Below, in pieces: positions 1 through 64,000 of a DNA stretch of 64,000 nucleotides. Both the position numbers and the translations under genes were made by a program. Location of the stretch: the NCBI GenBank assembly GCA_963665845.2, contig OY762492.1:2112001-2176000 (forward strand), given 5' to 3'. Numbering within the stretch: position 1 is the first letter of the stretch; each line of letters begins with the position of its first letter. The notes beneath the pieces were generated by a model. The model was not told the origin of the DNA, ran no database searches, and was given only the letters and a program-made list of their open reading frames with translations. This DNA is from Candidatus Poribacteria bacterium. GTDB taxonomy: Bacteria > Poribacteria > WGA-4E > GCA-2687025.

Positions 1-2
1 GG

Positions 3-473
3 GTAGATCTGCGCGTCGTACACTGTCGTTTCAAACTCGCCCTGATTCGGCGTGATGAGCGTCGCATCGATTTCGCCTGTCGGCCCGTCCGCTTCAGGGT
101 CCAGCTCCGTCAGCGTTGAGGGAATGACGCCGATGAGCGAGCGGAAGGAGTTCACACGCGCCGCGTTCCACCGCAGGGAGCGCAGCCGCCCTGAAAACAC
201 CGTTTCGTTCCGCTGTCCGTCTTTGAGCGAATAAACCTGAATGCGCGTGTCCAGCTCCGACTCATGCAGAACGCCGCCCCCGCTGAAATTGTCCGACGTC
301 CAGAGCAGATGCGCGCCGGACGAGGTCAGCAGGTTCAGCCGCAGATAGACGCCTTCCGCTCTAAATTCGGCATGCCCCGATATGCCGCCCAGATCGGAGA
401 TGCGCTTGCCCTCGCAGCCCGACAGCAGCATCGAAGCCGCGGCAGCAAGCGCCAAAAACGCTGTCCGCCTCAT
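3..473 (-). CDS. Lipoprotein of unknown function, truncated by the window edge
   Basis: My translation (not in the ORF track): MRRTAFLALAAAASMLLSGCEGKRISDLGG..., with an LSGC lipobox. The frame is open to the window edge. The ATG overlaps the GH32 stop (ATGA). Confidence 0.75.
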   Translation of the reverse strand, partial: MRRTAFLALAAAASMLLSGCEGKRISDLGGISGHAEFRAEGVYLRLNLLTSSGAHLLWTSDNFSGGGVLHESELDTRIQVYSLKDGQRNETVFSGRLRSLRWNAARVNSFRSLIGVIPSTLTELDPEADGPTGEIDATLITPNQGEFETTVYDAQIY

Positions 474-2011
474 GCGTAAATGTTCTCCATCTGCCATGCG
501 TCCAGCGATGTCATGACCGAATCGCTGCCCTGCGAGCGCAGAGAGACGCCAACGCTGTCCTCCCGCCCTGGATAGACGCGCTGCGCGACGCACTGCCGCT
601 CGTTGATGAACACCTCAATGACGCTGCGGTCCACGAAGGCGCGCAAGCGTATCGGTTCGTCCCCGGCAATGCGCACCGGTCCCGTCTCCGGCGCCCTTGA
701 GCGCGCGTCCGGCAAGATCGACGAACGGGAGGAGTCGATGGTCAGCACATCGCCGCCGCGGTAGTCGCGCCCTTTGAAGAACATGACGCGGGTTACCTCT
801 TCGGCGTTCGGCGAGCGGAGCATGTTCAGCTCGATCATCTGCGCCCCTGTCGGCGCGATTTCCACCTCCACCTCCATCGCGTTGCCGTTCACATTTTCAA
901 AGACGACCTCCTCGTTTGCCGGCAGCGTTGTCTGTCCGACATGCGTATGCTCGCGCCGCAGCGACTTCAACGCCTCAATCGGCGCGATGACCAGCTGGTT
1001 CCGTTCAGGGAGCGTCAATCGGCGCGGGAGCGTCATGATCTGATTCCAGCGATGCGTCGACTTCGCGGGGTTCATGTTGAAGAGGACGACGACGCCGCCT
1101 TCGCCGTCCGGACATGCGGAGGGCGCATGGACGCCGCCGGGGCCGACAGGACCGAAGTTGAACTTGCCATGCGCCGTGGCGACCAGTTTGTCGCGCCCTT
1201 TGTCGTAGTCCCCGATCAGGTACTGTCCGCCGCTCATATGGCTAAAGAACAGCAGGATGTGCTGATCGCCGATGGGCCAAAAGTAAGGGCATGCGCCGTC
1301 GTCGCCGTTCAACGTGAACCGGTCGTTCTCCACAAACGGATGGAGATACTGCCAGTTGGCGAGGTCTTTTGAACGGAGAAGGAAGTTGGCGCGGACGGGG
1401 CGCCCGTCCGGCCCGTGAGGGAGCGTCCCGCCGGAGAGCGAGTAGTACACGTCGTCCTTTTTCCAGATGCATGGGTCAAAGACGCGGTAGGGAAGCGGAA
1501 AGCCGCTTGGATGCGAGCCTGGGATGACCGCCTTGCCGGCGACTTTTTCCCAGTTGAGCAGCAGCGGGTCGCTGGAAACGGCGACCATGTTGCCGACGCG
1601 CGTGCCGTGGTACATGGCGATGACGCGATCCTCTTCGACCAGCGTGGAGCCTGAAAAGCAGCAGTGTTCGGGGTTCGGATAGATGGCGGGCGGCAGATCG
1701 CGCCAGTGGACAAGGTCGTCGCTGATGGCATGCCCCCAGTGCTGGCGCGTGTCTTCAGGCGGATACGCCTGATAAAACAGGTGCCACCTGTCTTGCCAGA
1801 AGCAGAGGCCGTTCGGGTCGTTCAGCATCGCTTCGGGGTTGACGTAATGGTAGATCGGGCGGTGCGGGTCGCCTTCATACGATTTGCGCGATTCGTTCAT
1901 GCGTTTCAGGAGCGGATTTTCGGCGAGCTGCGCCTCCTGCTCCTCTAAGGTGTCCGCAAATTCGTATTGCGGGACGCGGGATGTGTAGTCGGGAGGGGAC
2001 TGGTCAGCCAT
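470..2011 (-). CDS. GH32-family beta-propeller plus beta-sandwich protein with atypical catalytic motifs
   Basis: Motifs LNDPNG, WHLFYQ, HWGHAISDDLVHW, CFSGS and C-terminal FVDRSVIEVF. Start moved to ATG 2011, which follows an AAGGAG RBS. Confidence 0.9.
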   Translation of the reverse strand: MADQSPPDYTSRVPQYEFADTLEEQEAQLAENPLLKRMNESRKSYEGDPHRPIYHYVNPEAMLNDPNGLCFWQDRWHLFYQAYPPEDTRQHWGHAISDDLVHWRDLPPAIYPNPEHCCFSGSTLVEEDRVIAMYHGTRVGNMVAVSSDPLLLNWEKVAGKAVIPGSHPSGFPLPYRVFDPCIWKKDDVYYSLSGGTLPHGPDGRPVRANFLLRSKDLANWQYLHPFVENDRFTLNGDDGACPYFWPIGDQHILLFFSHMSGGQYLIGDYDKGRDKLVATAHGKFNFGPVGPGGVHAPSACPDGEGGVVVLFNMNPAKSTHRWNQIMTLPRRLTLPERNQLVIAPIEALKSLRREHTHVGQTTLPANEEVVFENVNGNAMEVEVEIAPTGAQMIELNMLRSPNAEEVTRVMFFKGRDYRGGDVLTIDSSRSSILPDARSRAPETGPVRIAGDEPIRLRAFVDRSVIEVFINERQCVAQRVYPGREDSVGVSLRSQGSDSVMTSLDAWQMENIYA

Positions 2012-2055
2012 GTTTCTCTCCTTGTGTTGAACATACATCGGCTTCAGCCAGACGC

Positions 2056-2084
2056 ATCATGCCAAAAAAGACGGGGCGCGTCAA
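2056..2084 (-). promoter_or_regulatory. Putative sigma70 promoter of the GH32 gene
   Basis: TTGACG-17 bp-CATGAT on the minus strand. Confidence 0.5.
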
Positions 2085-2099
2085 GAGTTCGGAGGGAGC

Positions 2100-2249
2100 G
2101 ACTCGTTCCCCCTTGAAAAGGAAGGCTAGGGGGTTTAAAGGACGGACACGGCGGCTGCGATGCCTTAAGATTCCCGCTTGCGCGGGAATGACTGCCTGGA
2201 TCGGCGGGCCGTCGGACAAAATAAATATGACCGCATGAGCGTACTGCCT
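2100..2249. repeat. Composite REP/MITE-like element
   Basis: CCCCCTTGAAAAGG module, GATTCCCGCTTGCGCGGGAATGAC palindrome and an ATGAGCGTACTGCC end. Same module order as 33521-33716. Confidence 0.8.
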
Positions 2250-2263
2250 TTCGATCCGCGGTC

Positions 2264-2292
2264 TAGACGATCCGCCCGCCGTTTCTTATAAT
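2264..2292 (+). promoter_or_regulatory. Putative sigma70 promoter of the WD40 gene
   Basis: TAGACG-17 bp-TATAAT. Confidence 0.55.
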
Positions 2293-2318
2293 AGAAGCGT
2301 AAGAGAAAGGAACAGCGC

Positions 2319-4259
2319 ATGAACAACCCTGGCGGCGCAACACGACTCCTTCATTGGCTCTGCGCGTGCGTCTTCGTCTGCGTCTCTGCCGAGGCGTTTC
2401 CCGACAGGCGCGCCGCTTATCAGGACTCTCTAACGAGCTCTACTCTTCCTCGGATTTTGGACACTCCTGACTTCATCTCAGGCGCGTCTCCGCTTGGTCT
2501 TCCCGACGGCGCCAAGCTGCGCATCGGCAAAGGGTGGGCGTACTCCATCGACTATTCGCCGGACAGCAGCCGTCTTGCGGTCGCCGGAAGCGTCGGCATC
2601 TGGATATACGACGCGCGCTACGGCAAAGAGACCGCGCTGCTTCGGGGGCATACAGAGCGGGTCCATGACGCGGCGTATTCGCCGGACGGCTCCAGGATCG
2701 CCAGCGGAAGCGGCGACAAGACGATACGAATATGGAGCGCCGAAACGGGCGGCGCGATCAGGACGCTTGAAGGACATCAGGATTCGGTCCATACGCTCGC
2801 CTATTCGCCGGACGGAAAGAAGATCGCCAGCGGAAGCGGCGACAAGACGATACGAATATGGAGCGCCGAAACGGGCGGCGCGATCAAGACGCTTGAAGGG
2901 CATCAGGATTCGGTCCATACGCTCGCCTATTCGCCGGACGGAAAGAAGATCGCCAGCGGAAGCGGCGACGGAACCGTCAAAATATGGGACGCCGAGACAG
3001 GGGAGCTTCTCGATACGTTTGAGGGGCATTGGAGGGCGGTTAAATCGCTCGCCTATTCGCCGGACGGAAAGAAGATCGCCAGCTGCGACAAGTATAACGC
3101 GCGTATCTGGGACGCCGACGCTGTCGGCGGCGGAGGCGCGCTTCTCAAAAACCAATGGGCGACTCAATTCAATTCGATGGCGTTCTCGCCGGACGGTCAA
3201 ATCCTTGCCGGCGGCGGAGACCGTCTGCAGTTCTGGAACGGCGTCTATGGATCGATTCGCCGGCCCCTCTTTTCTTTCTTCAATGGACGCTTCGGGATGA
3301 TCGCGTTTTCTCCGGACGGGCATTTCATTGCAGGCATGGGAAACTACGAGATCATTGAGGTCTGGAACATCAAGATTCGCGCGCACGTTTATGGATTAAA
3401 AGGACATACGGGCGGCTTCAAACGCGCCGCGTTTTCACCGGACGGAACGAAAATCGGCGTCGATACCTACGGATTCCCGTATACATGGGATGTCAACACT
3501 GGAGAGCGTCTCTACGGGCTAGGCTCTATGGGAAGAAGGGGGCTGGCATATTCCCCGGACAGAAAAACAATTGCCAAGGAGGGGCGTAACCATTCCATTC
3601 TGCTGATTGAGGCGGAAACGGATTCGACTCTTCATACGCTCAAGGGGCATACGAAGAAGATCGCGTCCGTATCGTTTTCTCCAAACTCCGAGAAGATCGC
3701 ATCCGCCGGCGGCGACCATATGATACGGATATGGGACGCCGCGGCAGGCGCGCCTCTCAAAACGCTGATCGGACATACGGACGCGGTCGTATCGGCGGTC
3801 TTTTCGCCGGACGGAAAAACGATCCTCAGCGCCGGCAGAGACCAGACGATACGCCTATGGAGCGCCGACGCCGGCGGCTTGCTCAAAACGTTCAAGCATA
3901 CGAGCGGCGTTCATTCGGCGGTCTATTCGCCGGACGGCGATCCCGCCGCAAGGACGTTTGCCGCCGCATTTGAAGACGGGGCGGTTCGAATATACGACGC
4001 CGAGACAGGCAAGCTGCTGAAGGCGCTGACACATAAGGAGGCGGTCATGTCGGCGGCGTATTCCCCTGACGGAACGAGAATAGCCAGCGCAAGCAAAGAC
4101 AACGCCGTTCGGATATGGGACAAGAACGGCGCGCTTCTCCATACGCTTGAGGGGCATACGGACGATGTGAACTGGGTAGGCTATTCGCCGGACGGCAAGA
4201 CGCTCGCCAGCGTCAGCGCCGACGGAACGCTGCTCTTATGGGTCGTCCCCGACCGGTAG
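2319..4259 (+). CDS. Secreted WD40-repeat protein, probably a double beta-propeller
   Basis: About 13-14 GH...YSPDG...IASGSGD.TIRIW repeats. Hydrophobic N-terminus ending AEA, resembling a signal peptide. Confidence 0.93.
   Translation: MNNPGGATRLLHWLCACVFVCVSAEAFPDRRAAYQDSLTSSTLPRILDTPDFISGASPLGLPDGAKLRIGKGWAYSIDYSPDSSRLAVAGSVGIWIYDARYGKETALLRGHTERVHDAAYSPDGSRIASGSGDKTIRIWSAETGGAIRTLEGHQDSVHTLAYSPDGKKIASGSGDKTIRIWSAETGGAIKTLEGHQDSVHTLAYSPDGKKIASGSGDGTVKIWDAETGELLDTFEGHWRAVKSLAYSPDGKKIASCDKYNARIWDADAVGGGGALLKNQWATQFNSMAFSPDGQILAGGGDRLQFWNGVYGSIRRPLFSFFNGRFGMIAFSPDGHFIAGMGNYEIIEVWNIKIRAHVYGLKGHTGGFKRAAFSPDGTKIGVDTYGFPYTWDVNTGERLYGLGSMGRRGLAYSPDRKTIAKEGRNHSILLIEAETDSTLHTLKGHTKKIASVSFSPNSEKIASAGGDHMIRIWDAAAGAPLKTLIGHTDAVVSAVFSPDGKTILSAGRDQTIRLWSADAGGLLKTFKHTSGVHSAVYSPDGDPAARTFAAAFEDGAVRIYDAETGKLLKALTHKEAVMSAAYSPDGTRIASASKDNAVRIWDKNGALLHTLEGHTDDVNWVGYSPDGKTLASVSADGTLLLWVVPDR
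2696..2968 (+). repeat. Near-identical 126-bp tandem duplication inside the WD40 gene
   Basis: GATCGCCAGC recurs at 2696, 2822, 2948 and 3074 (126-bp period). The first two units differ at two positions by eye. Confidence 0.9.
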
Positions 4260-4286
4260 CGGTCAAGACACCGCCCCTTCTCTTCT

Positions 4287-4520
4287 CGTCATTCCCGTGC
4301 AAGCGGGAATCCAGAGCCGCCGCAGCCGCCGTTCGCGTTCGCATGCCGGCATGTCTAAAAAAGACGTAAGGTCAGATACCTGCACTGACCTCATGCATAA
4401 AGTAGGGACATTTGAACCGACCATCGCTTTATTCATGGGAAAAAGGCGCCGCCAACCAAACCGTCATTCCCGCGCAAGCGGGAATCCAGAGTCTACCCCG
4501 AAACCGTCCGCGTTCACAAC
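4287..4520. repeat. REP cluster
   Basis: Two CGTCATTCCCG(T/C)GCAAGCGGGAATCCAG palindromes plus a GACCTCATGC.AAAGT.GGGACATTTGAAC module shared with 44715 and 51860-51930. Confidence 0.85.
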
Positions 4521-4560
4521 CAGAATTGTCCCGACTCTAAGGATGAGGTCAGCTGCAGCC

Positions 4561-4589
4561 TTGACCGACAGCCCCCCGCCCGTTAAACT
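4561..4589 (+). promoter_or_regulatory. Putative sigma70 promoter of the nadE operon
   Basis: TTGACC-17 bp-TAAACT. Confidence 0.55.
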
Positions 4590-4637
4590 AACTGCAGCCC
4601 GTCAAGCGTTCACTTCAACACGGACGGATACACGCAT

Positions 4638-5489
4638 ATGGATTTCAAAGTCGGCATCGCTCAAATCGCGCCGGCGCTGGGCGACGTCCATGAAAATATG
4701 AAGCGGATTGAGCGTTGCATCGAACGCGCCCTGGACGAGAAAACGGACCTTGTCGTCTTTCCAGAGCTGGCGCTCACGGGATACACCCTGAAAGACATGG
4801 TGCCTTCCGTCAGCCTGCGTCTCGATTCGCCCGAACTGAAGCGGCTTATGGACGCAAGCGCGCGGCTCTCCATCGCGGTCGGTTTTGTGGAAGAATCGCC
4901 TGACTACCGATTTTTCAACTCGGCGGCTTATCTTGAAAAGGGGCGGATTGTACATGTCCATCGAAAAGTGTATCTGCCCAACTACGGCATGTTTGAAGAA
5001 AACAGGGATTTCGCCGCCGGGAGTCGATTCCGCGCCTTCAACGCCGCCTTTGGACGATGCGGCATTCTCATCTGTGAAGACATGTGGCACCCCTCCGCCG
5101 CTTACGTCATCGCGCAGGACGGCTGCGAGCTGCTCATCGCGCTCTCATGCAGCCCCGCCCGCGGCGCCCAGTCGGACGGCGACCTTTACAGCGCAGACGC
5201 TTGGCAGACGCTGAACCGCGTCTACGCCCATCTCTTCTCGCAGTATGTTGTGTATGCGAACCGCGTCGGGTATGAGGACGGGGTCGGGTATTGGGGCGGG
5301 TCGGAGGCGATCGGGCCGGACGGTTCCGTCATCGCGCGCGCGAAGCAGTTTGAAGAGCAGTTTTTGACCGCCGAGCTGTCGTCCGACGCCGTCCGCCGCG
5401 CCAGAATCTCCTCCCCGCTTCTGCGCGACGAACGGCTCGACATCACCCTGCGCGAACTAAAACGCATCAACAGGGAGAGAGAACAATGA
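4638..5489 (+). CDS. Carbon-nitrogen hydrolase (nitrilase family), probable glutaminase subunit of NAD synthetase
   Basis: E-K-C triad motifs VFPEL, HRKVYLPNYGMFEE and ICEDMW. ATGA-coupled to nadE. Confidence 0.88.
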   Translation: MDFKVGIAQIAPALGDVHENMKRIERCIERALDEKTDLVVFPELALTGYTLKDMVPSVSLRLDSPELKRLMDASARLSIAVGFVEESPDYRFFNSAAYLEKGRIVHVHRKVYLPNYGMFEENRDFAAGSRFRAFNAAFGRCGILICEDMWHPSAAYVIAQDGCELLIALSCSPARGAQSDGDLYSADAWQTLNRVYAHLFSQYVVYANRVGYEDGVGYWGGSEAIGPDGSVIARAKQFEEQFLTAELSSDAVRRARISSPLLRDERLDITLRELKRINREREQ

Positions 5490-6343
5490 ACGCGCATACG
5501 GAACCGACGCCGCGAGAGCAAGACGACCCGCTCTGGGTCAACCCTGAACTTGTGCTGCCGCTCTTGGAAGGTTTTATTCGGGACGAGATCACGAAGGTCG
5601 GCATTCCGAACGTCGTTGTGAACCTGTCCGGCGGGATCGACTCGGCGGTCTCATGCGTTTTGGCGGCGCGGGCGATGTCGCCTCAAAACGTGACGGCGCT
5701 GATGCTGCCTTACAAGACAAGCCATCCAGACAGCCTCGGCGACGCGCAGACGCTCGCTCGGCAGCTCGGCATTCAGACGATGACCATCTCGGTGACGGAG
5801 CAGGTGGACCCGTATTTTGAAAAGTTTCCGGACATGACCCCCCTGCGCAAAGCGAACAAGATGGCGCGCGAACGCATGACGATTCTCTACGACCAAGCGA
5901 GCGCGCTGAACGCGCTGCCCCTCGGCACGAGCAACAAGACGGAATTGCTCCTCGGATACGGAACGATCTACGGCGACATGGCGTCCGCGCTGAACCCGAT
6001 CGGCGACCTGTATAAAACGCAGGTTTGGCAGATGGCGCGCCATATCGATGTTCCAGAGGAAATCGTTTCTAAAAAGCCGACCGCCGACCTGTGGCCTGGG
6101 CAGACCGACGAATCGGAGCTTGGCTTCACCTATGAAAAGGCGGACAGGCTTCTGTTTCATATGATCGACAGGAGGCGGTCGCCTGAGGCGCTGGAGCGGA
6201 TGGGCTTTGAGCCGGCGTTTATTCAAGAAATCGAGCGGCGGGTTAAACAGACGCAGTTCAAGCGGCGGCTGCCTCTCATCGCAAAGGTGTCGATGCGCAC
6301 CATCGAGTCGGATTTTCGCTATCCGCGCGATTGGGGCAGATGA
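5486..6343 (+). CDS. nadE: NAD+ synthetase
   Basis: LSGGIDS PP-loop, ARERM, GTSNKTE, GYGTIYGD, KKPTADLWPGQTDE. Confidence 0.95.
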   Translation: MNAHTEPTPREQDDPLWVNPELVLPLLEGFIRDEITKVGIPNVVVNLSGGIDSAVSCVLAARAMSPQNVTALMLPYKTSHPDSLGDAQTLARQLGIQTMTISVTEQVDPYFEKFPDMTPLRKANKMARERMTILYDQASALNALPLGTSNKTELLLGYGTIYGDMASALNPIGDLYKTQVWQMARHIDVPEEIVSKKPTADLWPGQTDESELGFTYEKADRLLFHMIDRRRSPEALERMGFEPAFIQEIERRVKQTQFKRRLPLIAKVSMRTIESDFRYPRDWGR

Positions 6344-7054
6344 TTGGCGCAGGGGGCGACCGCGGGAAAGCTGTATGTAGTGGCGGGACCGATCGGGAAT
6401 CTGGAGGACATCACATACCGCGCCGTTCGGACGCTTGCCGAGGCGGACATCATCGCCGCGGAGGACACCCGCCGCGCCTTGAAACTGCTCAACCGATACG
6501 GGATCAAAACGCGGCTTGTCAGCTGCCATGAACACAACGAACGGAAGCGGGCGGCTGAACTGACGCAGATGATGTTAGACGGCGCGACGGCGGCGCTCAT
6601 TTCTGACGCCGGGACGCCCGCCGTCTCCGACCCTGGATACCGTCTCATTCGCGCCGCCGTGGAACGCGGCATACAGGTAACGCCGATACCGGGTCCGTGC
6701 GCGGCGGTCGCGGCGGCGTCCGCGTCCGGTTTGCCGGTCTCCAGTTTTTACTTTGCCGGCTTCTGTTCGCCGAAGCGGGGGAAACGGCAGCGGCGGATGC
6801 GCGAACTTGCAAACCTGAACGCCGTTCTCATTTTTTATGAATCGCCCCATCGCCTGATAAAGTTTCTGGACGACGCGCTTGAGGTATTTGGAAATCGAAA
6901 CGCGGTTATCGCGCGGGAAATGACAAAAATGCATGAGGAGTTTCTTCGAGGAACGCTGGAGGAGCTGCGCGCCGCCTTTTTAAACCGAGCGCCGAAAGGC
7001 GAATTCACCATCCTGATTGAGGGAGATCATGAACGCAACGCAACGCCCGACTAA
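6344..7054 (+). CDS. rsmI: 16S rRNA C1402 2'-O-methyltransferase
   Basis: LYVVAGPIGNLEDIT, AAEDTR, SDAGTPAVSDPG, FYESPHR, REMTKMHEE. Confidence 0.95.
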   Translation: MAQGATAGKLYVVAGPIGNLEDITYRAVRTLAEADIIAAEDTRRALKLLNRYGIKTRLVSCHEHNERKRAAELTQMMLDGATAALISDAGTPAVSDPGYRLIRAAVERGIQVTPIPGPCAAVAAASASGLPVSSFYFAGFCSPKRGKRQRRMRELANLNAVLIFYESPHRLIKFLDDALEVFGNRNAVIAREMTKMHEEFLRGTLEELRAAFLNRAPKGEFTILIEGDHERNATPD

Positions 7055-8585
7055 AAAAAAGCGGCGGCTCTGGAAACTGCTTGCCGCCGCGCTGATCCTG
7101 CTGTGCGCATGGGTCGGTTATGGACTTTTCCGCATGCCCGACGTCCCCGATCTGCGGGACATTCTGCCGGGCGATCCATACCTTGTAGTAGAGATAAGGG
7201 ACGCGAAAACCTCCATGGAGGAGATCGAACGCGCCGCCGAACCTCTGCAGAGCGTTTGGCTGCCGCTCATTGAAAAACGCGCATCGCTGGCCCCCTACCG
7301 CGGCGAGAATGACGAGTACGGCGAGACGCGCTGGATTCTCGTCTCCAAGTCAAGCCCGATCGCTGTGGAGATTGAGGTCAAGGAAATCGCGGCGATGCTG
7401 GGGGAGGAATCGGCGCTGGCGCTCTACCGCGGCGAGAACGGGGAGATGCGCTGGCTTCTGATCGCCAAGCCGAGCCTGCTCGCCCGCGCGCAGATTGCAT
7501 GGCACTTCATAAACCCGTGGTGGAAAAAAGAATGGGGCGCCGAAAAAGAGACGATCGGCTCCATCGACGCGATGCGCATCAACGGTCTGCCGATGCCGTT
7601 GACGGCGGCGTTTGACGGGCGCCTCGGCTTTGCCGCTTCCGACGCCGAGCTGTTAGAAGACGCCTATGAGCGGCGTTTGGAGGACGCCTTTTTGGTCCGC
7701 GACGGCGCGCCGCAGGAGAGATTGCGCGCCGCGCGGTCGCGTGAACAGTCGGACGACCGATCCGCCTCGTTCTACTGGGCGTATGCGGAAGGCGCGTATG
7801 CGTTCGGCGAAGCGGACATAAGCGGCGGCAAATGGATAGGCAGGGCGTGGGTCTCCAGCCCTGGAAGCCGAACAGAAGGAGCGGAACTCTCCGACACCTC
7901 CGATTTCAGGCGGCGCGCCAATCGGCTGATAAATGAGAACGCGGCGCTCGCCTTCTGGCATACGGGCGTCTACGACCGAGCCGTCATGGAGGCGGCGCGC
8001 GGCGCTGGGTTCACATGGGAAGGCGGACCGGACGCGCTCATTGAACGCCCCATCGGCCTCTATATCCCAAAAGCGGGCGGCGGCGGAATTTTGCCGTCGC
8101 TGGCATTTTTCGTTCATGTCGAGAACGCGGCGGAGGCGCTGGCGCAGTTTGAGGATGCGAACTTCACCTACAACGGCTCCCGCTTGACGCTGCGCAAAGG
8201 CGATCCGTTTCATCAAATACGGGTTCCGCTCAACGCTCTCTTTTCGGTCTCGCTGGAGTGCGCCGCCGCGGGGGACGCGCTCATTGTCGGTACGAACCGC
8301 GCCGCCGCGGAGGAGGCTCTTCAGGCGTTCCAGTCGACCGGTGGGGTAGGCGATTTAGCCGCCGACCTGTTCCGCGTTCATGCGCAGCCGACCGACATTG
8401 CCGCCTCGCTCGGCGCCGCCTCAGCCGCTATCAACATGTTTTCCGCCGTCAGCGGCGGATCGCTAGGGCGGACCCTCGGAACGGCGACGACCCTCATGAA
8501 AGAGATCGAGAACGTTCAGATCGACGGCGTCTCAACGCCGGACGGCTTTTCAGCCGACTTTCAATTGGAATGGAGCGCAGAATGA
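7029..8585 (+). CDS. Membrane-anchored hypothetical protein
   Basis: Long ORF with a basic N-terminus and one TM helix. Overlaps both neighbours. Start set at ATG 7029. Confidence 0.75.
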   Translation: MNATQRPTKKKRRLWKLLAAALILLCAWVGYGLFRMPDVPDLRDILPGDPYLVVEIRDAKTSMEEIERAAEPLQSVWLPLIEKRASLAPYRGENDEYGETRWILVSKSSPIAVEIEVKEIAAMLGEESALALYRGENGEMRWLLIAKPSLLARAQIAWHFINPWWKKEWGAEKETIGSIDAMRINGLPMPLTAAFDGRLGFAASDAELLEDAYERRLEDAFLVRDGAPQERLRAARSREQSDDRSASFYWAYAEGAYAFGEADISGGKWIGRAWVSSPGSRTEGAELSDTSDFRRRANRLINENAALAFWHTGVYDRAVMEAARGAGFTWEGGPDALIERPIGLYIPKAGGGGILPSLAFFVHVENAAEALAQFEDANFTYNGSRLTLRKGDPFHQIRVPLNALFSVSLECAAAGDALIVGTNRAAAEEALQAFQSTGGVGDLAADLFRVHAQPTDIAASLGAASAAINMFSAVSGGSLGRTLGTATTLMKEIENVQIDGVSTPDGFSADFQLEWSAE

Positions 8586-9331
8586 TCGAAGCGCGGAGCC
8601 TCGGCAAAACGTTCGGCGACAAGGAAGCGGTGCGCAACCTGAACCTAACCGTCGGCGAAGGCGAAATGTTTGTCCTGCTCGGTCCGAACGGCGCCGGCAA
8701 AACGACCACGCTCAAACTGCTCACAACGCTTCTCAAGCCGACGTACGGGCATGCGTCGGTGGCGGGGTTTGACGTCTCCGAATCGCCCGACGAAGTGAAA
8801 CGGCGCATCGGGTATGTCCCCGACACGCCCGCCCTTTATGAGCGTCTCACCGGGCGCGAGTTTCTACATTTCATCGCCGATATACGCGGAACGAAGGAGC
8901 GCGCCTCCATCGACCGCTCCTTGACGCTGTTTGAGATGGACGAAAATGCGGACAAGCTGATCGAAACTTATTCGCATGGTATGAAGAAGAAGATCGCGCT
9001 CGGCGCCGCCCTGCTTCATCAGCCGCAGGTTCTGTTTTTGGACGAGCCGACCGGCGGGCTGGACCCGTACAGCGCGCGGATCATGAAAGACCTGCTGGTT
9101 CGGCTGTGCGAACAGGGCGTCGCCGTCTTCATGACGACGCATATCATGGAGATAGCGGAGCAGCTGTGCGAGCGGGTCGGCATACTCTATGAGGCGGATC
9201 TGATGGCTTGCGGGACGCTGGAGGAGCTGCGCGCCGAGCATGGCGATCTGTCGCTGGAGGACATCTTTATGAAGGTCACGGGCGCGGACGCAAGCTTGAT
9301 GGAGGTGGACCTGTGGGAGGAGGCGGAGTGA
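8582..9331 (+). CDS. ABC transporter ATP-binding protein (ABC-2 type)
   Basis: Walker A GPNGAGKT, signature YSHGMKKK, Walker B LFLDEPT. Start at ATG 8582 (ATGA overlap). Confidence 0.93.
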   Translation: MIEARSLGKTFGDKEAVRNLNLTVGEGEMFVLLGPNGAGKTTTLKLLTTLLKPTYGHASVAGFDVSESPDEVKRRIGYVPDTPALYERLTGREFLHFIADIRGTKERASIDRSLTLFEMDENADKLIETYSHGMKKKIALGAALLHQPQVLFLDEPTGGLDPYSARIMKDLLVRLCEQGVAVFMTTHIMEIAEQLCERVGILYEADLMACGTLEELRAEHGDLSLEDIFMKVTGADASLMEVDLWEEAE

Positions 9332-10830
9332 ATCCAAGCGCATACGCGGTTTGGCGCGCGCTCGTCAAATCCGAGCTGCTCATGTTGAAAAACCATTTTT
9401 TTAAACTCCCGATCGCAGGGAAAATCGGCGTTGTCTTGTATCTCGCATTCATTGTGATATTGGCGGCGGGGATGGCGGGATCAACGATCGTTGCCCAGTT
9501 CACCTGGACGCTGAAGCCCGCCGATGTAGATGAAAAGATGGGACAGATCGTCTTGGGGTCTGCAGGCATCTTTCTATTGATCCTCTTCCTGTCTTTATTT
9601 ACTGCAGGAATGGGGAGTTTAAAATTGACCGATATTTCAACGCTCGCGCCGCTGCCTGTTCACAGGGGGGCGCTCTATTTCCATCGGATCGCGCGTCTTT
9701 TCACGCCTTTTCTGTTGGCTTTCCTGATTTTCATTCCTGCAGTGCGTTTGGCGGCGGCGCGTTTTCCGGTCAACCTGTTTCAAGAGGCGGTCTATTATCT
9801 TGGATGGCTCGGCCTCTGCGCATTTTGCGCAGGGCTGACGATGGCCGCCGCCGCTCTCATGTCGCGCTTCTTCGGCGTTTCGAAAAGCAAAAAAGCCTAC
9901 ACAGCGATCAGTTGTCTCTTCGCGGCGGCGTACACGATTGCGATTTTCAATATGGATCAGCTCACAGACGCTGTCCAGAGCGGCTTCAACGCCAACCCTT
10001 ACCTGTATTCCGCGCTGCCTTCCACCTGGGCGGCTCTTGCGCTCAAAGATCCGTTTCCGATATGGCAGCTCGCCGCGCTGACAGCGCTTGGCGCCGGCGG
10101 CATTCTGTTGGGATACGCCGTATTCGTCCGCGCCTTCGACATGGAAGAAGCGTTGAAGATGATCGAGATGAAGGGCAATACCGGTCAATACAAAAGCTCC
10201 GCCCGCATGAGCGGAGCCTTCGCCGCTCTTTTGCGCAAGGACATGAAACTCTTCCTCCGCAACCGTAAGTTTCTCGGCGGCGCGGTCTTCATGCTATGCC
10301 TCGGCGCAGCATGGGTCTCGATCTCATTTTTGGAAGATGTCGAGAGAACAGCTTCCATCCTGAACAGCTATGCAATCTTTGCTTCCTTCGCGATGTTGCT
10401 GTCGATGCCGATGTTGGAGGGGCGGGGCATTCTTTCTGCGCGTATGGCGATGCCGAACTTACGCGCCTTCGCGGCGGCGAAGTCGGTTGAATTCTCGACG
10501 TTCCTATTTCTTTATGCAATCGCCGCGCTGAGCGTCAAGACAAGGGCATTTCCGAACGGCGGCGACATCCTGAACGCGGCGTTGATTGGGATTGGATACG
10601 CAAACTACATCGTTGGCATGTGGTGCGCGTTTCCGCGTTTAGACGAAAAGAAACCGATCGGGCTGTCCGGTTTCGTCTTATTGCTGTTGATTTCCGCTCC
10701 GTCTGCGGTCGCATTTGGAATGACCGCCGCGGCGGCGCATGTCTCGATCGCCGCCGCTGTCTGCGCTTCAGGGCTTCTCATGCTGAACTACGGACGCAAG
10801 CGGCTTGAAAGCATGGACGCTTTATGGTGA
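9328..10830 (+). CDS. Putative ABC exporter permease, paralog 1
   Basis: Many TM segments, AFAALLRKD motif, GTG start overlapping the ATPase stop. Confidence 0.8.
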   Translation: MNPSAYAVWRALVKSELLMLKNHFFKLPIAGKIGVVLYLAFIVILAAGMAGSTIVAQFTWTLKPADVDEKMGQIVLGSAGIFLLILFLSLFTAGMGSLKLTDISTLAPLPVHRGALYFHRIARLFTPFLLAFLIFIPAVRLAAARFPVNLFQEAVYYLGWLGLCAFCAGLTMAAAALMSRFFGVSKSKKAYTAISCLFAAAYTIAIFNMDQLTDAVQSGFNANPYLYSALPSTWAALALKDPFPIWQLAALTALGAGGILLGYAVFVRAFDMEEALKMIEMKGNTGQYKSSARMSGAFAALLRKDMKLFLRNRKFLGGAVFMLCLGAAWVSISFLEDVERTASILNSYAIFASFAMLLSMPMLEGRGILSARMAMPNLRAFAAAKSVEFSTFLFLYAIAALSVKTRAFPNGGDILNAALIGIGYANYIVGMWCAFPRLDEKKPIGLSGFVLLLLISAPSAVAFGMTAAAAHVSIAAAVCASGLLMLNYGRKRLESMDALW

Positions 10831-12368
10831 ACGAATCGACCCCGCCCGCTGTTGTGAACGCGAGCGCCTACGCGGTTTGGCGCGCGCTGTTTAAGTACGA
10901 TCTCGTTGAGTGGAAAAACATTTTTCTCAAAATGCATACCGCGGTTCGCTGCGTCGTCGGATTCTTGGCGGGGCTCTGCGTTCTTGGCGCCGCGTTCGCG
11001 ACGCTCATCCCCCTGTTTCTGCCGGACCTGATTCCCAATGAGCTGCCGGACGTTGAATCGGCTTCGGCGATTTCAGCCGCCGTTTTCTTCGGCATGTTCT
11101 TTTTCTTGTTCATGATGTTATCGAATCCGCAGCTCAGTCTATCCTTGGGCAAAGTTCAGATTCTGTCGCCTCTCCCTGTTCCGTTGTCGTCGCGCTATGC
11201 GCATCGCGTATCGGGGATCGTTTTCACATTTGCCGTTCTTTATTTCATCCTAGCGCTGCCCTTCTTCTCCTACATCTGCATGGCGTATCAAGCGAATTTG
11301 TTTCAGGCGGCGGCGTATGCGATCGGCTGGGCTTCCCTTTACCTGTCCGCCGTTGGAATCTGCGTCGGCGGCGCAACGCTTCTGTCCCGCTGGTTCGGCG
11401 CCAAACGCAGCGCCAAAGCGTTCAGCGGAATCCTCTTTCTGATCATGATTCCTTCCTTTGCCGTTATGATCAACTTGGAAGCGGCGACGCTGTTCTTTGA
11501 AAGCTCCAGTTTTGAAAACGCCCTAGAATACGCTAGAAGCCTGCTTCCCTACCTGCCGTCCTCATGGACGTTCGCTGTCTTGACCGATCCGTTTGCGTTT
11601 TGGCTTCTTCTTCCGCTGCTGGCGGTCGGCGCCGCGGGCTTGTGGATTGGATACGCCGCTTTCGCGCGAACATACGATATCGAAGCGGAGCTGACGCTCA
11701 TCGATGAAAAGGCGGCGTCGGGCAAACGGGAAACGCGCGCCCGACAACGCGGAGCCTTCGCCGCGCTGCTCGCAAAGGATTTCAAGATCATTGTTCTAAA
11801 CCGCAAGATCGTTACAGGTTGGGTCTTCACGCTGGCGCTCTTCGGAGTTTATTTAGCGTACTCCATGCTGCAATCGACCAGCCCCGATCAGGTTGGAAGA
11901 ATCGCCAATTCCTATGCGATCGCCGCCTCGTTTTTTGTCGGGCTATCGCTGCCGATGTTGGAGGGCGTCGGTTTTCTTTCGGTGCGCATGGCGATGCCGC
12001 GTTTGGGCATGTTCGCCGCTTCGAAGCTGATGATGATGGTTCCGATTTTCTTTTTTTACGCGCTGATCGGCCTCGCCGCGAAGCAGAAGGCGCTGCCGTC
12101 CCTGCCGGACGCCGCGGTCGTTGCGCTGATTGCGGTAGGCCATGGCGGCTTCGGCGTCGGAATTGCATGCGCATTTGCCCGTTTTGACCCGAAAGCGCCG
12201 GTCGGATGCGCCGGCTTGTTTTACTTGTCGCTGTTTATTGCGGCAACCGGCGCTGTGTTCGGCTTCGCGCCTGTCGCTGCGCAGGGATGGATCGCCGCCG
12301 CGGTATGCGTTTCAGGCGCCGTTATGCTTCATTACGGACGCAGGCGGCTTGAAACGATGGACGCCTAA
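10824..12368 (+). CDS. Putative ABC exporter permease, paralog 2
   Basis: Shares SAYAVWRAL, GAFAALL.KD, PMLEG.G.LS.RMAMP and YGR.RLE.MDA with paralog 1. Confidence 0.8.
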   Translation: MVNESTPPAVVNASAYAVWRALFKYDLVEWKNIFLKMHTAVRCVVGFLAGLCVLGAAFATLIPLFLPDLIPNELPDVESASAISAAVFFGMFFFLFMMLSNPQLSLSLGKVQILSPLPVPLSSRYAHRVSGIVFTFAVLYFILALPFFSYICMAYQANLFQAAAYAIGWASLYLSAVGICVGGATLLSRWFGAKRSAKAFSGILFLIMIPSFAVMINLEAATLFFESSSFENALEYARSLLPYLPSSWTFAVLTDPFAFWLLLPLLAVGAAGLWIGYAAFARTYDIEAELTLIDEKAASGKRETRARQRGAFAALLAKDFKIIVLNRKIVTGWVFTLALFGVYLAYSMLQSTSPDQVGRIANSYAIAASFFVGLSLPMLEGVGFLSVRMAMPRLGMFAASKLMMMVPIFFFYALIGLAAKQKALPSLPDAAVVALIAVGHGGFGVGIACAFARFDPKAPVGCAGLFYLSLFIAATGAVFGFAPVAAQGWIAAAVCVSGAVMLHYGRRRLETMDA

Positions 12369-12369
12369 A

Positions 12370-12549
12370 ATGACGCATCCGCGCCATATCGCCGCCGTCT
12401 CCGCGCTGATTTTGCGCCCTGACGGACGCATACTGCTCATCAAAAGCCCGCGCCGCGGCTGGGAATTTCCGGGCGGACAGGTCGAAGAGGGCGAAAACCT
12501 GATTTATACAACGAACCCGTACAGGATCCATTCCCAATGGCGCATCTGA
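12370..12549 (+). pseudogene. Truncated NUDIX hydrolase
   Basis: MTHPRHIAAVSALILRPDGRILLIKSPRRGWEFPGGQVEEGENL, then similarity stops inside the Nudix box (no RExxEE). Confidence 0.75.
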
Positions 12550-14051
12550 AGCGGGCGAAGCGGCAGCCGGCGTTCTTATGGACGCTCATCAAGGCGCGGC
12601 TGCGCATCGCTTTCAATACCGCGTTCAAGAAGGGGGGAACCCGCGCCGTAGGGACGCTCATGAAGACGCTGGCGGCGGGGGCGTATCTGGCGCTTTTTGC
12701 GGCGCTATTGCGCAGTTTTTTTGTCAACTATTCGCATCCGCGCTTGGCGGCGGCAGCGGCGTTTGGGGCGGCGGCGCTGCTCATAACGGCGCGCGCCGTT
12801 CAATACGGCCTTGCGAATGCCCCAAGCAAAGGCGCCATGCGCGTCTTGGAACCGCTGCCGGTCTCCAGCCGAAAGAAGTGCGCGGCGCGCATTGCGGACA
12901 GCGTTTTCGATAACGGAACGTTTATTTTTCTAAGCGCCGGACCTGCCGCGCTCGGTTACGCGCTCGCCTTTCCGCCCAATCCGTTTCAGGCGCTCGTTTT
13001 TTTAATGGGCTGGACGGCGCTTTGGATCTCCTGCGCCAGCCTTGGAACCGCGGCGACTCTTCTGTTTGAACGTTTTGAAGCGGCGATCGGGGGCGGTCTC
13101 CGCAGCGCGTTGACCGGCGGCGTCTTGCTTGTCAGCTCCGCCGCGTTCTTTTATATTCTTCTTCTCCCCGCTGTCAGCGCGGATTCCGACTCGCCTGACA
13201 TTCTCCTCCGCGCGGAACCGCTGCTCCGCTGGGCGCCGTCGGTATGGCTCGCCGACGCCCTCATCGATCCGATCCCAATACTGCAGGCGGCGGGCTGCGC
13301 TGCGTTGGCGTCCGCCTTGACCGCAAATACGTTTCTCGTACATGCGCTCATAGGCGATACGGAGGCGGCGCTTTCTGAAACGCAGACGCGCCCGATGCGG
13401 CGGCGAAGGCGGCTCCGCCCCCGAACCGCTCTCGCCGCGCTCATCATGAAAGACCTGAAATTGAGCGTACGCCATTCGGGGCTGTTGACCAGCTGGACGC
13501 TCTCGTTTCTGTTGTTGATTGCGGTCAAAGCGTTCCAAAACTGGTCGTCTCCTGAAACGGAGCCGTCAATGGGCAACTCCGTTGGTACCATGGCGATTTT
13601 AGGCTCCATCGTTGTCGGCTTGGTCATTGCCAGCATGGACGGGCGCGCCTATCTGACGCTCCGCGCCGTCATGCCGCGCTTTCGGCTTTATGCAGCCTCC
13701 AAGACTCTCATCGCGTCCGGCGCGATCTTCGCCGCCTCTCTCTGCTCCTTCGCGGTTGAGGCGCACACCGTACCGAGCCTCGGATGGATGTTGACCGCCG
13801 CGGGAATCGCCGTCGGAAGCGGCGGCTTCTCGGTCGGGATCGGATGCCTCATGCCGCGCTTTGAGGAGGAGAACCCGATGCGCGCCGCTCATATGCAGAG
13901 CATATTGATTGTCATAATTCACGCCGCCGCAACCATCGCCTGCTTAGAGTCGTTCCCGGCGGGGTGGACGGCGGCGGTTTCATGCGCGCTCGGCGCGGCC
14001 GTCGCCCAGATCGGAGCCGAACGGCTTGAACGCATGGACGCGACGCTGTAG
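12537..14051 (+). CDS. Putative ABC exporter permease, paralog 3 (more divergent)
   Basis: Multi-TM protein with LEPLPVS, ALAALIMKD, RAVMPR and C-terminal RLERMDA. Confidence 0.75.
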   Translation: MAHLKRAKRQPAFLWTLIKARLRIAFNTAFKKGGTRAVGTLMKTLAAGAYLALFAALLRSFFVNYSHPRLAAAAAFGAAALLITARAVQYGLANAPSKGAMRVLEPLPVSSRKKCAARIADSVFDNGTFIFLSAGPAALGYALAFPPNPFQALVFLMGWTALWISCASLGTAATLLFERFEAAIGGGLRSALTGGVLLVSSAAFFYILLLPAVSADSDSPDILLRAEPLLRWAPSVWLADALIDPIPILQAAGCAALASALTANTFLVHALIGDTEAALSETQTRPMRRRRRLRPRTALAALIMKDLKLSVRHSGLLTSWTLSFLLLIAVKAFQNWSSPETEPSMGNSVGTMAILGSIVVGLVIASMDGRAYLTLRAVMPRFRLYAASKTLIASGAIFAASLCSFAVEAHTVPSLGWMLTAAGIAVGSGGFSVGIGCLMPRFEEENPMRAAHMQSILIVIIHAAATIACLESFPAGWTAAVSCALGAAVAQIGAERLERMDATL

Positions 14052-14061
14052 CCCGCGCCGC

Positions 14062-14358
14062 TCAACCTTCGATCAATTCGCCCGCCTTGACGACAAATTC
14101 CACATGGCTTCGGCGTATTTCGACGCGCACCCCGTCGGCGATGTTCACTTTCAAGAGATCGTCTTTAGCGTCATCGACGCGCCCCTGCAGTCCGCCGCGC
14201 GTGACGACGATGTCGCCTTTTGTCAGCTCTTCCAGCATTCGCCGATGCTTCTTTTCGCGCGTCCGCTGCGGACGTATCATGAGGAAATAAAACGCCAGAA
14301 CAAAAATGCCTAAAAAAATCAGCATTCCGTAGGGGGAGCCTTGCGCTTGTTCGCCCAT
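14062..14358 (-). CDS. yajC: Preprotein translocase subunit YajC
   Basis: FYFLMIRPQ, KGDIVVTRGGLQG. Confidence 0.92.
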   Translation of the reverse strand: MGEQAQGSPYGMLIFLGIFVLAFYFLMIRPQRTREKKHRRMLEELTKGDIVVTRGGLQGRVDDAKDDLLKVNIADGVRVEIRRSHVEFVVKAGELIEG

Positions 14359-14416
14359 ACACTCTCCTTTCTGTGAAAGAACTCAACCCGTTATTAGACC
14401 CACGAATCGCAGGCGG

Positions 14417-15445
14417 TTAGAGGATCAGCATCGCGTCGCCGTAGCTGTAAAAACGGTAACGCTCCCGAACCGCCGCCTCATACGCCTTGCGCATTAAATC
14501 ATACCCCGAAAATGCGGCGGTCAACATCAATAAGGACGATTTCGGCAGGTGAAAATTGGTTAAAATGCTGTCCGCCGCCTTAAACTGAAAACCAGGGGCA
14601 ATGAAAAGGCTTGTCTCGCCGTCGAACGGATGGATCGTTCCGGACGCCGCCGCCGTTTCCAGCGTCCGAACGGTCGTCGTCCCGACCGCGCAGATACGTC
14701 CGCCTTTCTCTTTAAAACGGTTCAGCCGCTCCGCCGTCTCGACAGACACCGCCGCCCTCTCCGAATGAAGATGGACATTCTCTAGATTCTCCGTTTGAAT
14801 CGGCTGAAAGGTGCCGGGACCGACATGCAGCGTGATCGTCTCTAGACCTACGCCGTTTTCTTGAAGTCGGCGCAGCGTTTCTTGGGTGAAATGAAGCCCC
14901 GCTGTCGGCGCCGCCGCGGAGCCGTCATGCCGGGCGTAAACGCACTGATACCGCTCTTTGTCGGACGCATCCGGCAGGCGGCGTATGTAAGGCGGGAGGG
15001 GGGTTTCGCCCGCTTCTTCAAGGGCGGCGTTGAAGTTTTCAACGTTGTTAAAACGGAATCGAAACGCGCCGCCCTCTGTTCGTCCGATCGTTTCGGCGCG
15101 CAAGGCTCCGCCTTTAAAAACGACCTGCGTTCCCTGTTTGAGCCGTTTGCCCGGTTTCGCCAGCGCTTCCCAGACGCCGCCGCCAAGCGGTTTGACAAGC
15201 AGCAGTTCGATCTTGGCGCCTGTCCGCTCCTTTTCTCCGCGCAGGCGGGCGGGGATGACGCGGGTGTCGTTCAACACAAGCGTCCAGCGTTCATCCAGCA
15301 GGCTTTCGATGTCGGCGAAACGGCGGTGTTCAACCGCGCCCGTCCCGCGCCAAACGACCATGAGCCGCGAGTCGCCCCGTTTTGGAGAGGGGGTTTGCGC
15401 GATCAATTCAGGCGGAAGATGATAGTCGAAGTCGGAAAGGCGCAT
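14417..15445 (-). CDS. queA: S-adenosylmethionine:tRNA ribosyltransferase-isomerase
   Basis: DFDYHLPPELIAQTP, PLPPYI, AAPTAGLHF, TNFHLPKS, YRFYSYGDAMLI. Confidence 0.97.
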   Translation of the reverse strand: MRLSDFDYHLPPELIAQTPSPKRGDSRLMVVWRGTGAVEHRRFADIESLLDERWTLVLNDTRVIPARLRGEKERTGAKIELLLVKPLGGGVWEALAKPGKRLKQGTQVVFKGGALRAETIGRTEGGAFRFRFNNVENFNAALEEAGETPLPPYIRRLPDASDKERYQCVYARHDGSAAAPTAGLHFTQETLRRLQENGVGLETITLHVGPGTFQPIQTENLENVHLHSERAAVSVETAERLNRFKEKGGRICAVGTTTVRTLETAAASGTIHPFDGETSLFIAPGFQFKAADSILTNFHLPKSSLLMLTAAFSGYDLMRKAYEAAVRERYRFYSYGDAMLIL

Positions 15446-15447
15446 CG

Positions 15448-16488
15448 TTAAAATATCGGGTTCGGTTCAAGCGATTCCGGAACAGGCTCCCCCAGATGAA
15501 CATACGCCTGCGGAGTGAGAGACCGCCCGCGCTGCGTCTTGCTAAGGAAACCGATCTGTATCAAAAACGGCTCATACACATCCTCGATGGTGCGCGCGTC
15601 CTCGCTGACAGCGGAGGCGATCGTGTTGAGTCCGGCGTATCCTCCGCGCTCAATGATCGCATGCATGATGCGCCGATCCGTTTCGTCCAGTCCGATGGAG
15701 TCGACGCCGAGCCTGTCGAGAGCGCCGCGCGCCAAGTCGTAGGTGATGACGCCGTCGCCGAGAGCGTCCGCAAAGTCGCGGATGCGGCGGAGATAACGTT
15801 TGGCGATTCGGGGCGTTCCGCGGGCGCGCTTGGCGATTTCGGCGGCGCCGTCCGCTTCCACGCGAATCTGAAACAGATCGGCGTCCCGCTGAATAATCTC
15901 CGCCAGCTCCTCGGCGCTGTAAAAATCTAGGCGCAGACGAATGCCGAACCGGTCGCGCAAGGGACCGGTCAACAGCCCCTCCCGCGTCGTCGCGCCAATC
16001 AGCGTGAAGCTGCCGAGAGGAAGGCGCACCGGACGCGCTCCTGGGCCGCCCTGCCCGATGACGATGTTCAGAAAAAAATCCTCCATCGCCGGATATAAAA
16101 GCTCCTGCGTCCGCTGGTTGACGCGGTGGATCTCGTCGATAAACAGCACCGATCCGCTATGGCTCCCGTCTTGTCTCAAGCCTGACAGGATCGACGTCAG
16201 CTCCAGCCGCTCAATGTTCGATCCGATGGCGCGGGTGAAGCCGACGCCCATCTCGTTCGCGGCGATCTCCGCCAGCGTCGTCTTGCCGAGACCCTTCGGA
16301 CCGACCAGCAGCACATGGTCAAGCGATTCCTCCCGCTGCTGCGCGGCGCGGATAAACACGCTTAGCTGATCCCGTATCTCCTCCTGCCCGATGAACTCGT
16401 CCAGAGAGCGCGGGCGGAAAGTGTGATGCGTCTGTTCATCTTCGGGCTGCTCCTCGGTTGAGGTCAGCGGCTCGCTTCTCTTTTTCAT
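15448..16488 (-). CDS. ruvB: Holliday junction branch migration helicase
   Basis: RPRSLDEFIGQ, GLGKTTLA, LFIDEIHR, GATTR, RGTPRIA, VYEPFLIQ. Confidence 0.96.
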   Translation of the reverse strand: MKKRSEPLTSTEEQPEDEQTHHTFRPRSLDEFIGQEEIRDQLSVFIRAAQQREESLDHVLLVGPKGLGKTTLAEIAANEMGVGFTRAIGSNIERLELTSILSGLRQDGSHSGSVLFIDEIHRVNQRTQELLYPAMEDFFLNIVIGQGGPGARPVRLPLGSFTLIGATTREGLLTGPLRDRFGIRLRLDFYSAEELAEIIQRDADLFQIRVEADGAAEIAKRARGTPRIAKRYLRRIRDFADALGDGVITYDLARGALDRLGVDSIGLDETDRRIMHAIIERGGYAGLNTIASAVSEDARTIEDVYEPFLIQIGFLSKTQRGRSLTPQAYVHLGEPVPESLEPNPIF

Positions 16489-17081
16489 GACGCCTTCGAT
16501 CTAGCTTGAAGCGCGGCGCGCAACAGCTCGTCCACGGAGGCGCCGTCGCCGAGACTGCGCCGCGCCTCCCGCACCGCTTTTTCCGCCTCCAGCTCCTCGG
16601 CGCCGAGAGCGACCATCGCTTTGACAGCGTCTCCGATCGGACCCTGAAGACGCATTGACCCCAGCTCCATCGGCTCAATGGCGCCCCATTTATTTTGCAG
16701 GTCAAGAATGACGCGCTGCGCCGTTTTCTTGCCGACGCCGCGCGCGCGCGCGATGGAAGCCGCGTCGCCCGACTGCACCGCGGCGACCAGCTCTTCGGGC
16801 GTCAAAACGGACAGCGCCGCCAGCGCCGACCGCGCCCCGATGCCGCTGACGCCGATCAAATCCTGAAAAATAGCCCGTTCCCTTCGGCGCAAAAAGCCGA
16901 ACAAGGTCCGCTCATCCGCCCGAACATGATCATGCGTGTAGAGATGAATCTCGCCGCCGGGATCGGGCATGTTCATGAGCGCGCGCTGCGTCACAAACGC
17001 CTCATAACCGACGCCCTGAATGTTGACAACGACCGAATTTTCGGTCGCTTCCACAAACGCGCCGCGCAGGAAGACGATCAT
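16485..17081 (-). CDS. ruvA: Holliday junction DNA-binding protein
   Basis: GVGYE, LFGF, HhH motifs VSGIGAR and GVGKKTAQR. Confidence 0.94.
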   Translation of the reverse strand: MIVFLRGAFVEATENSVVVNIQGVGYEAFVTQRALMNMPDPGGEIHLYTHDHVRADERTLFGFLRRRERAIFQDLIGVSGIGARSALAALSVLTPEELVAAVQSGDAASIARARGVGKKTAQRVILDLQNKWGAIEPMELGSMRLQGPIGDAVKAMVALGAEELEAEKAVREARRSLGDGASVDELLRAALQARSKAS

Positions 17082-17572
17082 GGTAGGCTGAACGCGGGCG
17101 AAGAAGGGGAAAGCAGACGGCAGATTGCCAGCGCCAACCCGTCCGCCGCGTCGTCCGGTTTTGGGAGATCGGGCAAGCCCAGCAGCGTCTTCGTCATATA
17201 CCGCACCTGGTCTTTAGTGGCGCGTCCGACGCCGGCGACTCCGATCTTCACCTGGCTCGGCTTGTAATGCGCGACCGGCAACCCGCTCTGCGCCGCCGCC
17301 AAGAGAGCCACCCCGCGCGCCTGCGCAACCGCGATCCCTGTCGTCACATTCTTTTTAAAAAACAGCTCCTCTACCGCCGCCTCGTCCGGCTGATGCTCCT
17401 CCATCACCTTGCGCAGACCGTCGTAAATGCGTTCCAGCCGCTTCTCGATCGCTTCGCCCGCCGGCGTCCGGATGACGTTGTGCGCGCGCCAGCGCAGCGA
17501 CCCGCCCGCGCCATGCTCCGCCACCCCGTAACCGGTGATCGCCACCCCAGGATCGATGCCCAATACCTTCAT
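17078..17572 (-). CDS. ruvC: Holliday junction resolvase
   Basis: LGIDPG, AVEELFF, AQARG, DDAADGLA. Confidence 0.95.
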   Translation of the reverse strand: MKVLGIDPGVAITGYGVAEHGAGGSLRWRAHNVIRTPAGEAIEKRLERIYDGLRKVMEEHQPDEAAVEELFFKKNVTTGIAVAQARGVALLAAAQSGLPVAHYKPSQVKIGVAGVGRATKDQVRYMTKTLLGLPDLPKPDDAADGLALAICRLLSPSSPAFSLP

Positions 17573-17575
17573 GAA

Positions 17576-18334
17576 TCACGCCGCGCTTTCCTGATACCGC
17601 TCCATCAATGCGTCGTCCATATCCATGTCTGCGTACACATTGGAAACATCGTCAAGCTCTTCCAGCGCGTCCATCAGTTTCAGCGCCTCCAGCGCCTGCT
17701 CCGCGTCCAGCTGAAGGGGCGCGGCGGGGGTCATGCGCAGGTCGGCGTTGGCGGTCGGTATCTCTTCCGCTTCCAGAGCCGCGCACACCGCATGGAACGC
17801 TTCGATGGTCGTTTCGATCTCGTAGCCGTTTTCGTCGTCGGTCACGTCGTCCGCGCCGGCGTCCAGGGCGGTCATGATCAGCGTCTCTTCGTCGGCGTCC
17901 TCTAGGTTGACAAGGATGCTTCCTTTTCGGTTGAACTTCCACGCGACCGAGTTGCGTTCGGCGAGTGCGCCGCCGTTTTTGTTGAGCGCGCGGCGCAGTT
18001 CGGCGCTGGTGCGGTGTCGGTTGTCGGTCGCCGCTTCGATATAGAGCGCGACGCCATGCGGTCCGTACGCTTCATACGCGCATTCTTCGTAGTCGGCGCC
18101 TTCCAGTTCGCCCGCGCCGCGCAGGATCGCTTTTTCGATGGTGTCGTTCGGTATATTTTCGGCGCGCGCGTTGGAGACGGCGGTGCGCAGGCGCGGGTTT
18201 GCTTCCGGATCCTTGCCGCCCACGCGCGACGCGACGGTCAGCTCGCGCAGCATCTTCGACATCATCTTGCTGCGGCGCGAATCGTTCACCGCCTTTTTTC
18301 GCTTGATTTTTGACCACTTAGAATGTCCAGCCAT
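17576..18334 (-). CDS. yebC: YebC/PmpR family protein
   Basis: MAGHSKWSKIKRKK, NPRLR, YEAYGPHG, TDNRHRT, LDDVSNVY. Confidence 0.95.
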   Translation of the reverse strand: MAGHSKWSKIKRKKAVNDSRRSKMMSKMLRELTVASRVGGKDPEANPRLRTAVSNARAENIPNDTIEKAILRGAGELEGADYEECAYEAYGPHGVALYIEAATDNRHRTSAELRRALNKNGGALAERNSVAWKFNRKGSILVNLEDADEETLIMTALDAGADDVTDDENGYEIETTIEAFHAVCAALEAEEIPTANADLRMTPAAPLQLDAEQALEALKLMDALEELDDVSNVYADMDMDDALMERYQESAA

Positions 18335-18462
18335 ACCGCCTCGCTGTTAGGTCTCGTTCGTATGCCAATTTATCTTACACGATTTGAGCCTGAACAGCAT
18401 CCTTGATCGAGCGGTCTTATAGAAATTGCCATAGACGATGATCTATTGCCGGCGGAGCGCGG

Positions 18463-19362
18463 TTAACCTCCGACGACGCCGAAATACTCCTCAAAAAAGG
18501 CGTCCGCGTCCACATCGACAGCGATGCGGTGCGGTTTCTCGCCGCCGCTGTTGAAGAGCGTCGTTCCTTCCAGGGCGGGGCTGACCGTTTCTACCGAGAC
18601 GGAGCCGTCGGCGTATTTGCAGAGGTCTGGCTTGAAGATCGCCGCGGCGGCGAGCGGGTCATGGAAGGTGATGCCGCCGCGTCCGCGGAACCATATCTCC
18701 GCCATGTCAGCGACGACGCGGAGCGGTCCGCCCGCTTTATGGAAGCGGCGTCTGCACTCGTCGGCGGGGAGCTGGCATTTGGTCGTCACTTCAAGACCAA
18801 TGGAGGTGAAGCGGGGCGGTCGGGCGCGGTAGACCATAGCGGTCGCTGTCGGGTCGCTTCGGGCGTTCCATTCGCGCGCCCCAGGTCCCGCTCCATTATT
18901 TGAGGTGAAGACGCCGCACATCAAAACAAGCTCTTTCAGCAGCGGCGGCAATTCAGGATCAACGGCGAAGAGCAGCGCGATGTTCGTCAGCGGTCCGACG
19001 GCTAGGAGCGTGATCTCGCCGGGGCGGGCGCGTATCGTTTCTTGGAGAAACGGCACGGCTGAATGCGGCGGGAAGTCGGTGCGATGGGGGCGGTCGCGGA
19101 CCGCTTCGTATTGCGGGACATGGGGCTGCCCCGGCCCTGTGAGGAGCGGTCCAGGGGCGCCCGCATGGATGGGCGTTTCAGGGGCGTCGGAGGCGCCGCA
19201 GATGAGCGCGGCTAAGGCGGCGCGCTGCTGCGTGTCGCCGGTTGCGGTTGTGACGCCAAGCAGCTCGCAACGCTCCTGACGCAGCAAATAAGCGAGGCAG
19301 ACCGCGTCGTCAATGTCGGAGCCGATGTCGGTGTCGAACAGGATGGGGGTTTTGGGGTTCAT
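18463..19362 (-). CDS. Nucleoside hydrolase (IU-NH family)
   Basis: DTDIGSDIDDA, GPLTNIA, EWN...DP, HDPLA. Confidence 0.92.
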   Translation of the reverse strand: MNPKTPILFDTDIGSDIDDAVCLAYLLRQERCELLGVTTATGDTQQRAALAALICGASDAPETPIHAGAPGPLLTGPGQPHVPQYEAVRDRPHRTDFPPHSAVPFLQETIRARPGEITLLAVGPLTNIALLFAVDPELPPLLKELVLMCGVFTSNNGAGPGAREWNARSDPTATAMVYRARPPRFTSIGLEVTTKCQLPADECRRRFHKAGGPLRVVADMAEIWFRGRGGITFHDPLAAAAIFKPDLCKYADGSVSVETVSPALEGTTLFNSGGEKPHRIAVDVDADAFFEEYFGVVGG

Positions 19363-19381
19363 GGCAGGTTCTTCCCTTTTT

Positions 19382-19535
19382 GGCAGTACACTGATATGGA
19401 GATTTCATTTTTAACCCTAAAGCGTCCGCGCCGATCGTCGTCATTCCCGCGTAAGCGGGAATCCAGAGTTCTCCAAGACAGCCTCCTCATTCCAAAACGG
19501 CTCTCTAAAATCAGCGTTATCGTCTATAGAGACTT
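19382..19535. repeat. Composite REP element
   Basis: GGCAGTAC end, CGTCATTCCCGCGTAAGCGGGAATCCAG, and a CTCTAAAATCA..ATCGTCTATAGAGACT module shared with 47160 and 57510. Confidence 0.8.
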
Positions 19536-21040
19536 GCCTTTTCAGCGCCTACAGACTCAGATATGTTCCAACTCAAGCGGCTAGCTCCCTTACCTTCATA
19601 AGAGAACTTCTTTCTCCAAACGCAAACGCTTTTTCGCAGCGGCGCGCGTCCGTAGGCGCCCATTTGCTGGCTGCTGTTGCCTTTCTTGACGGGCGCGACC
19701 AGTATGCTTTCCACCTCAAAACCAAGCGAGCGGGCGATGTCGGACAGGATCAGATCGACGGAGACGCTGACGCCCGCATACCGCACATTGTCGTTCACCA
19801 TGAAGAGCGGCGCGCCAGGCTTCAAGACGCGGGCGCATTCGCCGATGACGCATGCCGTCTCCAAAAAATAACCGCGCGCCATGCGCGGAATGCCGTTGTT
19901 GTTCAGCCTTTTAGCCTTTCTTTCGCGCTCAAGATAGGCGTTCACCGCGCCAAGCAGCTTTTGACGATTCGCCGCTTCGATAAACGGACTCCAGTTCGGA
20001 CATATTTTCAGCAAATCTTTTTCGCGGTTCTCAACCGTACAGCTAAGCATATTTTGCCGCAGTTCAGACACTTCCGATTGGGTCAGTCCAAGCATCGTCA
20101 GCTCAAGCGCGTAAGTCCGCGTGTAATCGTAGCGGTTGCAGTACGGCGGAGAGGTGACGACAGCGCTATAAGCGTTCGCCTCCAGCGTCGGCAGGATATT
20201 CAGGCATGAACCTTTGAACAGGCGGATGTCTCCCTGTTCAGCTTGCTTCGTTGGAAAGAGCGCGGCGGGCATTTTTGCGCGGCGGATGTCCGTTACGATT
20301 TCGTTGATTTTATCGGCGGCCGCGTCATCGAAAGCGGCGATGGCGCCTTTATGAAACGGCTTTGTCCCTGGACGCCGCCTGCCGGAACGGGCGTCCCAGC
20401 GCAGATACTGTCCGTCTTTTCGGGTGTAGCTGACGCTTTCTAAAACGCACAGCAGCGCCATGCGCAGAATCGCCTGAACGCGCTTATTTTCTTGTTGAAT
20501 GGCGGCTCGATACCGTTCAATTGCGTCGACGGTTTCGGGCGGGTATGCGTTTTCAGTGATGCGAATGACGCTAAAAGGCAGTCGGTTGGGGCAATCAACC
20601 CATGGCCGCTCACTTGTCCACTTTTCAAGTTTGGCGATGTCGCTGTCGGTCATTTTTCGTTCGGCGAGAAGGCGGGAATAGATAATCTCTTGTCCGACAG
20701 GCAGCAGCTCAATGCCGTCGGCAGAATTGCCTAAAGCGCCGGCGGCAAAGAGCGCGGTGCCGACGCCTGCAAACGGGTCTAGAATTCGACCGGCAACAGG
20801 CTCGCCGTATCGGTTGAGCAGATATTCGACAAGGTCGGCTGAAAACGCCTCTTTGTATTTATACCATCCATAAGCGGATTTGCCCTTGTTGCCCTGAAAG
20901 CTAACGATTTTTCGAGAGAGAAACGGTTCCGGCGCCATTCGTCCGTCAAATTCCGCCGCGAGCTCGGCGTCCAGCGCGGCGATCTTGTCCAGCAGACGGT
21001 CGCTATTTGGATGCGCATGCGCAGTTTCAGGATTCATCAA
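19517..21040 (-). CDS. Type II amino-DNA methyltransferase (alpha order, probably N4-C), no cognate endonuclease nearby
   Basis: Motif I LDPFAGVGT precedes motif IV VTSPPY; also RVLKPG. Confidence 0.88.
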   Translation of the reverse strand: MMNPETAHAHPNSDRLLDKIAALDAELAAEFDGRMAPEPFLSRKIVSFQGNKGKSAYGWYKYKEAFSADLVEYLLNRYGEPVAGRILDPFAGVGTALFAAGALGNSADGIELLPVGQEIIYSRLLAERKMTDSDIAKLEKWTSERPWVDCPNRLPFSVIRITENAYPPETVDAIERYRAAIQQENKRVQAILRMALLCVLESVSYTRKDGQYLRWDARSGRRRPGTKPFHKGAIAAFDDAAADKINEIVTDIRRAKMPAALFPTKQAEQGDIRLFKGSCLNILPTLEANAYSAVVTSPPYCNRYDYTRTYALELTMLGLTQSEVSELRQNMLSCTVENREKDLLKICPNWSPFIEAANRQKLLGAVNAYLERERKAKRLNNNGIPRMARGYFLETACVIGECARVLKPGAPLFMVNDNVRYAGVSVSVDLILSDIARSLGFEVESILVAPVKKGNSSQQMGAYGRAPLRKSVCVWRKKFSYEGKGASRLSWNISESVGAEKASLYRR

Positions 21041-21058
21041 GGCTCATCCATCCCTAGA

Positions 21059-21976
21059 TTAGAACGGCAGCGGCTCGCCCATCGAAGCCGTCCTCTCCGC
21101 ATACAGCTCTTGAAGCCGCCGCGTCGTCTCCCCGATCCCGCCGCTTCCGATGACCCGCCCGTCCACCTTCAACACGGGGCTAAGCTCCCCCATCGTTCCG
21201 CTCGTGAACATCTCATCGGCGGCGTACACTTCCGCCATCGAAATGTTCCGCTCCTCGACAGGGATGCCCGCTTCCCGCGCAATCTGCATCACAAACCCGC
21301 GCGTGATGCCCGGCAGGCAGCTGTCTGCCCGCGGTGTCAACAGCCGCCCGCGCTTCACAATAAAAATGTTCGTCGCGTTCGTCTCGGACACATAACCGTA
21401 CAAATCCAGCATGACCGCGTCGTCCGCGCCCGCAAGGTTCGCCTCAATCTTCGCCAGAATGTTGTTGGCAAGGTTGTTGTGATGAATCTTCGAGTCGAGC
21501 GTGGAGGGCGAATTGCGCCGCACCGACGATGTGATAAGCGAGACGCCCGCCGGGTTGTAGATCGGCTGCTTCCATTCCGGCAAAACGATCATCGTCAAGC
21601 CGTACTGGTTTCGCCGCGGGTCCATGCTGGAGGTGATCTTCAGCCCGCGGCTGATTGTCAGGCGCACATGGCAGCCGTCGCGCATTCCGTTCGCTTCAAG
21701 GGCGGCGAAAACGGCGCTCCGTATCGCGCCGCGGTCGGGGATGTCCTCAAACGCCATCGCTTTGGCCGAGTCGATCAGCCTGTCCAGATGCTCGTCGAAG
21801 GCGAAGATGCGTCCGTTGTAGACGCGCAGCCCTTCCCAGACGCCGTCCCCGCCTTGAACGAGGCTGTCGAAGACGGAGATTTTGGCGTCGTCCCGATGGT
21901 AAAGCCGCCCGTCGATCCAGACCTGGATGTCGGCGTTGCGCGGGTCTGGGAGCGGCGGTTCCGTCCGCGTTTTCAT
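21059..21976 (-). CDS. Class IV PLP aminotransferase (branched-chain/D-amino acid type)
   Basis: GDGVWEGLR, HLDRL, SKIHHNN, ETNATN, LPGITR, DEMFTSGT. Start set at ATG 21976. Confidence 0.9.
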   Translation of the reverse strand: MKTRTEPPLPDPRNADIQVWIDGRLYHRDDAKISVFDSLVQGGDGVWEGLRVYNGRIFAFDEHLDRLIDSAKAMAFEDIPDRGAIRSAVFAALEANGMRDGCHVRLTISRGLKITSSMDPRRNQYGLTMIVLPEWKQPIYNPAGVSLITSSVRRNSPSTLDSKIHHNNLANNILAKIEANLAGADDAVMLDLYGYVSETNATNIFIVKRGRLLTPRADSCLPGITRGFVMQIAREAGIPVEERNISMAEVYAADEMFTSGTMGELSPVLKVDGRVIGSGGIGETTRRLQELYAERTASMGEPLPF

Positions 21977-22758
21977 TGCCGTTTGAGCCTTCCCCATTGA
22001 AGCGGGAGTTTGCCGGCAGGTTCCACCGACAGCGTCGTATCCATCTGATCCTGTATTTCGTTCTGCGTTCGGACGACATCGGAGATGCGCACCTCGTCAA
22101 TGGCGCCGTGGAAGTATCCTTGGCCGTCCCCCTTGAAGCCGATGTAAAGGACGGTCGCGGTGGGGTCGACCGCTTCGTTGACGGTTCCTTCGGTTTTCAG
22201 TTCGCCGTCCACATAGATTTTCGCGTCACGGCTGCCGCCGTCGAAGGTGAGAGCGGTATGGCGCCATTCGCCGACATGGTCAATGAAATGGTAATCGTTC
22301 GTCGACTCGAGGCGGGCGCCCCAGATGCCGAACCAGAGCGCGCCGCTGTTGGCGCCGTGAACGACCCACTGGTAGGCGTTGCCTTTGAAGACGATGGCGC
22401 CGGCGCCTGTCCACTTGTCGGGAGAGGAGTCGGCGCGTATCCATGCTTCGATGGTGATGTCGCCGGTGTCAGGGTGAAGGTTGTCGTTGTTTTGGACGAC
22501 GACGCGGGCGTTGGAGCCGTTGAAGAGCAGGGCGGTTCCAGAAATGCCCGCCGTCCATTCGCCTTTTTCAATCTCGCCGGCGCTATCGAACTGGGAGGAG
22601 TCTTCGGCGTCGTCCCCCGCGCCTTCGTCGAATGCCCAGTAGGCGATCACGTTGTCGTCAACGACGCCTTCGGCATAGGCTGTAACGGCGGTCATCGCAG
22701 CGGTTATCACAGCGGTCATCGCGGCGAGCAGGGCGTACATCCATCGCGCGTATTTCAT
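21973..22758 (-). CDS. Secreted LamG/concanavalin-A-like jellyroll protein with a C-terminal GK..QWG.LK motif
   Basis: Signal peptide ending AYA, AYWAFDEG, TIEAW, EWRHTALTFDG, IYVDGEL, GAIDEVRIS. Confidence 0.9.
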   Translation of the reverse strand: MKYARWMYALLAAMTAVITAAMTAVTAYAEGVVDDNVIAYWAFDEGAGDDAEDSSQFDSAGEIEKGEWTAGISGTALLFNGSNARVVVQNNDNLHPDTGDITIEAWIRADSSPDKWTGAGAIVFKGNAYQWVVHGANSGALWFGIWGARLESTNDYHFIDHVGEWRHTALTFDGGSRDAKIYVDGELKTEGTVNEAVDPTATVLYIGFKGDGQGYFHGAIDEVRISDVVRTQNEIQDQMDTTLSVEPAGKLPLQWGRLKRQ

Positions 22759-22829
22759 CGGTTTCTCCTGTTTTTGCCGATGCGGGTTTGCGCGATTCTA
22801 CCATAACTGAACGGCAGCCGTTACTTTCA

Positions 22830-23075
22830 ATAGGGCAGGCGGTAAAATGCGCGGGAATCCAGAGGCGAACCCGAAACAGGCCGCGCCACTCGCCGTCATT
22901 CCCGCGCAAGCGGGAATCCAGAGGCGAACCCGAAACCGGCCGCGTTCGGCAAAAAGCGTCATACCGCCGGACGTCATTCCCGCGTAAGCGGGAATGACGA
23001 ATAGCCCAATGACAGCGGTTGGGGCGCGGTTTCTGGACTCCCCCCTTGAAAAGGGGGGCTGGGGGGGTTTCCGCC
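22830..23075. repeat. REP cluster
   Basis: Three ATTCCCGCG.AAGCGGGAAT-type palindromes (one partial) plus CCCCCTTGAAAAGGGGGGCTGGGGGGG. Confidence 0.85.
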
Positions 23076-23105
23076 GCTTGCGGCGGCCGGACGCGGAAGG
23101 AGCGT

Positions 23106-23978
23106 TCAGGAGGCCGCCAAACTGCGCAGCCGCGCTAGATTCACGCGGTGGCTTTTCAGGTCGTCCGGCGTCTCGATATAACACGGGACGGAACGCAAAC
23201 GGCTGTCCGCAAACAGCCGCCTGAACGGCTCCTCGCCGATATGCCCCTCGCCGATATGCTCATGCCGGTCGACGCATGATCCGAGTTCCCCTTTGGAGTC
23301 GTTCAGATGCAGCGCAAAGAGACGATCAAAGCCGACATGCTCCTCAAACTCCGCCCATACCGCGTCAAACCCGTCCCCGCGCAGATCATAACCCGCCGCA
23401 AACAGATGGCATGTGTCTATGCAGACGCCGAACCGCTCCGCCGGTTCTAGGCGTTGCAGCGCCGCCCCTATCTCCTCAAAGGTTCGTCCGATGCTGCTGC
23501 CCTGCCCCGCCGCGTTTTCCAACAAAACGCGCGTTGATGAGTCGACCTCCGCCGCCAGGCGGTTCAGCTCCTCCGCCAGGCGTTCCCCCGCCTCTTCGGG
23601 CTGGCTCGTTAGACGGGAACCCATATGCAGCACCACATGCGGAATCGACATCGCTTCGCACCTGATCAGCTCGTTGGCGAAGGCGTCCGCCGCCCGTTCG
23701 CGCACATCGTCTTTGGGCGACGCCAAATTCGCCAGATAAGACGCATGCGAAATCACAAGCGGCTTGCCCGCCCGTTCCCATGCCGCCATATACGGATCGA
23801 TGCGGTCGGCGGTCAACGGCTTCGCCCGGTAACTGCGCGGGCTTGCCGTGAAAATCTGTATGACGTCGGCGCCCCATTCCTCGGCGTATTGAAACACCCC
23901 ATGGAACCCTTTGTCCGCCCGTATATGCGCTCCGATGCGCGGCTCTACTGCCTCTGCGTTAAGACCTGCTGCGCCCAC
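23106..23978 (-). CDS. nfo: Endonuclease IV
   Basis: IGAH, QIF, HASYLANL, LLENAAGQG, CIDTCH, HLNDSK, DRHEHIG, ETP. Confidence 0.95.
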   Translation of the reverse strand: MGAAGLNAEAVEPRIGAHIRADKGFHGVFQYAEEWGADVIQIFTASPRSYRAKPLTADRIDPYMAAWERAGKPLVISHASYLANLASPKDDVRERAADAFANELIRCEAMSIPHVVLHMGSRLTSQPEEAGERLAEELNRLAAEVDSSTRVLLENAAGQGSSIGRTFEEIGAALQRLEPAERFGVCIDTCHLFAAGYDLRGDGFDAVWAEFEEHVGFDRLFALHLNDSKGELGSCVDRHEHIGEGHIGEEPFRRLFADSRLRSVPCYIETPDDLKSHRVNLARLRSLAAS

Positions 23979-24382
23979 TCTTTCTCCAATGCGTCCAGAC
24001 TGCCTAAGCGTATTGTTGGTATGAGCGACTGGTCAAAACGTTTCAAGCCGTCCCTGCCGAGGCGCTCTATTTCGTCTAAGCACCGCCGCGCCGCCGCCGC
24101 CAATTCCGCCGCGTTCACGCCGTAACGTTCGGGGTAAAACTTGTCGACCCGCTGAATGCCGCGGTTTAGCAGGTTGCGCGCGCCGACATAATTCAACCCC
24201 GAAAGATGGTAAAAGCCGACCGCGATCTGCAGTATCCCTTGAAAAAACTCCCGCTCGACAGGGCGCGGATCGTCCATCCAGATCGCCTCCAGCGTCTCAT
24301 GGCACTCAAAGAAGAGGCGGCGGTTGAACTCGTCAATTGCCTGTTCAAAGCGGCGCTGGACGCTTCCGCCGTTTCCGCTCAT
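23945..24382 (-). CDS. DUF309-family protein
   Basis: FN...FFECHETLEAIW, FFQGILQIAVGFYH. Start set at ATG 24382. Confidence 0.85.
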   Translation of the reverse strand: MSGNGGSVQRRFEQAIDEFNRRLFFECHETLEAIWMDDPRPVEREFFQGILQIAVGFYHLSGLNYVGARNLLNRGIQRVDKFYPERYGVNAAELAAAARRCLDEIERLGRDGLKRFDQSLIPTIRLGSLDALEKEWAQQVLTQRQ

Positions 24383-25203
24383 TCGCCCGCCGAGGGAACC
24401 GCAATCGGGGTGGAGGGGTCGTTGCCCCATTCCGCCCAGGAGCGGAGATAGTTGCGCGCCTTCTGATAACCCGCCAGCCGCAGCGCCATGTACACCTGCG
24501 CCGAACGAATACCGATCTGGCAGTAGCAGGCGATCTCCTTCTCCGGCGTAATGCCCCTGTCGATCATCATGGCGCGAATCTCATCAAGGTCTCGAAAGCG
24601 GGTGATCTTGTTCTCATCCGTATAAACAAGCTCCGACCACTCAATACGCTCGGCGCCGGGGATATGCCCGTTTCGCTTCGCTTCTTTTTGACGACCCGTA
24701 TATTCGCCCTCGGAGCGGCTGTCGATGAGAACAACGTTCTCGTTGTCCAGATTCGCCAATACCCACTCTTTTGTGGCGAGGTTGTCGTATGGAGCCTCTG
24801 CGCGTTTTTCGGGTCGGCTGGCGCCGTCTGTCGTTGGCGTCGGCTTGCCTTTTTCGATGGGCAGCCCTTTAGCCGCCCAGGCGCTGAATCCGCCGTTCAG
24901 AATGCTGACATGCCACTCGCGCCCGCCGCGTTCCAACGCCCACAGAACCGGTCCGGTTCCCAGCCCGCTTCCGTCGTCGTAAAGCATGAGATTATGCGCC
25001 CCGTAAAGACCGAGCGGCGCAAGCATATCGGCGATCTCAAGCGGGTCGGACGTCTGAATCTTCATGCCGTACAGGTTGACGGCGTTCGGCAGACGCGCCG
25101 CGCCGTACAGCTCTGGCTTTCGAGTGTCGACGAATGTCCATCTGCCGTCCCGGCTAAGGGCAAGGTCGGGTTCCGCCAGCCCGACCGGCTTGAAGTTCGC
25201 CAT
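24379..25203 (-). CDS. Two-domain rhodanese sulfurtransferase
   Basis: ILNGGFSAW, DSRSEGEY, GHIPGA, active-site YCQIGIRS, SWAEW. Confidence 0.9.
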   Translation of the reverse strand: MANFKPVGLAEPDLALSRDGRWTFVDTRKPELYGAARLPNAVNLYGMKIQTSDPLEIADMLAPLGLYGAHNLMLYDDGSGLGTGPVLWALERGGREWHVSILNGGFSAWAAKGLPIEKGKPTPTTDGASRPEKRAEAPYDNLATKEWVLANLDNENVVLIDSRSEGEYTGRQKEAKRNGHIPGAERIEWSELVYTDENKITRFRDLDEIRAMMIDRGITPEKEIACYCQIGIRSAQVYMALRLAGYQKARNYLRSWAEWGNDPSTPIAVPSAGE

Positions 25204-25680
25204 CTATTTCTTTCCCTTTGTCAACGGAACCGGCGCGCCGAACGGCTTTGCGAACTGATGAATCAGCTCCACGCGGTCGTAGGTGGAGTACTCAAAATCT
25301 TTCGTCATCGTCAAGCACTCGGTCGGGCATGCCTCAACGCACAAGCCGCAGAAACAGCAGAGCGACATGTCGATGTCGAATCGGCTCGCGTTGCGCCGTA
25401 TGGGGACGTCTCCCGATGTCTTGGCGTAGATCATCCCCTTCGGCGCCTCTTCATAGTCGATGTAGATGCAATCGACGGGGCAGTCGTTGGCGCAGGCGAG
25501 GCAGACGACGCAATCCTCCATGACGTTGTGGAGCCTGTTGCGCGCCCCGTCGGGGATGTGCGGATGCCGTTCGGGGTATTCGTTCGTCACCGCCGGCTGG
25601 AAGAACTCCTTGATCGTGATGCGCATTCCTAGAGCCGCTGTCCAGACCGCTCCGTAAATGTTGCGTAGATACTGCCGCAT
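25204..25680 (-). CDS. nuoI: NuoI-like 2x[4Fe-4S] protein
   Basis: VTNEYPE, CVVCLACANDCP, CCFCGLCVEACP, DFEYS. Confidence 0.82.
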   Translation of the reverse strand: MRQYLRNIYGAVWTAALGMRITIKEFFQPAVTNEYPERHPHIPDGARNRLHNVMEDCVVCLACANDCPVDCIYIDYEEAPKGMIYAKTSGDVPIRRNASRFDIDMSLCCFCGLCVEACPTECLTMTKDFEYSTYDRVELIHQFAKPFGAPVPLTKGKK

Positions 25681-25695
25681 CCATGACCCTTTCGG

Positions 25696-27444
<1,749 letters not shown>

Positions 27445-27546
27445 TTATGATAGCGCGCATCTGCGGCGGCGTCGCAATCGTTTTGCCGAAACGGAAAATT
27501 CCGCTGCGATGACCATGACATCTTCAAGCGTTAATTTTATCAAGAT

Positions 27547-27933
27547 TCACCCAAGAACTTCCCAGGCGCGCGCATGGTCTCGCTTGATTCGGTTGATGAT
27601 GCGCATGTTTTTGGACCCGTATTGCCGCGCCGCCTCCAGATCCGCTTTTGCTTTCGCCCACTCTTTCAGGCGCAGATAAGCTCCTCCGCGGCGATAGTAA
27701 GCGTCCGCATGGTCAGGCTTCAACTCAATCGCGCGGGTGTAATCCTCAACGGCGCGCTCAATATCGTTCAGCGCGGCAAAACACATCCCGCGCCGAACGT
27801 AAGCGTCCGCATGGTCAGGCGCATGACGCAGCGCCTCCGTGAAGGCGTCCGCCGCCTCCGCATGCTCGCGATTCTGCGCATGAAGAAGGGCGCGCTTGTA
27901 AAGGGCGTCGAACGGGCTGGCGAAATCGGACAT
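27547..27933 (-). CDS. TPR-repeat protein
   Basis: Three TPR-like units (PDHADAY..RG). Start set at ATG 27933. Confidence 0.85.
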   Translation of the reverse strand: MSDFASPFDALYKRALLHAQNREHAEAADAFTEALRHAPDHADAYVRRGMCFAALNDIERAVEDYTRAIELKPDHADAYYRRGGAYLRLKEWAKAKADLEAARQYGSKNMRIINRIKRDHARAWEVLG

Positions 27934-28004
27934 CGCGGCTCTCTTCTCGATTGCGTATATGATACCACGCCTCTTCCCCTTATGAAAAGGGCGCGGCGGC
28001 TTTT

Positions 28005-28400
28005 CTGGACTCCCCCTTGAAAAGGGGCAGGGGGGGTTTGCGCAGGCGGCTCGCGATTGGTTTTGAACTAGGATGAAAGGATTATTAAGATTGCCAAGAG
28101 CGCCGCGCACGGGAATTCTCTTGGCAATCTTTTCAATCTTGGCAATCCTAGTTCAGACGGCAACAACGGCGGCGCCGACTACTCTCCCCCCTTGAAAAGG
28201 GGGGCAGGGGGGTTTCCGCGGCGCCTCTAGATTCCCGCGCGTTTTACCGCAGGGGCGGGAATGACGGCCGGGGATGCGGACGCTTGGGATGAACGCGGAC
28301 GGTTTCGGGGCAGACTCTAGATTCCCGCTTGCGCGGGAATGCATGCCCTCGCGGAAGCGGGGGACGGTCTGGTTGGCGGAGCCTTTTTCCCATGAACAAT
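28005..28400. repeat. Mosaic REP/MITE cluster
   Basis: Two CCCCCTTGAAAAGGGG modules, a GAACTAGGAT...ATCCTAGTTC module and two ATTCCC..GGGAAT palindromes. Confidence 0.85.
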
Positions 28401-28424
28401 GGCTTTGGCCGTTCACAGGGGGGC

Positions 28425-29537
28425 TTATCTCCCCCCTTCGCCTTCCGCATATTGAGCCGTCCCAGCGCGTATCTCCCACACATCTGAGGCGGCGCGGGCG
28501 CGTAGATCCTCCGCCGCTTCGGTCGCCGTTAAAAAAACCTGCGGCGACAACGACCCGAACGCTGAAAAAAGACGCCCCGCCCGCCCCCTGTCCAGCTCCG
28601 AGACCACATCGTCCAGCAGCGCGACCGGCGCGACCCCCGCCGCCGACTTCAACCACTCAAACTCCGACAACTTCAACGCCAGCGTCAAGGTGCGCTGCTG
28701 CCCCTGCGAACCGAAACGGCGCGCGCTCCGTCCGTTCAAACGCAGCTCCAGGTCGTCCCGATGCGGACCGACCGATGTGGTCCCGCGGCGTATGTCGTTC
28801 GGTTCCGCCGCCGACAGCCGTTCGGCAAACGCCTCCGCCAGCGGTTCGCCCGACACATTGGCGCGGTAGATCATCTCCGCCTCCTCGCCCTCTCCCGCCA
28901 GCCGTTCATGTTGAATCCGCAGCAGCGGGCGCAGCTCTCCGCACACCTCCAAGCGGCGCGCCGTGAGGCGAACGCCCGCCTCTACCAGCGGAGCCTCCCA
29001 GACGCGCAGTTCGGACCGCGCCATGCGGCGGTCGCGCGCCTGTTTCAGCGCCTCGTTGCGCTGCGACAACGCGCGCCGGTAATCGATCAGATCGGACAGG
29101 TAATCTTTGCGCGCCTGCGAAATGAGCGCGTCTAAAAAACGGCGGCGATCCTCGGGAGACCCGCGAACCGCCGCCGTCGACTCAGGAGCGAAAAAAACAA
29201 TCTTCAAGAGGCCGACGATGTTTGAAAAACGGGTCTGCGCCTTTCCGTCCAACGTTACCCGTTTTCGTCCGCCGCGCTCATATGCGATCTCCAAACGGCG
29301 GCGCGAATAGCCGTCGTTCAACAGCCCCCGTATGTAGTAGCTGGAGGCGCCGTGCCGCGCCATCTCCGCGTCCGACGCCGCGCGGTGCGAGCGGGTCGCC
29401 GCCAGCATATGAATCGCTTCCAGCAGGTTCGTCTTTCCCTGCGCGTTCTCCCCCAGAAAAAGATTGAACCTGCCGAAGCGAAGCGTCGTCTCCTCGTAGT
29501 TGCGAAAATTGACAACCGTCAGCTCCTCAAGGCGCAC
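28425..29537 (-). CDS. recF: DNA replication/repair protein RecF
   Basis: NFRNY, GENAQGKTNLLEAI, RRRFLD, GPHRDDL, SQGQQR, LLDDVVSELD. Confidence 0.96.
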   Translation of the reverse strand: MRLEELTVVNFRNYEETTLRFGRFNLFLGENAQGKTNLLEAIHMLAATRSHRAASDAEMARHGASSYYIRGLLNDGYSRRRLEIAYERGGRKRVTLDGKAQTRFSNIVGLLKIVFFAPESTAAVRGSPEDRRRFLDALISQARKDYLSDLIDYRRALSQRNEALKQARDRRMARSELRVWEAPLVEAGVRLTARRLEVCGELRPLLRIQHERLAGEGEEAEMIYRANVSGEPLAEAFAERLSAAEPNDIRRGTTSVGPHRDDLELRLNGRSARRFGSQGQQRTLTLALKLSEFEWLKSAAGVAPVALLDDVVSELDRGRAGRLFSAFGSLSPQVFLTATEAAEDLRARAASDVWEIRAGTAQYAEGEGGR

Positions 29538-29547
29538 GGAAACGGCG

Positions 29548-30885
29548 TCATTTCATCAGCGGCATGACGACGCAGATGTAATCGTCCGTGTCCGACTCGC
29601 GCACCACGGCGGCGCTGTTGTGGTCTTTGAAGTCCAGAAACACCACCTCGGAACGGGCGGCTTCCAGCGCGTCCGCCAAGAACGTGTGCTTGAAGTCGAT
29701 GTCGAGCGGCTCCGTCGAGGCGGCGTTGATCTCCTCCTCCGCCTGCCCCGCCGCCGATATAGACGACAGCGCCAGATGATCCTCCTTGACGCTCAAGGTG
29801 AGCCGCAGCGTCGACCGGTCGGAGAACTGGCTGATGCGCCGTATCGCGTTCATGAGGGCGCCGCGGTTCACCTCCATTCGAATCGAGTTCGCTTTCGGGA
29901 TCAGTTCCCGGTATTCGACGTAGTTGCCGTCCTGGAGGCGGCTGATGAGCGTCTTGCCGCCGCTGTCGAACACGATCTGGGCGGCGGGGGAGTTTTCGCG
30001 CGTCACCGTTCCGACGCGCAGTTCGTCGTCCGCTTCAAAGGCGCGCAGAAGCTCGTCGGCGGCTTTTGTCGGCAGAAGGGCGCTCCATCTCGGACGCTCG
30101 CCGGCGGGCTGCTCTTCCTGTTCCTCCGCCTCTTCTTCCGCCTCCTCTTCCTCTTCGCCGCCGTTCTCTTCGCCATCCTCTTCGCCGGCGTTCTCTTCGG
30201 CTTCCTCGGCTTCTTCCGCCTCTTCGACGGGTCCGTTGCCGCTTTCTTCCGCCTCTTCCGGCTCGTTCTCTTCGCCGCTGTCTTCTGAATGGTCGCCGCT
30301 GTCCTCCGATACAGGATCGCCCCAGTCGCCGAGACCCTCCACATCGACATTTTTGACGGCGAGGCGCATGCTGTCGGTCGCCACGGAGCAGAGCCGGTCG
30401 TCAAACGCTTGGAAGAAAACGGCGTTCAGAACATACCGCGTCTCTTCCGAGGCGACGGCAAACTTGGTGCAGCGGATCAGCTCCTGCAGGTCGCCCGCCT
30501 TGATGCTGAAATCGAACCGGTCGGCGGTTTCAATGCGCGGAAATTCATCCGCGGCGATGCCGGGCAATTTGGCGGCAACCTTGCCGCACTGAACGGAGAT
30601 CTGCCGCCCGTCCAGCTTTTCGATGCGCACATGCTCGTCCGGCAATTCGCGCACGAAGGCAGCCAGCTTGGCGGCGGGCAGCGTCGCGCTACCCTCCTCT
30701 TCCACATGGGCGTCCACCCGCAGGCGCACGCTCACCTGGAGATCGGTCGCCGTCAAAACGGCGATGTCATCTTCAACATCGATCAGGACATTGGCGAGAA
30801 TGGGCAGCGAGCTTTTGGTCATCGCGACGCTCTGCAGCAGCTGCATCGCGCTGTTGAGTTCGGTTCGGTCAAATACAAGTTTCAT
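29548..30885 (-). CDS. dnaN: DNA polymerase III beta clamp with an acidic insertion
   Basis: PILANVL, ATDL, ETRYVLN, VATDSMRLA, SRLQDGNYVEY, VVMP. Lies between dnaA and recF. Confidence 0.93.
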   Translation of the reverse strand: MKLVFDRTELNSAMQLLQSVAMTKSSLPILANVLIDVEDDIAVLTATDLQVSVRLRVDAHVEEEGSATLPAAKLAAFVRELPDEHVRIEKLDGRQISVQCGKVAAKLPGIAADEFPRIETADRFDFSIKAGDLQELIRCTKFAVASEETRYVLNAVFFQAFDDRLCSVATDSMRLAVKNVDVEGLGDWGDPVSEDSGDHSEDSGEENEPEEAEESGNGPVEEAEEAEEAEENAGEEDGEENGGEEEEEAEEEAEEQEEQPAGERPRWSALLPTKAADELLRAFEADDELRVGTVTRENSPAAQIVFDSGGKTLISRLQDGNYVEYRELIPKANSIRMEVNRGALMNAIRRISQFSDRSTLRLTLSVKEDHLALSSISAAGQAEEEINAASTEPLDIDFKHTFLADALEAARSEVVFLDFKDHNSAAVVRESDTDDYICVVMPLMK

Positions 30886-30919
30886 TGCGGTTCCTTTCGC
30901 GTTTGATGCGGCGCGTCCG

Positions 30920-31300
30920 CGCCTTTATCTTTTTTAATTTAAAAATAGTAGCAGTAGTAGTAGGACCTGTGGAAAACGCGCGCAACCGCCATGAGTCCAG
31001 TGACCGCGCGCCATGGAGGCGTATGAAAACCGTTGGAAAACCGCCCCCGTAACTTTGTGAACAACTTTTGGAGAAACGGCATGCGCCGCTTTAGCCCAAA
31101 ACCGCCGGCAAAACGGCAACAGCCTTTCCAACGCTTTCCCACAAAATTGTCCACATGCGCATTTGAGCGGCAAAATCGGAGCGCGCCGTCCAAAACGCCA
31201 TGCGAATAACTTGTGGGAAAAAGATGTGGGAAATTGTGGATAACCCGTATAAACCCGCTTGTTATGCGGGTTTGCAGCGGTCGAGTTATCCACAAAAACG
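30920..31300. other. oriC: Chromosomal replication origin (oriC)
   Basis: Perfect DnaA boxes at 31235-31243 and 31286-31294. Near-consensus boxes at 30968, 31056, 31135, 31147, 31201, 31212 and 31225. DnaA-trios at 30946-30963 and an AT tract at 30924-30946. Located between dnaA and dnaN. Confidence 0.9.
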
Positions 31301-31369
31301 TTTCTGCTCCGCCGCGTTTTGTTCGGTAGTACGCGCATGCGGTGAACTTCATTTTTTGATTTTAAAGCG

Positions 31370-31605
31370 CCCGCGCTCTCATAGGCTGCCCCTGTGAAAA
31401 CGGGGGTTCCCCGCTTCCGGGAGGACATGCATTTCCGCGCCTGCGGTAATACGCGCGGGATTCTTAGCCGCCGCAGACGCTGTCCGCTCCTGCGGAAACC
31501 CCCCCAGCCCCCCTTTTCAAGGGGGGAGTCCAGAAGCGCCGCGCCCTCATAGCCTGCCCCCGTGAAAACGGGGGTCATTCCCGCGCAAGCGGGAATCTTA
31601 GGCGG
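31370..31605. repeat. REP cluster between dnaA and the DnaA boxes
   Basis: Two CTCATAG.CTGCCCC.GTGAAAACGGGGGT modules, CCCCCCTTTTCAAGGGGGG and an ATTCCC..GGGAAT palindrome. Confidence 0.85.
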
Positions 31606-31691
31606 CGACGAAGAACGGGGTTGTTCTTCGGAGCGCGCCGTCCATACCGCGTCCCCGATCAACATCGTCGCATGGGCGTACCGCCTTTTGT

Positions 31692-33107
31692 TCATGAGGA
31701 GGAGCCTCCGCGTTTCAAACGCCCGCCTTGAATCAGCTGTTTCAGCTTCTCGATCGTCTCCGCCGTCTCCGGATTTTCCTGCGCCTCTTTCTCGATTTTC
31801 AGGCATGCCGAATGAACGGTGCTGTGGTCGCGCCCGCCGAATTCGCGCCCGATGTCCATGAGCGAATCGTCGGTCAGCTGGCGGCAAAGATACATCGCCA
31901 TATGGCGCGCGTAGGCGACCCGCTTCGTGCGCCGTTTCGATTTCAGCTCCGCCGCGCTGACGCCGTAAAAATCGGCGGTCGTTTCCAGCGCCTGTTTTGA
32001 CGAGACGAACTCCGCCGCGCCGCCGCTGTTCGCGTCCCCGCCGAGAGCCTCCCGCGCCACCTCCGCGGTGATCGGAACGCGCAGCAGCCGCGCATGTTGA
32101 AATGCGGTCATCAGGGAGCCTTCCAGCTCGCGGATGTTGGAGGTGATGCGCTCGGCGAGATACTCCGCCGCCTCGTCCTCCATATCCACCGCGCCGATGT
32201 CCGCCGCTTTGCGTTTTAAAATGGCGACGCGCGTCTCATATTCCGGCGGGTAGATGCGCGCCGTCACCCCCCACAGAAACCGCGTTTTGATCCGCTCCTC
32301 GATCTCCGACATGTCGTTCGGCGCGTCGTCGCTGGCGAGAACAATCAGCTTGTTCGCGTTGTAAAGGTCGTTGAAAGTATGCAGGAACTCGATCTGGGTC
32401 TGCTCCTTTTTCTGAAGAATCTGGACATCGTCCATGAGCAGAACGTCGTTCGTGCGGTATTTATCGCGGACGAGCTGCGTTTGCGAGTTTCCGATCGCGA
32501 TGATCGTGTCGTTCAAAAACGTTTCGGCGGAGACGTAAAGCGTTTTGAGCTGCGCGCCCGATTCGACGATCGCGTTTCCGATGGCGTGGAGCAGGTGCGT
32601 CTTGCCGAGTCCGCTTCCGCCGGAGAGAAACAGCAGGTTGCATTGCCCGTTCACGGGGCGCTCCGCGACGCTCATGGCGGTGGCGGCGGCGAGTCGGTTG
32701 CTGGAGCCGATGATGAACCGCTCGAAGATGTATTGCGGGTTCAGTCCGCTGGGGCGGTCTTTTCCGATGGGGACGACGGCGGGCTGGCGCCGCCGAACCG
32801 GCAGGGGCGGCGCGATTTCGGTCGCGTCGTCTAGGGCGCGGGCGGGTCGGGGCGAGCCGCTTTCCGGCGCCGCGACATACTCCAGCTCAATCGGCTGGTT
32901 CGGATACAGCCGCTGGAGTATCGCTTTCATGGCGGGTGTGTGGCGCCGCTGTATGGCGTCGCGCGCCCAGGTGGAGGAGGTGATGATTCGGAGAAGGTTC
33001 TGTTCGGGTATGAATTCGCCGTCGGCCGGTTCCAGATACACGCACCGGCTGCCGTTCAGCGTTTCCTCGACAAAGTCGCGCCAAACAAAGCTGTTGGAGT
33101 CCGCCAT
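31692..33107 (-). CDS. dnaA: Chromosomal replication initiator
   Basis: LNPQYIFERF, GGSGLGKTHL, LLMDDVQ, NIRELEG, RHMAMYL, FGGRDHSTV. Confidence 0.97.
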   Translation of the reverse strand: MADSNSFVWRDFVEETLNGSRCVYLEPADGEFIPEQNLLRIITSSTWARDAIQRRHTPAMKAILQRLYPNQPIELEYVAAPESGSPRPARALDDATEIAPPLPVRRRQPAVVPIGKDRPSGLNPQYIFERFIIGSSNRLAAATAMSVAERPVNGQCNLLFLSGGSGLGKTHLLHAIGNAIVESGAQLKTLYVSAETFLNDTIIAIGNSQTQLVRDKYRTNDVLLMDDVQILQKKEQTQIEFLHTFNDLYNANKLIVLASDDAPNDMSEIEERIKTRFLWGVTARIYPPEYETRVAILKRKAADIGAVDMEDEAAEYLAERITSNIRELEGSLMTAFQHARLLRVPITAEVAREALGGDANSGGAAEFVSSKQALETTADFYGVSAAELKSKRRTKRVAYARHMAMYLCRQLTDDSLMDIGREFGGRDHSTVHSACLKIEKEAQENPETAETIEKLKQLIQGGRLKRGGSSS

Positions 33108-33254
33108 TTTCGCTCAACCTTCCGATGTTTCAATGGATATACGATTCTGCATAGGGCATGGTTGCGATTATCGTTTGCGCAGACGCCCTTCGTGCAGGTT
33201 AACGAACCAACCGCCCGCTTCACAACGTAAAAATGCTTCGCGCCCGACTTTGCG

Positions 33255-33455
33255 GTCAAGCGCGCGGGAATCTTAGGCGGCGCAGATCCCGTTCGCATTC
33301 GCCGAAACCGTCATCCTGCCAGACGTCATTCCCGCGCAAGCGGGAATCCAGAGGCAGACCCGAAACCGTCCGCGTTCGAGATTTGGCGTCAATTTCCGTT
33401 TCCGTTTGAACTAAGATTTTCAAGATTGGAAAGATTTCCATGATCGGCGTCATGC
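33255..33455. repeat. REP cluster upstream of dnaA
   Basis: CGTCATTCCCGCGCAAGCGGGAATCCAG plus a half GAACTAAGAT..AAGATT module. Confidence 0.8.
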
Positions 33456-33520
33456 TGAAAATGGGCGACCCGACCCGATACGCCGCGCTCCACGTTCAAA
33501 CGGCTTACCGCGCCGCCCTG

Positions 33521-33716
33521 CGCAGTAGTACTTCCATACAGGGATATTCGCGGCGCGGCGCGCCCGATTCCCCCCTTGAAAAGGGGGGCTAGGGGGTTTA
33601 AAAGACGGGCGCGGCGACTGCGATGCCTTAAGATTCCCGCTTACGCGGGAATGACGTCAGGCGGCGCCGACGCTTTAGGGTCAAAATGAAATTCATCGTA
33701 TGAGCGTACTGCCCCT
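33521..33716. mobile_element. MITE-like composite element with imperfect terminal inverted repeats
   Basis: Left end GCAGTAGTACTTCCATAC, right end GTATGAGCGTACTGC, enclosing two REP modules. Related copies at 2100-2249, 19382 and about 44545-44715. Confidence 0.55.
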
Positions 33717-33728
33717 GCGCAGTGGGGC

Positions 33729-33757
33729 TTGACATTTTAGCGTTTTGGACGCATACT
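33729..33757 (+). promoter_or_regulatory. Putative sigma70 promoter
   Basis: TTGACA-17 bp-CATACT. Confidence 0.6.
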
Positions 33758-33828
33758 ATATTAAAGAAATGACGCGCCCCGCGCCGCCGCTTTTTAAACA
33801 AAAAACAGAAACGGAAAAACCGCCTGAC

Positions 33829-34380
33829 ATGATCACCGTCCGAGAACTGTTCGAAGCGTGCATCGAATACGAGCTGACGAACGCCCGCGTCTATGCCGCC
33901 TTCATGATACGCCTCGGCGTTGACGACGAACGCGCCGCGCAATTCTGGGAAGAGATGAGCTCCGAAGAATGGGAACATTACATCATACTGAACTTCGGAC
34001 GAAGCCTGTGCGAACGCGCCGGCATGATGGGCGAACCCGCCCGAAACGTACAACCTGAAACGCTTGAAAAACTGAACGCGCTCGTCTCCCAAAGCGAAGA
34101 ACGCGCCGCAGGAGGACGCTACACGCTCAAAGAGGCGTTTCAGATCGCCATCGCCCTAGAATCCAGCGAAGTGGACTACCTGTTCTTGAACCTGATTCGC
34201 GTCATCCGTCAAGCGATCAACCGCCTCGGCGAATACCATCTCGAAAAACGCATCCAGGAAGCGAGCGGCGACATGCGCCATCATCTCGACAGCCTCGTCG
34301 CCGCCATCCGCCGCCTGGGGAACGACCCTGAACTGGTGCGCGAAGCGCGCGACGCCTTCTCCGCCGCGCCCGCGCGGTAG
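33829..34380 (+). CDS. Ferritin-like / rubrerythrin-like protein
   Basis: Four-helix pattern E...Y...FWEEMSSEEWEH...IALES...H. Start uncertain (33769 or 33829). Confidence 0.7.
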   Translation: MITVRELFEACIEYELTNARVYAAFMIRLGVDDERAAQFWEEMSSEEWEHYIILNFGRSLCERAGMMGEPARNVQPETLEKLNALVSQSEERAAGGRYTLKEAFQIAIALESSEVDYLFLNLIRVIRQAINRLGEYHLEKRIQEASGDMRHHLDSLVAAIRRLGNDPELVREARDAFSAAPAR

Positions 34381-34384
34381 ACTT

Positions 34385-34592
34385 CAGCCGCCCTTTTCAA
34401 GGGCGGAAACCCCCCCTGCCCCCCTTTTCAAGGGGGGAGTTTATGGCGCTCGGTCTACGTTCCCCCCTTTTCAAGGGGGGTTAGGGGGGTTTTAGCCGCT
34501 CGGTCTACGTTCCCCCCTTTTCAAGGGGGTTAGGGGGGTTTTAGCCGCGCGGTAAAACGGCGGATAAGATTCCCGTTTTCACGGGAATGACG
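34385..34592. repeat. Tandem CCCCCCTTTTCAAGGGGG modules plus a REP palindrome between convergent genes
   Basis: Three to four hairpin modules, two of them in a roughly 50-bp direct repeat; GATTCCCGTTTTCACGGGAATGAC. Confidence 0.85.
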
Positions 34593-34600
34593 GATCTGGG

Positions 34601-35911
34601 TCAGCCCTGAACCTGCGCCTCTGCCTCGTCCGCCTCTTTAGGTATGCCCGCTGTCAGGTTCTCATGCCCGTCCGCCGTAATGTGAACATCGTCCTCGATG
34701 CGGACGCCGACGCCGCGGTACGCCTCTGGGACGCTCTCGTCGTCTTCCGACACATACAGCCCAGGCTCTATCGTGAAGACGGCGCCCTCGCCCAGCAGAA
34801 ACGGCTCGCCGTCGATCTCCGCCGGGCCGGGGTCATGCACATCCAAGCCGAGATGATGCCCCGACCCGTGCATGTAGTATTGGCGGTAGGTTTTCTCTTC
34901 GATATGAGCGTCCACGCCGCGCCCGTCCAGCCAGCCCATCTCCACCATCGATTCGGTCAGCATTTTCACCGACATTTCATGGAGCTGTTTGAGCGGTATG
35001 CCGGGGCGCGCCGCTTCGATCATCGCCTTCTGGGCGCGCAGAACCGCCTCGTACATCTCGCGCTGGGCGGAGGAGAATTTGCCGTTGATCGGATAGGTCC
35101 GCGTCACATCGGAGGCGTAATGCCCGCGCATGGCGCCCGCGTCGATGAGCAGGACATCGCCGCCGCGCAGCGGGTCGTTGTTGTCGATGTAATGGAGGCA
35201 GGTGGAGTTGTTGCCGCCGCCGACGATGCTGGTATAGGCGGGTCCGTCGCCGCCTTTTTTTCTGAAGGCGCCGTCCAGCGCCGCTTCGATCTCGTATTCC
35301 CATCCGCCGGGGCGTATTTGCGGTACCGCTTCGGCGTACGCCTGTCGGGTGATTTCAGCCGCGCTGCGGATCATGTCGACCTCTTCGGGCGTTTTATGGA
35401 CGCGCAGGTTGGCGAGAAACCAGTCCAGGTCGCAGAATTCCAGCGCGCCGCGCCCCGACCTTCCGCTGGAGGTTGCCGATTCTCGGCATAGGCGGTGGAG
35501 CGTCTGTCCGCGCCGCGAGCTCATATCGGCGCGGAGGTAGATGCGCCATGCCAGATCGACAAGCGGCTTCAGTTTTTCTTCCAGTTCGTCTATGGGATGG
35601 GCGCTGTCGGCGTTGTATTCGTTGAGCGCGCCTTCGACGCCGGCGCGTTTTCCGTCCCACCGCTCGCTGACAGGGTCTTTCGGCGGGACGAAGAGCGTAT
35701 AGGAGCGTTCGCCGTTGTGTGAAAGCAGGACGGCGGCGGCGTTCGGTTCAGGAAAGCCTGTTAGGTAGAAAAAGCCGCTGTCTTGTCGAAACTTGACATG
35801 GTTTGGGGTTGTCGGTCCGGCGGAGACGATGAGGGCGGCGTTCTCGCCCATTTCGTCGAACGCTTTGCCGCGCCGCCCCGCAAAGAATTCAGATGTCAGT
35901 TTCGCGTTCAT
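34601..35911 (-). CDS. pepP: Xaa-Pro aminopeptidase P
   Basis: FRQDSGFFYLTGF, LHY, DAG...YASDVTRT, HGSGHHLGLDVHD, TIEPG, GVRIEDD. Confidence 0.94.
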   Translation of the reverse strand: MNAKLTSEFFAGRRGKAFDEMGENAALIVSAGPTTPNHVKFRQDSGFFYLTGFPEPNAAAVLLSHNGERSYTLFVPPKDPVSERWDGKRAGVEGALNEYNADSAHPIDELEEKLKPLVDLAWRIYLRADMSSRRGQTLHRLCRESATSSGRSGRGALEFCDLDWFLANLRVHKTPEEVDMIRSAAEITRQAYAEAVPQIRPGGWEYEIEAALDGAFRKKGGDGPAYTSIVGGGNNSTCLHYIDNNDPLRGGDVLLIDAGAMRGHYASDVTRTYPINGKFSSAQREMYEAVLRAQKAMIEAARPGIPLKQLHEMSVKMLTESMVEMGWLDGRGVDAHIEEKTYRQYYMHGSGHHLGLDVHDPGPAEIDGEPFLLGEGAVFTIEPGLYVSEDDESVPEAYRGVGVRIEDDVHITADGHENLTAGIPKEADEAEAQVQG

Positions 35912-36015
35912 GGTGGATTCCTTAGCCCGTGTTGGATGCGCTTTTGCTCAAGGCGCGCTGGGGGCATTATGCGCCATTTCGCCGGCGCATACAACGGCTT
36001 TCCGTATTTTTGCGT

Positions 36016-36300
36016 CGTTTTCTGTCATTCCCGCGCCGTTTTCTGTCATTCCCGCGCCGTTTTCTGTCATTCCCGCGTAAGCGGGAATCTTAGCGTCCGC
36101 CGTTGTCGTCTGAACTAGGATTGTCAAGATTGAAAAGATTGCCAAGAGATTCCCGCGCGCGGCGCTCTTGGCCATCTTAATCATCCTTCCATCCTAGTTC
36201 AAAACCAAGCGCAACCCGCGCTCAAAACCCCCCCTGCCCCCCTTTTCAAGGGGGGAGAGGAACGGAATCCCGCTTTTCAAGGGGGAATCGGACGCGCGGC
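36016..36300. repeat. Mosaic REP cluster with three 21-bp tandem half-REPs
   Basis: CGTTTTCTGTCATTCCCGCG at 36016, 36037 and 36058; GTCTGAACTAGGAT...ATCCTAGTTCA module; TTTTCAAGGGGG modules. Confidence 0.85.
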
Positions 36301-36390
36301 TCCGATTCCGCAAATGCCCGCCAAGCTCCCATGTTGCATGTTCGATCTGTATGATGTATCCTATACGTATGAAGGTCAGGGGATAGAGCG

Positions 36391-37272
36391 ATGCGGTTGA
36401 TGGCGGTGTGTTGCGCGGCGGTTTTCGCGTTGGCGGGATGCGTTTCGAACCCAAACAGGGGTCTGTCTCGGACGACGCTTGAGAACCGCGCCAAGATGAA
36501 AGAGAAGATGCCCTCCTACCAGATACTGGAGGGGAATCTCGGCGTCTCTGGGGAGGGGTTTGTTTTTGAAAACCAACGCTTCCGCTTTGAATTTAAAAAA
36601 GAGCTGACGGAGGTGGACGGTTACCGGACGGAAGAGGATCGGCGCGCCCGCGGGCTGACAGCGAGCAAGGAGTTGAACAGCAGCTACGATTTTGTGCGTC
36701 AACTTTTCGGCGTCGCCGCGCCGGACACGATCCGCGTCGTCATCCAAGAAAAATGGCCCAGCCCCTCCACCCCCGCGTACGTTTCATGGAGCTCCGTTGA
36801 CGGCATCGTCATGTATTTCGGGGTCGACTCCTTTCAAGACCGCTCCATTCTGGCGCATGAGATGGCGCACGCGCTGATCAGCCGCTTTCAGATACCGACC
36901 TGGCTGAACGAAGGCATCGCGACGCTGGTTGAAGTTGACCATGCCAAAAGCAAGCGGGAAGACATGAAGCTGCCGTCGCCGCTGCTGCTGGATTCGAACG
37001 GGTATAACGCCGTTCAAACATGGCGGTCGCACGAGGCGGAGGAGAATCAGTATTCCGAGATTGCAATGTACCGCGCTTCTTATAGTATTATAAAGGACGC
37101 GCTGCGCCGTTTTGGGAACGATGTTTTTTTGAAGTTCTTTCAGCGGCTGGACGCGGAAAAGCGCGGGCTGGGCGAATTGACGCTGCAGGAGATCATAGAG
37201 CGCATCGACCGCGTGACCGGACGACAGGACGCGCAGGCATTTTTTGAAGAACTCAAGTTCAGGATCGAGTAA
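36391..37272 (+). CDS. Lipoprotein zinc metallopeptidase (gluzincin/MA-like)
   Basis: LAGC lipobox; AHEMAH followed by PTWLNEGIA. Confidence 0.82.
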   Translation: MRLMAVCCAAVFALAGCVSNPNRGLSRTTLENRAKMKEKMPSYQILEGNLGVSGEGFVFENQRFRFEFKKELTEVDGYRTEEDRRARGLTASKELNSSYDFVRQLFGVAAPDTIRVVIQEKWPSPSTPAYVSWSSVDGIVMYFGVDSFQDRSILAHEMAHALISRFQIPTWLNEGIATLVEVDHAKSKREDMKLPSPLLLDSNGYNAVQTWRSHEAEENQYSEIAMYRASYSIIKDALRRFGNDVFLKFFQRLDAEKRGLGELTLQEIIERIDRVTGRQDAQAFFEELKFRIE

Positions 37273-37289
37273 CGAAAAGAGGAGGAACC

Positions 37290-38393
37290 ATGAAACACAC
37301 CATCGCATGGACTGCAGCCGCCGCCCTGCTCATCGGGGCTGTCGGATGCGCGCAACTGATCGGACCGCAGGCGCTGAGCGACAATTACGCGCTGATGGCG
37401 GGCGCCGAGTCGAACCGACCCGCTTTCATTGACGGAGACCGCAGCTCCGCCGCCGACACCGTCTTCCCGGCCGGCTCGTCGTCCCAGGGTGGACTTAGCC
37501 GGTCGCCGGCGAGCGAGGCGTATATCACTCTCCCGGTCGCCAAAACGATCAACCGCGTCAAGATCTATTCGGAGGAGCTGCTCGGAATCGATCTGTACGT
37601 GGAGGATCCGAAGCAAGGCTGGAAGCTGGAAGGCAGATACGACGGGCTGAAAGGTCCGGTTGTCGATCTCAAGCTGAAAGGCATTGTGCATACGAGCGGC
37701 GTCAAGGTGCGCGTCCGGCGCGCCGCGCATGACGCGCGCGCCTACCGCGAAAACACGGAATCGCGGGGCGGAACGGTCTACATTTCGGGGCGGACGCGCG
37801 CCGCCGCCAAAATTTATGAGATTGAGCTGTACGGGCCGGCAGGCTCCTCAGGGGGCGACGATGTGATCGAAGCGACGGCGAACGCCGACGTCGCGCTGAA
37901 GCTGGAAGGCATGGAGGACATGACGCCGGCGGAGCCGCAGCTTGCTCCAAAGCCCACAACGGAGCTCGGAGCCGCCCCGAACTTCACCCTGCCGAAACTG
38001 GACGGAACGAACCTGTCGCTGTCCGATTACAAAGGGCGCGTCGTCCTGGTCAACTTCTGGGCGACCTGGTGTCCGCCGTGCGTCGCTGAAATGCCCGATC
38101 TGCAGGCGGTGCGGGACGAGCTGAATCCGCGCGGCTTTGAGGTGATCGCCATCTCGCTTGACAGCGGGGCGGGCTTCAAAGAGAAGGTGAAAAATTTCGT
38201 GAGAGATCATGGCATCACCTTCCCTGTCGTGTTTACGGACGGTTCGGTCAGCGGACAATACGGCGGAGTGCCCAACATACCGACCACCTTCATCGTGGAC
38301 GCGAACGGCAACATCGTCAGCAAGCTTGTCGGAGGGAGAAACTACGGGCAGTTCAAAAAAGCCGTAGAAGAGGCATACGGCCCGCTTGAGTGA
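37290..38393 (+). CDS. Lipoprotein with a C-terminal TlpA/ResA-type thioredoxin domain
   Basis: AVGC lipobox; APNFTL, VNFWATWCPPC, IPTTFIVD. N-terminal beta-rich domain may be discoidin-like. Confidence 0.85.
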   Translation: MKHTIAWTAAAALLIGAVGCAQLIGPQALSDNYALMAGAESNRPAFIDGDRSSAADTVFPAGSSSQGGLSRSPASEAYITLPVAKTINRVKIYSEELLGIDLYVEDPKQGWKLEGRYDGLKGPVVDLKLKGIVHTSGVKVRVRRAAHDARAYRENTESRGGTVYISGRTRAAAKIYEIELYGPAGSSGGDDVIEATANADVALKLEGMEDMTPAEPQLAPKPTTELGAAPNFTLPKLDGTNLSLSDYKGRVVLVNFWATWCPPCVAEMPDLQAVRDELNPRGFEVIAISLDSGAGFKEKVKNFVRDHGITFPVVFTDGSVSGQYGGVPNIPTTFIVDANGNIVSKLVGGRNYGQFKKAVEEAYGPLE

Positions 38394-39666
38394 TCAACGG
38401 CTCAAACGGGAGGTCGGCGCCGGCGGCGCTGTACTTCTCGGTCTCGGTTCGATGGTCGGCGCCGGCGTTTTTGTAAGCGTCGGCGTCGCTATCGACATCG
38501 CCGGTCCCTCGGCATGCTTAGCGGTCGCGTTGGCGGCGCTGCTGGCGTTATGCAACGGGCTTAGTTCGGCGCAGCTGGCCGCGGCGCATCCTGTGAGCGG
38601 CGGTACCTACGAATACGGGTACCGCCAGCTGAACCCATGGTGGGGCTTTTCGGCGGGCTGGCTGTTTTTATGCGCAAAAAGCGCCTCCGCGGCGACCGCG
38701 GCGATCGGCTTTGCGCATTACGCTTTCCCCAGCTACCCGACGCTGATTCCCGCCGCGGCGACCGTCGCTGTTCTCACGGCGATTACCTTAACAGGGCTGC
38801 GCAGGTCCAACCGCGTGAACGCCGTTCTGGTCTCGCTGGTCATAGCGGGTTTGCTTGGATTTGCGGCGGTTGGGCTATACAGGTCGGGCGGCGGCGCGTT
38901 TTCGTTGACGCCGTTTTTTGCCTCGCCCGACGGCGATCCCGTTGCCATAAAAGGCTTTCTGGAAGCGGCGGCGCTCATGTTTGTCGCCTACACCGGCTAT
39001 GGGCGCGTCGCCACGCTCGGCGAAGAGATACGCGACCCGCGCCGCTCGATTCCGCGCGCCATCATCGCGGTCATGGCGGTCACGATGGCGCTCTATACGC
39101 TCGTGACGATCGTCGCGGCGGGATACGGCGGCGGCTCGTCCGAGGCGGAAGGCGGGCTGCTGTCGGCAATCGCGCGCGGCTTCGGGTCGCCGGCGCTTGC
39201 TACGGCGTTGACAGGCGCGGCGGCGGTCGCGCTGCTCGGCGTTCTGTTGAACCTCATTCTCGGCTTGTCGCGCGTCATGCTCGCTATGGGCAGGCGCGGC
39301 GACATACCCTCCGTCTTTGCGCGCGTTGAAAAAAGCGGAACGACGCCTGCGCCCGCTGTCATTGCGTCCGGGCTGCTCATCGCGGCGCTGACGCTGATCG
39401 GCGATGTGAAGGCGGCATGGTCGTTCAGCGCGTTCACCGTGCTGGGTTACTATTCGGTGACGAACCTGTCGGCGCTGCGCCTGCCGGCTGAAAAGCGGCT
39501 CTACCCGCGTTTCATTTCATACGGCGGGCTGGCGGGCTGCGCGTTTTTGGCGTTCTGGGTGGAGCCGATCTACCTGCTGATCGGGTCGGGCGTTATCGGC
39601 GCGGGGTTCATCTGGAAAGCGGCAGCCAACCTGTTCAACAAACCTGCAGAGACGGACGATGGATAG
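38386..39666 (+). CDS. APC-family amino acid permease
   Basis: GSMVGAGVF, PVSGGTY, AYTGY, EEIRDPRRSIPRA, about 12 TMs. Confidence 0.92.
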   Translation: MSDQRLKREVGAGGAVLLGLGSMVGAGVFVSVGVAIDIAGPSACLAVALAALLALCNGLSSAQLAAAHPVSGGTYEYGYRQLNPWWGFSAGWLFLCAKSASAATAAIGFAHYAFPSYPTLIPAAATVAVLTAITLTGLRRSNRVNAVLVSLVIAGLLGFAAVGLYRSGGGAFSLTPFFASPDGDPVAIKGFLEAAALMFVAYTGYGRVATLGEEIRDPRRSIPRAIIAVMAVTMALYTLVTIVAAGYGGGSSEAEGGLLSAIARGFGSPALATALTGAAAVALLGVLLNLILGLSRVMLAMGRRGDIPSVFARVEKSGTTPAPAVIASGLLIAALTLIGDVKAAWSFSAFTVLGYYSVTNLSALRLPAEKRLYPRFISYGGLAGCAFLAFWVEPIYLLIGSGVIGAGFIWKAAANLFNKPAETDDG

Positions 39667-40333
39667 CGCCGAACGCAAATCCTCCTGTTTAGGGCGTCTG
39701 TTTCTGGTCTGTTTAGGGGCGGCGCTCGCGCTCGGCGCCGTTTATTATGCGAATCGGCAGGGCTGGTTCGACAGGGTCGGCGCGCCGTTGGACGAGGCGG
39801 TCTCGCCGGCGGCGCGAAAGAAAGCGGTCTCGCTCGCTTCAAAACCGCTGCGCCGCTCTTACCATGCGGCGGCTCTCGGCGACGCGCAGGTGTACGACGG
39901 CGACACCTTGACCGACATTCTGATACGCATCGGCGACGCGCCGGCGGGGGCGGGCGAGTCGGAGCGGCTCTGGCTCTCCGCGCTGACCATCGACGGCGGG
40001 CTGTATATTCAGGCGAATGTGCGTATCAATGGAATCGACGCGGCGGAGATGCGCCCGTCGCTCAAAAACAGCGCGGGAGAGGCGCGTTCCGAAGCGGAGC
40101 GGGCGGCGGAAAAAGCGGCGGCGGTCCGCGCGCGGGACGCCCTCGCCGAGCTGCTGCGCCAGAACAATTACGAGCTGACGCTGAAGAACATTGAGGCGGA
40201 CAAATACGGCGGGCGCATCGTCGCGGACGCGCTCATCGGCGGCATTGACGCGGCGCAGTATCTCATACAGAAGCGGTTGGCGGTCCCCTACGACGGCGGA
40301 ACGAAACAGGAGGTGGACTGGGGGCGGTTTTAG
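39659..40333 (+). CDS. Membrane-anchored thermonuclease (SNase-like)
   Basis: VYDGDT, VRINGIDAAE, DKYGGR, N-terminal TM. Confidence 0.85.
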   Translation: MDSAERKSSCLGRLFLVCLGAALALGAVYYANRQGWFDRVGAPLDEAVSPAARKKAVSLASKPLRRSYHAAALGDAQVYDGDTLTDILIRIGDAPAGAGESERLWLSALTIDGGLYIQANVRINGIDAAEMRPSLKNSAGEARSEAERAAEKAAAVRARDALAELLRQNNYELTLKNIEADKYGGRIVADALIGGIDAAQYLIQKRLAVPYDGGTKQEVDWGRF

Positions 40334-40380
40334 CCGAAACGGCGCCGCGCCCCTCATAGCCTGCCCCCGTGAAAACGGGG

Positions 40381-40745
40381 GTCATTCCCGCGTAAGCGGG
40401 AATCTAGAGGCGCCGGCGAAACCGTCCGCGTTCACCTCAAGCGTCCGGCGGCCCAATTCGTCATTCCCGCGTAAGCGGGAATCCAGAGGCGCCGCCGAAA
40501 CCGTCCGCGTTCACCTCAAGCGTCCGGCGGCCCAATTCGTCATTCCCGCGTAAGCGGGAATCTAGAGGCGAACCCGAAACCGTCCGCGTTCACCTCAAGC
40601 GTCCGGCGGCCCAATTCGTCATTCCCGCGTAAGCGGGAATCTAGAGGCGAACCCGAAACCGTCCGCGTTCACCTCAAGCGTCCGGCGGCCCAATTCGTCA
40701 TTCCCGCGTAAGCGGGAATCTAGAGGCGAACCCGAAACCGTCCGC
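40381..40745. repeat. Tandem array of 79-bp REP-plus-linker units (4 full, 1 partial)
   Basis: GTCATTCCCGCGTAAGCGGGAATC at 40381, 40460, 40539, 40618 and 40697; linkers nearly identical. Confidence 0.93.
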
Positions 40746-40746
40746 T

Positions 40747-40843
40747 GTCTGAACTAGGATTGCCAAGATTGAAAAGATTGCCAAGAAATTTTCATGGTCG
40801 GCTATCTTGTGAATCTTACTAATCCTTTCATCCTAGTTCAGAT
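40747..40843. repeat. MITE-like module with 9-bp internal periodicity
   Basis: TCTGAACTAGGAT ... ATCCTAGTTCAGA inverted ends; internal AAGATTGNN and AATCTT repeats. Confidence 0.75.
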
Positions 40844-40866
40844 CTAAGCGCAACCCGCGCGCCCTC

Positions 40867-41065
40867 GGAAACCCCCCCTGCCCCCCTTTTCAAGGGGGGA
40901 GTTTAGCCGCCGCCGCGGAAACCCCCCCTGCCCCCCTTTTCAAGGGGGGAGTTTAGCCGCCGCCGCGGAAACCCCCCCTGCCCCCCTTTTCAAGGGGGGA
41001 GTTTAGCCGCCGCCGCGGAAACCCCCCCTGCCCCCTTTTCAAGGGGGGAGTTTAGCCGCCGCCGC
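40867..41065. repeat. Tandem array of four 50-bp C/G-run hairpin units
   Basis: GGAAACCCCCCCTGCCCCCCTTTTCAAGGGGGGAGTTTAGCCGCCGCCGC four times. Confidence 0.93.
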
Positions 41066-41125
41066 GTTCAAACCCCCTTTTCAGTGGAGAGTTGGGATTC
41101 TCGCATGTATCGCCGCGTCTTGACG

Positions 41126-41154
41126 TTGCTAATCATGCGCGCGCGCGCTATCAT
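41126..41154 (+). promoter_or_regulatory. Putative sigma70 promoter of the ymdB-xseAB-ispA operon
   Basis: TTGCTA-17 bp-TATCAT. Confidence 0.5.
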
Positions 41155-41186
41155 CTTCAGAGCGGGTTGAATGAAACGGAGAAGAT

Positions 41187-41972
41187 ATGCTCAAGACGCT
41201 TTTTATTGGCGACATCTTTGCAAGACCAGGGCGGCGCGCTATTGAGGCGCTGGTTCCGCAGCTGCGCAATGAGTATAACTTGGACATTGTGATCGCCAAC
41301 GCGGAAAACGCGGCTGCAGGGCGCGGCGTCACACAAAAAATCGCCCAGCAGATGACGAACGCCGGCGTCGACTTTATGACGACCGGCAACCATGTCTGGG
41401 ACCAGCGCCAGTTTCTAGACGAAATCGAATGCGTCCCCAACATCGTCCGGCCCGCCAATGTCCCAAAAGGAACGCCAGGGCGCGGATGCGCCTTCGCGCA
41501 AGCGAGGGACGGAACGAAGGTCGCCGTCATGAACCTGTGCGGCAAGGTGTTCATGCCTTACGACTGCCCGTTTGTAGTCGCCAAACCGATGGCGGAACGG
41601 CTGCTCCAAGAAACGCCCGTCCTGATTGTCGACATCCACGCCGAGGCGACCTCCGAAAAAATCGCCATGGGGCTGCATCTGGACGGGCTTGCCTCGCTTG
41701 TCGTCGGGACGCACACGCATGTGCAGACCGCCGATGAAACGGTGCTGCCAGGCGGAACCGCCTACATCACCGATGTCGGCATGACGGGCGCGCATGACGG
41801 CGTGATCGGCCTTGATCCGTATTACGGCGTGGAGCGGTTTTTGACGCAGCTTCCCCCCAATTACGCCGCCGCAAAACATGACCCGCGCCTGTCCGCCGTC
41901 TATGTGGAGATCGACCCTGAAACGGGGAGCGCCTCCTGCATTGAGCGGCTCAACGTTCCGACGCCGAGCTGA
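41187..41972 (+). CDS. ymdB: YmdB-family metallophosphoesterase
   Basis: FIGDI, NAEN, TGNHVWD, DIHAEATSEK, GTHTHV, TDVGMTG. Confidence 0.9.
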   Translation: MLKTLFIGDIFARPGRRAIEALVPQLRNEYNLDIVIANAENAAAGRGVTQKIAQQMTNAGVDFMTTGNHVWDQRQFLDEIECVPNIVRPANVPKGTPGRGCAFAQARDGTKVAVMNLCGKVFMPYDCPFVVAKPMAERLLQETPVLIVDIHAEATSEKIAMGLHLDGLASLVVGTHTHVQTADETVLPGGTAYITDVGMTGAHDGVIGLDPYYGVERFLTQLPPNYAAAKHDPRLSAVYVEIDPETGSASCIERLNVPTPS

Positions 41973-41975
41973 CGC

Positions 41976-43193
41976 ATGGAGGAGCCGATCTATTCCGTTC
42001 GCCAGGTCACGCAGGCGCTTCAAGAGCTTCTCGAAGAGGCGGTTCCGCCGCTCTGGGTGGAGGGGGAGGTTTCCAACTTCCGCGCCTCGCGCGCCGGGCA
42101 TTGGTATTTCACGCTGATAGACGCCCACGCGCAGCTGCCGGTCGTCATGTGGCGGCTCGCGGCGATGCGAAATCAGCATGTCCGCCCGGAAGACGGCGCG
42201 CTCATACGCGCGCGCGGCGCGCTGAATGTGTATCAACAGGGCGGCAACTATCAGCTGCAGGCGGAGCGGGTTCTGCCGGTCGGCAAAGGCGCTGTCGTCT
42301 CCGCGCTGGAACATCTGCGCGAGGCGCTGCGCAAGGAGGGGTTGTTCAGCGAGAAACGCAAGAAGCCGCTGCCCCCCTTTCCGTCCGTCGTCGGCGTCAT
42401 CACCTCGCCCAGAGGCGCCGCCGTTCAGGACATCTTAGCGATCGTCGGCGAACGTTACCCGATCGCGCGGGTCGTTCTCTATCCGGTCGTCGTTCAGGGG
42501 GAGAACGCGCCGCGCGAAATCGTCCATGCGCTGCGGATGCTGAACCTTCTGGACGCCGCGGATGTGGTCGTCATCGGCCGGGGCGGCGGTTCGTCGGAGG
42601 ATCTGTCCGCTTTTAACGACGAGGCGGTCGTACGCGCGGTCGCCGAGTCGAGACTGCCGGTCGTTTCGGCGGTCGGGCATGAGACCGACATCACGTTGAC
42701 GGACCTTGCCGCGGACGCGCGCGCGGCGACGCCTTCCGCCGCGGCGGAGCGTGTCGTCCCCGACAAAGAGGCGCTTTTAAACGAACTGGATGTCTGCGCG
42801 GGGCGTATGGCAAAGGCGATGCGCAGGCGGATCGAATCGTCGCGTCAGAAACTGGCGGAGCTGAAGCGCGCCGTCTCGCCGAAGCGTCAGCGCGACGCCC
42901 TGCAGAACCGCATGCAGCGCGTGGACGAACTCGCGTGGCGGCTGGAATCGGCGGTGAAGGCGCAGGCGCTTCAAAAGCAAAACAGGCTGCAGACGCTGGC
43001 GGGAACCCTGAACGCGCTAAGCCCGCTTGCCGTCTTGGAGCGCGGGTACAGCGTCTGCTTCAACGAAAACGGAACGCCAATACGTACCGCCGAGACGGTG
43101 AAACCGGGCGACCCGCTGCGCATCAAACTGCGGCGGGGAGAGATTCTGGCGAACGCGTTAGCCGTACGAAAGGAAGAAGATGACGGAGAATGA
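41976..43193 (+). CDS. xseA: Exodeoxyribonuclease VII large subunit
   Basis: GEVSN, GHWYFTL, GVITSP.GAAVQD, RGGGS.EDL..FN, VGHETD, TPSAAA, LERGY. Confidence 0.96.
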   Translation: MEEPIYSVRQVTQALQELLEEAVPPLWVEGEVSNFRASRAGHWYFTLIDAHAQLPVVMWRLAAMRNQHVRPEDGALIRARGALNVYQQGGNYQLQAERVLPVGKGAVVSALEHLREALRKEGLFSEKRKKPLPPFPSVVGVITSPRGAAVQDILAIVGERYPIARVVLYPVVVQGENAPREIVHALRMLNLLDAADVVVIGRGGGSSEDLSAFNDEAVVRAVAESRLPVVSAVGHETDITLTDLAADARAATPSAAAERVVPDKEALLNELDVCAGRMAKAMRRRIESSRQKLAELKRAVSPKRQRDALQNRMQRVDELAWRLESAVKAQALQKQNRLQTLAGTLNALSPLAVLERGYSVCFNENGTPIRTAETVKPGDPLRIKLRRGEILANALAVRKEEDDGE

Positions 43194-43449
43194 GAACGGG
43201 TTTGAAGAGAAATTGAAGGAGCTGGAAGCGATCGTGAACCGGCTGGAGAGCGCCGATCAGCCGCTCGAAGAGTCGCTGCGCGATTTTGAACGCGGCATTG
43301 AGTTGGCGCGTGAATGCTCGCATGCGCTCAACAACATGCAGCTGCGCATTGAACAGCTGACCGTCAGCGCGGAGGGCGAGGTTCTGCGGACGCCGATGGA
43401 GCCGCAGGAGCTGAACGCGGACAGCGGAGACAGGGGCGAACCCGAATGA
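43180..43449 (+). CDS. xseB: Exodeoxyribonuclease VII small subunit
   Basis: FEEKLKELEAIV..LE...LEESL..FERG. Confidence 0.92.
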   Translation: MTENENGFEEKLKELEAIVNRLESADQPLEESLRDFERGIELARECSHALNNMQLRIEQLTVSAEGEVLRTPMEPQELNADSGDRGEPE

Positions 43450-44534
43450 TCCAGTACGACGACTTTATGCGCGCGCTCGCGGAGCGTAAAAAGATCGTGT
43501 ACGAGTATCTGTACAGGGAGGAGTTTTCAAGCCGCTTTCATCCGCAGCATATTCGGGACGCCATCTACGCTTATATGGAAAACGGCGGAAAGTCGCTTCG
43601 CCCCGCGGCGTTGATGTTCGCATGCGGCGCCGTCGGCGGAGACGAACGCAAGGCGGTTCCAGCCGCGGCCGCCATCGAAATCTTTCACACATGGACGCTG
43701 GTGCATGACGACATCATCGACCGCGACTCAAAACGCCGCGGCGGTCCCACCGTCCATGAGGCGTTTCGTCAACGCGCCATACGCGAATTCGGATACAACG
43801 AAGAGGACGCCGCCCACTACGGACTCTCCATCGCCATTCTCGCCGGCGACATGCAGCAGGGATGGGCGGTCTCCATTTTAACAAAACTGGCGGAGCAGGA
43901 AGGCATCGACCCGCGCATACCGCTTTATCTCATCAAGGACGCGGAAATGCGCGTCTTGAGCCTGCTGATCGACGGCGAGATGCGCGACGTTCAATTTTCT
44001 AAAACAAACATTCATGATGTGTCCGAGGCGGATGTCCTGGATATGCTGTCTAAAAAAACAGGCGTTCTTTATGAATTTGCGGGCAAAGCGGGCGCCATGA
44101 TCGGCCTCAACACGCCCGACCCCGACCATCCGCTCGCGGCGGCGGTGAGCGCCTTTGCGGCCGACTGCGGCGCCGCGTTTCAGCTTCAGGACGACATACT
44201 GGGCGTCGTCGGCGACGAGGAGACGCTCGGAAAGCCGGTCGGTTCCGACATACGCGAGGGCAAACGCACCACCATCGCGCTCCAAGCGTATCGAAACGGC
44301 AGCGAAGAGCAGCGCGAACTTCTCATGTCGGTCCTCGGAAATCCGAACGCGGATGCGGAGAGCCTGAAAAAAGCCGCCGAGCTGATGCGCGAGCTTGGCG
44401 GAATCGACTATACGGCAAACCTGGCAAAGCGGCATATTGAGCGGGCGTTGGAACGGCTAGAGCCGCTCCCGCCCTCCGAATACCGCGACCTGCTTCATTT
44501 TTGGGCGGACTATATGATTCAGCGCACGTTTTAA
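43446..44534 (+). CDS. Polyprenyl diphosphate synthase (IspA/GGPPS-like)
   Basis: GGKSLRP, HDDIIDRDSKRRG, KKTG, FQLQDDILG, GKPVGSDIREGK. Confidence 0.92.
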   Translation: MIQYDDFMRALAERKKIVYEYLYREEFSSRFHPQHIRDAIYAYMENGGKSLRPAALMFACGAVGGDERKAVPAAAAIEIFHTWTLVHDDIIDRDSKRRGGPTVHEAFRQRAIREFGYNEEDAAHYGLSIAILAGDMQQGWAVSILTKLAEQEGIDPRIPLYLIKDAEMRVLSLLIDGEMRDVQFSKTNIHDVSEADVLDMLSKKTGVLYEFAGKAGAMIGLNTPDPDHPLAAAVSAFAADCGAAFQLQDDILGVVGDEETLGKPVGSDIREGKRTTIALQAYRNGSEEQRELLMSVLGNPNADAESLKKAAELMRELGGIDYTANLAKRHIERALERLEPLPPSEYRDLLHFWADYMIQRTF

Positions 44535-44544
44535 TTTTAAAGCG

Positions 44545-44862
44545 TTCGCGCCCGTCCTTTAAACCCCCCTAGCCCCCCTTTTCAAGGGGGGAATCGGATG
44601 CGGCGCCTTCAAGGGGGAATCGGATGCGGCGCCTTCAAGGGGGAATCGGATGCGGCGCCTTCAAGGGGGAATCGAACGCGGCGCCGCGAATATCTCGTAT
44701 GAGCGTACTGCCCGACCTCATGCAGAAAGTTGGGACATTTGAACGAACAAAGCCTTTATTCATGGGGAAAAGGCGTTGCCAACCAGTTCGTCATTCCCGC
44801 GCAAGCGGGAATCCAGAGGCGCCGCAGAAGACGTCCGCATTCTCCAGAAGGTCAGTACTGCC
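44545..44862. repeat. Mosaic REP cluster with four 26-bp tandem units
   Basis: TTCAAGGGGGAATCGGATGCGGCGCC at 44581, 44608, 44634 and 44660 (variant); GTATGAGCGTACTGCC end; REP palindrome at about 44790. Confidence 0.85.
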
Positions 44863-44982
44863 AACGCGACGCTGAAGAGCGATACGAAAGAAAGCGCGTA
44901 TGATTGAAGTTTGGACCATCGTTGGACTAGTGGCGCTCGCGTTCATCCTTTTTGCGGTGATCGACGCCTTCTTTTCCGGCGG

Positions 44983-45921
44983 CTAACGATCCACCCCCGC
45001 TTCAAAATGCTGGATAAGCGGCTCCAGATCGTCCCAGAAGTCGTCTGGAACGGCAACCTGTCCAGCGATGCCGTTGGAGCGCGCCTCTTCTGGAGTCCGC
45101 GCGCCCGGTATCGCCGCGGCAAAGGGCGCGCGCCGAACGCACCACTGCAGCGACGCCGCCGCCAGCGGAATCTCATACCGTTCGCAGAGCCGCTGTATCG
45201 CTTTAACCTGCTCAATGCAGCGTTCAGAAAAACGGCGCGCCATATAATCTTCGCCCTCAACCGGACCTGTAGCGAGAATGCCGCGTTCCAGAGGCGTCGC
45301 GCAGATGAGACCGACGTTGTGTTTTTCGGCGGCGGGAAGAAGGCGCTCCTCGGCGTATTGGTTCAGCAGGCTCCACGCTTCCGGCACAACGGCGGCGTCA
45401 AATTCGCCGGTCGCAATATACTCCGCATTCGGATCGGGATCGTTCAGCGCGCAGCCGACATGCCGCACGATTCCCTCCTTCTGAAGCCGGCGCAGCGCGC
45501 CGAGGGCGTATCGCTCTCCCAAAACCTGCTCTTTTGGAACGCCCATCGCGTCATGAATAAAGACGATTTCGATCCGCTCCATGCCCAGCTTTTCTAGGCT
45601 CTCTTCGATGCTGCGGCGTATCGCGTCCGCTTCATAGTTGTATCCGCGCGGCTGCCGTCCGCATTTTGTTGTTACAACCGCGTTCCGCGCCAGGTCGGGG
45701 CGCTGCCGAAGCGCGGCGCCGATGATGCGTTCGCTGGCGCCGCCGCCGTACAGCTGCGCCGTGTCGATCAGCGTACATCCTTCTTCCAGCGCCGCGTGTA
45801 CGGTCGCCGCGCCCAGCTCTTCGTCTAACGGTCCGCCGCCGCGCCGATGTCCAAGCCATGCGGCGCCGAGTCCGACGATGCCGACCTGAATGCCTGTGCG
45901 TCCGAGCGTCTGCGTTTTCAT
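44983..45921 (-). CDS. Aldo/keto reductase
   Basis: LGRTG, IDTAQLYG, SERIIG, TTKCG, SIEESLEKLG, IHD. Start set at ATG 45921. Confidence 0.9.
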   Translation of the reverse strand: MKTQTLGRTGIQVGIVGLGAAWLGHRRGGGPLDEELGAATVHAALEEGCTLIDTAQLYGGGASERIIGAALRQRPDLARNAVVTTKCGRQPRGYNYEADAIRRSIEESLEKLGMERIEIVFIHDAMGVPKEQVLGERYALGALRRLQKEGIVRHVGCALNDPDPNAEYIATGEFDAAVVPEAWSLLNQYAEERLLPAAEKHNVGLICATPLERGILATGPVEGEDYMARRFSERCIEQVKAIQRLCERYEIPLAAASLQWCVRRAPFAAAIPGARTPEEARSNGIAGQVAVPDDFWDDLEPLIQHFEAGVDR

Positions 45922-46862
45922 TGCTCCGCCAGCGCCAGTCCGCGCACTTCGCCGAATTCCCATGCCAGTTTCGCCCAGTTTTCGCCGCTGTCGACGCTTC
46001 GGAAGGCTTGTCCAAGTACGGTCGCCGCCGCCATCCATTCGCCGGCGGAGGCGAACTGCCAGACGGTGCTGTTCGCCGGCGCGTTGAGCGGGACCCGCTC
46101 CCATGAGCCGCCCTTGTCGCGCGTTCGGTACATGGCGCCGACGCTTCCAGGGGGGCCGTCGCCGTTGCCGACATAAAGCGCGTCCGAACCGTCCGGCGCG
46201 GCTCCCATCCCTCGACAGTAGGCGTTTTCAAAACGCTCTTTGATGTGGAGCGGCTCCCAGTTTTGCCCTTCGCCGCCGCTGCGGTACACCTCGTTGTTGG
46301 CTGAAGCGAACAGCGTCCCGCAGCTGAGCATCTTCATGTCATGAACGTCCACATCGGGCAGCCCGAGTCGGCGCCATGTTTTGCCTCGGTCGTCGGAGAC
46401 GCGGGGTCCGTCCACCTCAATGCCGGCAAACAGGACGTTCGGTTTCGTCGGATGCGGCAGGATGGAGGTGACGCGCGTTTTCATGGCTCCGCCGAAGCAG
46501 TCCTGCGCGATCTCCTGCTTGCCTAAGAACCAGCTGGCGCCGCCATCCTCGGACACATACAGCGCCGCCGGGCAGGTTCCCGCAATGAGCAGGTTCGGGT
46601 CATGGGGCGACGCTCCGACGCTCCATATCTCTTTACCGGCGAGTTCGCCGCCGAGGCGCGTCCATTCATCCCCGCCGTTCTCCGTTTTAAACACGCCGTC
46701 CTCCGACCCGGCATACAGCGTCCGGCTGTCATGCGGGCTAAGCGTCAGCGCGCGGATGTCGCTTTCTGACCACATGCCCTTGGACGCCCTATGAAACGAG
46801 GCGCCGCCGTCCCTGCTGCGCCACACGCTTTGACCGACCGACCCGACGTAGATGGTTGGCAT
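45918..46862 (-). CDS. BNR/Asp-box beta-propeller protein
   Basis: Repeated S.DGG.[ST]W motifs. Confidence 0.88.
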   Translation of the reverse strand: MPTIYVGSVGQSVWRSRDGGASFHRASKGMWSESDIRALTLSPHDSRTLYAGSEDGVFKTENGGDEWTRLGGELAGKEIWSVGASPHDPNLLIAGTCPAALYVSEDGGASWFLGKQEIAQDCFGGAMKTRVTSILPHPTKPNVLFAGIEVDGPRVSDDRGKTWRRLGLPDVDVHDMKMLSCGTLFASANNEVYRSGGEGQNWEPLHIKERFENAYCRGMGAAPDGSDALYVGNGDGPPGSVGAMYRTRDKGGSWERVPLNAPANSTVWQFASAGEWMAAATVLGQAFRSVDSGENWAKLAWEFGEVRGLALAEQ

Positions 46863-46905
46863 CGTTCATTCTCCTCATACAGATACCGTTTGACCGACGC
46901 GGGTT

Positions 46906-46934
46906 AGAATACGCAAAGCGGCGCGCCGTGTCAA
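46906..46934 (-). promoter_or_regulatory. Putative sigma70 promoter
   Basis: TTGACA-17 bp-TATTCT on the minus strand. Confidence 0.6.
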
Positions 46935-47019
46935 CCTGCGCCGCCGCGAGGTAGTCTCTACAGGCGATGATGACGAAAATACCGTTTGAGTTGTGCTAAT
47001 CGTGATTCCGCGCACGGAA

Positions 47020-47192
47020 CTAAAACCCCCCCAGCCCCCCTTTTCAAGGGGGGAGTCCAGAAACCGCGCCCCAACCGCTGTTATTGGGCTATTCGTCATT
47101 CCCGCGTAAGCGGGAATCCAGAGTTTTCCCAGACAGCCTCCGCATTCCAAAACGACTCTCTAAAATCAAGATCATCGTCTATAGAGACTGCC
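47020..47192. repeat. REP cluster
   Basis: C/G-run hairpin, ATTCCC..GGGAAT palindrome and CTCTAAAATCAAGATCATCGTCTATAGAGACT. The first part is an inverted copy of about 22975-23070. Confidence 0.85.
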
Positions 47193-47197
47193 CGCGC

Positions 47198-47226
47198 TTG
47201 ACAAGGCGCGAACGGCGTAGCATGAT
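47198..47226 (+). promoter_or_regulatory. Putative sigma70 promoter of the ubiD operon
   Basis: TTGACA-17 bp-CATGAT. Confidence 0.6.
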
Positions 47227-47266
47227 GTTGTATGCGCGGCGGTTCTTATCATCAACGGGCGGATGA

Positions 47267-48736
47267 ATGCGGTACCAAAACCTGAGCGATTTTGCGGCGG
47301 ACTTAGAAAAAAAAGGGCAGCTGATGCGGATAAAGGCGGAGGTTTCCCCCTATCTTGAAATCTCTGAAATCGCCGACAGGACGACGAAAGCGGGCGGACC
47401 GGCGCTTCTTTTTGAAAATGTGCGCGGCTCCGAGTTTCCGCTGATCATCAACACATACGGAACGATGGAGCGGCTCTGCATGGCGCTGGGCGTCGAGAAC
47501 ATTGAGGAGATTGCCGGCGAAATCGCCGAGATGATCCACATGGCGCCGCCCGAAGGGCTGATGGACAAGGTGAAAACGGCGGCAAGGCTCGCTAAAGTGG
47601 CCAAGTTTCCTCCCAAAACGATCCGCTCCGGTCCGTGTCAAGAGGCGGTCTCCACGGGGGAAGATGTCGATCTAAACGCGCTCCCGATCATCACCTGCTG
47701 GCCGCTGGACGCCGGCCCGTATATCACCTTCGGGCAGGTTTTCACAAAAAGCCTGCATACAGGGTCGCGCAATGTCGGCCTCTACCGCGTTCAGATTTTT
47801 TCCAAAAATGAAGCGGCGATGCACTGGCATATGCACCATGACGGCGCCGGGCATTACCGCGAATACGCCGCCGCGGGCAAACGCATGCCGCTCGCGGTCG
47901 CTGTCGGGGGCGATCCTGTTCTGCCGTATGCCGCGACGGCTCCGCTGCCGCATGCAATCGATGAGCTGCTGTTCGCCGGCTTTTTAAAGAAAGACCATGT
48001 TAAGCTTGTCAAGGCGAAGACGCTGACAACCGAACACGGCTACGACCATGACATTGAGGTTCCCGCCGAAGCCGACTTCGTCATTGAAGGGTATCTGGAG
48101 CCGGACGAGCTGGTCATGGAGGGTCCGTTTGGCGACCATACAGGCTTTTACTCGCTGGCGGATCTGTACCCGAAGTTTCATATTACGGCAATCACGCGGC
48201 GCAAAAACCCGATCTATCAGACGATCATCGTCGGAAAGCCGCCGCAGGAGGATCTTTCTCTCGGCAAGGCGACGGAGCGCATCTTTTTGCCGCTGCTGCG
48301 CACGCAGGTTCCGGAGATTGTCGACATGAACCTGCCCATCTTCGGCATCTTTCATAACTTCGTTTTTCTTGCCATCGACAAGCAATATCCGTGGCACGCC
48401 CGCAAGGTCATGAGCTCCGTCTGGGGCTTGGGTCAGATGATGTTCTCCAAGATCATCGTCGTCGTTGACAAGCATGTGAATGTTCAAAACGCGGACGAGG
48501 TCTGGTTCTATGTCGGCAGCAATGTGGACCCGAAGCGCGATATTATGTTTGTGGACGGACCGATCGACATTTTAGACCATGCCTCCGTCGGTCTCGGCTA
48601 CGGTTCCAAGATGGGCATCGACGCGACGAAAAAATGGGAGTCGGAAGGGTTCCGCCGCGAATGGCCCGACGAGATCGAAATGACGGAGGAGATCAAGCGC
48701 CAGGTGGACGAGCGCTGGAAAGAGTACGGATTTTGA
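47267..48736 (+). CDS. ubiD: UbiD-family decarboxylase (menaquinone/futalosine-type)
   Basis: GPALLFEN, RNVGLYR, EGPFGDHTGFY, GKPPQED, KMGIDATKK. Confidence 0.92.
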   Translation: MRYQNLSDFAADLEKKGQLMRIKAEVSPYLEISEIADRTTKAGGPALLFENVRGSEFPLIINTYGTMERLCMALGVENIEEIAGEIAEMIHMAPPEGLMDKVKTAARLAKVAKFPPKTIRSGPCQEAVSTGEDVDLNALPIITCWPLDAGPYITFGQVFTKSLHTGSRNVGLYRVQIFSKNEAAMHWHMHHDGAGHYREYAAAGKRMPLAVAVGGDPVLPYAATAPLPHAIDELLFAGFLKKDHVKLVKAKTLTTEHGYDHDIEVPAEADFVIEGYLEPDELVMEGPFGDHTGFYSLADLYPKFHITAITRRKNPIYQTIIVGKPPQEDLSLGKATERIFLPLLRTQVPEIVDMNLPIFGIFHNFVFLAIDKQYPWHARKVMSSVWGLGQMMFSKIIVVVDKHVNVQNADEVWFYVGSNVDPKRDIMFVDGPIDILDHASVGLGYGSKMGIDATKKWESEGFRREWPDEIEMTEEIKRQVDERWKEYGF

Positions 48737-49455
48737 CGCAGGAGCTGCCGACCGAGGAGGAGAAAAGCCGTTATATTCGGCGCATGTTTGCCGGCATCGC
48801 GCCGCGGTACGATCTTCTGAATCGGCTGTTGAGTTTGGGCATTGACCAGCGGTGGCGGAACTTCACGGCAAAGATGGCGGTGGACAATCCGCGCGGGCGT
48901 TATCTGGACGTCTGCTGCGGGACGGGCGATCTGGCTTTAGCGGTGCGCAAACGCGCCCCTGAAGCGTCCGTTATCGGCTCCGATTTTGTGATGGAGATGG
49001 TTGAGCGGGGGCGGGCGAAATCGGAGAAGCGGCGCGGGAACGGGTTCGCGCCTCTCCTGGCGGACGCGCTTCAGCTGCCGTTCGCGGACGATTCATTTGA
49101 CGGGGTGACGGTCGGTTTCGGCATTCGCAATGTGGCGAATGTAGAGCGCGGGATCGCCGAGATGGCGCGCGTGACGAAGCCCGGCGGGCGCGTCGCCGTT
49201 TTAGAATTCACGCAGCCGAAGGGGGCTTTATTGCGGAAGATGTATCTGTTGTATTTCACGCAGGCGCTGCCGCGCATCGGCAACGCGGTCTCCAAAAGCG
49301 ACATGAAAGCGTATTCGTATCTGCCGGCGTCTGTGGCGGCGTTTCCAGACGCGGAGGGGCTGGCGGAGATCATGCGCGCCGCGGGCCTCCCGGAGACGCG
49401 GTATTATCTGCGGACGTTCGGCATCGCCGCGGCGCATATCGGGGTGAAGGCATGA
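48733..49455 (+). CDS. menG: Demethylmenaquinone methyltransferase (UbiE/MenG)
   Basis: MFAGIAPRYDLLN, LDVCCGTGD, FGIRNV, EMARV.KPGG, YSYLPASV. TTG start overlaps the ubiD stop. Confidence 0.9.
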   Translation: MTQELPTEEEKSRYIRRMFAGIAPRYDLLNRLLSLGIDQRWRNFTAKMAVDNPRGRYLDVCCGTGDLALAVRKRAPEASVIGSDFVMEMVERGRAKSEKRRGNGFAPLLADALQLPFADDSFDGVTVGFGIRNVANVERGIAEMARVTKPGGRVAVLEFTQPKGALLRKMYLLYFTQALPRIGNAVSKSDMKAYSYLPASVAAFPDAEGLAEIMRAAGLPETRYYLRTFGIAAAHIGVKA

Positions 49456-50048
49456 GCGAACCGAAGCGGATCATCGTCGGCGTCACCGGGGCGAGCGGAG
49501 CGGTCTACGCCGAGCGCGCCCTGCAGATTCTGGCGAAGTCGGAGATCGAGACGCATCTGGCGGTTTCGTCCGCCGCGCGGTTGACCTTTTTAAAGGAGCG
49601 CGGGCGGGCGATTGATCCTGAACGTCTCGACATTGAGCAGATGATCGGAACGCCCGCGCCGAACATCGTCGTTCATGACACGCGCAATATCGGCGCCTCG
49701 ATTGCCAGCGGCAGCTTCAGGACGATGGGCATGGCCGTTTTGCCGTGCAGCATGGGTACGGTCGGCGCGCTGGCGGCGGGCTTGTCGTTGAACTTGATAC
49801 ACCGCGCCGCGTCGGTTTGTCTCAAGGAGCGGCGGAAGCTGGTCATTGTGCCGCGCGAGACGCCGTTGAGTACGATTCATCTGGAGAATATGACGCGGCT
49901 GTCGCGCATGGGCGCGACCGTTTTGCCGGCGATGCCCGGCTTTTACCATCAACCGAAAACGCTGGACGATCAGATCGACTTTGTTCTGGCAAGGCTGTTT
50001 GATCAGTTCGACCTGGATTTTGACCTGATGAGACGGTGGGAAGGTTAG
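49452..50048 (+). CDS. ubiX: Flavin prenyltransferase
   Basis: GVTGASG, IASGS, PCSMGT, LKERRKL, PRETP, PGFYH. Confidence 0.94.
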   Translation: MSEPKRIIVGVTGASGAVYAERALQILAKSEIETHLAVSSAARLTFLKERGRAIDPERLDIEQMIGTPAPNIVVHDTRNIGASIASGSFRTMGMAVLPCSMGTVGALAAGLSLNLIHRAASVCLKERRKLVIVPRETPLSTIHLENMTRLSRMGATVLPAMPGFYHQPKTLDDQIDFVLARLFDQFDLDFDLMRRWEG

Positions 50049-50049
50049 C

Positions 50050-50385
50050 CGCCCCATAGCCCTCCCCCGCGTCCGCGAGGACATGCATTCCCGCCCTTGC
50101 GGTAAAACGTGCGGGAATCCAGAGGCGAACCCGAAACCATTTGCTGTCTGAACTAAGATTTGCATGATTGAAAAGATTGTCAGGAAAATTGCCGAAAACC
50201 GACACGCCGTCCACGAAATGCCCGCATCTCCAAATCTTGAAAATCCTATAAATCCTGAAAATCTTAGTTCAAAACCCAGCGCAACCAGCGCCGCTCCCTC
50301 TCCTCGTTCCCCGCTTCCGCGAGGACATGCATTCCCGCGCAAGCGGGAATCAGAAGTCTAGGCCGCTTCTGATTCCCGCCGCAAA
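50050..50385. repeat. Mosaic REP/MITE cluster between convergent genes
   Basis: Expanded-loop ATTCCC..GGGAAT, GTCTGAACTAAGAT...ATCTTAGTTCA module, second REP. Confidence 0.85.
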
Positions 50386-50400
50386 AGCGGGATCTCCCGC

Positions 50401-51636
50401 TTAAAAAAGAAGTCGTCCGCCCGCCAAGAAGCGATGCCCCGTCCGCGATTCGTTCAGGTCGTCGCCGCTGCGCTCCCATGCGCTGAACTCGTACGCCAGA
50501 TCCAAAAAGGCGGCGCGCCCCATCGGAAGGCCCGCCCCCATCGACAGCGCCAGCGGCGCCCTGTCATACGATTTCCAGTCGGACGACAACTTCGGCGACC
50601 CGAAGCGCAAGCCGCCCCGCAGCGCGATGTCGTTTTCAAACCAATGCTCCGCGCCCAGCTTCAGCTCCGTCTCGTTCTGATACAGCGTCTCGAACTGATC
50701 CGCGTCCACATCCTTAGCGGGGGCGGTGGAGTAGCGCGCGTCTGTCCAGCGCGCATGCCGTATCGCGCCCGAAATGCGCCAGCGGTACAGTTTCAGCGCC
50801 GATCCGATCTCGATCTCAAGCGGGATATGGAAATCGTACTTGATAAGCCCGCTGTTTCCGGAGCCGGCGTTGTCCCTGTCTCTGGATCGGTCCACCTGCG
50901 ACCAGTCTTCGCGTATGTCGACATCCGCCGGCAGATGCGCCGACGCGCCAAACAGGATGATCGGCGTCAAGCCGACTTCGGCGCCCAGTTTGAGCCGCGT
51001 CGCTGAAATATCGCGGCGTATGTCGTCCAGGTAGGTGTCGCCCGCTTCATAGCGGATATGCCGATCCCGCGCCCCGTCCCATTGGTTGAGCGCGATGCCG
51101 ACCCGAACGCCCCTTGCCACCTCAAACCCGGCGCCGAGCGAGAGCGCATGCACATTGCCGTCCGTCTCGATCTCTTCCCGTATCGCCGACCCGGCGAGCT
51201 GCCCAAGCGTTTCGACGCCTTCAACAAGCGAACGCCCCGAAAGACCGCGCGAATGCTGATAAGACGCCGCGACGCCGAGCCACGGAAACTCATAAAACCG
51301 ATGCGCGATTCCGATATGTCCAAAACGAACGTCCGACCAGGACGAGGACGCTGTCGGACTGGTTCCGAGCTGCGTTTCCAGACTGCCGCCGTTGTAAAAA
51401 AGGGAGCCTGAAACCTCCGAATAAGCGAGCGCCGCCAGTCCCGCGGGGTTGGTCGACAGCGCGTCCAGCCCCCTCGCCCGCGCGACGGTGGAGCCTGCGA
51501 GCGCGGCAGACCGCACATCGATGGTTCGCCCGTCCGCCGCTAGATTTTCCTCCAAAGGTACCGATTCCGCCGAAGCCCCGACCGCCAACGCCCATGCCGC
51601 CAGCGCCGCCGCGCACATCCTTGCCGCTTTATGCAT
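50401..51636 (-). CDS. Outer-membrane beta-barrel, FadL/OmpP1-like
   Basis: Signal peptide, NPAGLA motif, amphipathic strands, C-terminal Phe. Confidence 0.78.
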   Translation of the reverse strand: MHKAARMCAAALAAWALAVGASAESVPLEENLAADGRTIDVRSAALAGSTVARARGLDALSTNPAGLAALAYSEVSGSLFYNGGSLETQLGTSPTASSSWSDVRFGHIGIAHRFYEFPWLGVAASYQHSRGLSGRSLVEGVETLGQLAGSAIREEIETDGNVHALSLGAGFEVARGVRVGIALNQWDGARDRHIRYEAGDTYLDDIRRDISATRLKLGAEVGLTPIILFGASAHLPADVDIREDWSQVDRSRDRDNAGSGNSGLIKYDFHIPLEIEIGSALKLYRWRISGAIRHARWTDARYSTAPAKDVDADQFETLYQNETELKLGAEHWFENDIALRGGLRFGSPKLSSDWKSYDRAPLALSMGAGLPMGRAAFLDLAYEFSAWERSGDDLNESRTGHRFLAGGRLLF

Positions 51637-51819
51637 ATGCCGCCTCCCGCCATGTTGACCGCTTCCGTTCCGATTGCCATTATAACGTTTTACCGCGCAG
51701 AATTGTTTACAAACGCGCTTTCGGATATGATACTCATGAGCGGGCGGCGCGGAAATCCCTTGAAGCTGACCTTAAGGCTTTAGTTGGGACATTCCGCCTG
51801 GCGAACGCGGACCTTGTTT

Positions 51820-51931
51820 GCGGCGCCTCTAGATTCCCGCTTACGCGGGAATGACGTCTGGTTTGGCGGCGCCTTTTCCCAAGAGTAAAGCTTTGTTTGT
51901 TCAACTGTTCCAACTTTAGGCATGAGGTCGG
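51820..51931. repeat. REP cluster in the leader of the kinase-nuclease-helicase gene
   Basis: GATTCCCGCTTACGCGGGAATGAC plus an inverted copy of the 4384/44715 module. Confidence 0.8.
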
Positions 51932-51942
51932 TTGGAGGTTTT

Positions 51943-54900
51943 ATGAAACGAGCCAGAGGCGAATGGCTCAAAAGCGGACGGCTGCAGCTGGAGGCGCCGC
52001 TGGGCGAAGGCGCCTTCGGCGAAGTGTGGAAAGCGGTCGAGTATATCGGCTTCGGGCAGCGGGGCGAACTGGTGCGCCTTCGGGAAGCCGCCGTCAAATG
52101 CCTTCCGCCGCTGCATGACGAACGGGACGGCCCGCGCGTCATACAGGAGGCGCAGGGGCTGGCGGAACTTCAACATGAATCGATCCTTCGGCTTTACGAC
52201 GCCTTCGCCGACGCGGACGGAACCTATCTCGTTACCGAGCTGGCGACGGAGGGGCATCTCTGGCAGCACTTCGACGGCTCCGTTCCGACCGAGTCGGAGC
52301 TTCGGGAGCTGCTGTTTGCGGTCGGGCGCGGGCTGAATTATCTCCATGAGCAGGGGTATGTGCATGGCGATCTGAAGCCTGAAAACATTTTGGTCTCGGA
52401 GGGGCAGGATTACCAGCCGCGGTATCTGATTGCCGATTTTGGGCTGCGTTCGCTGATCGGAAGCCGGCATTTTCAAGGCACGGCGCCGTATATCGCCCCG
52501 GAGGCGTACTCCGCCAACGCGGGAGTCTTCACCGAACGCTCCGATGTGTACGCGCTCGGCGTCCTGCTGTATGAGGTTGCCAGCGGGTCGCGCCTCGCCG
52601 ACGCGCTTTCCGACAGCGAATTCGACGCCCTGCGCCAACGCAAACCGAACATGGACATCTTCAACGCGGCGATGGAACGCATCCGCGGGACGGTTCAAAA
52701 GATGCAGTGGCGCTCGCTGCAGCTGCCCTCCTTCTTGGGAACGATCCTGCAGTTTTGCCTGGACCCCAACCCGGATCGGCGCCCGTCGGCATGGGGGCTG
52801 ATGGAGCTGTGGGCGGCGTTCAGCAGGTCGCAAAGCGGCGTTCTGCAGATTGATCAAGAAGGCTCCGTTCAAAAGCCGGCGACCTACAAGGCTCCGTTCG
52901 CGCGCGTCGTCGACATCGAAGAAGACCTGACGAACCCGTATGGAACGGAGGCATGCGCCGCGCGGCTTGCCGCCGAAGACGGAGAATTCATGACCGTCTC
53001 CATCGACCGCGGCGTCAACCTGCCGATGTTTCAGGCGGTGGAACAGCTTAAAAACAGGGTGTCGGAACGCCCCGCTCTCGTATCGTTTTACAATCTGGAG
53101 CCGCTGGACATTGACCAGATGCGCTTCTCGGCGACGCGCAGCAGCTACGCCGTTGTGGAGCCGCTGCGCCTCATCGACGTGACCGAATTGAGCCAGAGCG
53201 CTTTTTGCCACCGCTCCTCGCTTCACCGCATTGCGGGGACGGGCGTTCAGTTGAGCGAGCCTCTCATGCGCGGTCAGGTTGCGCATGCGCTTTTTGCGGA
53301 CATGCTGCTGAATGCGCGGGTCGATTTTGACGAGGCATGGGAGGCGCGCCGCCCTGGCTGGAGCCTCGACTTTGCCTATCTGTTTGAAGACGACGCGCAG
53401 CTGGAGCGGTTTAAAAAGGAGGCGCGCCGCCATTTTGACAACATCAAAAAGGCGCTGCATGAGGAGCCAGCCTGGTACAGCCCGCGCCGTCATGTGGAGT
53501 CGATGCGCTGGTCGGCGGAGTTGGGTTTGCTGGGTCGGGTGGACGCTTTTTTCTTGGCTGAAGGCGGACGCGCGGCGGTGTATGAGCTGAAGGCGGGGCG
53601 CGTCGACAGCGGGGATGTGTTTCAGCTGCAGGCGTACGCGGCGATGTTGAGCGAGGATATGCGCGCCGCCGGGCGCCGTCCAGGAGAAACGGCGTCTCTT
53701 CGCGCGCGTCTTCTGTCGAGCGCGGACGGGCGCATGCGCGGCGCCTCTCCCGCGCCGAGGGCGAAGCTTGCCGCCGCTCGAAATCAAGCCGCGCATCTGC
53801 GCGAGCAGCTGATGGAGCCGCGACGCGCGGACGATCCTCTCCCGCCCGACTACCCGTTTTTCGGATACCATCCCGCAAAATGCAGCCACTGCTCAACCCA
53901 TTACCGGTTTCTTCATCAGGCATGCGAACGTTCAACGGCGCTGTTCGGCGAACGCGGCGACCTGGACAAGCCCGCCTTGACTCCCCTTGAACAGGACTAT
54001 TTCTGGCATGGCATCCGTCTCGCTCTCATCGAAGAGGAGGCGGTGCGGCGTCAGTATCTGCAGCCGCTTTTGAGCGCCATGCAGGCGCCCGGCAGCTTGA
54101 TGGAGGTAGAGATTCCGCGCGGAGAGCGGCGCATCGAAGGGGCGCGCCTGGCGAACCGCCAAGACTCGCGGCTTGAGTTTCAGTTTGAACCGGGCATGGC
54201 GGAATTCAAGGAGGGGGACGAGGCGATTGCGCACCGCGGCGACCTTCGCCGCTGGCATGAAACGATGCGCGGCACGGTCGCCGAGGCGTCCGGCGGGACG
54301 CTGGTCGTTGAAACGCATGAAGCGCGCGCCTTTCAAGACGCCGCCGACCTGCCGAAAGACGGCTGGGTCGTGGAACGGTTCCCGCGCTTCTACCGCTCCG
54401 ATCTGCTCCGCCGGGCGCTTTATCGGTTCATATCGTCGCGCAACGAGGCGATGAAAACGCTCGTTCTGGAGGGGCTTATGCCGAAGCGTCAGGGGCTGCT
54501 TTTCTCGGCGGCAAAGCCGGACGCCCTGCGCCTTTCGATGAAAAACCGCCTGAACGCGCAGCAGAGCGCCGCCCTGTTGAGCGGACTGGACGAGAACGGC
54601 TTTTTGTCGATCACCGGACCGCCCGGAACCGGCAAAACGATGACGATACACGCCATCATCGAGACGCATGTTCGGCAGAACGCGCGCGTCCTCGCCGCCG
54701 CCGTGACAAACAACGCCATCGACAACATCGTGGAGCGGTGGATCGAAAGCGGGCATGGCGCCGCCGGTTTTGAGCCGTTTTTCCGCTTTGGGCTTCACTC
54801 CTCTATGACCGATCAATTCAAAGAAAGCTTGAAACGGCTCAACGTTGACGGACGGCGCATGTTTGCGAAGGAGGCGGGCGCCGCGTTTGACAGCCTCGCC

Positions 54901-55902
54901 GAACTGCGCGCGCATTTAGAGTCGACGCGGCTGCTTCTCGGCACGGCGCATTCGCTGCTGGAGTCGCCATGGGTCGCTCAAGAAAACCCGGACGGCTCCC
55001 CCCCGTTCGACCTTGTCATCGTGGACGAGGCGACGCAGATGCCCGAGCCGCTCGCGGCGGCGCTGTTGACGCTCGGCAAAAAGGCGATCCTGGTCGGCGA
55101 CGAGGAGCAGCTCGGGCCGGTCTGCCTTTCGTCGTTTGACGCGCGGCATGCGGAGATGCCGGAGTCGCTGCGGGAAATCGGAATATCGGGGCTGGACAAG
55201 TCGCTGTTTGAGCGGTTGAACGCGCTTTTGAAGGAGCGCGGCGGCGAGGAGGGGCTGGTCTTTCTCTCGCGCCAGTATCGAATGCATCCCGCTATCAGCG
55301 AGTGGGCGTCCGAACAGTTTTACGGCGGACGCCTGGAGACCGCGGACGAAGCGCAAGCCCGCCTCCCAGAGCTGGAACGGGCGGCGGAGCAGCCGGGGTG
55401 GGAACTCCTGGCGCGCGTCTTGGACCCGTCCAGCCCGTTCGTGTTTTTAGACATACCGGGCGGAAGCGGGGACATCCCCAACATGAACAAAAAAGAGGCG
55501 GAGATTGCCGCCCTGCTGACGCTCGCCATGTCGCGCCTCGGCATGAACGATGTCGGATGCATCACGCCGTACCGGAACCAGCAGGCGGAACTGCGCCGTC
55601 AGCTGCGCCGTTTCAACCTGTCCGCGGAATGCGGCACGGTGGACGCTTTCCAGGGGCGTGAAAAGACGGTGGTTATTTTGTCAACAGCGCGGCGCGACAG
55701 GCTCACCTCTTTTCTGGGCGAAAGGCGGCGGCTGAATGTGAGCGTCACCCGCGCGCGCCGAAAATGCGTCATACTCGGAAGCCTCGCCGTCTTGAGAGAC
55801 CACCCGCTGCTATGGCGGCTCGCCGAAAGGGAAGATTGCCGGCGCGAACGGGCGGAGCCGTCCGACCTGCGCCGAGAACTTGGACTGGAGCCGAACGCAT
55901 GA
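51943..55902 (+). CDS. Ser/Thr kinase fused to a Dna2-like Fe-S PD-(D/E)XK nuclease and an SF1 (Upf1/Dna2-like) helicase
   Basis: Kinase: GEGAFGEV, AAVK, HGDLKPEN, DFG, APE, SDVYALG. Nuclease: FC, H, E..WS..GL.GRVD, YELKAG, QLQAY, CSHC..C. Helicase: GPPGTGKT, DEATQ, VGD..QL.P, QYRMHP, ITPY, TVDAFQGRE, RLNVSVTRAR. GGAGG RBS precedes ATG 51943. Confidence 0.92.
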   Translation: MKRARGEWLKSGRLQLEAPLGEGAFGEVWKAVEYIGFGQRGELVRLREAAVKCLPPLHDERDGPRVIQEAQGLAELQHESILRLYDAFADADGTYLVTELATEGHLWQHFDGSVPTESELRELLFAVGRGLNYLHEQGYVHGDLKPENILVSEGQDYQPRYLIADFGLRSLIGSRHFQGTAPYIAPEAYSANAGVFTERSDVYALGVLLYEVASGSRLADALSDSEFDALRQRKPNMDIFNAAMERIRGTVQKMQWRSLQLPSFLGTILQFCLDPNPDRRPSAWGLMELWAAFSRSQSGVLQIDQEGSVQKPATYKAPFARVVDIEEDLTNPYGTEACAARLAAEDGEFMTVSIDRGVNLPMFQAVEQLKNRVSERPALVSFYNLEPLDIDQMRFSATRSSYAVVEPLRLIDVTELSQSAFCHRSSLHRIAGTGVQLSEPLMRGQVAHALFADMLLNARVDFDEAWEARRPGWSLDFAYLFEDDAQLERFKKEARRHFDNIKKALHEEPAWYSPRRHVESMRWSAELGLLGRVDAFFLAEGGRAAVYELKAGRVDSGDVFQLQAYAAMLSEDMRAAGRRPGETASLRARLLSSADGRMRGASPAPRAKLAAARNQAAHLREQLMEPRRADDPLPPDYPFFGYHPAKCSHCSTHYRFLHQACERSTALFGERGDLDKPALTPLEQDYFWHGIRLALIEEEAVRRQYLQPLLSAMQAPGSLMEVEIPRGERRIEGARLANRQDSRLEFQFEPGMAEFKEGDEAIAHRGDLRRWHETMRGTVAEASGGTLVVETHEARAFQDAADLPKDGWVVERFPRFYRSDLLRRALYRFISSRNEAMKTLVLEGLMPKRQGLLFSAAKPDALRLSMKNRLNAQQSAALLSGLDENGFLSITGPPGTGKTMTIHAIIETHVRQNARVLAAAVTNNAIDNIVERWIESGHGAAGFEPFFRFGLHSSMTDQFKESLKRLNVDGRRMFAKEAGAAFDSLAELRAHLESTRLLLGTAHSLLESPWVAQENPDGSPPFDLVIVDEATQMPEPLAAALLTLGKKAILVGDEEQLGPVCLSSFDARHAEMPESLREIGISGLDKSLFERLNALLKERGGEEGLVFLSRQYRMHPAISEWASEQFYGGRLETADEAQARLPELERAAEQPGWELLARVLDPSSPFVFLDIPGGSGDIPNMNKKEAEIAALLTLAMSRLGMNDVGCITPYRNQQAELRRQLRRFNLSAECGTVDAFQGREKTVVILSTARRDRLTSFLGERRRLNVSVTRARRKCVILGSLAVLRDHPLLWRLAEREDCRRERAEPSDLRRELGLEPNA

Positions 55903-56411
55903 CGAAGTGGTGGATTCTGCTGGCGGCGGCCGCTGTCGCCGAGATCTCCTTCGGCGTCTATATCTGGTCGTACCGCCCCGCGCCGCCGACCGAAGCGGTT
56001 TATGCGTCCATGGAGGCGGCGCAGGAGTCGGACCTGGACGCGCTGGACGCCGTTCTCCGCGCGAGAGGCGCCGCGTCCAACCCGCGCGCCGTCTGGACAT
56101 CCTATATCGGCGCGTTATACATGGAAGAATATGAGGCGGCGTACAGCATGTTGTCGCGGCGTTCGCGGGCGGCGTTTGAGGCGGCGGGCGGTGTTGACCT
56201 GTTTAAAAAAACGCGCCGCGCCGACCCGACCCGCTTCGATCTCGGCAAAACATTGACGCTGGCGCAGGAGGAGAAAACGGCGCTCATCGCCGCGCGTGAG
56301 TATGATTCCCATGCATGGATCAAGGCGCGCCTGCGGCAAGAAGGCGGACAATGGCGCATCGAAACGCGCCCCTCGCCCGACAAGAAGCGCGCCGTTTATC
56401 CTTACCGCTAA
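55899..56411 (+). CDS. Single-TM hypothetical protein, possibly with an NTF2-like domain
   Basis: ATGA-coupled to the upstream gene. N-terminal TM, then YEAAYSMLS and L.QEGGQWRI. Confidence 0.72.
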   Translation: MTKWWILLAAAAVAEISFGVYIWSYRPAPPTEAVYASMEAAQESDLDALDAVLRARGAASNPRAVWTSYIGALYMEEYEAAYSMLSRRSRAAFEAAGGVDLFKKTRRADPTRFDLGKTLTLAQEEKTALIAAREYDSHAWIKARLRQEGGQWRIETRPSPDKKRAVYPYR

Positions 56412-56424
56412 AACGCCCGCCGAC

Positions 56425-57261
56425 TCACAGACTTAGACGCTCGCCGCATTTTAAGACGCGGTACGGCTGCCCGATGCGTTCGCATTCGTCCGCGAATTTG
56501 CTAGGCGAAACCGTATTGAACTCAAACATATCGTAATGGCATGGGACGGCGAGCGACGCGCCCGTCTCTCGGCTAAGGCGCGCCGCCTCGACGCCGGACA
56601 GGTTCCCGGCGACGCGCCGAGCAGGGTTCCTCCCGTTGATGGGGAGCAGCGCCGCGTCGATACGCCAACCGCTGAGCCAATCAAGCATGCCGTCGTATAG
56701 AACCGTGTCGCCGCTGTGGTAGACAACTTTGCCGCCCGCTTCGATCACATAGCCCAGATGCGTATATCTGCCGTCCGCGTCCGTTTCGAGCGTCTCATGG
56801 GCGGCGGGGACGGCGTGTATTCGGAAGCCCGCCGCGTCCGCTGTTTTGCCGGCGTCGATGCCTGTTAGCCGTTCGGGCGGGCATTGAAGCCGTTCGGCGG
56901 CGAAGGCGCGGTTCGCTTCAGGGACGATGACGCGCAGCCCCGCGTTGACGCGCATGAGCGGCAGAAGCGTCTCCGCGTCCAGATGGTCGGTGTGGTTATG
57001 GCTGGATGTTACGGCGTCGATGAAGTTGAGCCGCGCGGGGTTGATAGCCCGCTCGGTCATGCGGACATGCGGCTTGTCGGTCTGGGCGTATTTTTTGGTG
57101 AGCGAGTCGGACAGGTACGGGTCGATGAGCAGGCGCGATCCGCCCGCTTGGAGCAGATACCCGCTCTGCCCAAGCCACCACAGGTGGAGGTTGCCGCCGC
57201 CGCGGTTCGCGTCTCGTATGTCGTTTAAAAGGGCGTCGTCTTTCAGATGCGGCTTGATCAT
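56425..57261 (-). CDS. MBL-fold metallo-hydrolase (UlaG-like)
   Basis: WWLGQSG, IDPYLS, SHNHTDHLD, YHSGDT, LPING, PCHYDMF. GGAGG RBS before ATG 57261. Confidence 0.9.
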   Translation of the reverse strand: MIKPHLKDDALLNDIRDANRGGGNLHLWWLGQSGYLLQAGGSRLLIDPYLSDSLTKKYAQTDKPHVRMTERAINPARLNFIDAVTSSHNHTDHLDAETLLPLMRVNAGLRVIVPEANRAFAAERLQCPPERLTGIDAGKTADAAGFRIHAVPAAHETLETDADGRYTHLGYVIEAGGKVVYHSGDTVLYDGMLDWLSGWRIDAALLPINGRNPARRVAGNLSGVEAARLSRETGASLAVPCHYDMFEFNTVSPSKFADECERIGQPYRVLKCGERLSL

Positions 57262-57299
57262 ACAGCCTCCTGTTGACGGGCATGTTACAGGACGCCGCC

Positions 57300-57545
57300 C
57301 CTGTCCGCAACGAACAAAGTTTTTATTTATGGGAAAGGCTTCGCCAACCAGATCGTCATTCCCGCGCAAGCGGGAATCTTAAGGCATCGTCACAGCCGCC
57401 CCGCGCGGCTAAAACCCCCCCAGCCCCCCTTTTCAAGGGGGAGTTCAGAAATCCCGCGCAAGCGGGAATGCAGAGTTTTCCCAGACCGCGTCCGCATTCC
57501 AAAACGGAACCCTCTAAAATCAAAATCATCGTATAGAGAGACTGT
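57300..57545. repeat. Mosaic REP cluster
   Basis: Two ATTCCC/ATCCC..GGGAAT palindromes, a C/G-run hairpin and a CTCTAAAATCAAAATCATCGTATAGAGAGACT module. Confidence 0.85.
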
Positions 57546-57561
57546 CCGCTTCGCGCCTATA

Positions 57562-57590
57562 TTGACGCGCATTCAGCGATCCTTTACAAT
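57562..57590 (+). promoter_or_regulatory. Putative sigma70 promoter
   Basis: TTGACG-17 bp-TACAAT. Confidence 0.62.
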
Positions 57591-57609
57591 GCGTTGGAGA
57601 GGACATGAT

Positions 57610-58719
57610 ATGCTAAAGATTCGATTCGCCGCTTTTATGACAGCCGCCTCGCTGCTGCTCTGCGCAAGTATGCTGTCGGCGCATGCTGTCCTGCCCCTGC
57701 CGAAACCGAAAGAGGATGTTACGAAGCTGGACAAGCCGACCATCGCCTACCTTACGCCTGAAGGGTTTGAGATTCGCCTCATGGATTGGGACGGCGGGAA
57801 CGACCGACTCTGGATGGGCGACGGAAAGGCAAGGTTTTCAGGCAGCGCTTACTGGTCGCCCGACGGAAAGCGCGCCGCCGTGGTTGTGTACGACATCAAT
57901 GACGGGACATACACCACCTATCTGCTGGATCTGAGGACCGGCGGCGTCCAGAACCTGCTGGAATGGCTTCCTGAAGGCGGAGTGGGGCATCATTTCACAG
58001 ATCCCTTCTGGTCGCCCGACGGGAAATGGGTTGGAATTACCGAAGGATGGTACGTCACAGGCGTCGTCTTTGGGGCGAACATCTACAAGGTGAATGTCTA
58101 CAACGAAAAACATGTACAATTGACCGATTTTCCGTTTCGGAATCCGGCGTTTGGTACCCCGTCATGGTCTTCGGACGGTCAAAAAATCGTTTTCGGAATG
58201 CTGGACAAGCCGAGGTTGAGAGACGACGCAAAAGTCATCAACGATATCTATGTCATGAACGCCGACGGATCGAATATCGTCAATCTCACGAACCATCCAA
58301 AGGCGGATGCTTACCCGTCTTGGTCGCCGGACGGACAGAAGATCGGATTTGAAACCTTACGCGACGATCCACGCGACGCGGTATTGTACATGATGAACTC
58401 GGACGGATCCGGCGCGGAGCGTTTCATAGAGAACGGGAGCTATATCGGCCATTTATATTGGTCGCCCGATTCGAAATGGATCGTCTACTTCGGTGGGTCT
58501 ATTGATCCGAACGATCCAAAGCCGCTTGGCGTTTATCTGGCGCATGTCGCGGCGCGAAAGGAGAAGCTGATCAAGCCTGACGGCGATTCTCCGACATGGG
58601 TTTTGGCGGGCAAGAGCCGTTTTCTTTCCATCGATCTCTCCGGCAAGAAGCATGAGCAGTGGGGCGACATCAAGGAGACAGAGGCGGAGGCGCCGGAAGA
58701 GAACGCCTCTGAAGAATGA
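57610..58719 (+). CDS. Secreted TolB-like (PD40) beta-propeller with a C-terminal GK..QWG.IK motif
   Basis: Signal peptide ending AHA, repeated WSPDG, IYVMNADGS. Confidence 0.88.
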   Translation: MLKIRFAAFMTAASLLLCASMLSAHAVLPLPKPKEDVTKLDKPTIAYLTPEGFEIRLMDWDGGNDRLWMGDGKARFSGSAYWSPDGKRAAVVVYDINDGTYTTYLLDLRTGGVQNLLEWLPEGGVGHHFTDPFWSPDGKWVGITEGWYVTGVVFGANIYKVNVYNEKHVQLTDFPFRNPAFGTPSWSSDGQKIVFGMLDKPRLRDDAKVINDIYVMNADGSNIVNLTNHPKADAYPSWSPDGQKIGFETLRDDPRDAVLYMMNSDGSGAERFIENGSYIGHLYWSPDSKWIVYFGGSIDPNDPKPLGVYLAHVAARKEKLIKPDGDSPTWVLAGKSRFLSIDLSGKKHEQWGDIKETEAEAPEENASEE

Positions 58720-58854
58720 GCGGCGCACAATACGGCGGCTTGTCCGAAATGCGCGCGCGATTGTCGGCGGCGATCCATAGGGACGTTATTTCTTGCGCCG
58801 AGCCGCAAACGGCGCTATGCTTCCCAGAACGTTCAACGTTCAAGGAGCGGGCAT

Positions 58855-60609
58855 ATCGGGAATCTTCGCGCGCTGGCGCCTTATCTGCGGCGGTACAAAA
58901 AAGCGCTGATCGGAAGCGCCGCCTTTCTGATCTTCGGCGAACTCCTCGCGTTCTTCGCCACCATTCTTGTGCGCGACGCCATCGACAGCCTCAACCCTGA
59001 CATAGAGACGCTTTTCAGCGTCAAAACATACGCCGCGCTCATCCTTGGCGCCGCCTGCCTCCAATCAGGCTCCCGCTTCGTCTCCCGCTATATGATGGGA
59101 TGGAGCTCAAGCCGCATCGAATACGAGATGCGCAACCGGTTCTTTGAGCATCTTTTGACCTTAGACAACGCCTACTTCGCGCGTCAAAATGTAGGCGACC
59201 TGCTCGCCCGCGCGGTGAACGACCTGAACGCGGTGCGCAACATGCTCGGACGGACGCTCATGTTTGCCGCCTCCGCCGCGCTGCGTTTGCCGATCGGGCT
59301 GGCGTTTCTGTTCGTCATCGACTGGCGGCTCGCTCTTGCGTCGCTGGCGCCGTTTGCCGCGCTTCCGCCGGTGATGGCGCGCATGTCGACGCGCATCCAT
59401 ACCTTTTTTGAGCAGATACAGGAGCAGTTTGCGCAGATGAACTCCATGACGCGGGAGAGCTTCACAGGCGTTCGAATCGTGAAAGCGTATCTGCGCGAGG
59501 AGAGCGAATCGCGCCGTTTTTCCGAGATGAACGATGTGTATGTGAAACGCAACCAGCGGCTTATTCAATTCGAGTCGCTCATCTTTCCGATCATTCTGTT
59601 CATACCAGGTGTGAGCGCCGCGGTGTCGCTCTGGCTGGGCGGCTGGGGCGTCGCGTCGGACGCGATCACCTTCGGGCAGTTCACGCAGTTCAACTTCATT
59701 CTGATGATGCTCACCTTTCCGATGGCGATCTTCGGGTTCACATGGAGCGGGGCGCAGCGCGCCGCCGCCTCCATGGGACGGCTCAGCGAGATCTTGTCCG
59801 CAAGCCCGACAGTAACCGACGCCGAGCCGATGCCGCTGCCGGAACCGTCCATTCGGGGCGAGATCGCTTTCCGAAACCTCACCTTCCGATACGACGAGGA
59901 GGATGAACGACCGCCGGCGCTGCTAGATGTGAGCCTGCGCATACCGGCGGGGACGACGGCGGCGGTCGTCGGACCGACCGGCAGCGGCAAAAGCTCGCTT
60001 GTCAGCCTGATTCCGCGCCTGCGCCAGGCGGAGGAAGGCTCCGTTCTCATTGACGGGCGCGATGTGCGCTCCTATTCGCTTGAGCATCTGCGTTCGCATA
60101 TCGGTTTTGTTCAACAGGAGGCGTTTCTGTTTTCAGACAGCGTCGCCGACAACCTGCGCTTCGGCGACCCTGAAGCGGACCGGGAAGCGATGATAAACGC
60201 GGCGGAAACGGCGCATCTGCTTCAAGAAATCGAAGGCTTTGCGGACGGGTTCGACACGGAGCTGGGCGAGCGCGGCGCGACCGTCTCCGGCGGACAGCGG
60301 CAGCGAACCTCCATCGCCCGCGCGTTGCTGCGCAAGCCGCGCATACTCATTCTGGACGACGCCTTCGCCTCGGTCGACACGCACACCGAAGAGGCGATCC
60401 TGCATAACCTGCGCGGCGGGCTTGCCGACACAACGGTGGTCATGATCTCGCACCGCGTCTCGACGGTCAAGGACGCCGACAAGATCTTCGTCCTGGACGA
60501 AGGGCGTTTGGTCGAAGAAGGAACGCATGAGGAGCTGATCGCGCAGGGCGGTTTCTACGCCAACCTGCATGAAAAGCAACGGCTGCAGGATGAGCTGGCG
60601 GAGCTGTAA
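58855..60609 (+). CDS. ABC exporter, fused permease and ATPase (MsbA/MdlA-like); start uncertain
   Basis: GDLLARAVND, ESFTGVRIVK, GPTGSGKS, VSGGQRQR, ILDD. The frame is open upstream of GTG 58969 and encodes TM1. AAGGAG RBS precedes ATC 58855. Confidence 0.9.
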   Translation: MGNLRALAPYLRRYKKALIGSAAFLIFGELLAFFATILVRDAIDSLNPDIETLFSVKTYAALILGAACLQSGSRFVSRYMMGWSSSRIEYEMRNRFFEHLLTLDNAYFARQNVGDLLARAVNDLNAVRNMLGRTLMFAASAALRLPIGLAFLFVIDWRLALASLAPFAALPPVMARMSTRIHTFFEQIQEQFAQMNSMTRESFTGVRIVKAYLREESESRRFSEMNDVYVKRNQRLIQFESLIFPIILFIPGVSAAVSLWLGGWGVASDAITFGQFTQFNFILMMLTFPMAIFGFTWSGAQRAAASMGRLSEILSASPTVTDAEPMPLPEPSIRGEIAFRNLTFRYDEEDERPPALLDVSLRIPAGTTAAVVGPTGSGKSSLVSLIPRLRQAEEGSVLIDGRDVRSYSLEHLRSHIGFVQQEAFLFSDSVADNLRFGDPEADREAMINAAETAHLLQEIEGFADGFDTELGERGATVSGGQRQRTSIARALLRKPRILILDDAFASVDTHTEEAILHNLRGGLADTTVVMISHRVSTVKDADKIFVLDEGRLVEEGTHEELIAQGGFYANLHEKQRLQDELAEL

Positions 60610-60628
60610 AGCCGATCGGCGGCGCCTG

Positions 60629-61723
60629 TTATTCTTCAGCGGGGGCGTTCTCCTCCTTCGGCGGCTCCGCCTCTTTTATCTTGCCCCATTGCGAATGCTT
60701 TTTGCCCGCCGGATCAACGGAGAGGAAGCGGCTCTTGCCCGCCAACACCCAGGACGCGGATCCGACGTATGCGCCATGGGTGATGCGAACAATCTCCTTC
60801 GTATCCGCATGGACGCGGTAAAGATCAATGACGCCTTTATCCTCCATCCTAAACAGCAGCCATTTGCTGTCGGGAGACCATCTGTCTAAAGAGATCACCT
60901 GTTCATCCCGATCGAACACGAGCGGCTCCCAGTTCGTTCCGTCAGCGTTCATGACATGGATTTCTCTCTTATAAGTCTCCGTTCCGTCCGGCTGGGCGAC
61001 TCGCATGTTCACCCTGAACGCGATCCTTTTGCCGTCCGGCGACCATTCAGGCTTTCTTTCATGCAGGCGGGTGTTCGTGAGGTTCACAATGCCGCTTCCG
61101 TCGGCGTTCATGGAGTAGATTTCGTCCGGCGTAAGCGGGTTGTATTTCCCGTCCGGCGTGTCCTCTTCAGCATAGAACGCGATCTTCTTGCCGTCTCCGG
61201 AGACCGACGCCCAACCCTCAAGTTTCTCAGGCGATTTGGTGATATTGACGAGCGTCAGCTTTTCTAGATGAAGAATGTAGATGTCGGAAAGAGTTGAAAG
61301 ATCCGCAGTAGTGAAACCGCGGCATGCAAACTGCCTCCCGTTCGGGAACCACCAGGCGGCGGAATAGTAGATGCGGATGCCTTTCACCCTGAGCCGCTCC
61401 GTGATGTTCGTCATGCGCCCTGTTTCCAGATCCAGGATGTAATGCGTGTAGCCGTTTCCTACGAGCATGGAGGCGCGACGGCCGTCTCGACTCCATTGAG
61501 CAGGTAAATTGAAGTCGCCCTTGATCCAGAGCCGTTCGTTTTGTCCGTCCCAGTCGATCAGATACAGCCCTTCTGCGGCACGGTAACAGACGGTCGGTTT
61601 TGTCAGCTTCGTCACATCTTCGAGCGGCTCAAGATCGTTTCCGACAGCGGCGGCGGAGAGCAGAGCGAACAGGCTGATCGCCGCAAAAACAGCGCGCGGC
61701 TTTGAGAAATTAAAGAATGTCAT
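60629..61723 (-). CDS. Secreted TolB-like beta-propeller, paralog of 57610-58719
   Basis: Signal peptide, EDVTKL.KPT, WSPDG repeats, WVLAGKSRFLSVDPAGKKHSQWGKIK. Confidence 0.88.
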   Translation of the reverse strand: MTFFNFSKPRAVFAAISLFALLSAAAVGNDLEPLEDVTKLTKPTVCYRAAEGLYLIDWDGQNERLWIKGDFNLPAQWSRDGRRASMLVGNGYTHYILDLETGRMTNITERLRVKGIRIYYSAAWWFPNGRQFACRGFTTADLSTLSDIYILHLEKLTLVNITKSPEKLEGWASVSGDGKKIAFYAEEDTPDGKYNPLTPDEIYSMNADGSGIVNLTNTRLHERKPEWSPDGKRIAFRVNMRVAQPDGTETYKREIHVMNADGTNWEPLVFDRDEQVISLDRWSPDSKWLLFRMEDKGVIDLYRVHADTKEIVRITHGAYVGSASWVLAGKSRFLSVDPAGKKHSQWGKIKEAEPPKEENAPAEE

Positions 61724-61777
61724 GTCATGCTCCTTTCTGCAGAAGCGGGGCGTTCGCGCCGAACACGCATGTCTCGG

Positions 61778-64000
61778 CTAAGGCGCTTCATCCTCCGCCG
61801 CGCCGTCGTCCTGCGATCCGCCCGTTGACCCGCCCGTTGACCCGCTGAGGGCGCGGTAGTAGGCGCGTATGAGGCGGCGGAACCGGTCGGGCGTTTCGAT
61901 CTCGCTCATCTCGCGCATGGCGCCTTCAAACGTCTCGGCGATCTTGTCCCAGTCGTCCCGCTCCGCGCCTTCTTGACCGCCGAAGACGCGCTCCGCGACA
62001 GACGCTTTTCGGTTCTCGCCCTCCTGCCGCTTCTCTAGCGACTTGGCGCTCTCCAGCATGCGCGTCTCGATGCGCCGCATTCGTTCCAACACCTCTTGAT
62101 TCAGCTCGCCCGACTCGATGCGGCTCTGGACATCCTTCATCTCATCCCCGACGCCGCCGAGGCTCTCCGCCATTTGTCCGTACCGCTCCATCCGCTCCTC
62201 AAGCCGCTCAAACGCCTCCCGTATGAGAGACTGCTCAAACGCAAGCCGCTCCATCGTCTGCTGTCCGCTCGGCGTCTGCCCCTGTTCGCGCATCATCTGC
62301 TCAATCTGCTCCGCAAGGTCGTTCACGTCGCCCTGCCCCTCCGCCAGCTGCTGCAGCTGGTCAAGCATGCTCTGCGCGCCGGAGTTCTGCATCTGCGCGT
62401 TCAGCGCGTCCAGCGTTTTCAACATCGCCAGCGCCGCCGCGTTGACGCGCCCCATCGTTTCGCGCTGAATCGGGATCGCCATGTCCAGTTCGTTGTCGGC
62501 AAACGCGGCGGAGCTTCTTTCGGCGGCGTATTGGGCGTCCTGCAGTTTCCAGAACAGCTCCAGCGGTATCTGCGTCTCTTCGGAGCTGAGCGCCTGCAGC
62601 TCCTCGGCGACGGCGCCGACCCCGTCGGCAAGTATCTTTTCGTCCAGCGCCAGATCGTTGTAGTCGGCGGCGTAGGGACGAATGCGGCGCGCCTCCGCCG
62701 CCTGTTCAATCAGCGTTTCCTGATCGCTGGACAGGCTGATCGCCTGCCGAAGCGCGCCGCGCAGCGCTTTCAAGATCTCCTCGCCCCCCTCGCCGTCCAT
62801 ATACGCCAGCGCGTTGTCTAAGTCCTGCTCCATGCGGCGCAGTTCGCCCAGCGCCTCGGAGGCGGGGCTTTGCGCCTCCTGCGGCTTCGCCTCTTCAAGA
62901 CGCTCCTGCGCTTCCGACAGATTCGCCGACAGACCCCGCTCCTCCGCTTCGCGCATGGAGCGGCGTATATCCTCGGCGATCTCCTCGGTCGATTCCTCCT
63001 CCGCTAAGCCGTCCGCCGCTTTTGTCATCTGCGTCAACAGCTCTTTAGAGTCGTCCCCAATCTGCTGTTCCTGTTTTGCGAGCCGATCTGTCGTTTGCCG
63101 TTCCGTCTCTTGGTCGCCTTCGTTTTGGCGCGCCGCCTCTTCGGTTTGTTCAACCACCGTCTCTTGACGCTCCACAAGGTCTTCAGCCATGCGGCGCGCC
63201 TTCTCCAGCTCCTGTCGGGTCTGCATCTTTTCCAAGGCGCGTATCATCTGTTCGATCCGCTCCTCAAACTTTTGCTGGTCAAAATTTGCCGCCATCATCT
63301 GCTGCTGACGCTCTTCAAACGGGCGTTTTTCCAGCGCCTGCTGCAGCTTCTGCATCGCCGCTTTCAGCTCTTCGGTCGCCACCTGCTCCATGAGACGCTG
63401 CATTTCCGCCACCTTTTCCAGAGCTTCCATGCTCAACAGCTCGTTCTTTTCCGCCTCTTGGATCGTTTCCTGCATCTCTTCAACGAGACGCGCCCTGTCC
63501 TCCTCCACCTGATTCTGAAGCTCCAGCGCTTGCTGCAGCTCTTTTTCGTCCTGAAGCGTCAACTTCTTTTCGGCGCGCGACCGCTCAATGACGCCGTCGA
63601 CAAGGCTGTTCGCTTCCTCCTGCGCGTCCCGCATTGACTGCAGCAGATCCGCCTGCGTTTGACGGCTTTGCGAGACCGCGTTGAACATTTCCGCCATGGA
63701 CGGCAAGCGAATCGTCCGCGTCGGTGAGACAGCGCGTTTCGGTCCGTTCACCGTGTCGTTGTCGAACGCCTCGATGTAGTACGAAACGACATCGCCGGGG
63801 AACAGATCCAACGCGGACAAATCCCACAGATGCGAAGCGCGGACGATCGGCTCCGCCTTATCATAACGCCCCAGCGAAACCGTTCCGCTTGTCTCTCCGC
63901 GCGTGTACTGTAGACGTATGAGCGAGACGCCGAAATCGTCCGACGCTTCCGCTTCCAGCTGAACCGTCATCGTTCTGTCCAGGTCCGCGTTTTTTCCAGG
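61778..64000 (-). CDS. Large Gln/Glu-rich coiled-coil protein (DUF4175-like), truncated by the window edge
   Basis: ASDDFG, LFPGDVVSYYIEAFDND..GPK, long heptad repeats, C-terminal AYYRAL. Frame open to the window end. Confidence 0.8.
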   Translation of the reverse strand, partial: PGKNADLDRTMTVQLEAEASDDFGVSLIRLQYTRGETSGTVSLGRYDKAEPIVRASHLWDLSALDLFPGDVVSYYIEAFDNDTVNGPKRAVSPTRTIRLPSMAEMFNAVSQSRQTQADLLQSMRDAQEEANSLVDGVIERSRAEKKLTLQDEKELQQALELQNQVEEDRARLVEEMQETIQEAEKNELLSMEALEKVAEMQRLMEQVATEELKAAMQKLQQALEKRPFEERQQQMMAANFDQQKFEERIEQMIRALEKMQTRQELEKARRMAEDLVERQETVVEQTEEAARQNEGDQETERQTTDRLAKQEQQIGDDSKELLTQMTKAADGLAEEESTEEIAEDIRRSMREAEERGLSANLSEAQERLEEAKPQEAQSPASEALGELRRMEQDLDNALAYMDGEGGEEILKALRGALRQAISLSSDQETLIEQAAEARRIRPYAADYNDLALDEKILADGVGAVAEELQALSSEETQIPLELFWKLQDAQYAAERSSAAFADNELDMAIPIQRETMGRVNAAALAMLKTLDALNAQMQNSGAQSMLDQLQQLAEGQGDVNDLAEQIEQMMREQGQTPSGQQTMERLAFEQSLIREAFERLEERMERYGQMAESLGGVGDEMKDVQSRIESGELNQEVLERMRRIETRMLESAKSLEKRQEGENRKASVAERVFGGQEGAERDDWDKIAETFEGAMREMSEIETPDRFRRLIRAYYRALSGSTGGSTGGSQDDGAAEDEAP

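What the first reader, a model, noticed from the sequence alone, without database searches (positions are those of the whole stretch)
51943..55902. Protein kinase fused to a complete Dna2-like Fe-S nuclease-helicase: candidate undescribed defence or DNA-damage signalling system
Seen: one 1319-aa ORF with three apparently intact modules. (a) Hanks-type kinase, about 51990-52800: GEGAFGEV, AAVK, HGDLKPEN, DFG, APE. (b) PD-(D/E)XK nuclease, about 53170-53930: IDVTELSQSAFC, RGQVAH, VESMRWSAELGLLGRVD, YELKAG, QLQAY. Its four Cys are split 1+3 around the nuclease (FC at about 53206, CSHC at 53881, AC at about 53922). (c) SF1 helicase, about 54550-55800, with all motifs. Established: the split Cys 'iron staple' is characteristic of Dna2, AddB and Cas4 nucleases, and Dna2 couples such a nuclease to an Upf1-like helicase without a kinase. 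As I recall, kinase plus SF1 helicase occurs in the anti-phage Mokosh type I system, but with a PLD partner; no PLD gene is present here. Inference: a single-chain sensor-effector in which ssDNA, flaps or ends activate the kinase, or phosphorylation gates the nuclease. The flanks are not a defence island and composition looks native, so a housekeeping repair or checkpoint role is equally plausible.
Basis: partly seen in the sequence, partly recalled or inferred. Interest (0 to 1): 0.85.

Follow-up and report, generated by a model that had tools for sequence, protein, structure and literature searches.

The report
Bacterial Dna2 enzyme with built-in kinase
A marine bacterium carries a complete Dna2-type DNA-cutting and unwinding enzyme fused to an intact protein kinase; the gene is kept as a conserved single copy across its family, so it is likely a genome-maintenance enzyme with its own signalling switch rather than an anti-virus weapon, though this is untested.

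Summary
The fusion is real. One 1319-aa ORF joins an intact non-RD Hanks kinase to a full Dna2 core (OB fold, four-Cys PD-(D/E)XK nuclease, stalk/barrel, SF1B helicase). The model's best PDB match is mouse Dna2, and independent contigs span the gene. It is single-copy in 7 of 8 genomes of one family (homologues are named Ca. Poribacteria) and was not found in 168 other genomes of the phylum. It is under purifying selection, more conserved than the AddA-like repair enzyme, native in codon use, and has no defence partner. The layout is not unique. It is near-core in two Bradymonadia orders (13 of 13 and 33 of 38). In the first the kinase is intact; in the second it has decayed to a pseudokinase, and NCBIfam already names that form 'PLuB system helicase-like protein' with no function given. 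It is not Mokosh, PLuB proper or Bad. Best reading: a 5'-flap/ssDNA-processing maintenance enzyme with a built-in regulatory kinase (0.55); defence 0.25. My paper searches found no description of the fusion. Earlier scan notes cover other Dna2-like fusions on other DNA, none with a kinase.

The parts
51943..55902 (+). Kinase-Dna2 fusion gene, 1319 aa
51943..52833 (+). Hanks-type Ser/Thr kinase domain (aa 1-297): K52, E69, H141-G-D143-L-K145, N148, D165FG, A185PE; non-RD, 17 residues between DFG and APE
   Evidence: Pfam; alignment; fold; loop length
52840..53157 (+). OB-like beta domain (aa 300-405), where Dna2 has its OB fold
   Evidence: secondary structure; Foldseek to 5EAN; profile alignment
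53158..53952 (+). PD-(D/E)XK nuclease with 1+3 split cysteines (C422; C647, C650, C661) and H448, D534, E548, K550, Q561
53953..54492 (+). Helical stalk and beta barrel (domain 1B) as in Dna2/Upf1 helicases
54520..55860 (+). SF1B (Upf1/IGHMBP2/Dna2-type) helicase with motifs Q, I, Ia, II, III, IV, V, VI
51655..51734 (+). Three sigma-70-like promoter matches in the divergent intergenic region (consensus matches only)
   Evidence: 3 found, 0.1 expected in shuffles
51760..51931 (.). 172-bp multicopy repeat inserted between promoter and ribosome site; not part of the system
55899..56411 (+). Overlapping downstream gene, 170 aa with an N-terminal hydrophobic segment; linked only within the genus, probably not a partner

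Best explanation
The gene encodes a Dna2-type nuclease-helicase joined to an intact protein kinase, and it likely works as a housekeeping genome-maintenance enzyme that would trim 5' single-stranded flaps or ends while the kinase likely acts as its built-in regulator or signal output. Shown: the domains, the intact catalytic residues, the Dna2 fold and the core-gene pattern of conservation. Inferred from Dna2 and Bad biochemistry: an Fe-S cluster staples the nuclease, ssDNA threads through the nuclease tunnel, and the motor moves 5' to 3'. Inferred only from position and conservation: the kinase sits where eukaryotic Dna2 has its regulatory N-terminus; it lacks the RD arginine and has a short activation segment, so it would be switched by the state of the DNA-bound core rather than by loop phosphorylation; it would phosphorylate the enzyme itself or a repair or replication protein. 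It supplements, and does not replace, AddAB-like resection, RecJ and PolA.
For: Fold and sequence: Foldseek best hits are mouse Dna2 (5EAN, E 3e-15, 652 columns); the family profile aligns to 5EAN from position 256 to 1157 (E 1.7e-160) with the four Cys and the H/D/E/K/Q residues in register (residues named in PMC4716839). Distribution: 7 of 8 genomes of the family, the miss being 64% complete, and 0 of 168 others in the phylum; single copy in G000; relatives in 13 of 13 and 33 of 38 genomes of two orders of another class. Selection: dN/dS 0.115 overall and 0.149 in the kinase, against 0.18-0.27 for three neighbours; identity above the AddA-like enzyme in 4 of 4 genome pairs (94/84, 52/35, 50/35, 57/39); codon adaptation at the 86th percentile of 1640 long ORFs. 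Context: 73 of 82 neighbours had no PADLOC hit and the other 9 were partial hits to generic domains. Precedent: yeast Dna2 is phosphorylated by Cdk1 and Mec1 and its N-terminus activates Mec1 (PMC6943134).
Against: No conserved link to repair genes; neighbours differ between genera. No palindrome shared with the recA and lexA upstream regions. The genome already has AddA-like, RecJ, PolA and RecA genes, so no missing function needs filling. The kinase is dead in one whole order (0 of 55 proteins and 0 of 11 loci keep HxDxKxxN), so catalysis is dispensable there. The Bad paper suggests a restriction role for Bad from its methyltransferase neighbour. PP2C (PF13672) was not found in 8 of 8 family genomes, although G000 has one SpoIIE-type phosphatase. 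The Poribacteria-only nuclease profile found no Dna2 chain in PDB and the single sequence matched Dna2 only in the helicase. No activity was measured.
Confidence: 0.55

Rival explanations
1. A single-gene defence system: the Dna2 core detects and degrades phage or plasmid replication intermediates, and the kinase triggers growth arrest, as in kinase-containing anti-phage systems.
For: Kinase plus Upf1-like helicase is the layout of Mokosh MkoA (bioRxiv 2022.05.11.491447), and MkoA is the best PADLOC hit (helicase region, E 1e-89). Bad is proposed to be a restriction subunit. Prokaryotic Dna2-like cores swap N-terminal modules (kinase, NERD, helical, none), as conflict systems often do. The gene jumps between distant lineages. 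No PP2C was found in the family.
Against: Near-core, single-copy and slowly evolving in three lineages. No PLD, methyltransferase or other defence gene beside it; one partial caspase hit among 82 neighbours. Native codon use. Nuclease and helicase stay intact where the kinase has died.
Confidence: 0.25
2. The kinase fold is mainly a structural or partner-binding module (for example for SSB or nucleotide sensing); catalysis is incidental and the protein is simply a bacterial Dna2.
For: The domain is kept as a pseudokinase across one order (hhalign to intact relatives 98.6%, E 1e-15; Gly loop, Lys, alphaC Glu and catalytic Asp lost). Closely related cores have no kinase at all.
Against: K52, E69, D143, K145, N148 and D165 are invariant in 10 of 10 aligned Poribacteria-type proteins; the kinase is as conserved as the helicase across genera and has dN/dS 0.149; 8 of 8 loci outside that order keep HRDxK.
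Confidence: 0.12
3. The enzyme processes incoming or scavenged single-stranded nucleic acid (uptake, prey DNA, or RNA/R-loops through the Upf1-like motor) rather than the cell's own replication forks.
For: The helicase alone matches IGHMBP2 and Upf1 as well as Dna2. The related family is core in Bradymonadales, described as predators in paper titles and abstracts seen in a listing, where it precedes a PQQ-repeat protein and myxosortase MrtP.
Against: No signal peptide or membrane segment at the N-terminus; the PQQ-repeat gene is not over cut-off in 8 of 8 family genomes; no uptake genes are conserved next to it.
Confidence: 0.08

Closest known systems
Eukaryotic Dna2 (mouse, PDB 5EAN/5EAW/5EAX; PMC4716839)
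   Same: OB + four-Cys PD-(D/E)XK nuclease + stalk/barrel + SF1B helicase in the same order; H, D, ExK and Q active-site residues and all four Cys align; nuclease Asp to Walker A Lys spacing 364 against about 377.
   Different: A whole catalytic kinase domain at the N-terminus in place of the RPA-binding helix or regulatory tail; CxxC-x10-C in place of CxxC-x5-C; restricted to a few bacterial lineages.
NCBIfam PLuB_AAA (NF040671, 'PLuB system helicase-like protein'; Persicimonas, Lujinxingia, Bradymonas)
   Same: Same overall layout: kinase fold + Dna2 core. Best NCBIfam hit, covering residues 261-1296. Cores fall on one supported branch with the Poribacteria proteins and some kinase-free ones.
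   Different: Score 354 against cut-off 999; PLuB's kinase is a pseudokinase; PLuB sits with a PQQ-repeat protein and myxosortase MrtP, which are absent here. The family name gives no function and mentions neither kinase nor nuclease.
Bad of Geobacillus stearothermophilus (PMC7430649)
   Same: Bacterial Fe-S nuclease fused to an SF1B motor; the only biochemical model (5'-flap preference, 5' to 3' motor, nuclease masks helicase).
   Different: Bad has no kinase, has a large central domain (D150 to K815, 665 residues, against 364 here) and neighbours a methyltransferase.
Mokosh type I (MkoA + MkoB)
   Same: Ser/Thr kinase and Upf1-like helicase in one chain; MkoA is the best PADLOC hit.
   Different: The best MkoA stretch covers 741-1286 and skips the nuclease; Mokosh needs a PLD nuclease, absent here; this protein has its own Fe-S nuclease.

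Membership tests
Dna2-like nuclease-helicase | RecB-family nuclease N-terminal to an SF1B helicase | tested here: met
   Pfam Dna2 over cut-off, AAA_11/12; profile to 5EAN end to end
Dna2-like nuclease-helicase | Four Cys split 1+3 around the nuclease | tested here: met
   C422, C647, C650, C661 invariant in 10 of 10, aligned by motif to Dna2's Cys
Dna2-like nuclease-helicase | Bound Fe-S cluster | not testable with these tools
Dna2-like nuclease-helicase | OB domain, stalk and beta barrel | tested here: met
   model pLDDT 87; Foldseek 652 columns to 5EAN
Dna2-like nuclease-helicase | 5'-flap nuclease and 5' to 3' ssDNA motor activity | not testable with these tools
   residues intact; no assay
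Hanks-type protein kinase | Gly loop, VAIK Lys, alphaC Glu, HxD, DFG, APE and kinase fold | tested here: met
   Z about 26, rmsd about 3 over about 260 residues to solved kinases
Hanks-type protein kinase | Phosphotransfer activity | not testable with these tools
   no assay
PLuB system (NF040671) | Score over the curated cut-off of 999 bits | tested here: not met
   353.9 bits; 0 of 21 genomes of the relatives set over cut-off
PLuB system (NF040671) | Adjacent PLuB PQQ-repeat protein and myxosortase MrtP | tested here: not met
   neighbours differ; NF040673 over cut-off in 0 of 8 family genomes
Mokosh type I | Kinase plus Upf1-like helicase in one gene | tested here: met
Mokosh type I | PLD nuclease partner (MkoB) | tested here: not met
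   no MkoB hit among 82 neighbours of 26 loci's selection, window included
Bad (Geobacillus type) | Central Bad-specific domain between nuclease and helicase | tested here: not met
   spacing 364 against 665 residues
Bad (Geobacillus type) | Neighbouring DNA methyltransferase | tested here: not met
   none among scanned neighbours

The most novel reading that the evidence does not exclude
A bacterial one-protein DNA-damage checkpoint: ssDNA flaps or ends threading through the Dna2 tunnel switch on the fused non-RD kinase, which phosphorylates replication, repair or division proteins. This would be a LexA-independent, single-chain counterpart of the eukaryotic Dna2-Mec1/ATR link, joined to Dna2 at least twice in bacteria and decayed to a pseudokinase in one order.
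Probability: 0.25. Interest if true: 0.85.

Novelty: new variant of a known kind. Interest (0 to 1): 0.62.

Why it matters
The role of bacterial Dna2-like enzymes is unknown (PMC7430649, Discussion). This family gives a natural test: the same core occurs with a live non-RD kinase, a live RD kinase, a dead kinase and no kinase, and one order that carries it has cultured species. In eukaryotes Dna2 and its kinases are separate proteins; a fused version would let kinase-nuclease coupling be studied in one polypeptide and could reveal a phosphorylation-based damage signal in bacteria. It also shows that NCBIfam's unexplained PLuB helicase is a pseudokinase-Dna2.

Tried and rejected
Assembly chimera: rejected. 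Start at 51922: rejected. Replacement for missing AddAB, RecJ or PolA: rejected, all present. Two-gene system with the 170-aa downstream ORF: rejected; linked only in the same genus, on the opposite strand 2 kb away in G004, not found in the other four loci; the atlas gave unnamed clusters and a borderline DUF4864 lead. LexA box: none shared with recA and lexA upstream regions, but no box is known for this lineage, so the test is weak. First structure prediction from 5 sequences failed (pLDDT 51). The genome-contig scan was swamped by generic helicases; the viral scan with one PLuB-type protein found nothing; the metagenome scan gave 1 full-length relative among 6 loci. Expression: an RNA run's contigs touch the gene but also its neighbours and DNA may be present, so it shows nothing. 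Single versus repeated origin of the fusion: unresolved for Poribacteria plus Bradymonadia (one clade not rejected: kinase p-AU 0.21; core p-AU 0.105; neither free tree shows it). The first tree did not finish. NF040670 and NF040672 were unrelated families. Paper searches that found no description of the fusion; supplement searches 135 (one file not searchable) and 136.
Full report
Observation. Pfam gives Pkinase at 17-285, Dna2 at 399-503 just over its cut-off, and AAA_11/AAA_12. The start at 51943 follows a GGAGG site; the longer start at 51922 falls inside a 172-bp repeat that has 155 matches of 120 bp or more in the genome and is missing in the same-genus genome and in another strain's contig. 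Single contigs from runs X1 and X3 span the gene with no differences, and one from X5, another study, spans it with 250 differences. X1 and X3 may be the source of the assembly; X5 and the orthologues are independent. A chimera is excluded.

Anatomy. A model of residues 1-870 from 102 sequences has mean pLDDT 87 and pTM 0.69; an earlier model from 5 sequences failed. It shows a kinase (1-297), a short low-confidence linker, a beta domain, the nuclease, a long helical stalk and a beta barrel. Foldseek ranks mouse Dna2 first (5EAN, E 3e-15, 652 columns), then kinases; the kinase aligns to solved kinases at Z about 26. The family profile aligns to Dna2 from position 256 to 1157 (E 1.7e-160), with the first Cys, His, Asp, Glu-x-Lys, Gln and three C-terminal Cys in register (Dna2 residues from passages of PMC4716839). 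Against this, the single sequence met Dna2 only in the helicase and a Poribacteria-only nuclease profile found no Dna2 chain, so the link rests on the wider family and on the fold. In 10 aligned orthologues all kinase catalytic residues and all four Cys are invariant. The kinase is non-RD (HGD) with 17 residues between DFG and APE, against 20-23 in most others examined. That non-RD kinases usually do not need activation-loop phosphorylation is recalled knowledge, not a call.

Distribution. Homologues are named Ca. Poribacteria by NCBI, so the window is probably from that phylum. Full-length orthologues occur in 6 of 7 other genomes of the family, the miss being 64% complete, and were not found in 53 other genomes of the class or 168 of the phylum. 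A profile of the nuclease region found 519 proteins; of the best 150, 15 carry an intact kinase and 17 a kinase-like N-terminus with lost or truncated motifs; others carry NERD, an unnamed N-terminal region or nothing. The best NCBIfam hit, PLuB_AAA (354 bits, cut-off 999), turned out to be a family from Persicimonas, Lujinxingia and Bradymonas whose N-terminus is a pseudokinase (hhalign 98.6%, E 1e-15). It is present in 41 of 401 genomes of that phylum, 43 of 86 of the class, 33 of 38 of one order and 13 of 13 of another. In the first order 0 of 11 called loci and 0 of 55 proteins keep HxDxKxxN; 8 of 8 loci from outside it do (one of 20 fetched loci gave no gene call). Nuclease and Cys motifs stay intact in all these groups. 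A third small group (P0107, P0074, P0228-P0231) has its core among NERD-bearing proteins and is a separate fusion.

Origin. Poribacteria cores form a long, fully supported branch inside a 98/97 group with the Bradymonadia proteins and some kinase-free ones (31 selected rows, LG+G4; one search gave the same with 51). Poribacteria and Bradymonadia kinases share a long beta2-beta3 insertion ending in LRxxAxK, which hints at one origin, but neither free tree groups them; one clade is not rejected (p-AU 0.21 and 0.105). Unresolved.

Context. Neighbours are not kept across the family: a porin-like gene and a metallo-beta-lactamase fold here, a membrane protein and a TPR-metalloprotease in two other genera. 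The 170-aa overlapping ORF is linked only in the genus. In Bradymonadales the gene precedes a PQQ-repeat protein and myxosortase MrtP, which is what NCBIfam's 'PLuB system' appears to mean; the myxosortase preprint (10.1101/2023.06.07.544157, passages) names MrtP but not the helicase. I scanned 82 neighbours (81 of the 139 listed, dropping repeats of the same family, plus the downstream ORF) against PADLOC: 73 had no hit and 9 had partial hits to ABC ATPase, kinase, HTH or caspase domains; none was a PLD.

Selection and background. dN/dS between the two same-genus genomes is 0.115 (kinase 0.149, nuclease 0.086, helicase 0.094), below three neighbours. The protein is more conserved than the AddA-like enzyme in 4 of 4 pairs, with about 850 residues of the latter compared. 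Codon adaptation is at the 86th percentile and the gene is single-copy. G000 keeps an AddA-like enzyme, RecJ, PolA, RecA and a LexA-like gene below cut-off. It has only two Hanks kinases, one double-FHA protein, no PP2C match (0 of 8 family genomes) and one SpoIIE-type phosphatase. No shared operator with recA or lexA was seen.

Mechanism. Shown: domains, intact residues, fold, conservation. Inferred from Dna2 and Bad (PMC7430649: abstract, introduction, passages and Discussion read): Fe-S staple, threading of a free 5' end, 5' to 3' motor, nuclease ahead of the motor. Inferred from position: the kinase occupies the place of Dna2's regulatory N-terminus, which in yeast is phosphorylated by Cdk1 and Mec1 and activates Mec1 (PMC6943134, passages). 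I put 0.55 on a maintenance enzyme with a regulatory kinase, 0.25 on defence, 0.12 on a non-catalytic role of the kinase fold, 0.08 on uptake or RNA processing. Core-gene behaviour in three lineages is the main argument; it is circumstantial, since some defence genes are also lineage-fixed (recalled).

Comparison and novelty. It works like Dna2/Bad and meets the testable Dna2 features. It fails PLuB (score, neighbours), Mokosh type I (no PLD; definition from passages of 10.1101/2022.05.11.491447, and 10.1101/2022.12.12.520048) and Bad (no central domain, no methyltransferase). Searches found no paper on a kinase-Dna2 fusion. The PD-(D/E)XK survey (PMC3424549, passages and supplement hits) lists Pkinase with other nuclease groups, not the Dna2 group; one of its files was not searchable and I saw only the first hits. 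Bad's supplement has no 'kinase', but its figures are not held. PMC11090510, PMC5704561 and PMC4937469 (passages) added nothing on this fusion. bioRxiv supplements were closed and subscription papers are missing, so a prior mention cannot be excluded. Verdict: a new variant of a known kind, interest 0.62.

Noticed in passing
window 51760-51931 and about 57334-57400: A 172-bp repeat with a palindromic core sits between the promoter and the ribosome site of the gene. It has 155 matches of 120 bp or more in G000 and is cleanly absent in a same-genus genome and another strain, so it looks like a recently mobile MITE- or REP-like element that could alter expression.
   Followed up: partly
G000 whole genome: Only two Hanks kinases, one double-FHA protein (C1:2474097-2474600) and one SpoIIE-type phosphatase; PP2C (PF13672) was not found in 8 of 8 family genomes.
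   Followed up: partly
P0107, P0074, P0228-P0231: A separate kinase-Dna2 fusion whose core groups with NERD-Dna2 proteins; hosts and neighbourhoods unknown.
   Followed up: partly
P0073, P0103, P0111; P0037, P0049 and about 60 similar 1100-1140 aa proteins: Prokaryotic Dna2-like cores with an N-terminal NERD nuclease, or with an unnamed N-terminal region of about 190 aa; in P0037 and P0049 the C-terminal Cys cluster did not align.
   Followed up: no
L151-L162: NCBIfam's PLuB system is a pseudokinase-Dna2 gene followed by a PQQ-repeat protein and myxosortase MrtP; the link between a DNA enzyme and a protein-sorting protease is unexplained and may be plain synteny.
   Followed up: partly
L010, L011, L013, L015: In two other genera the gene lies between an unnamed membrane protein of about 225-250 aa and a TPR protein with an M10-like metalloprotease domain; G000 has the latter elsewhere (C1:1366039-1368294).
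   Followed up: partly
L012:3100-3212 (G004); L161 (G271): Frame breaks: in the kinase N-lobe of the G004 orthologue and within the G271 PLuB gene; assembly error or decay not distinguished.
   Followed up: no
window 50401-51636 (-): Divergent outer-membrane beta-barrel gene with weak BamG and PorV/PorQ matches below cut-off.
   Followed up: no
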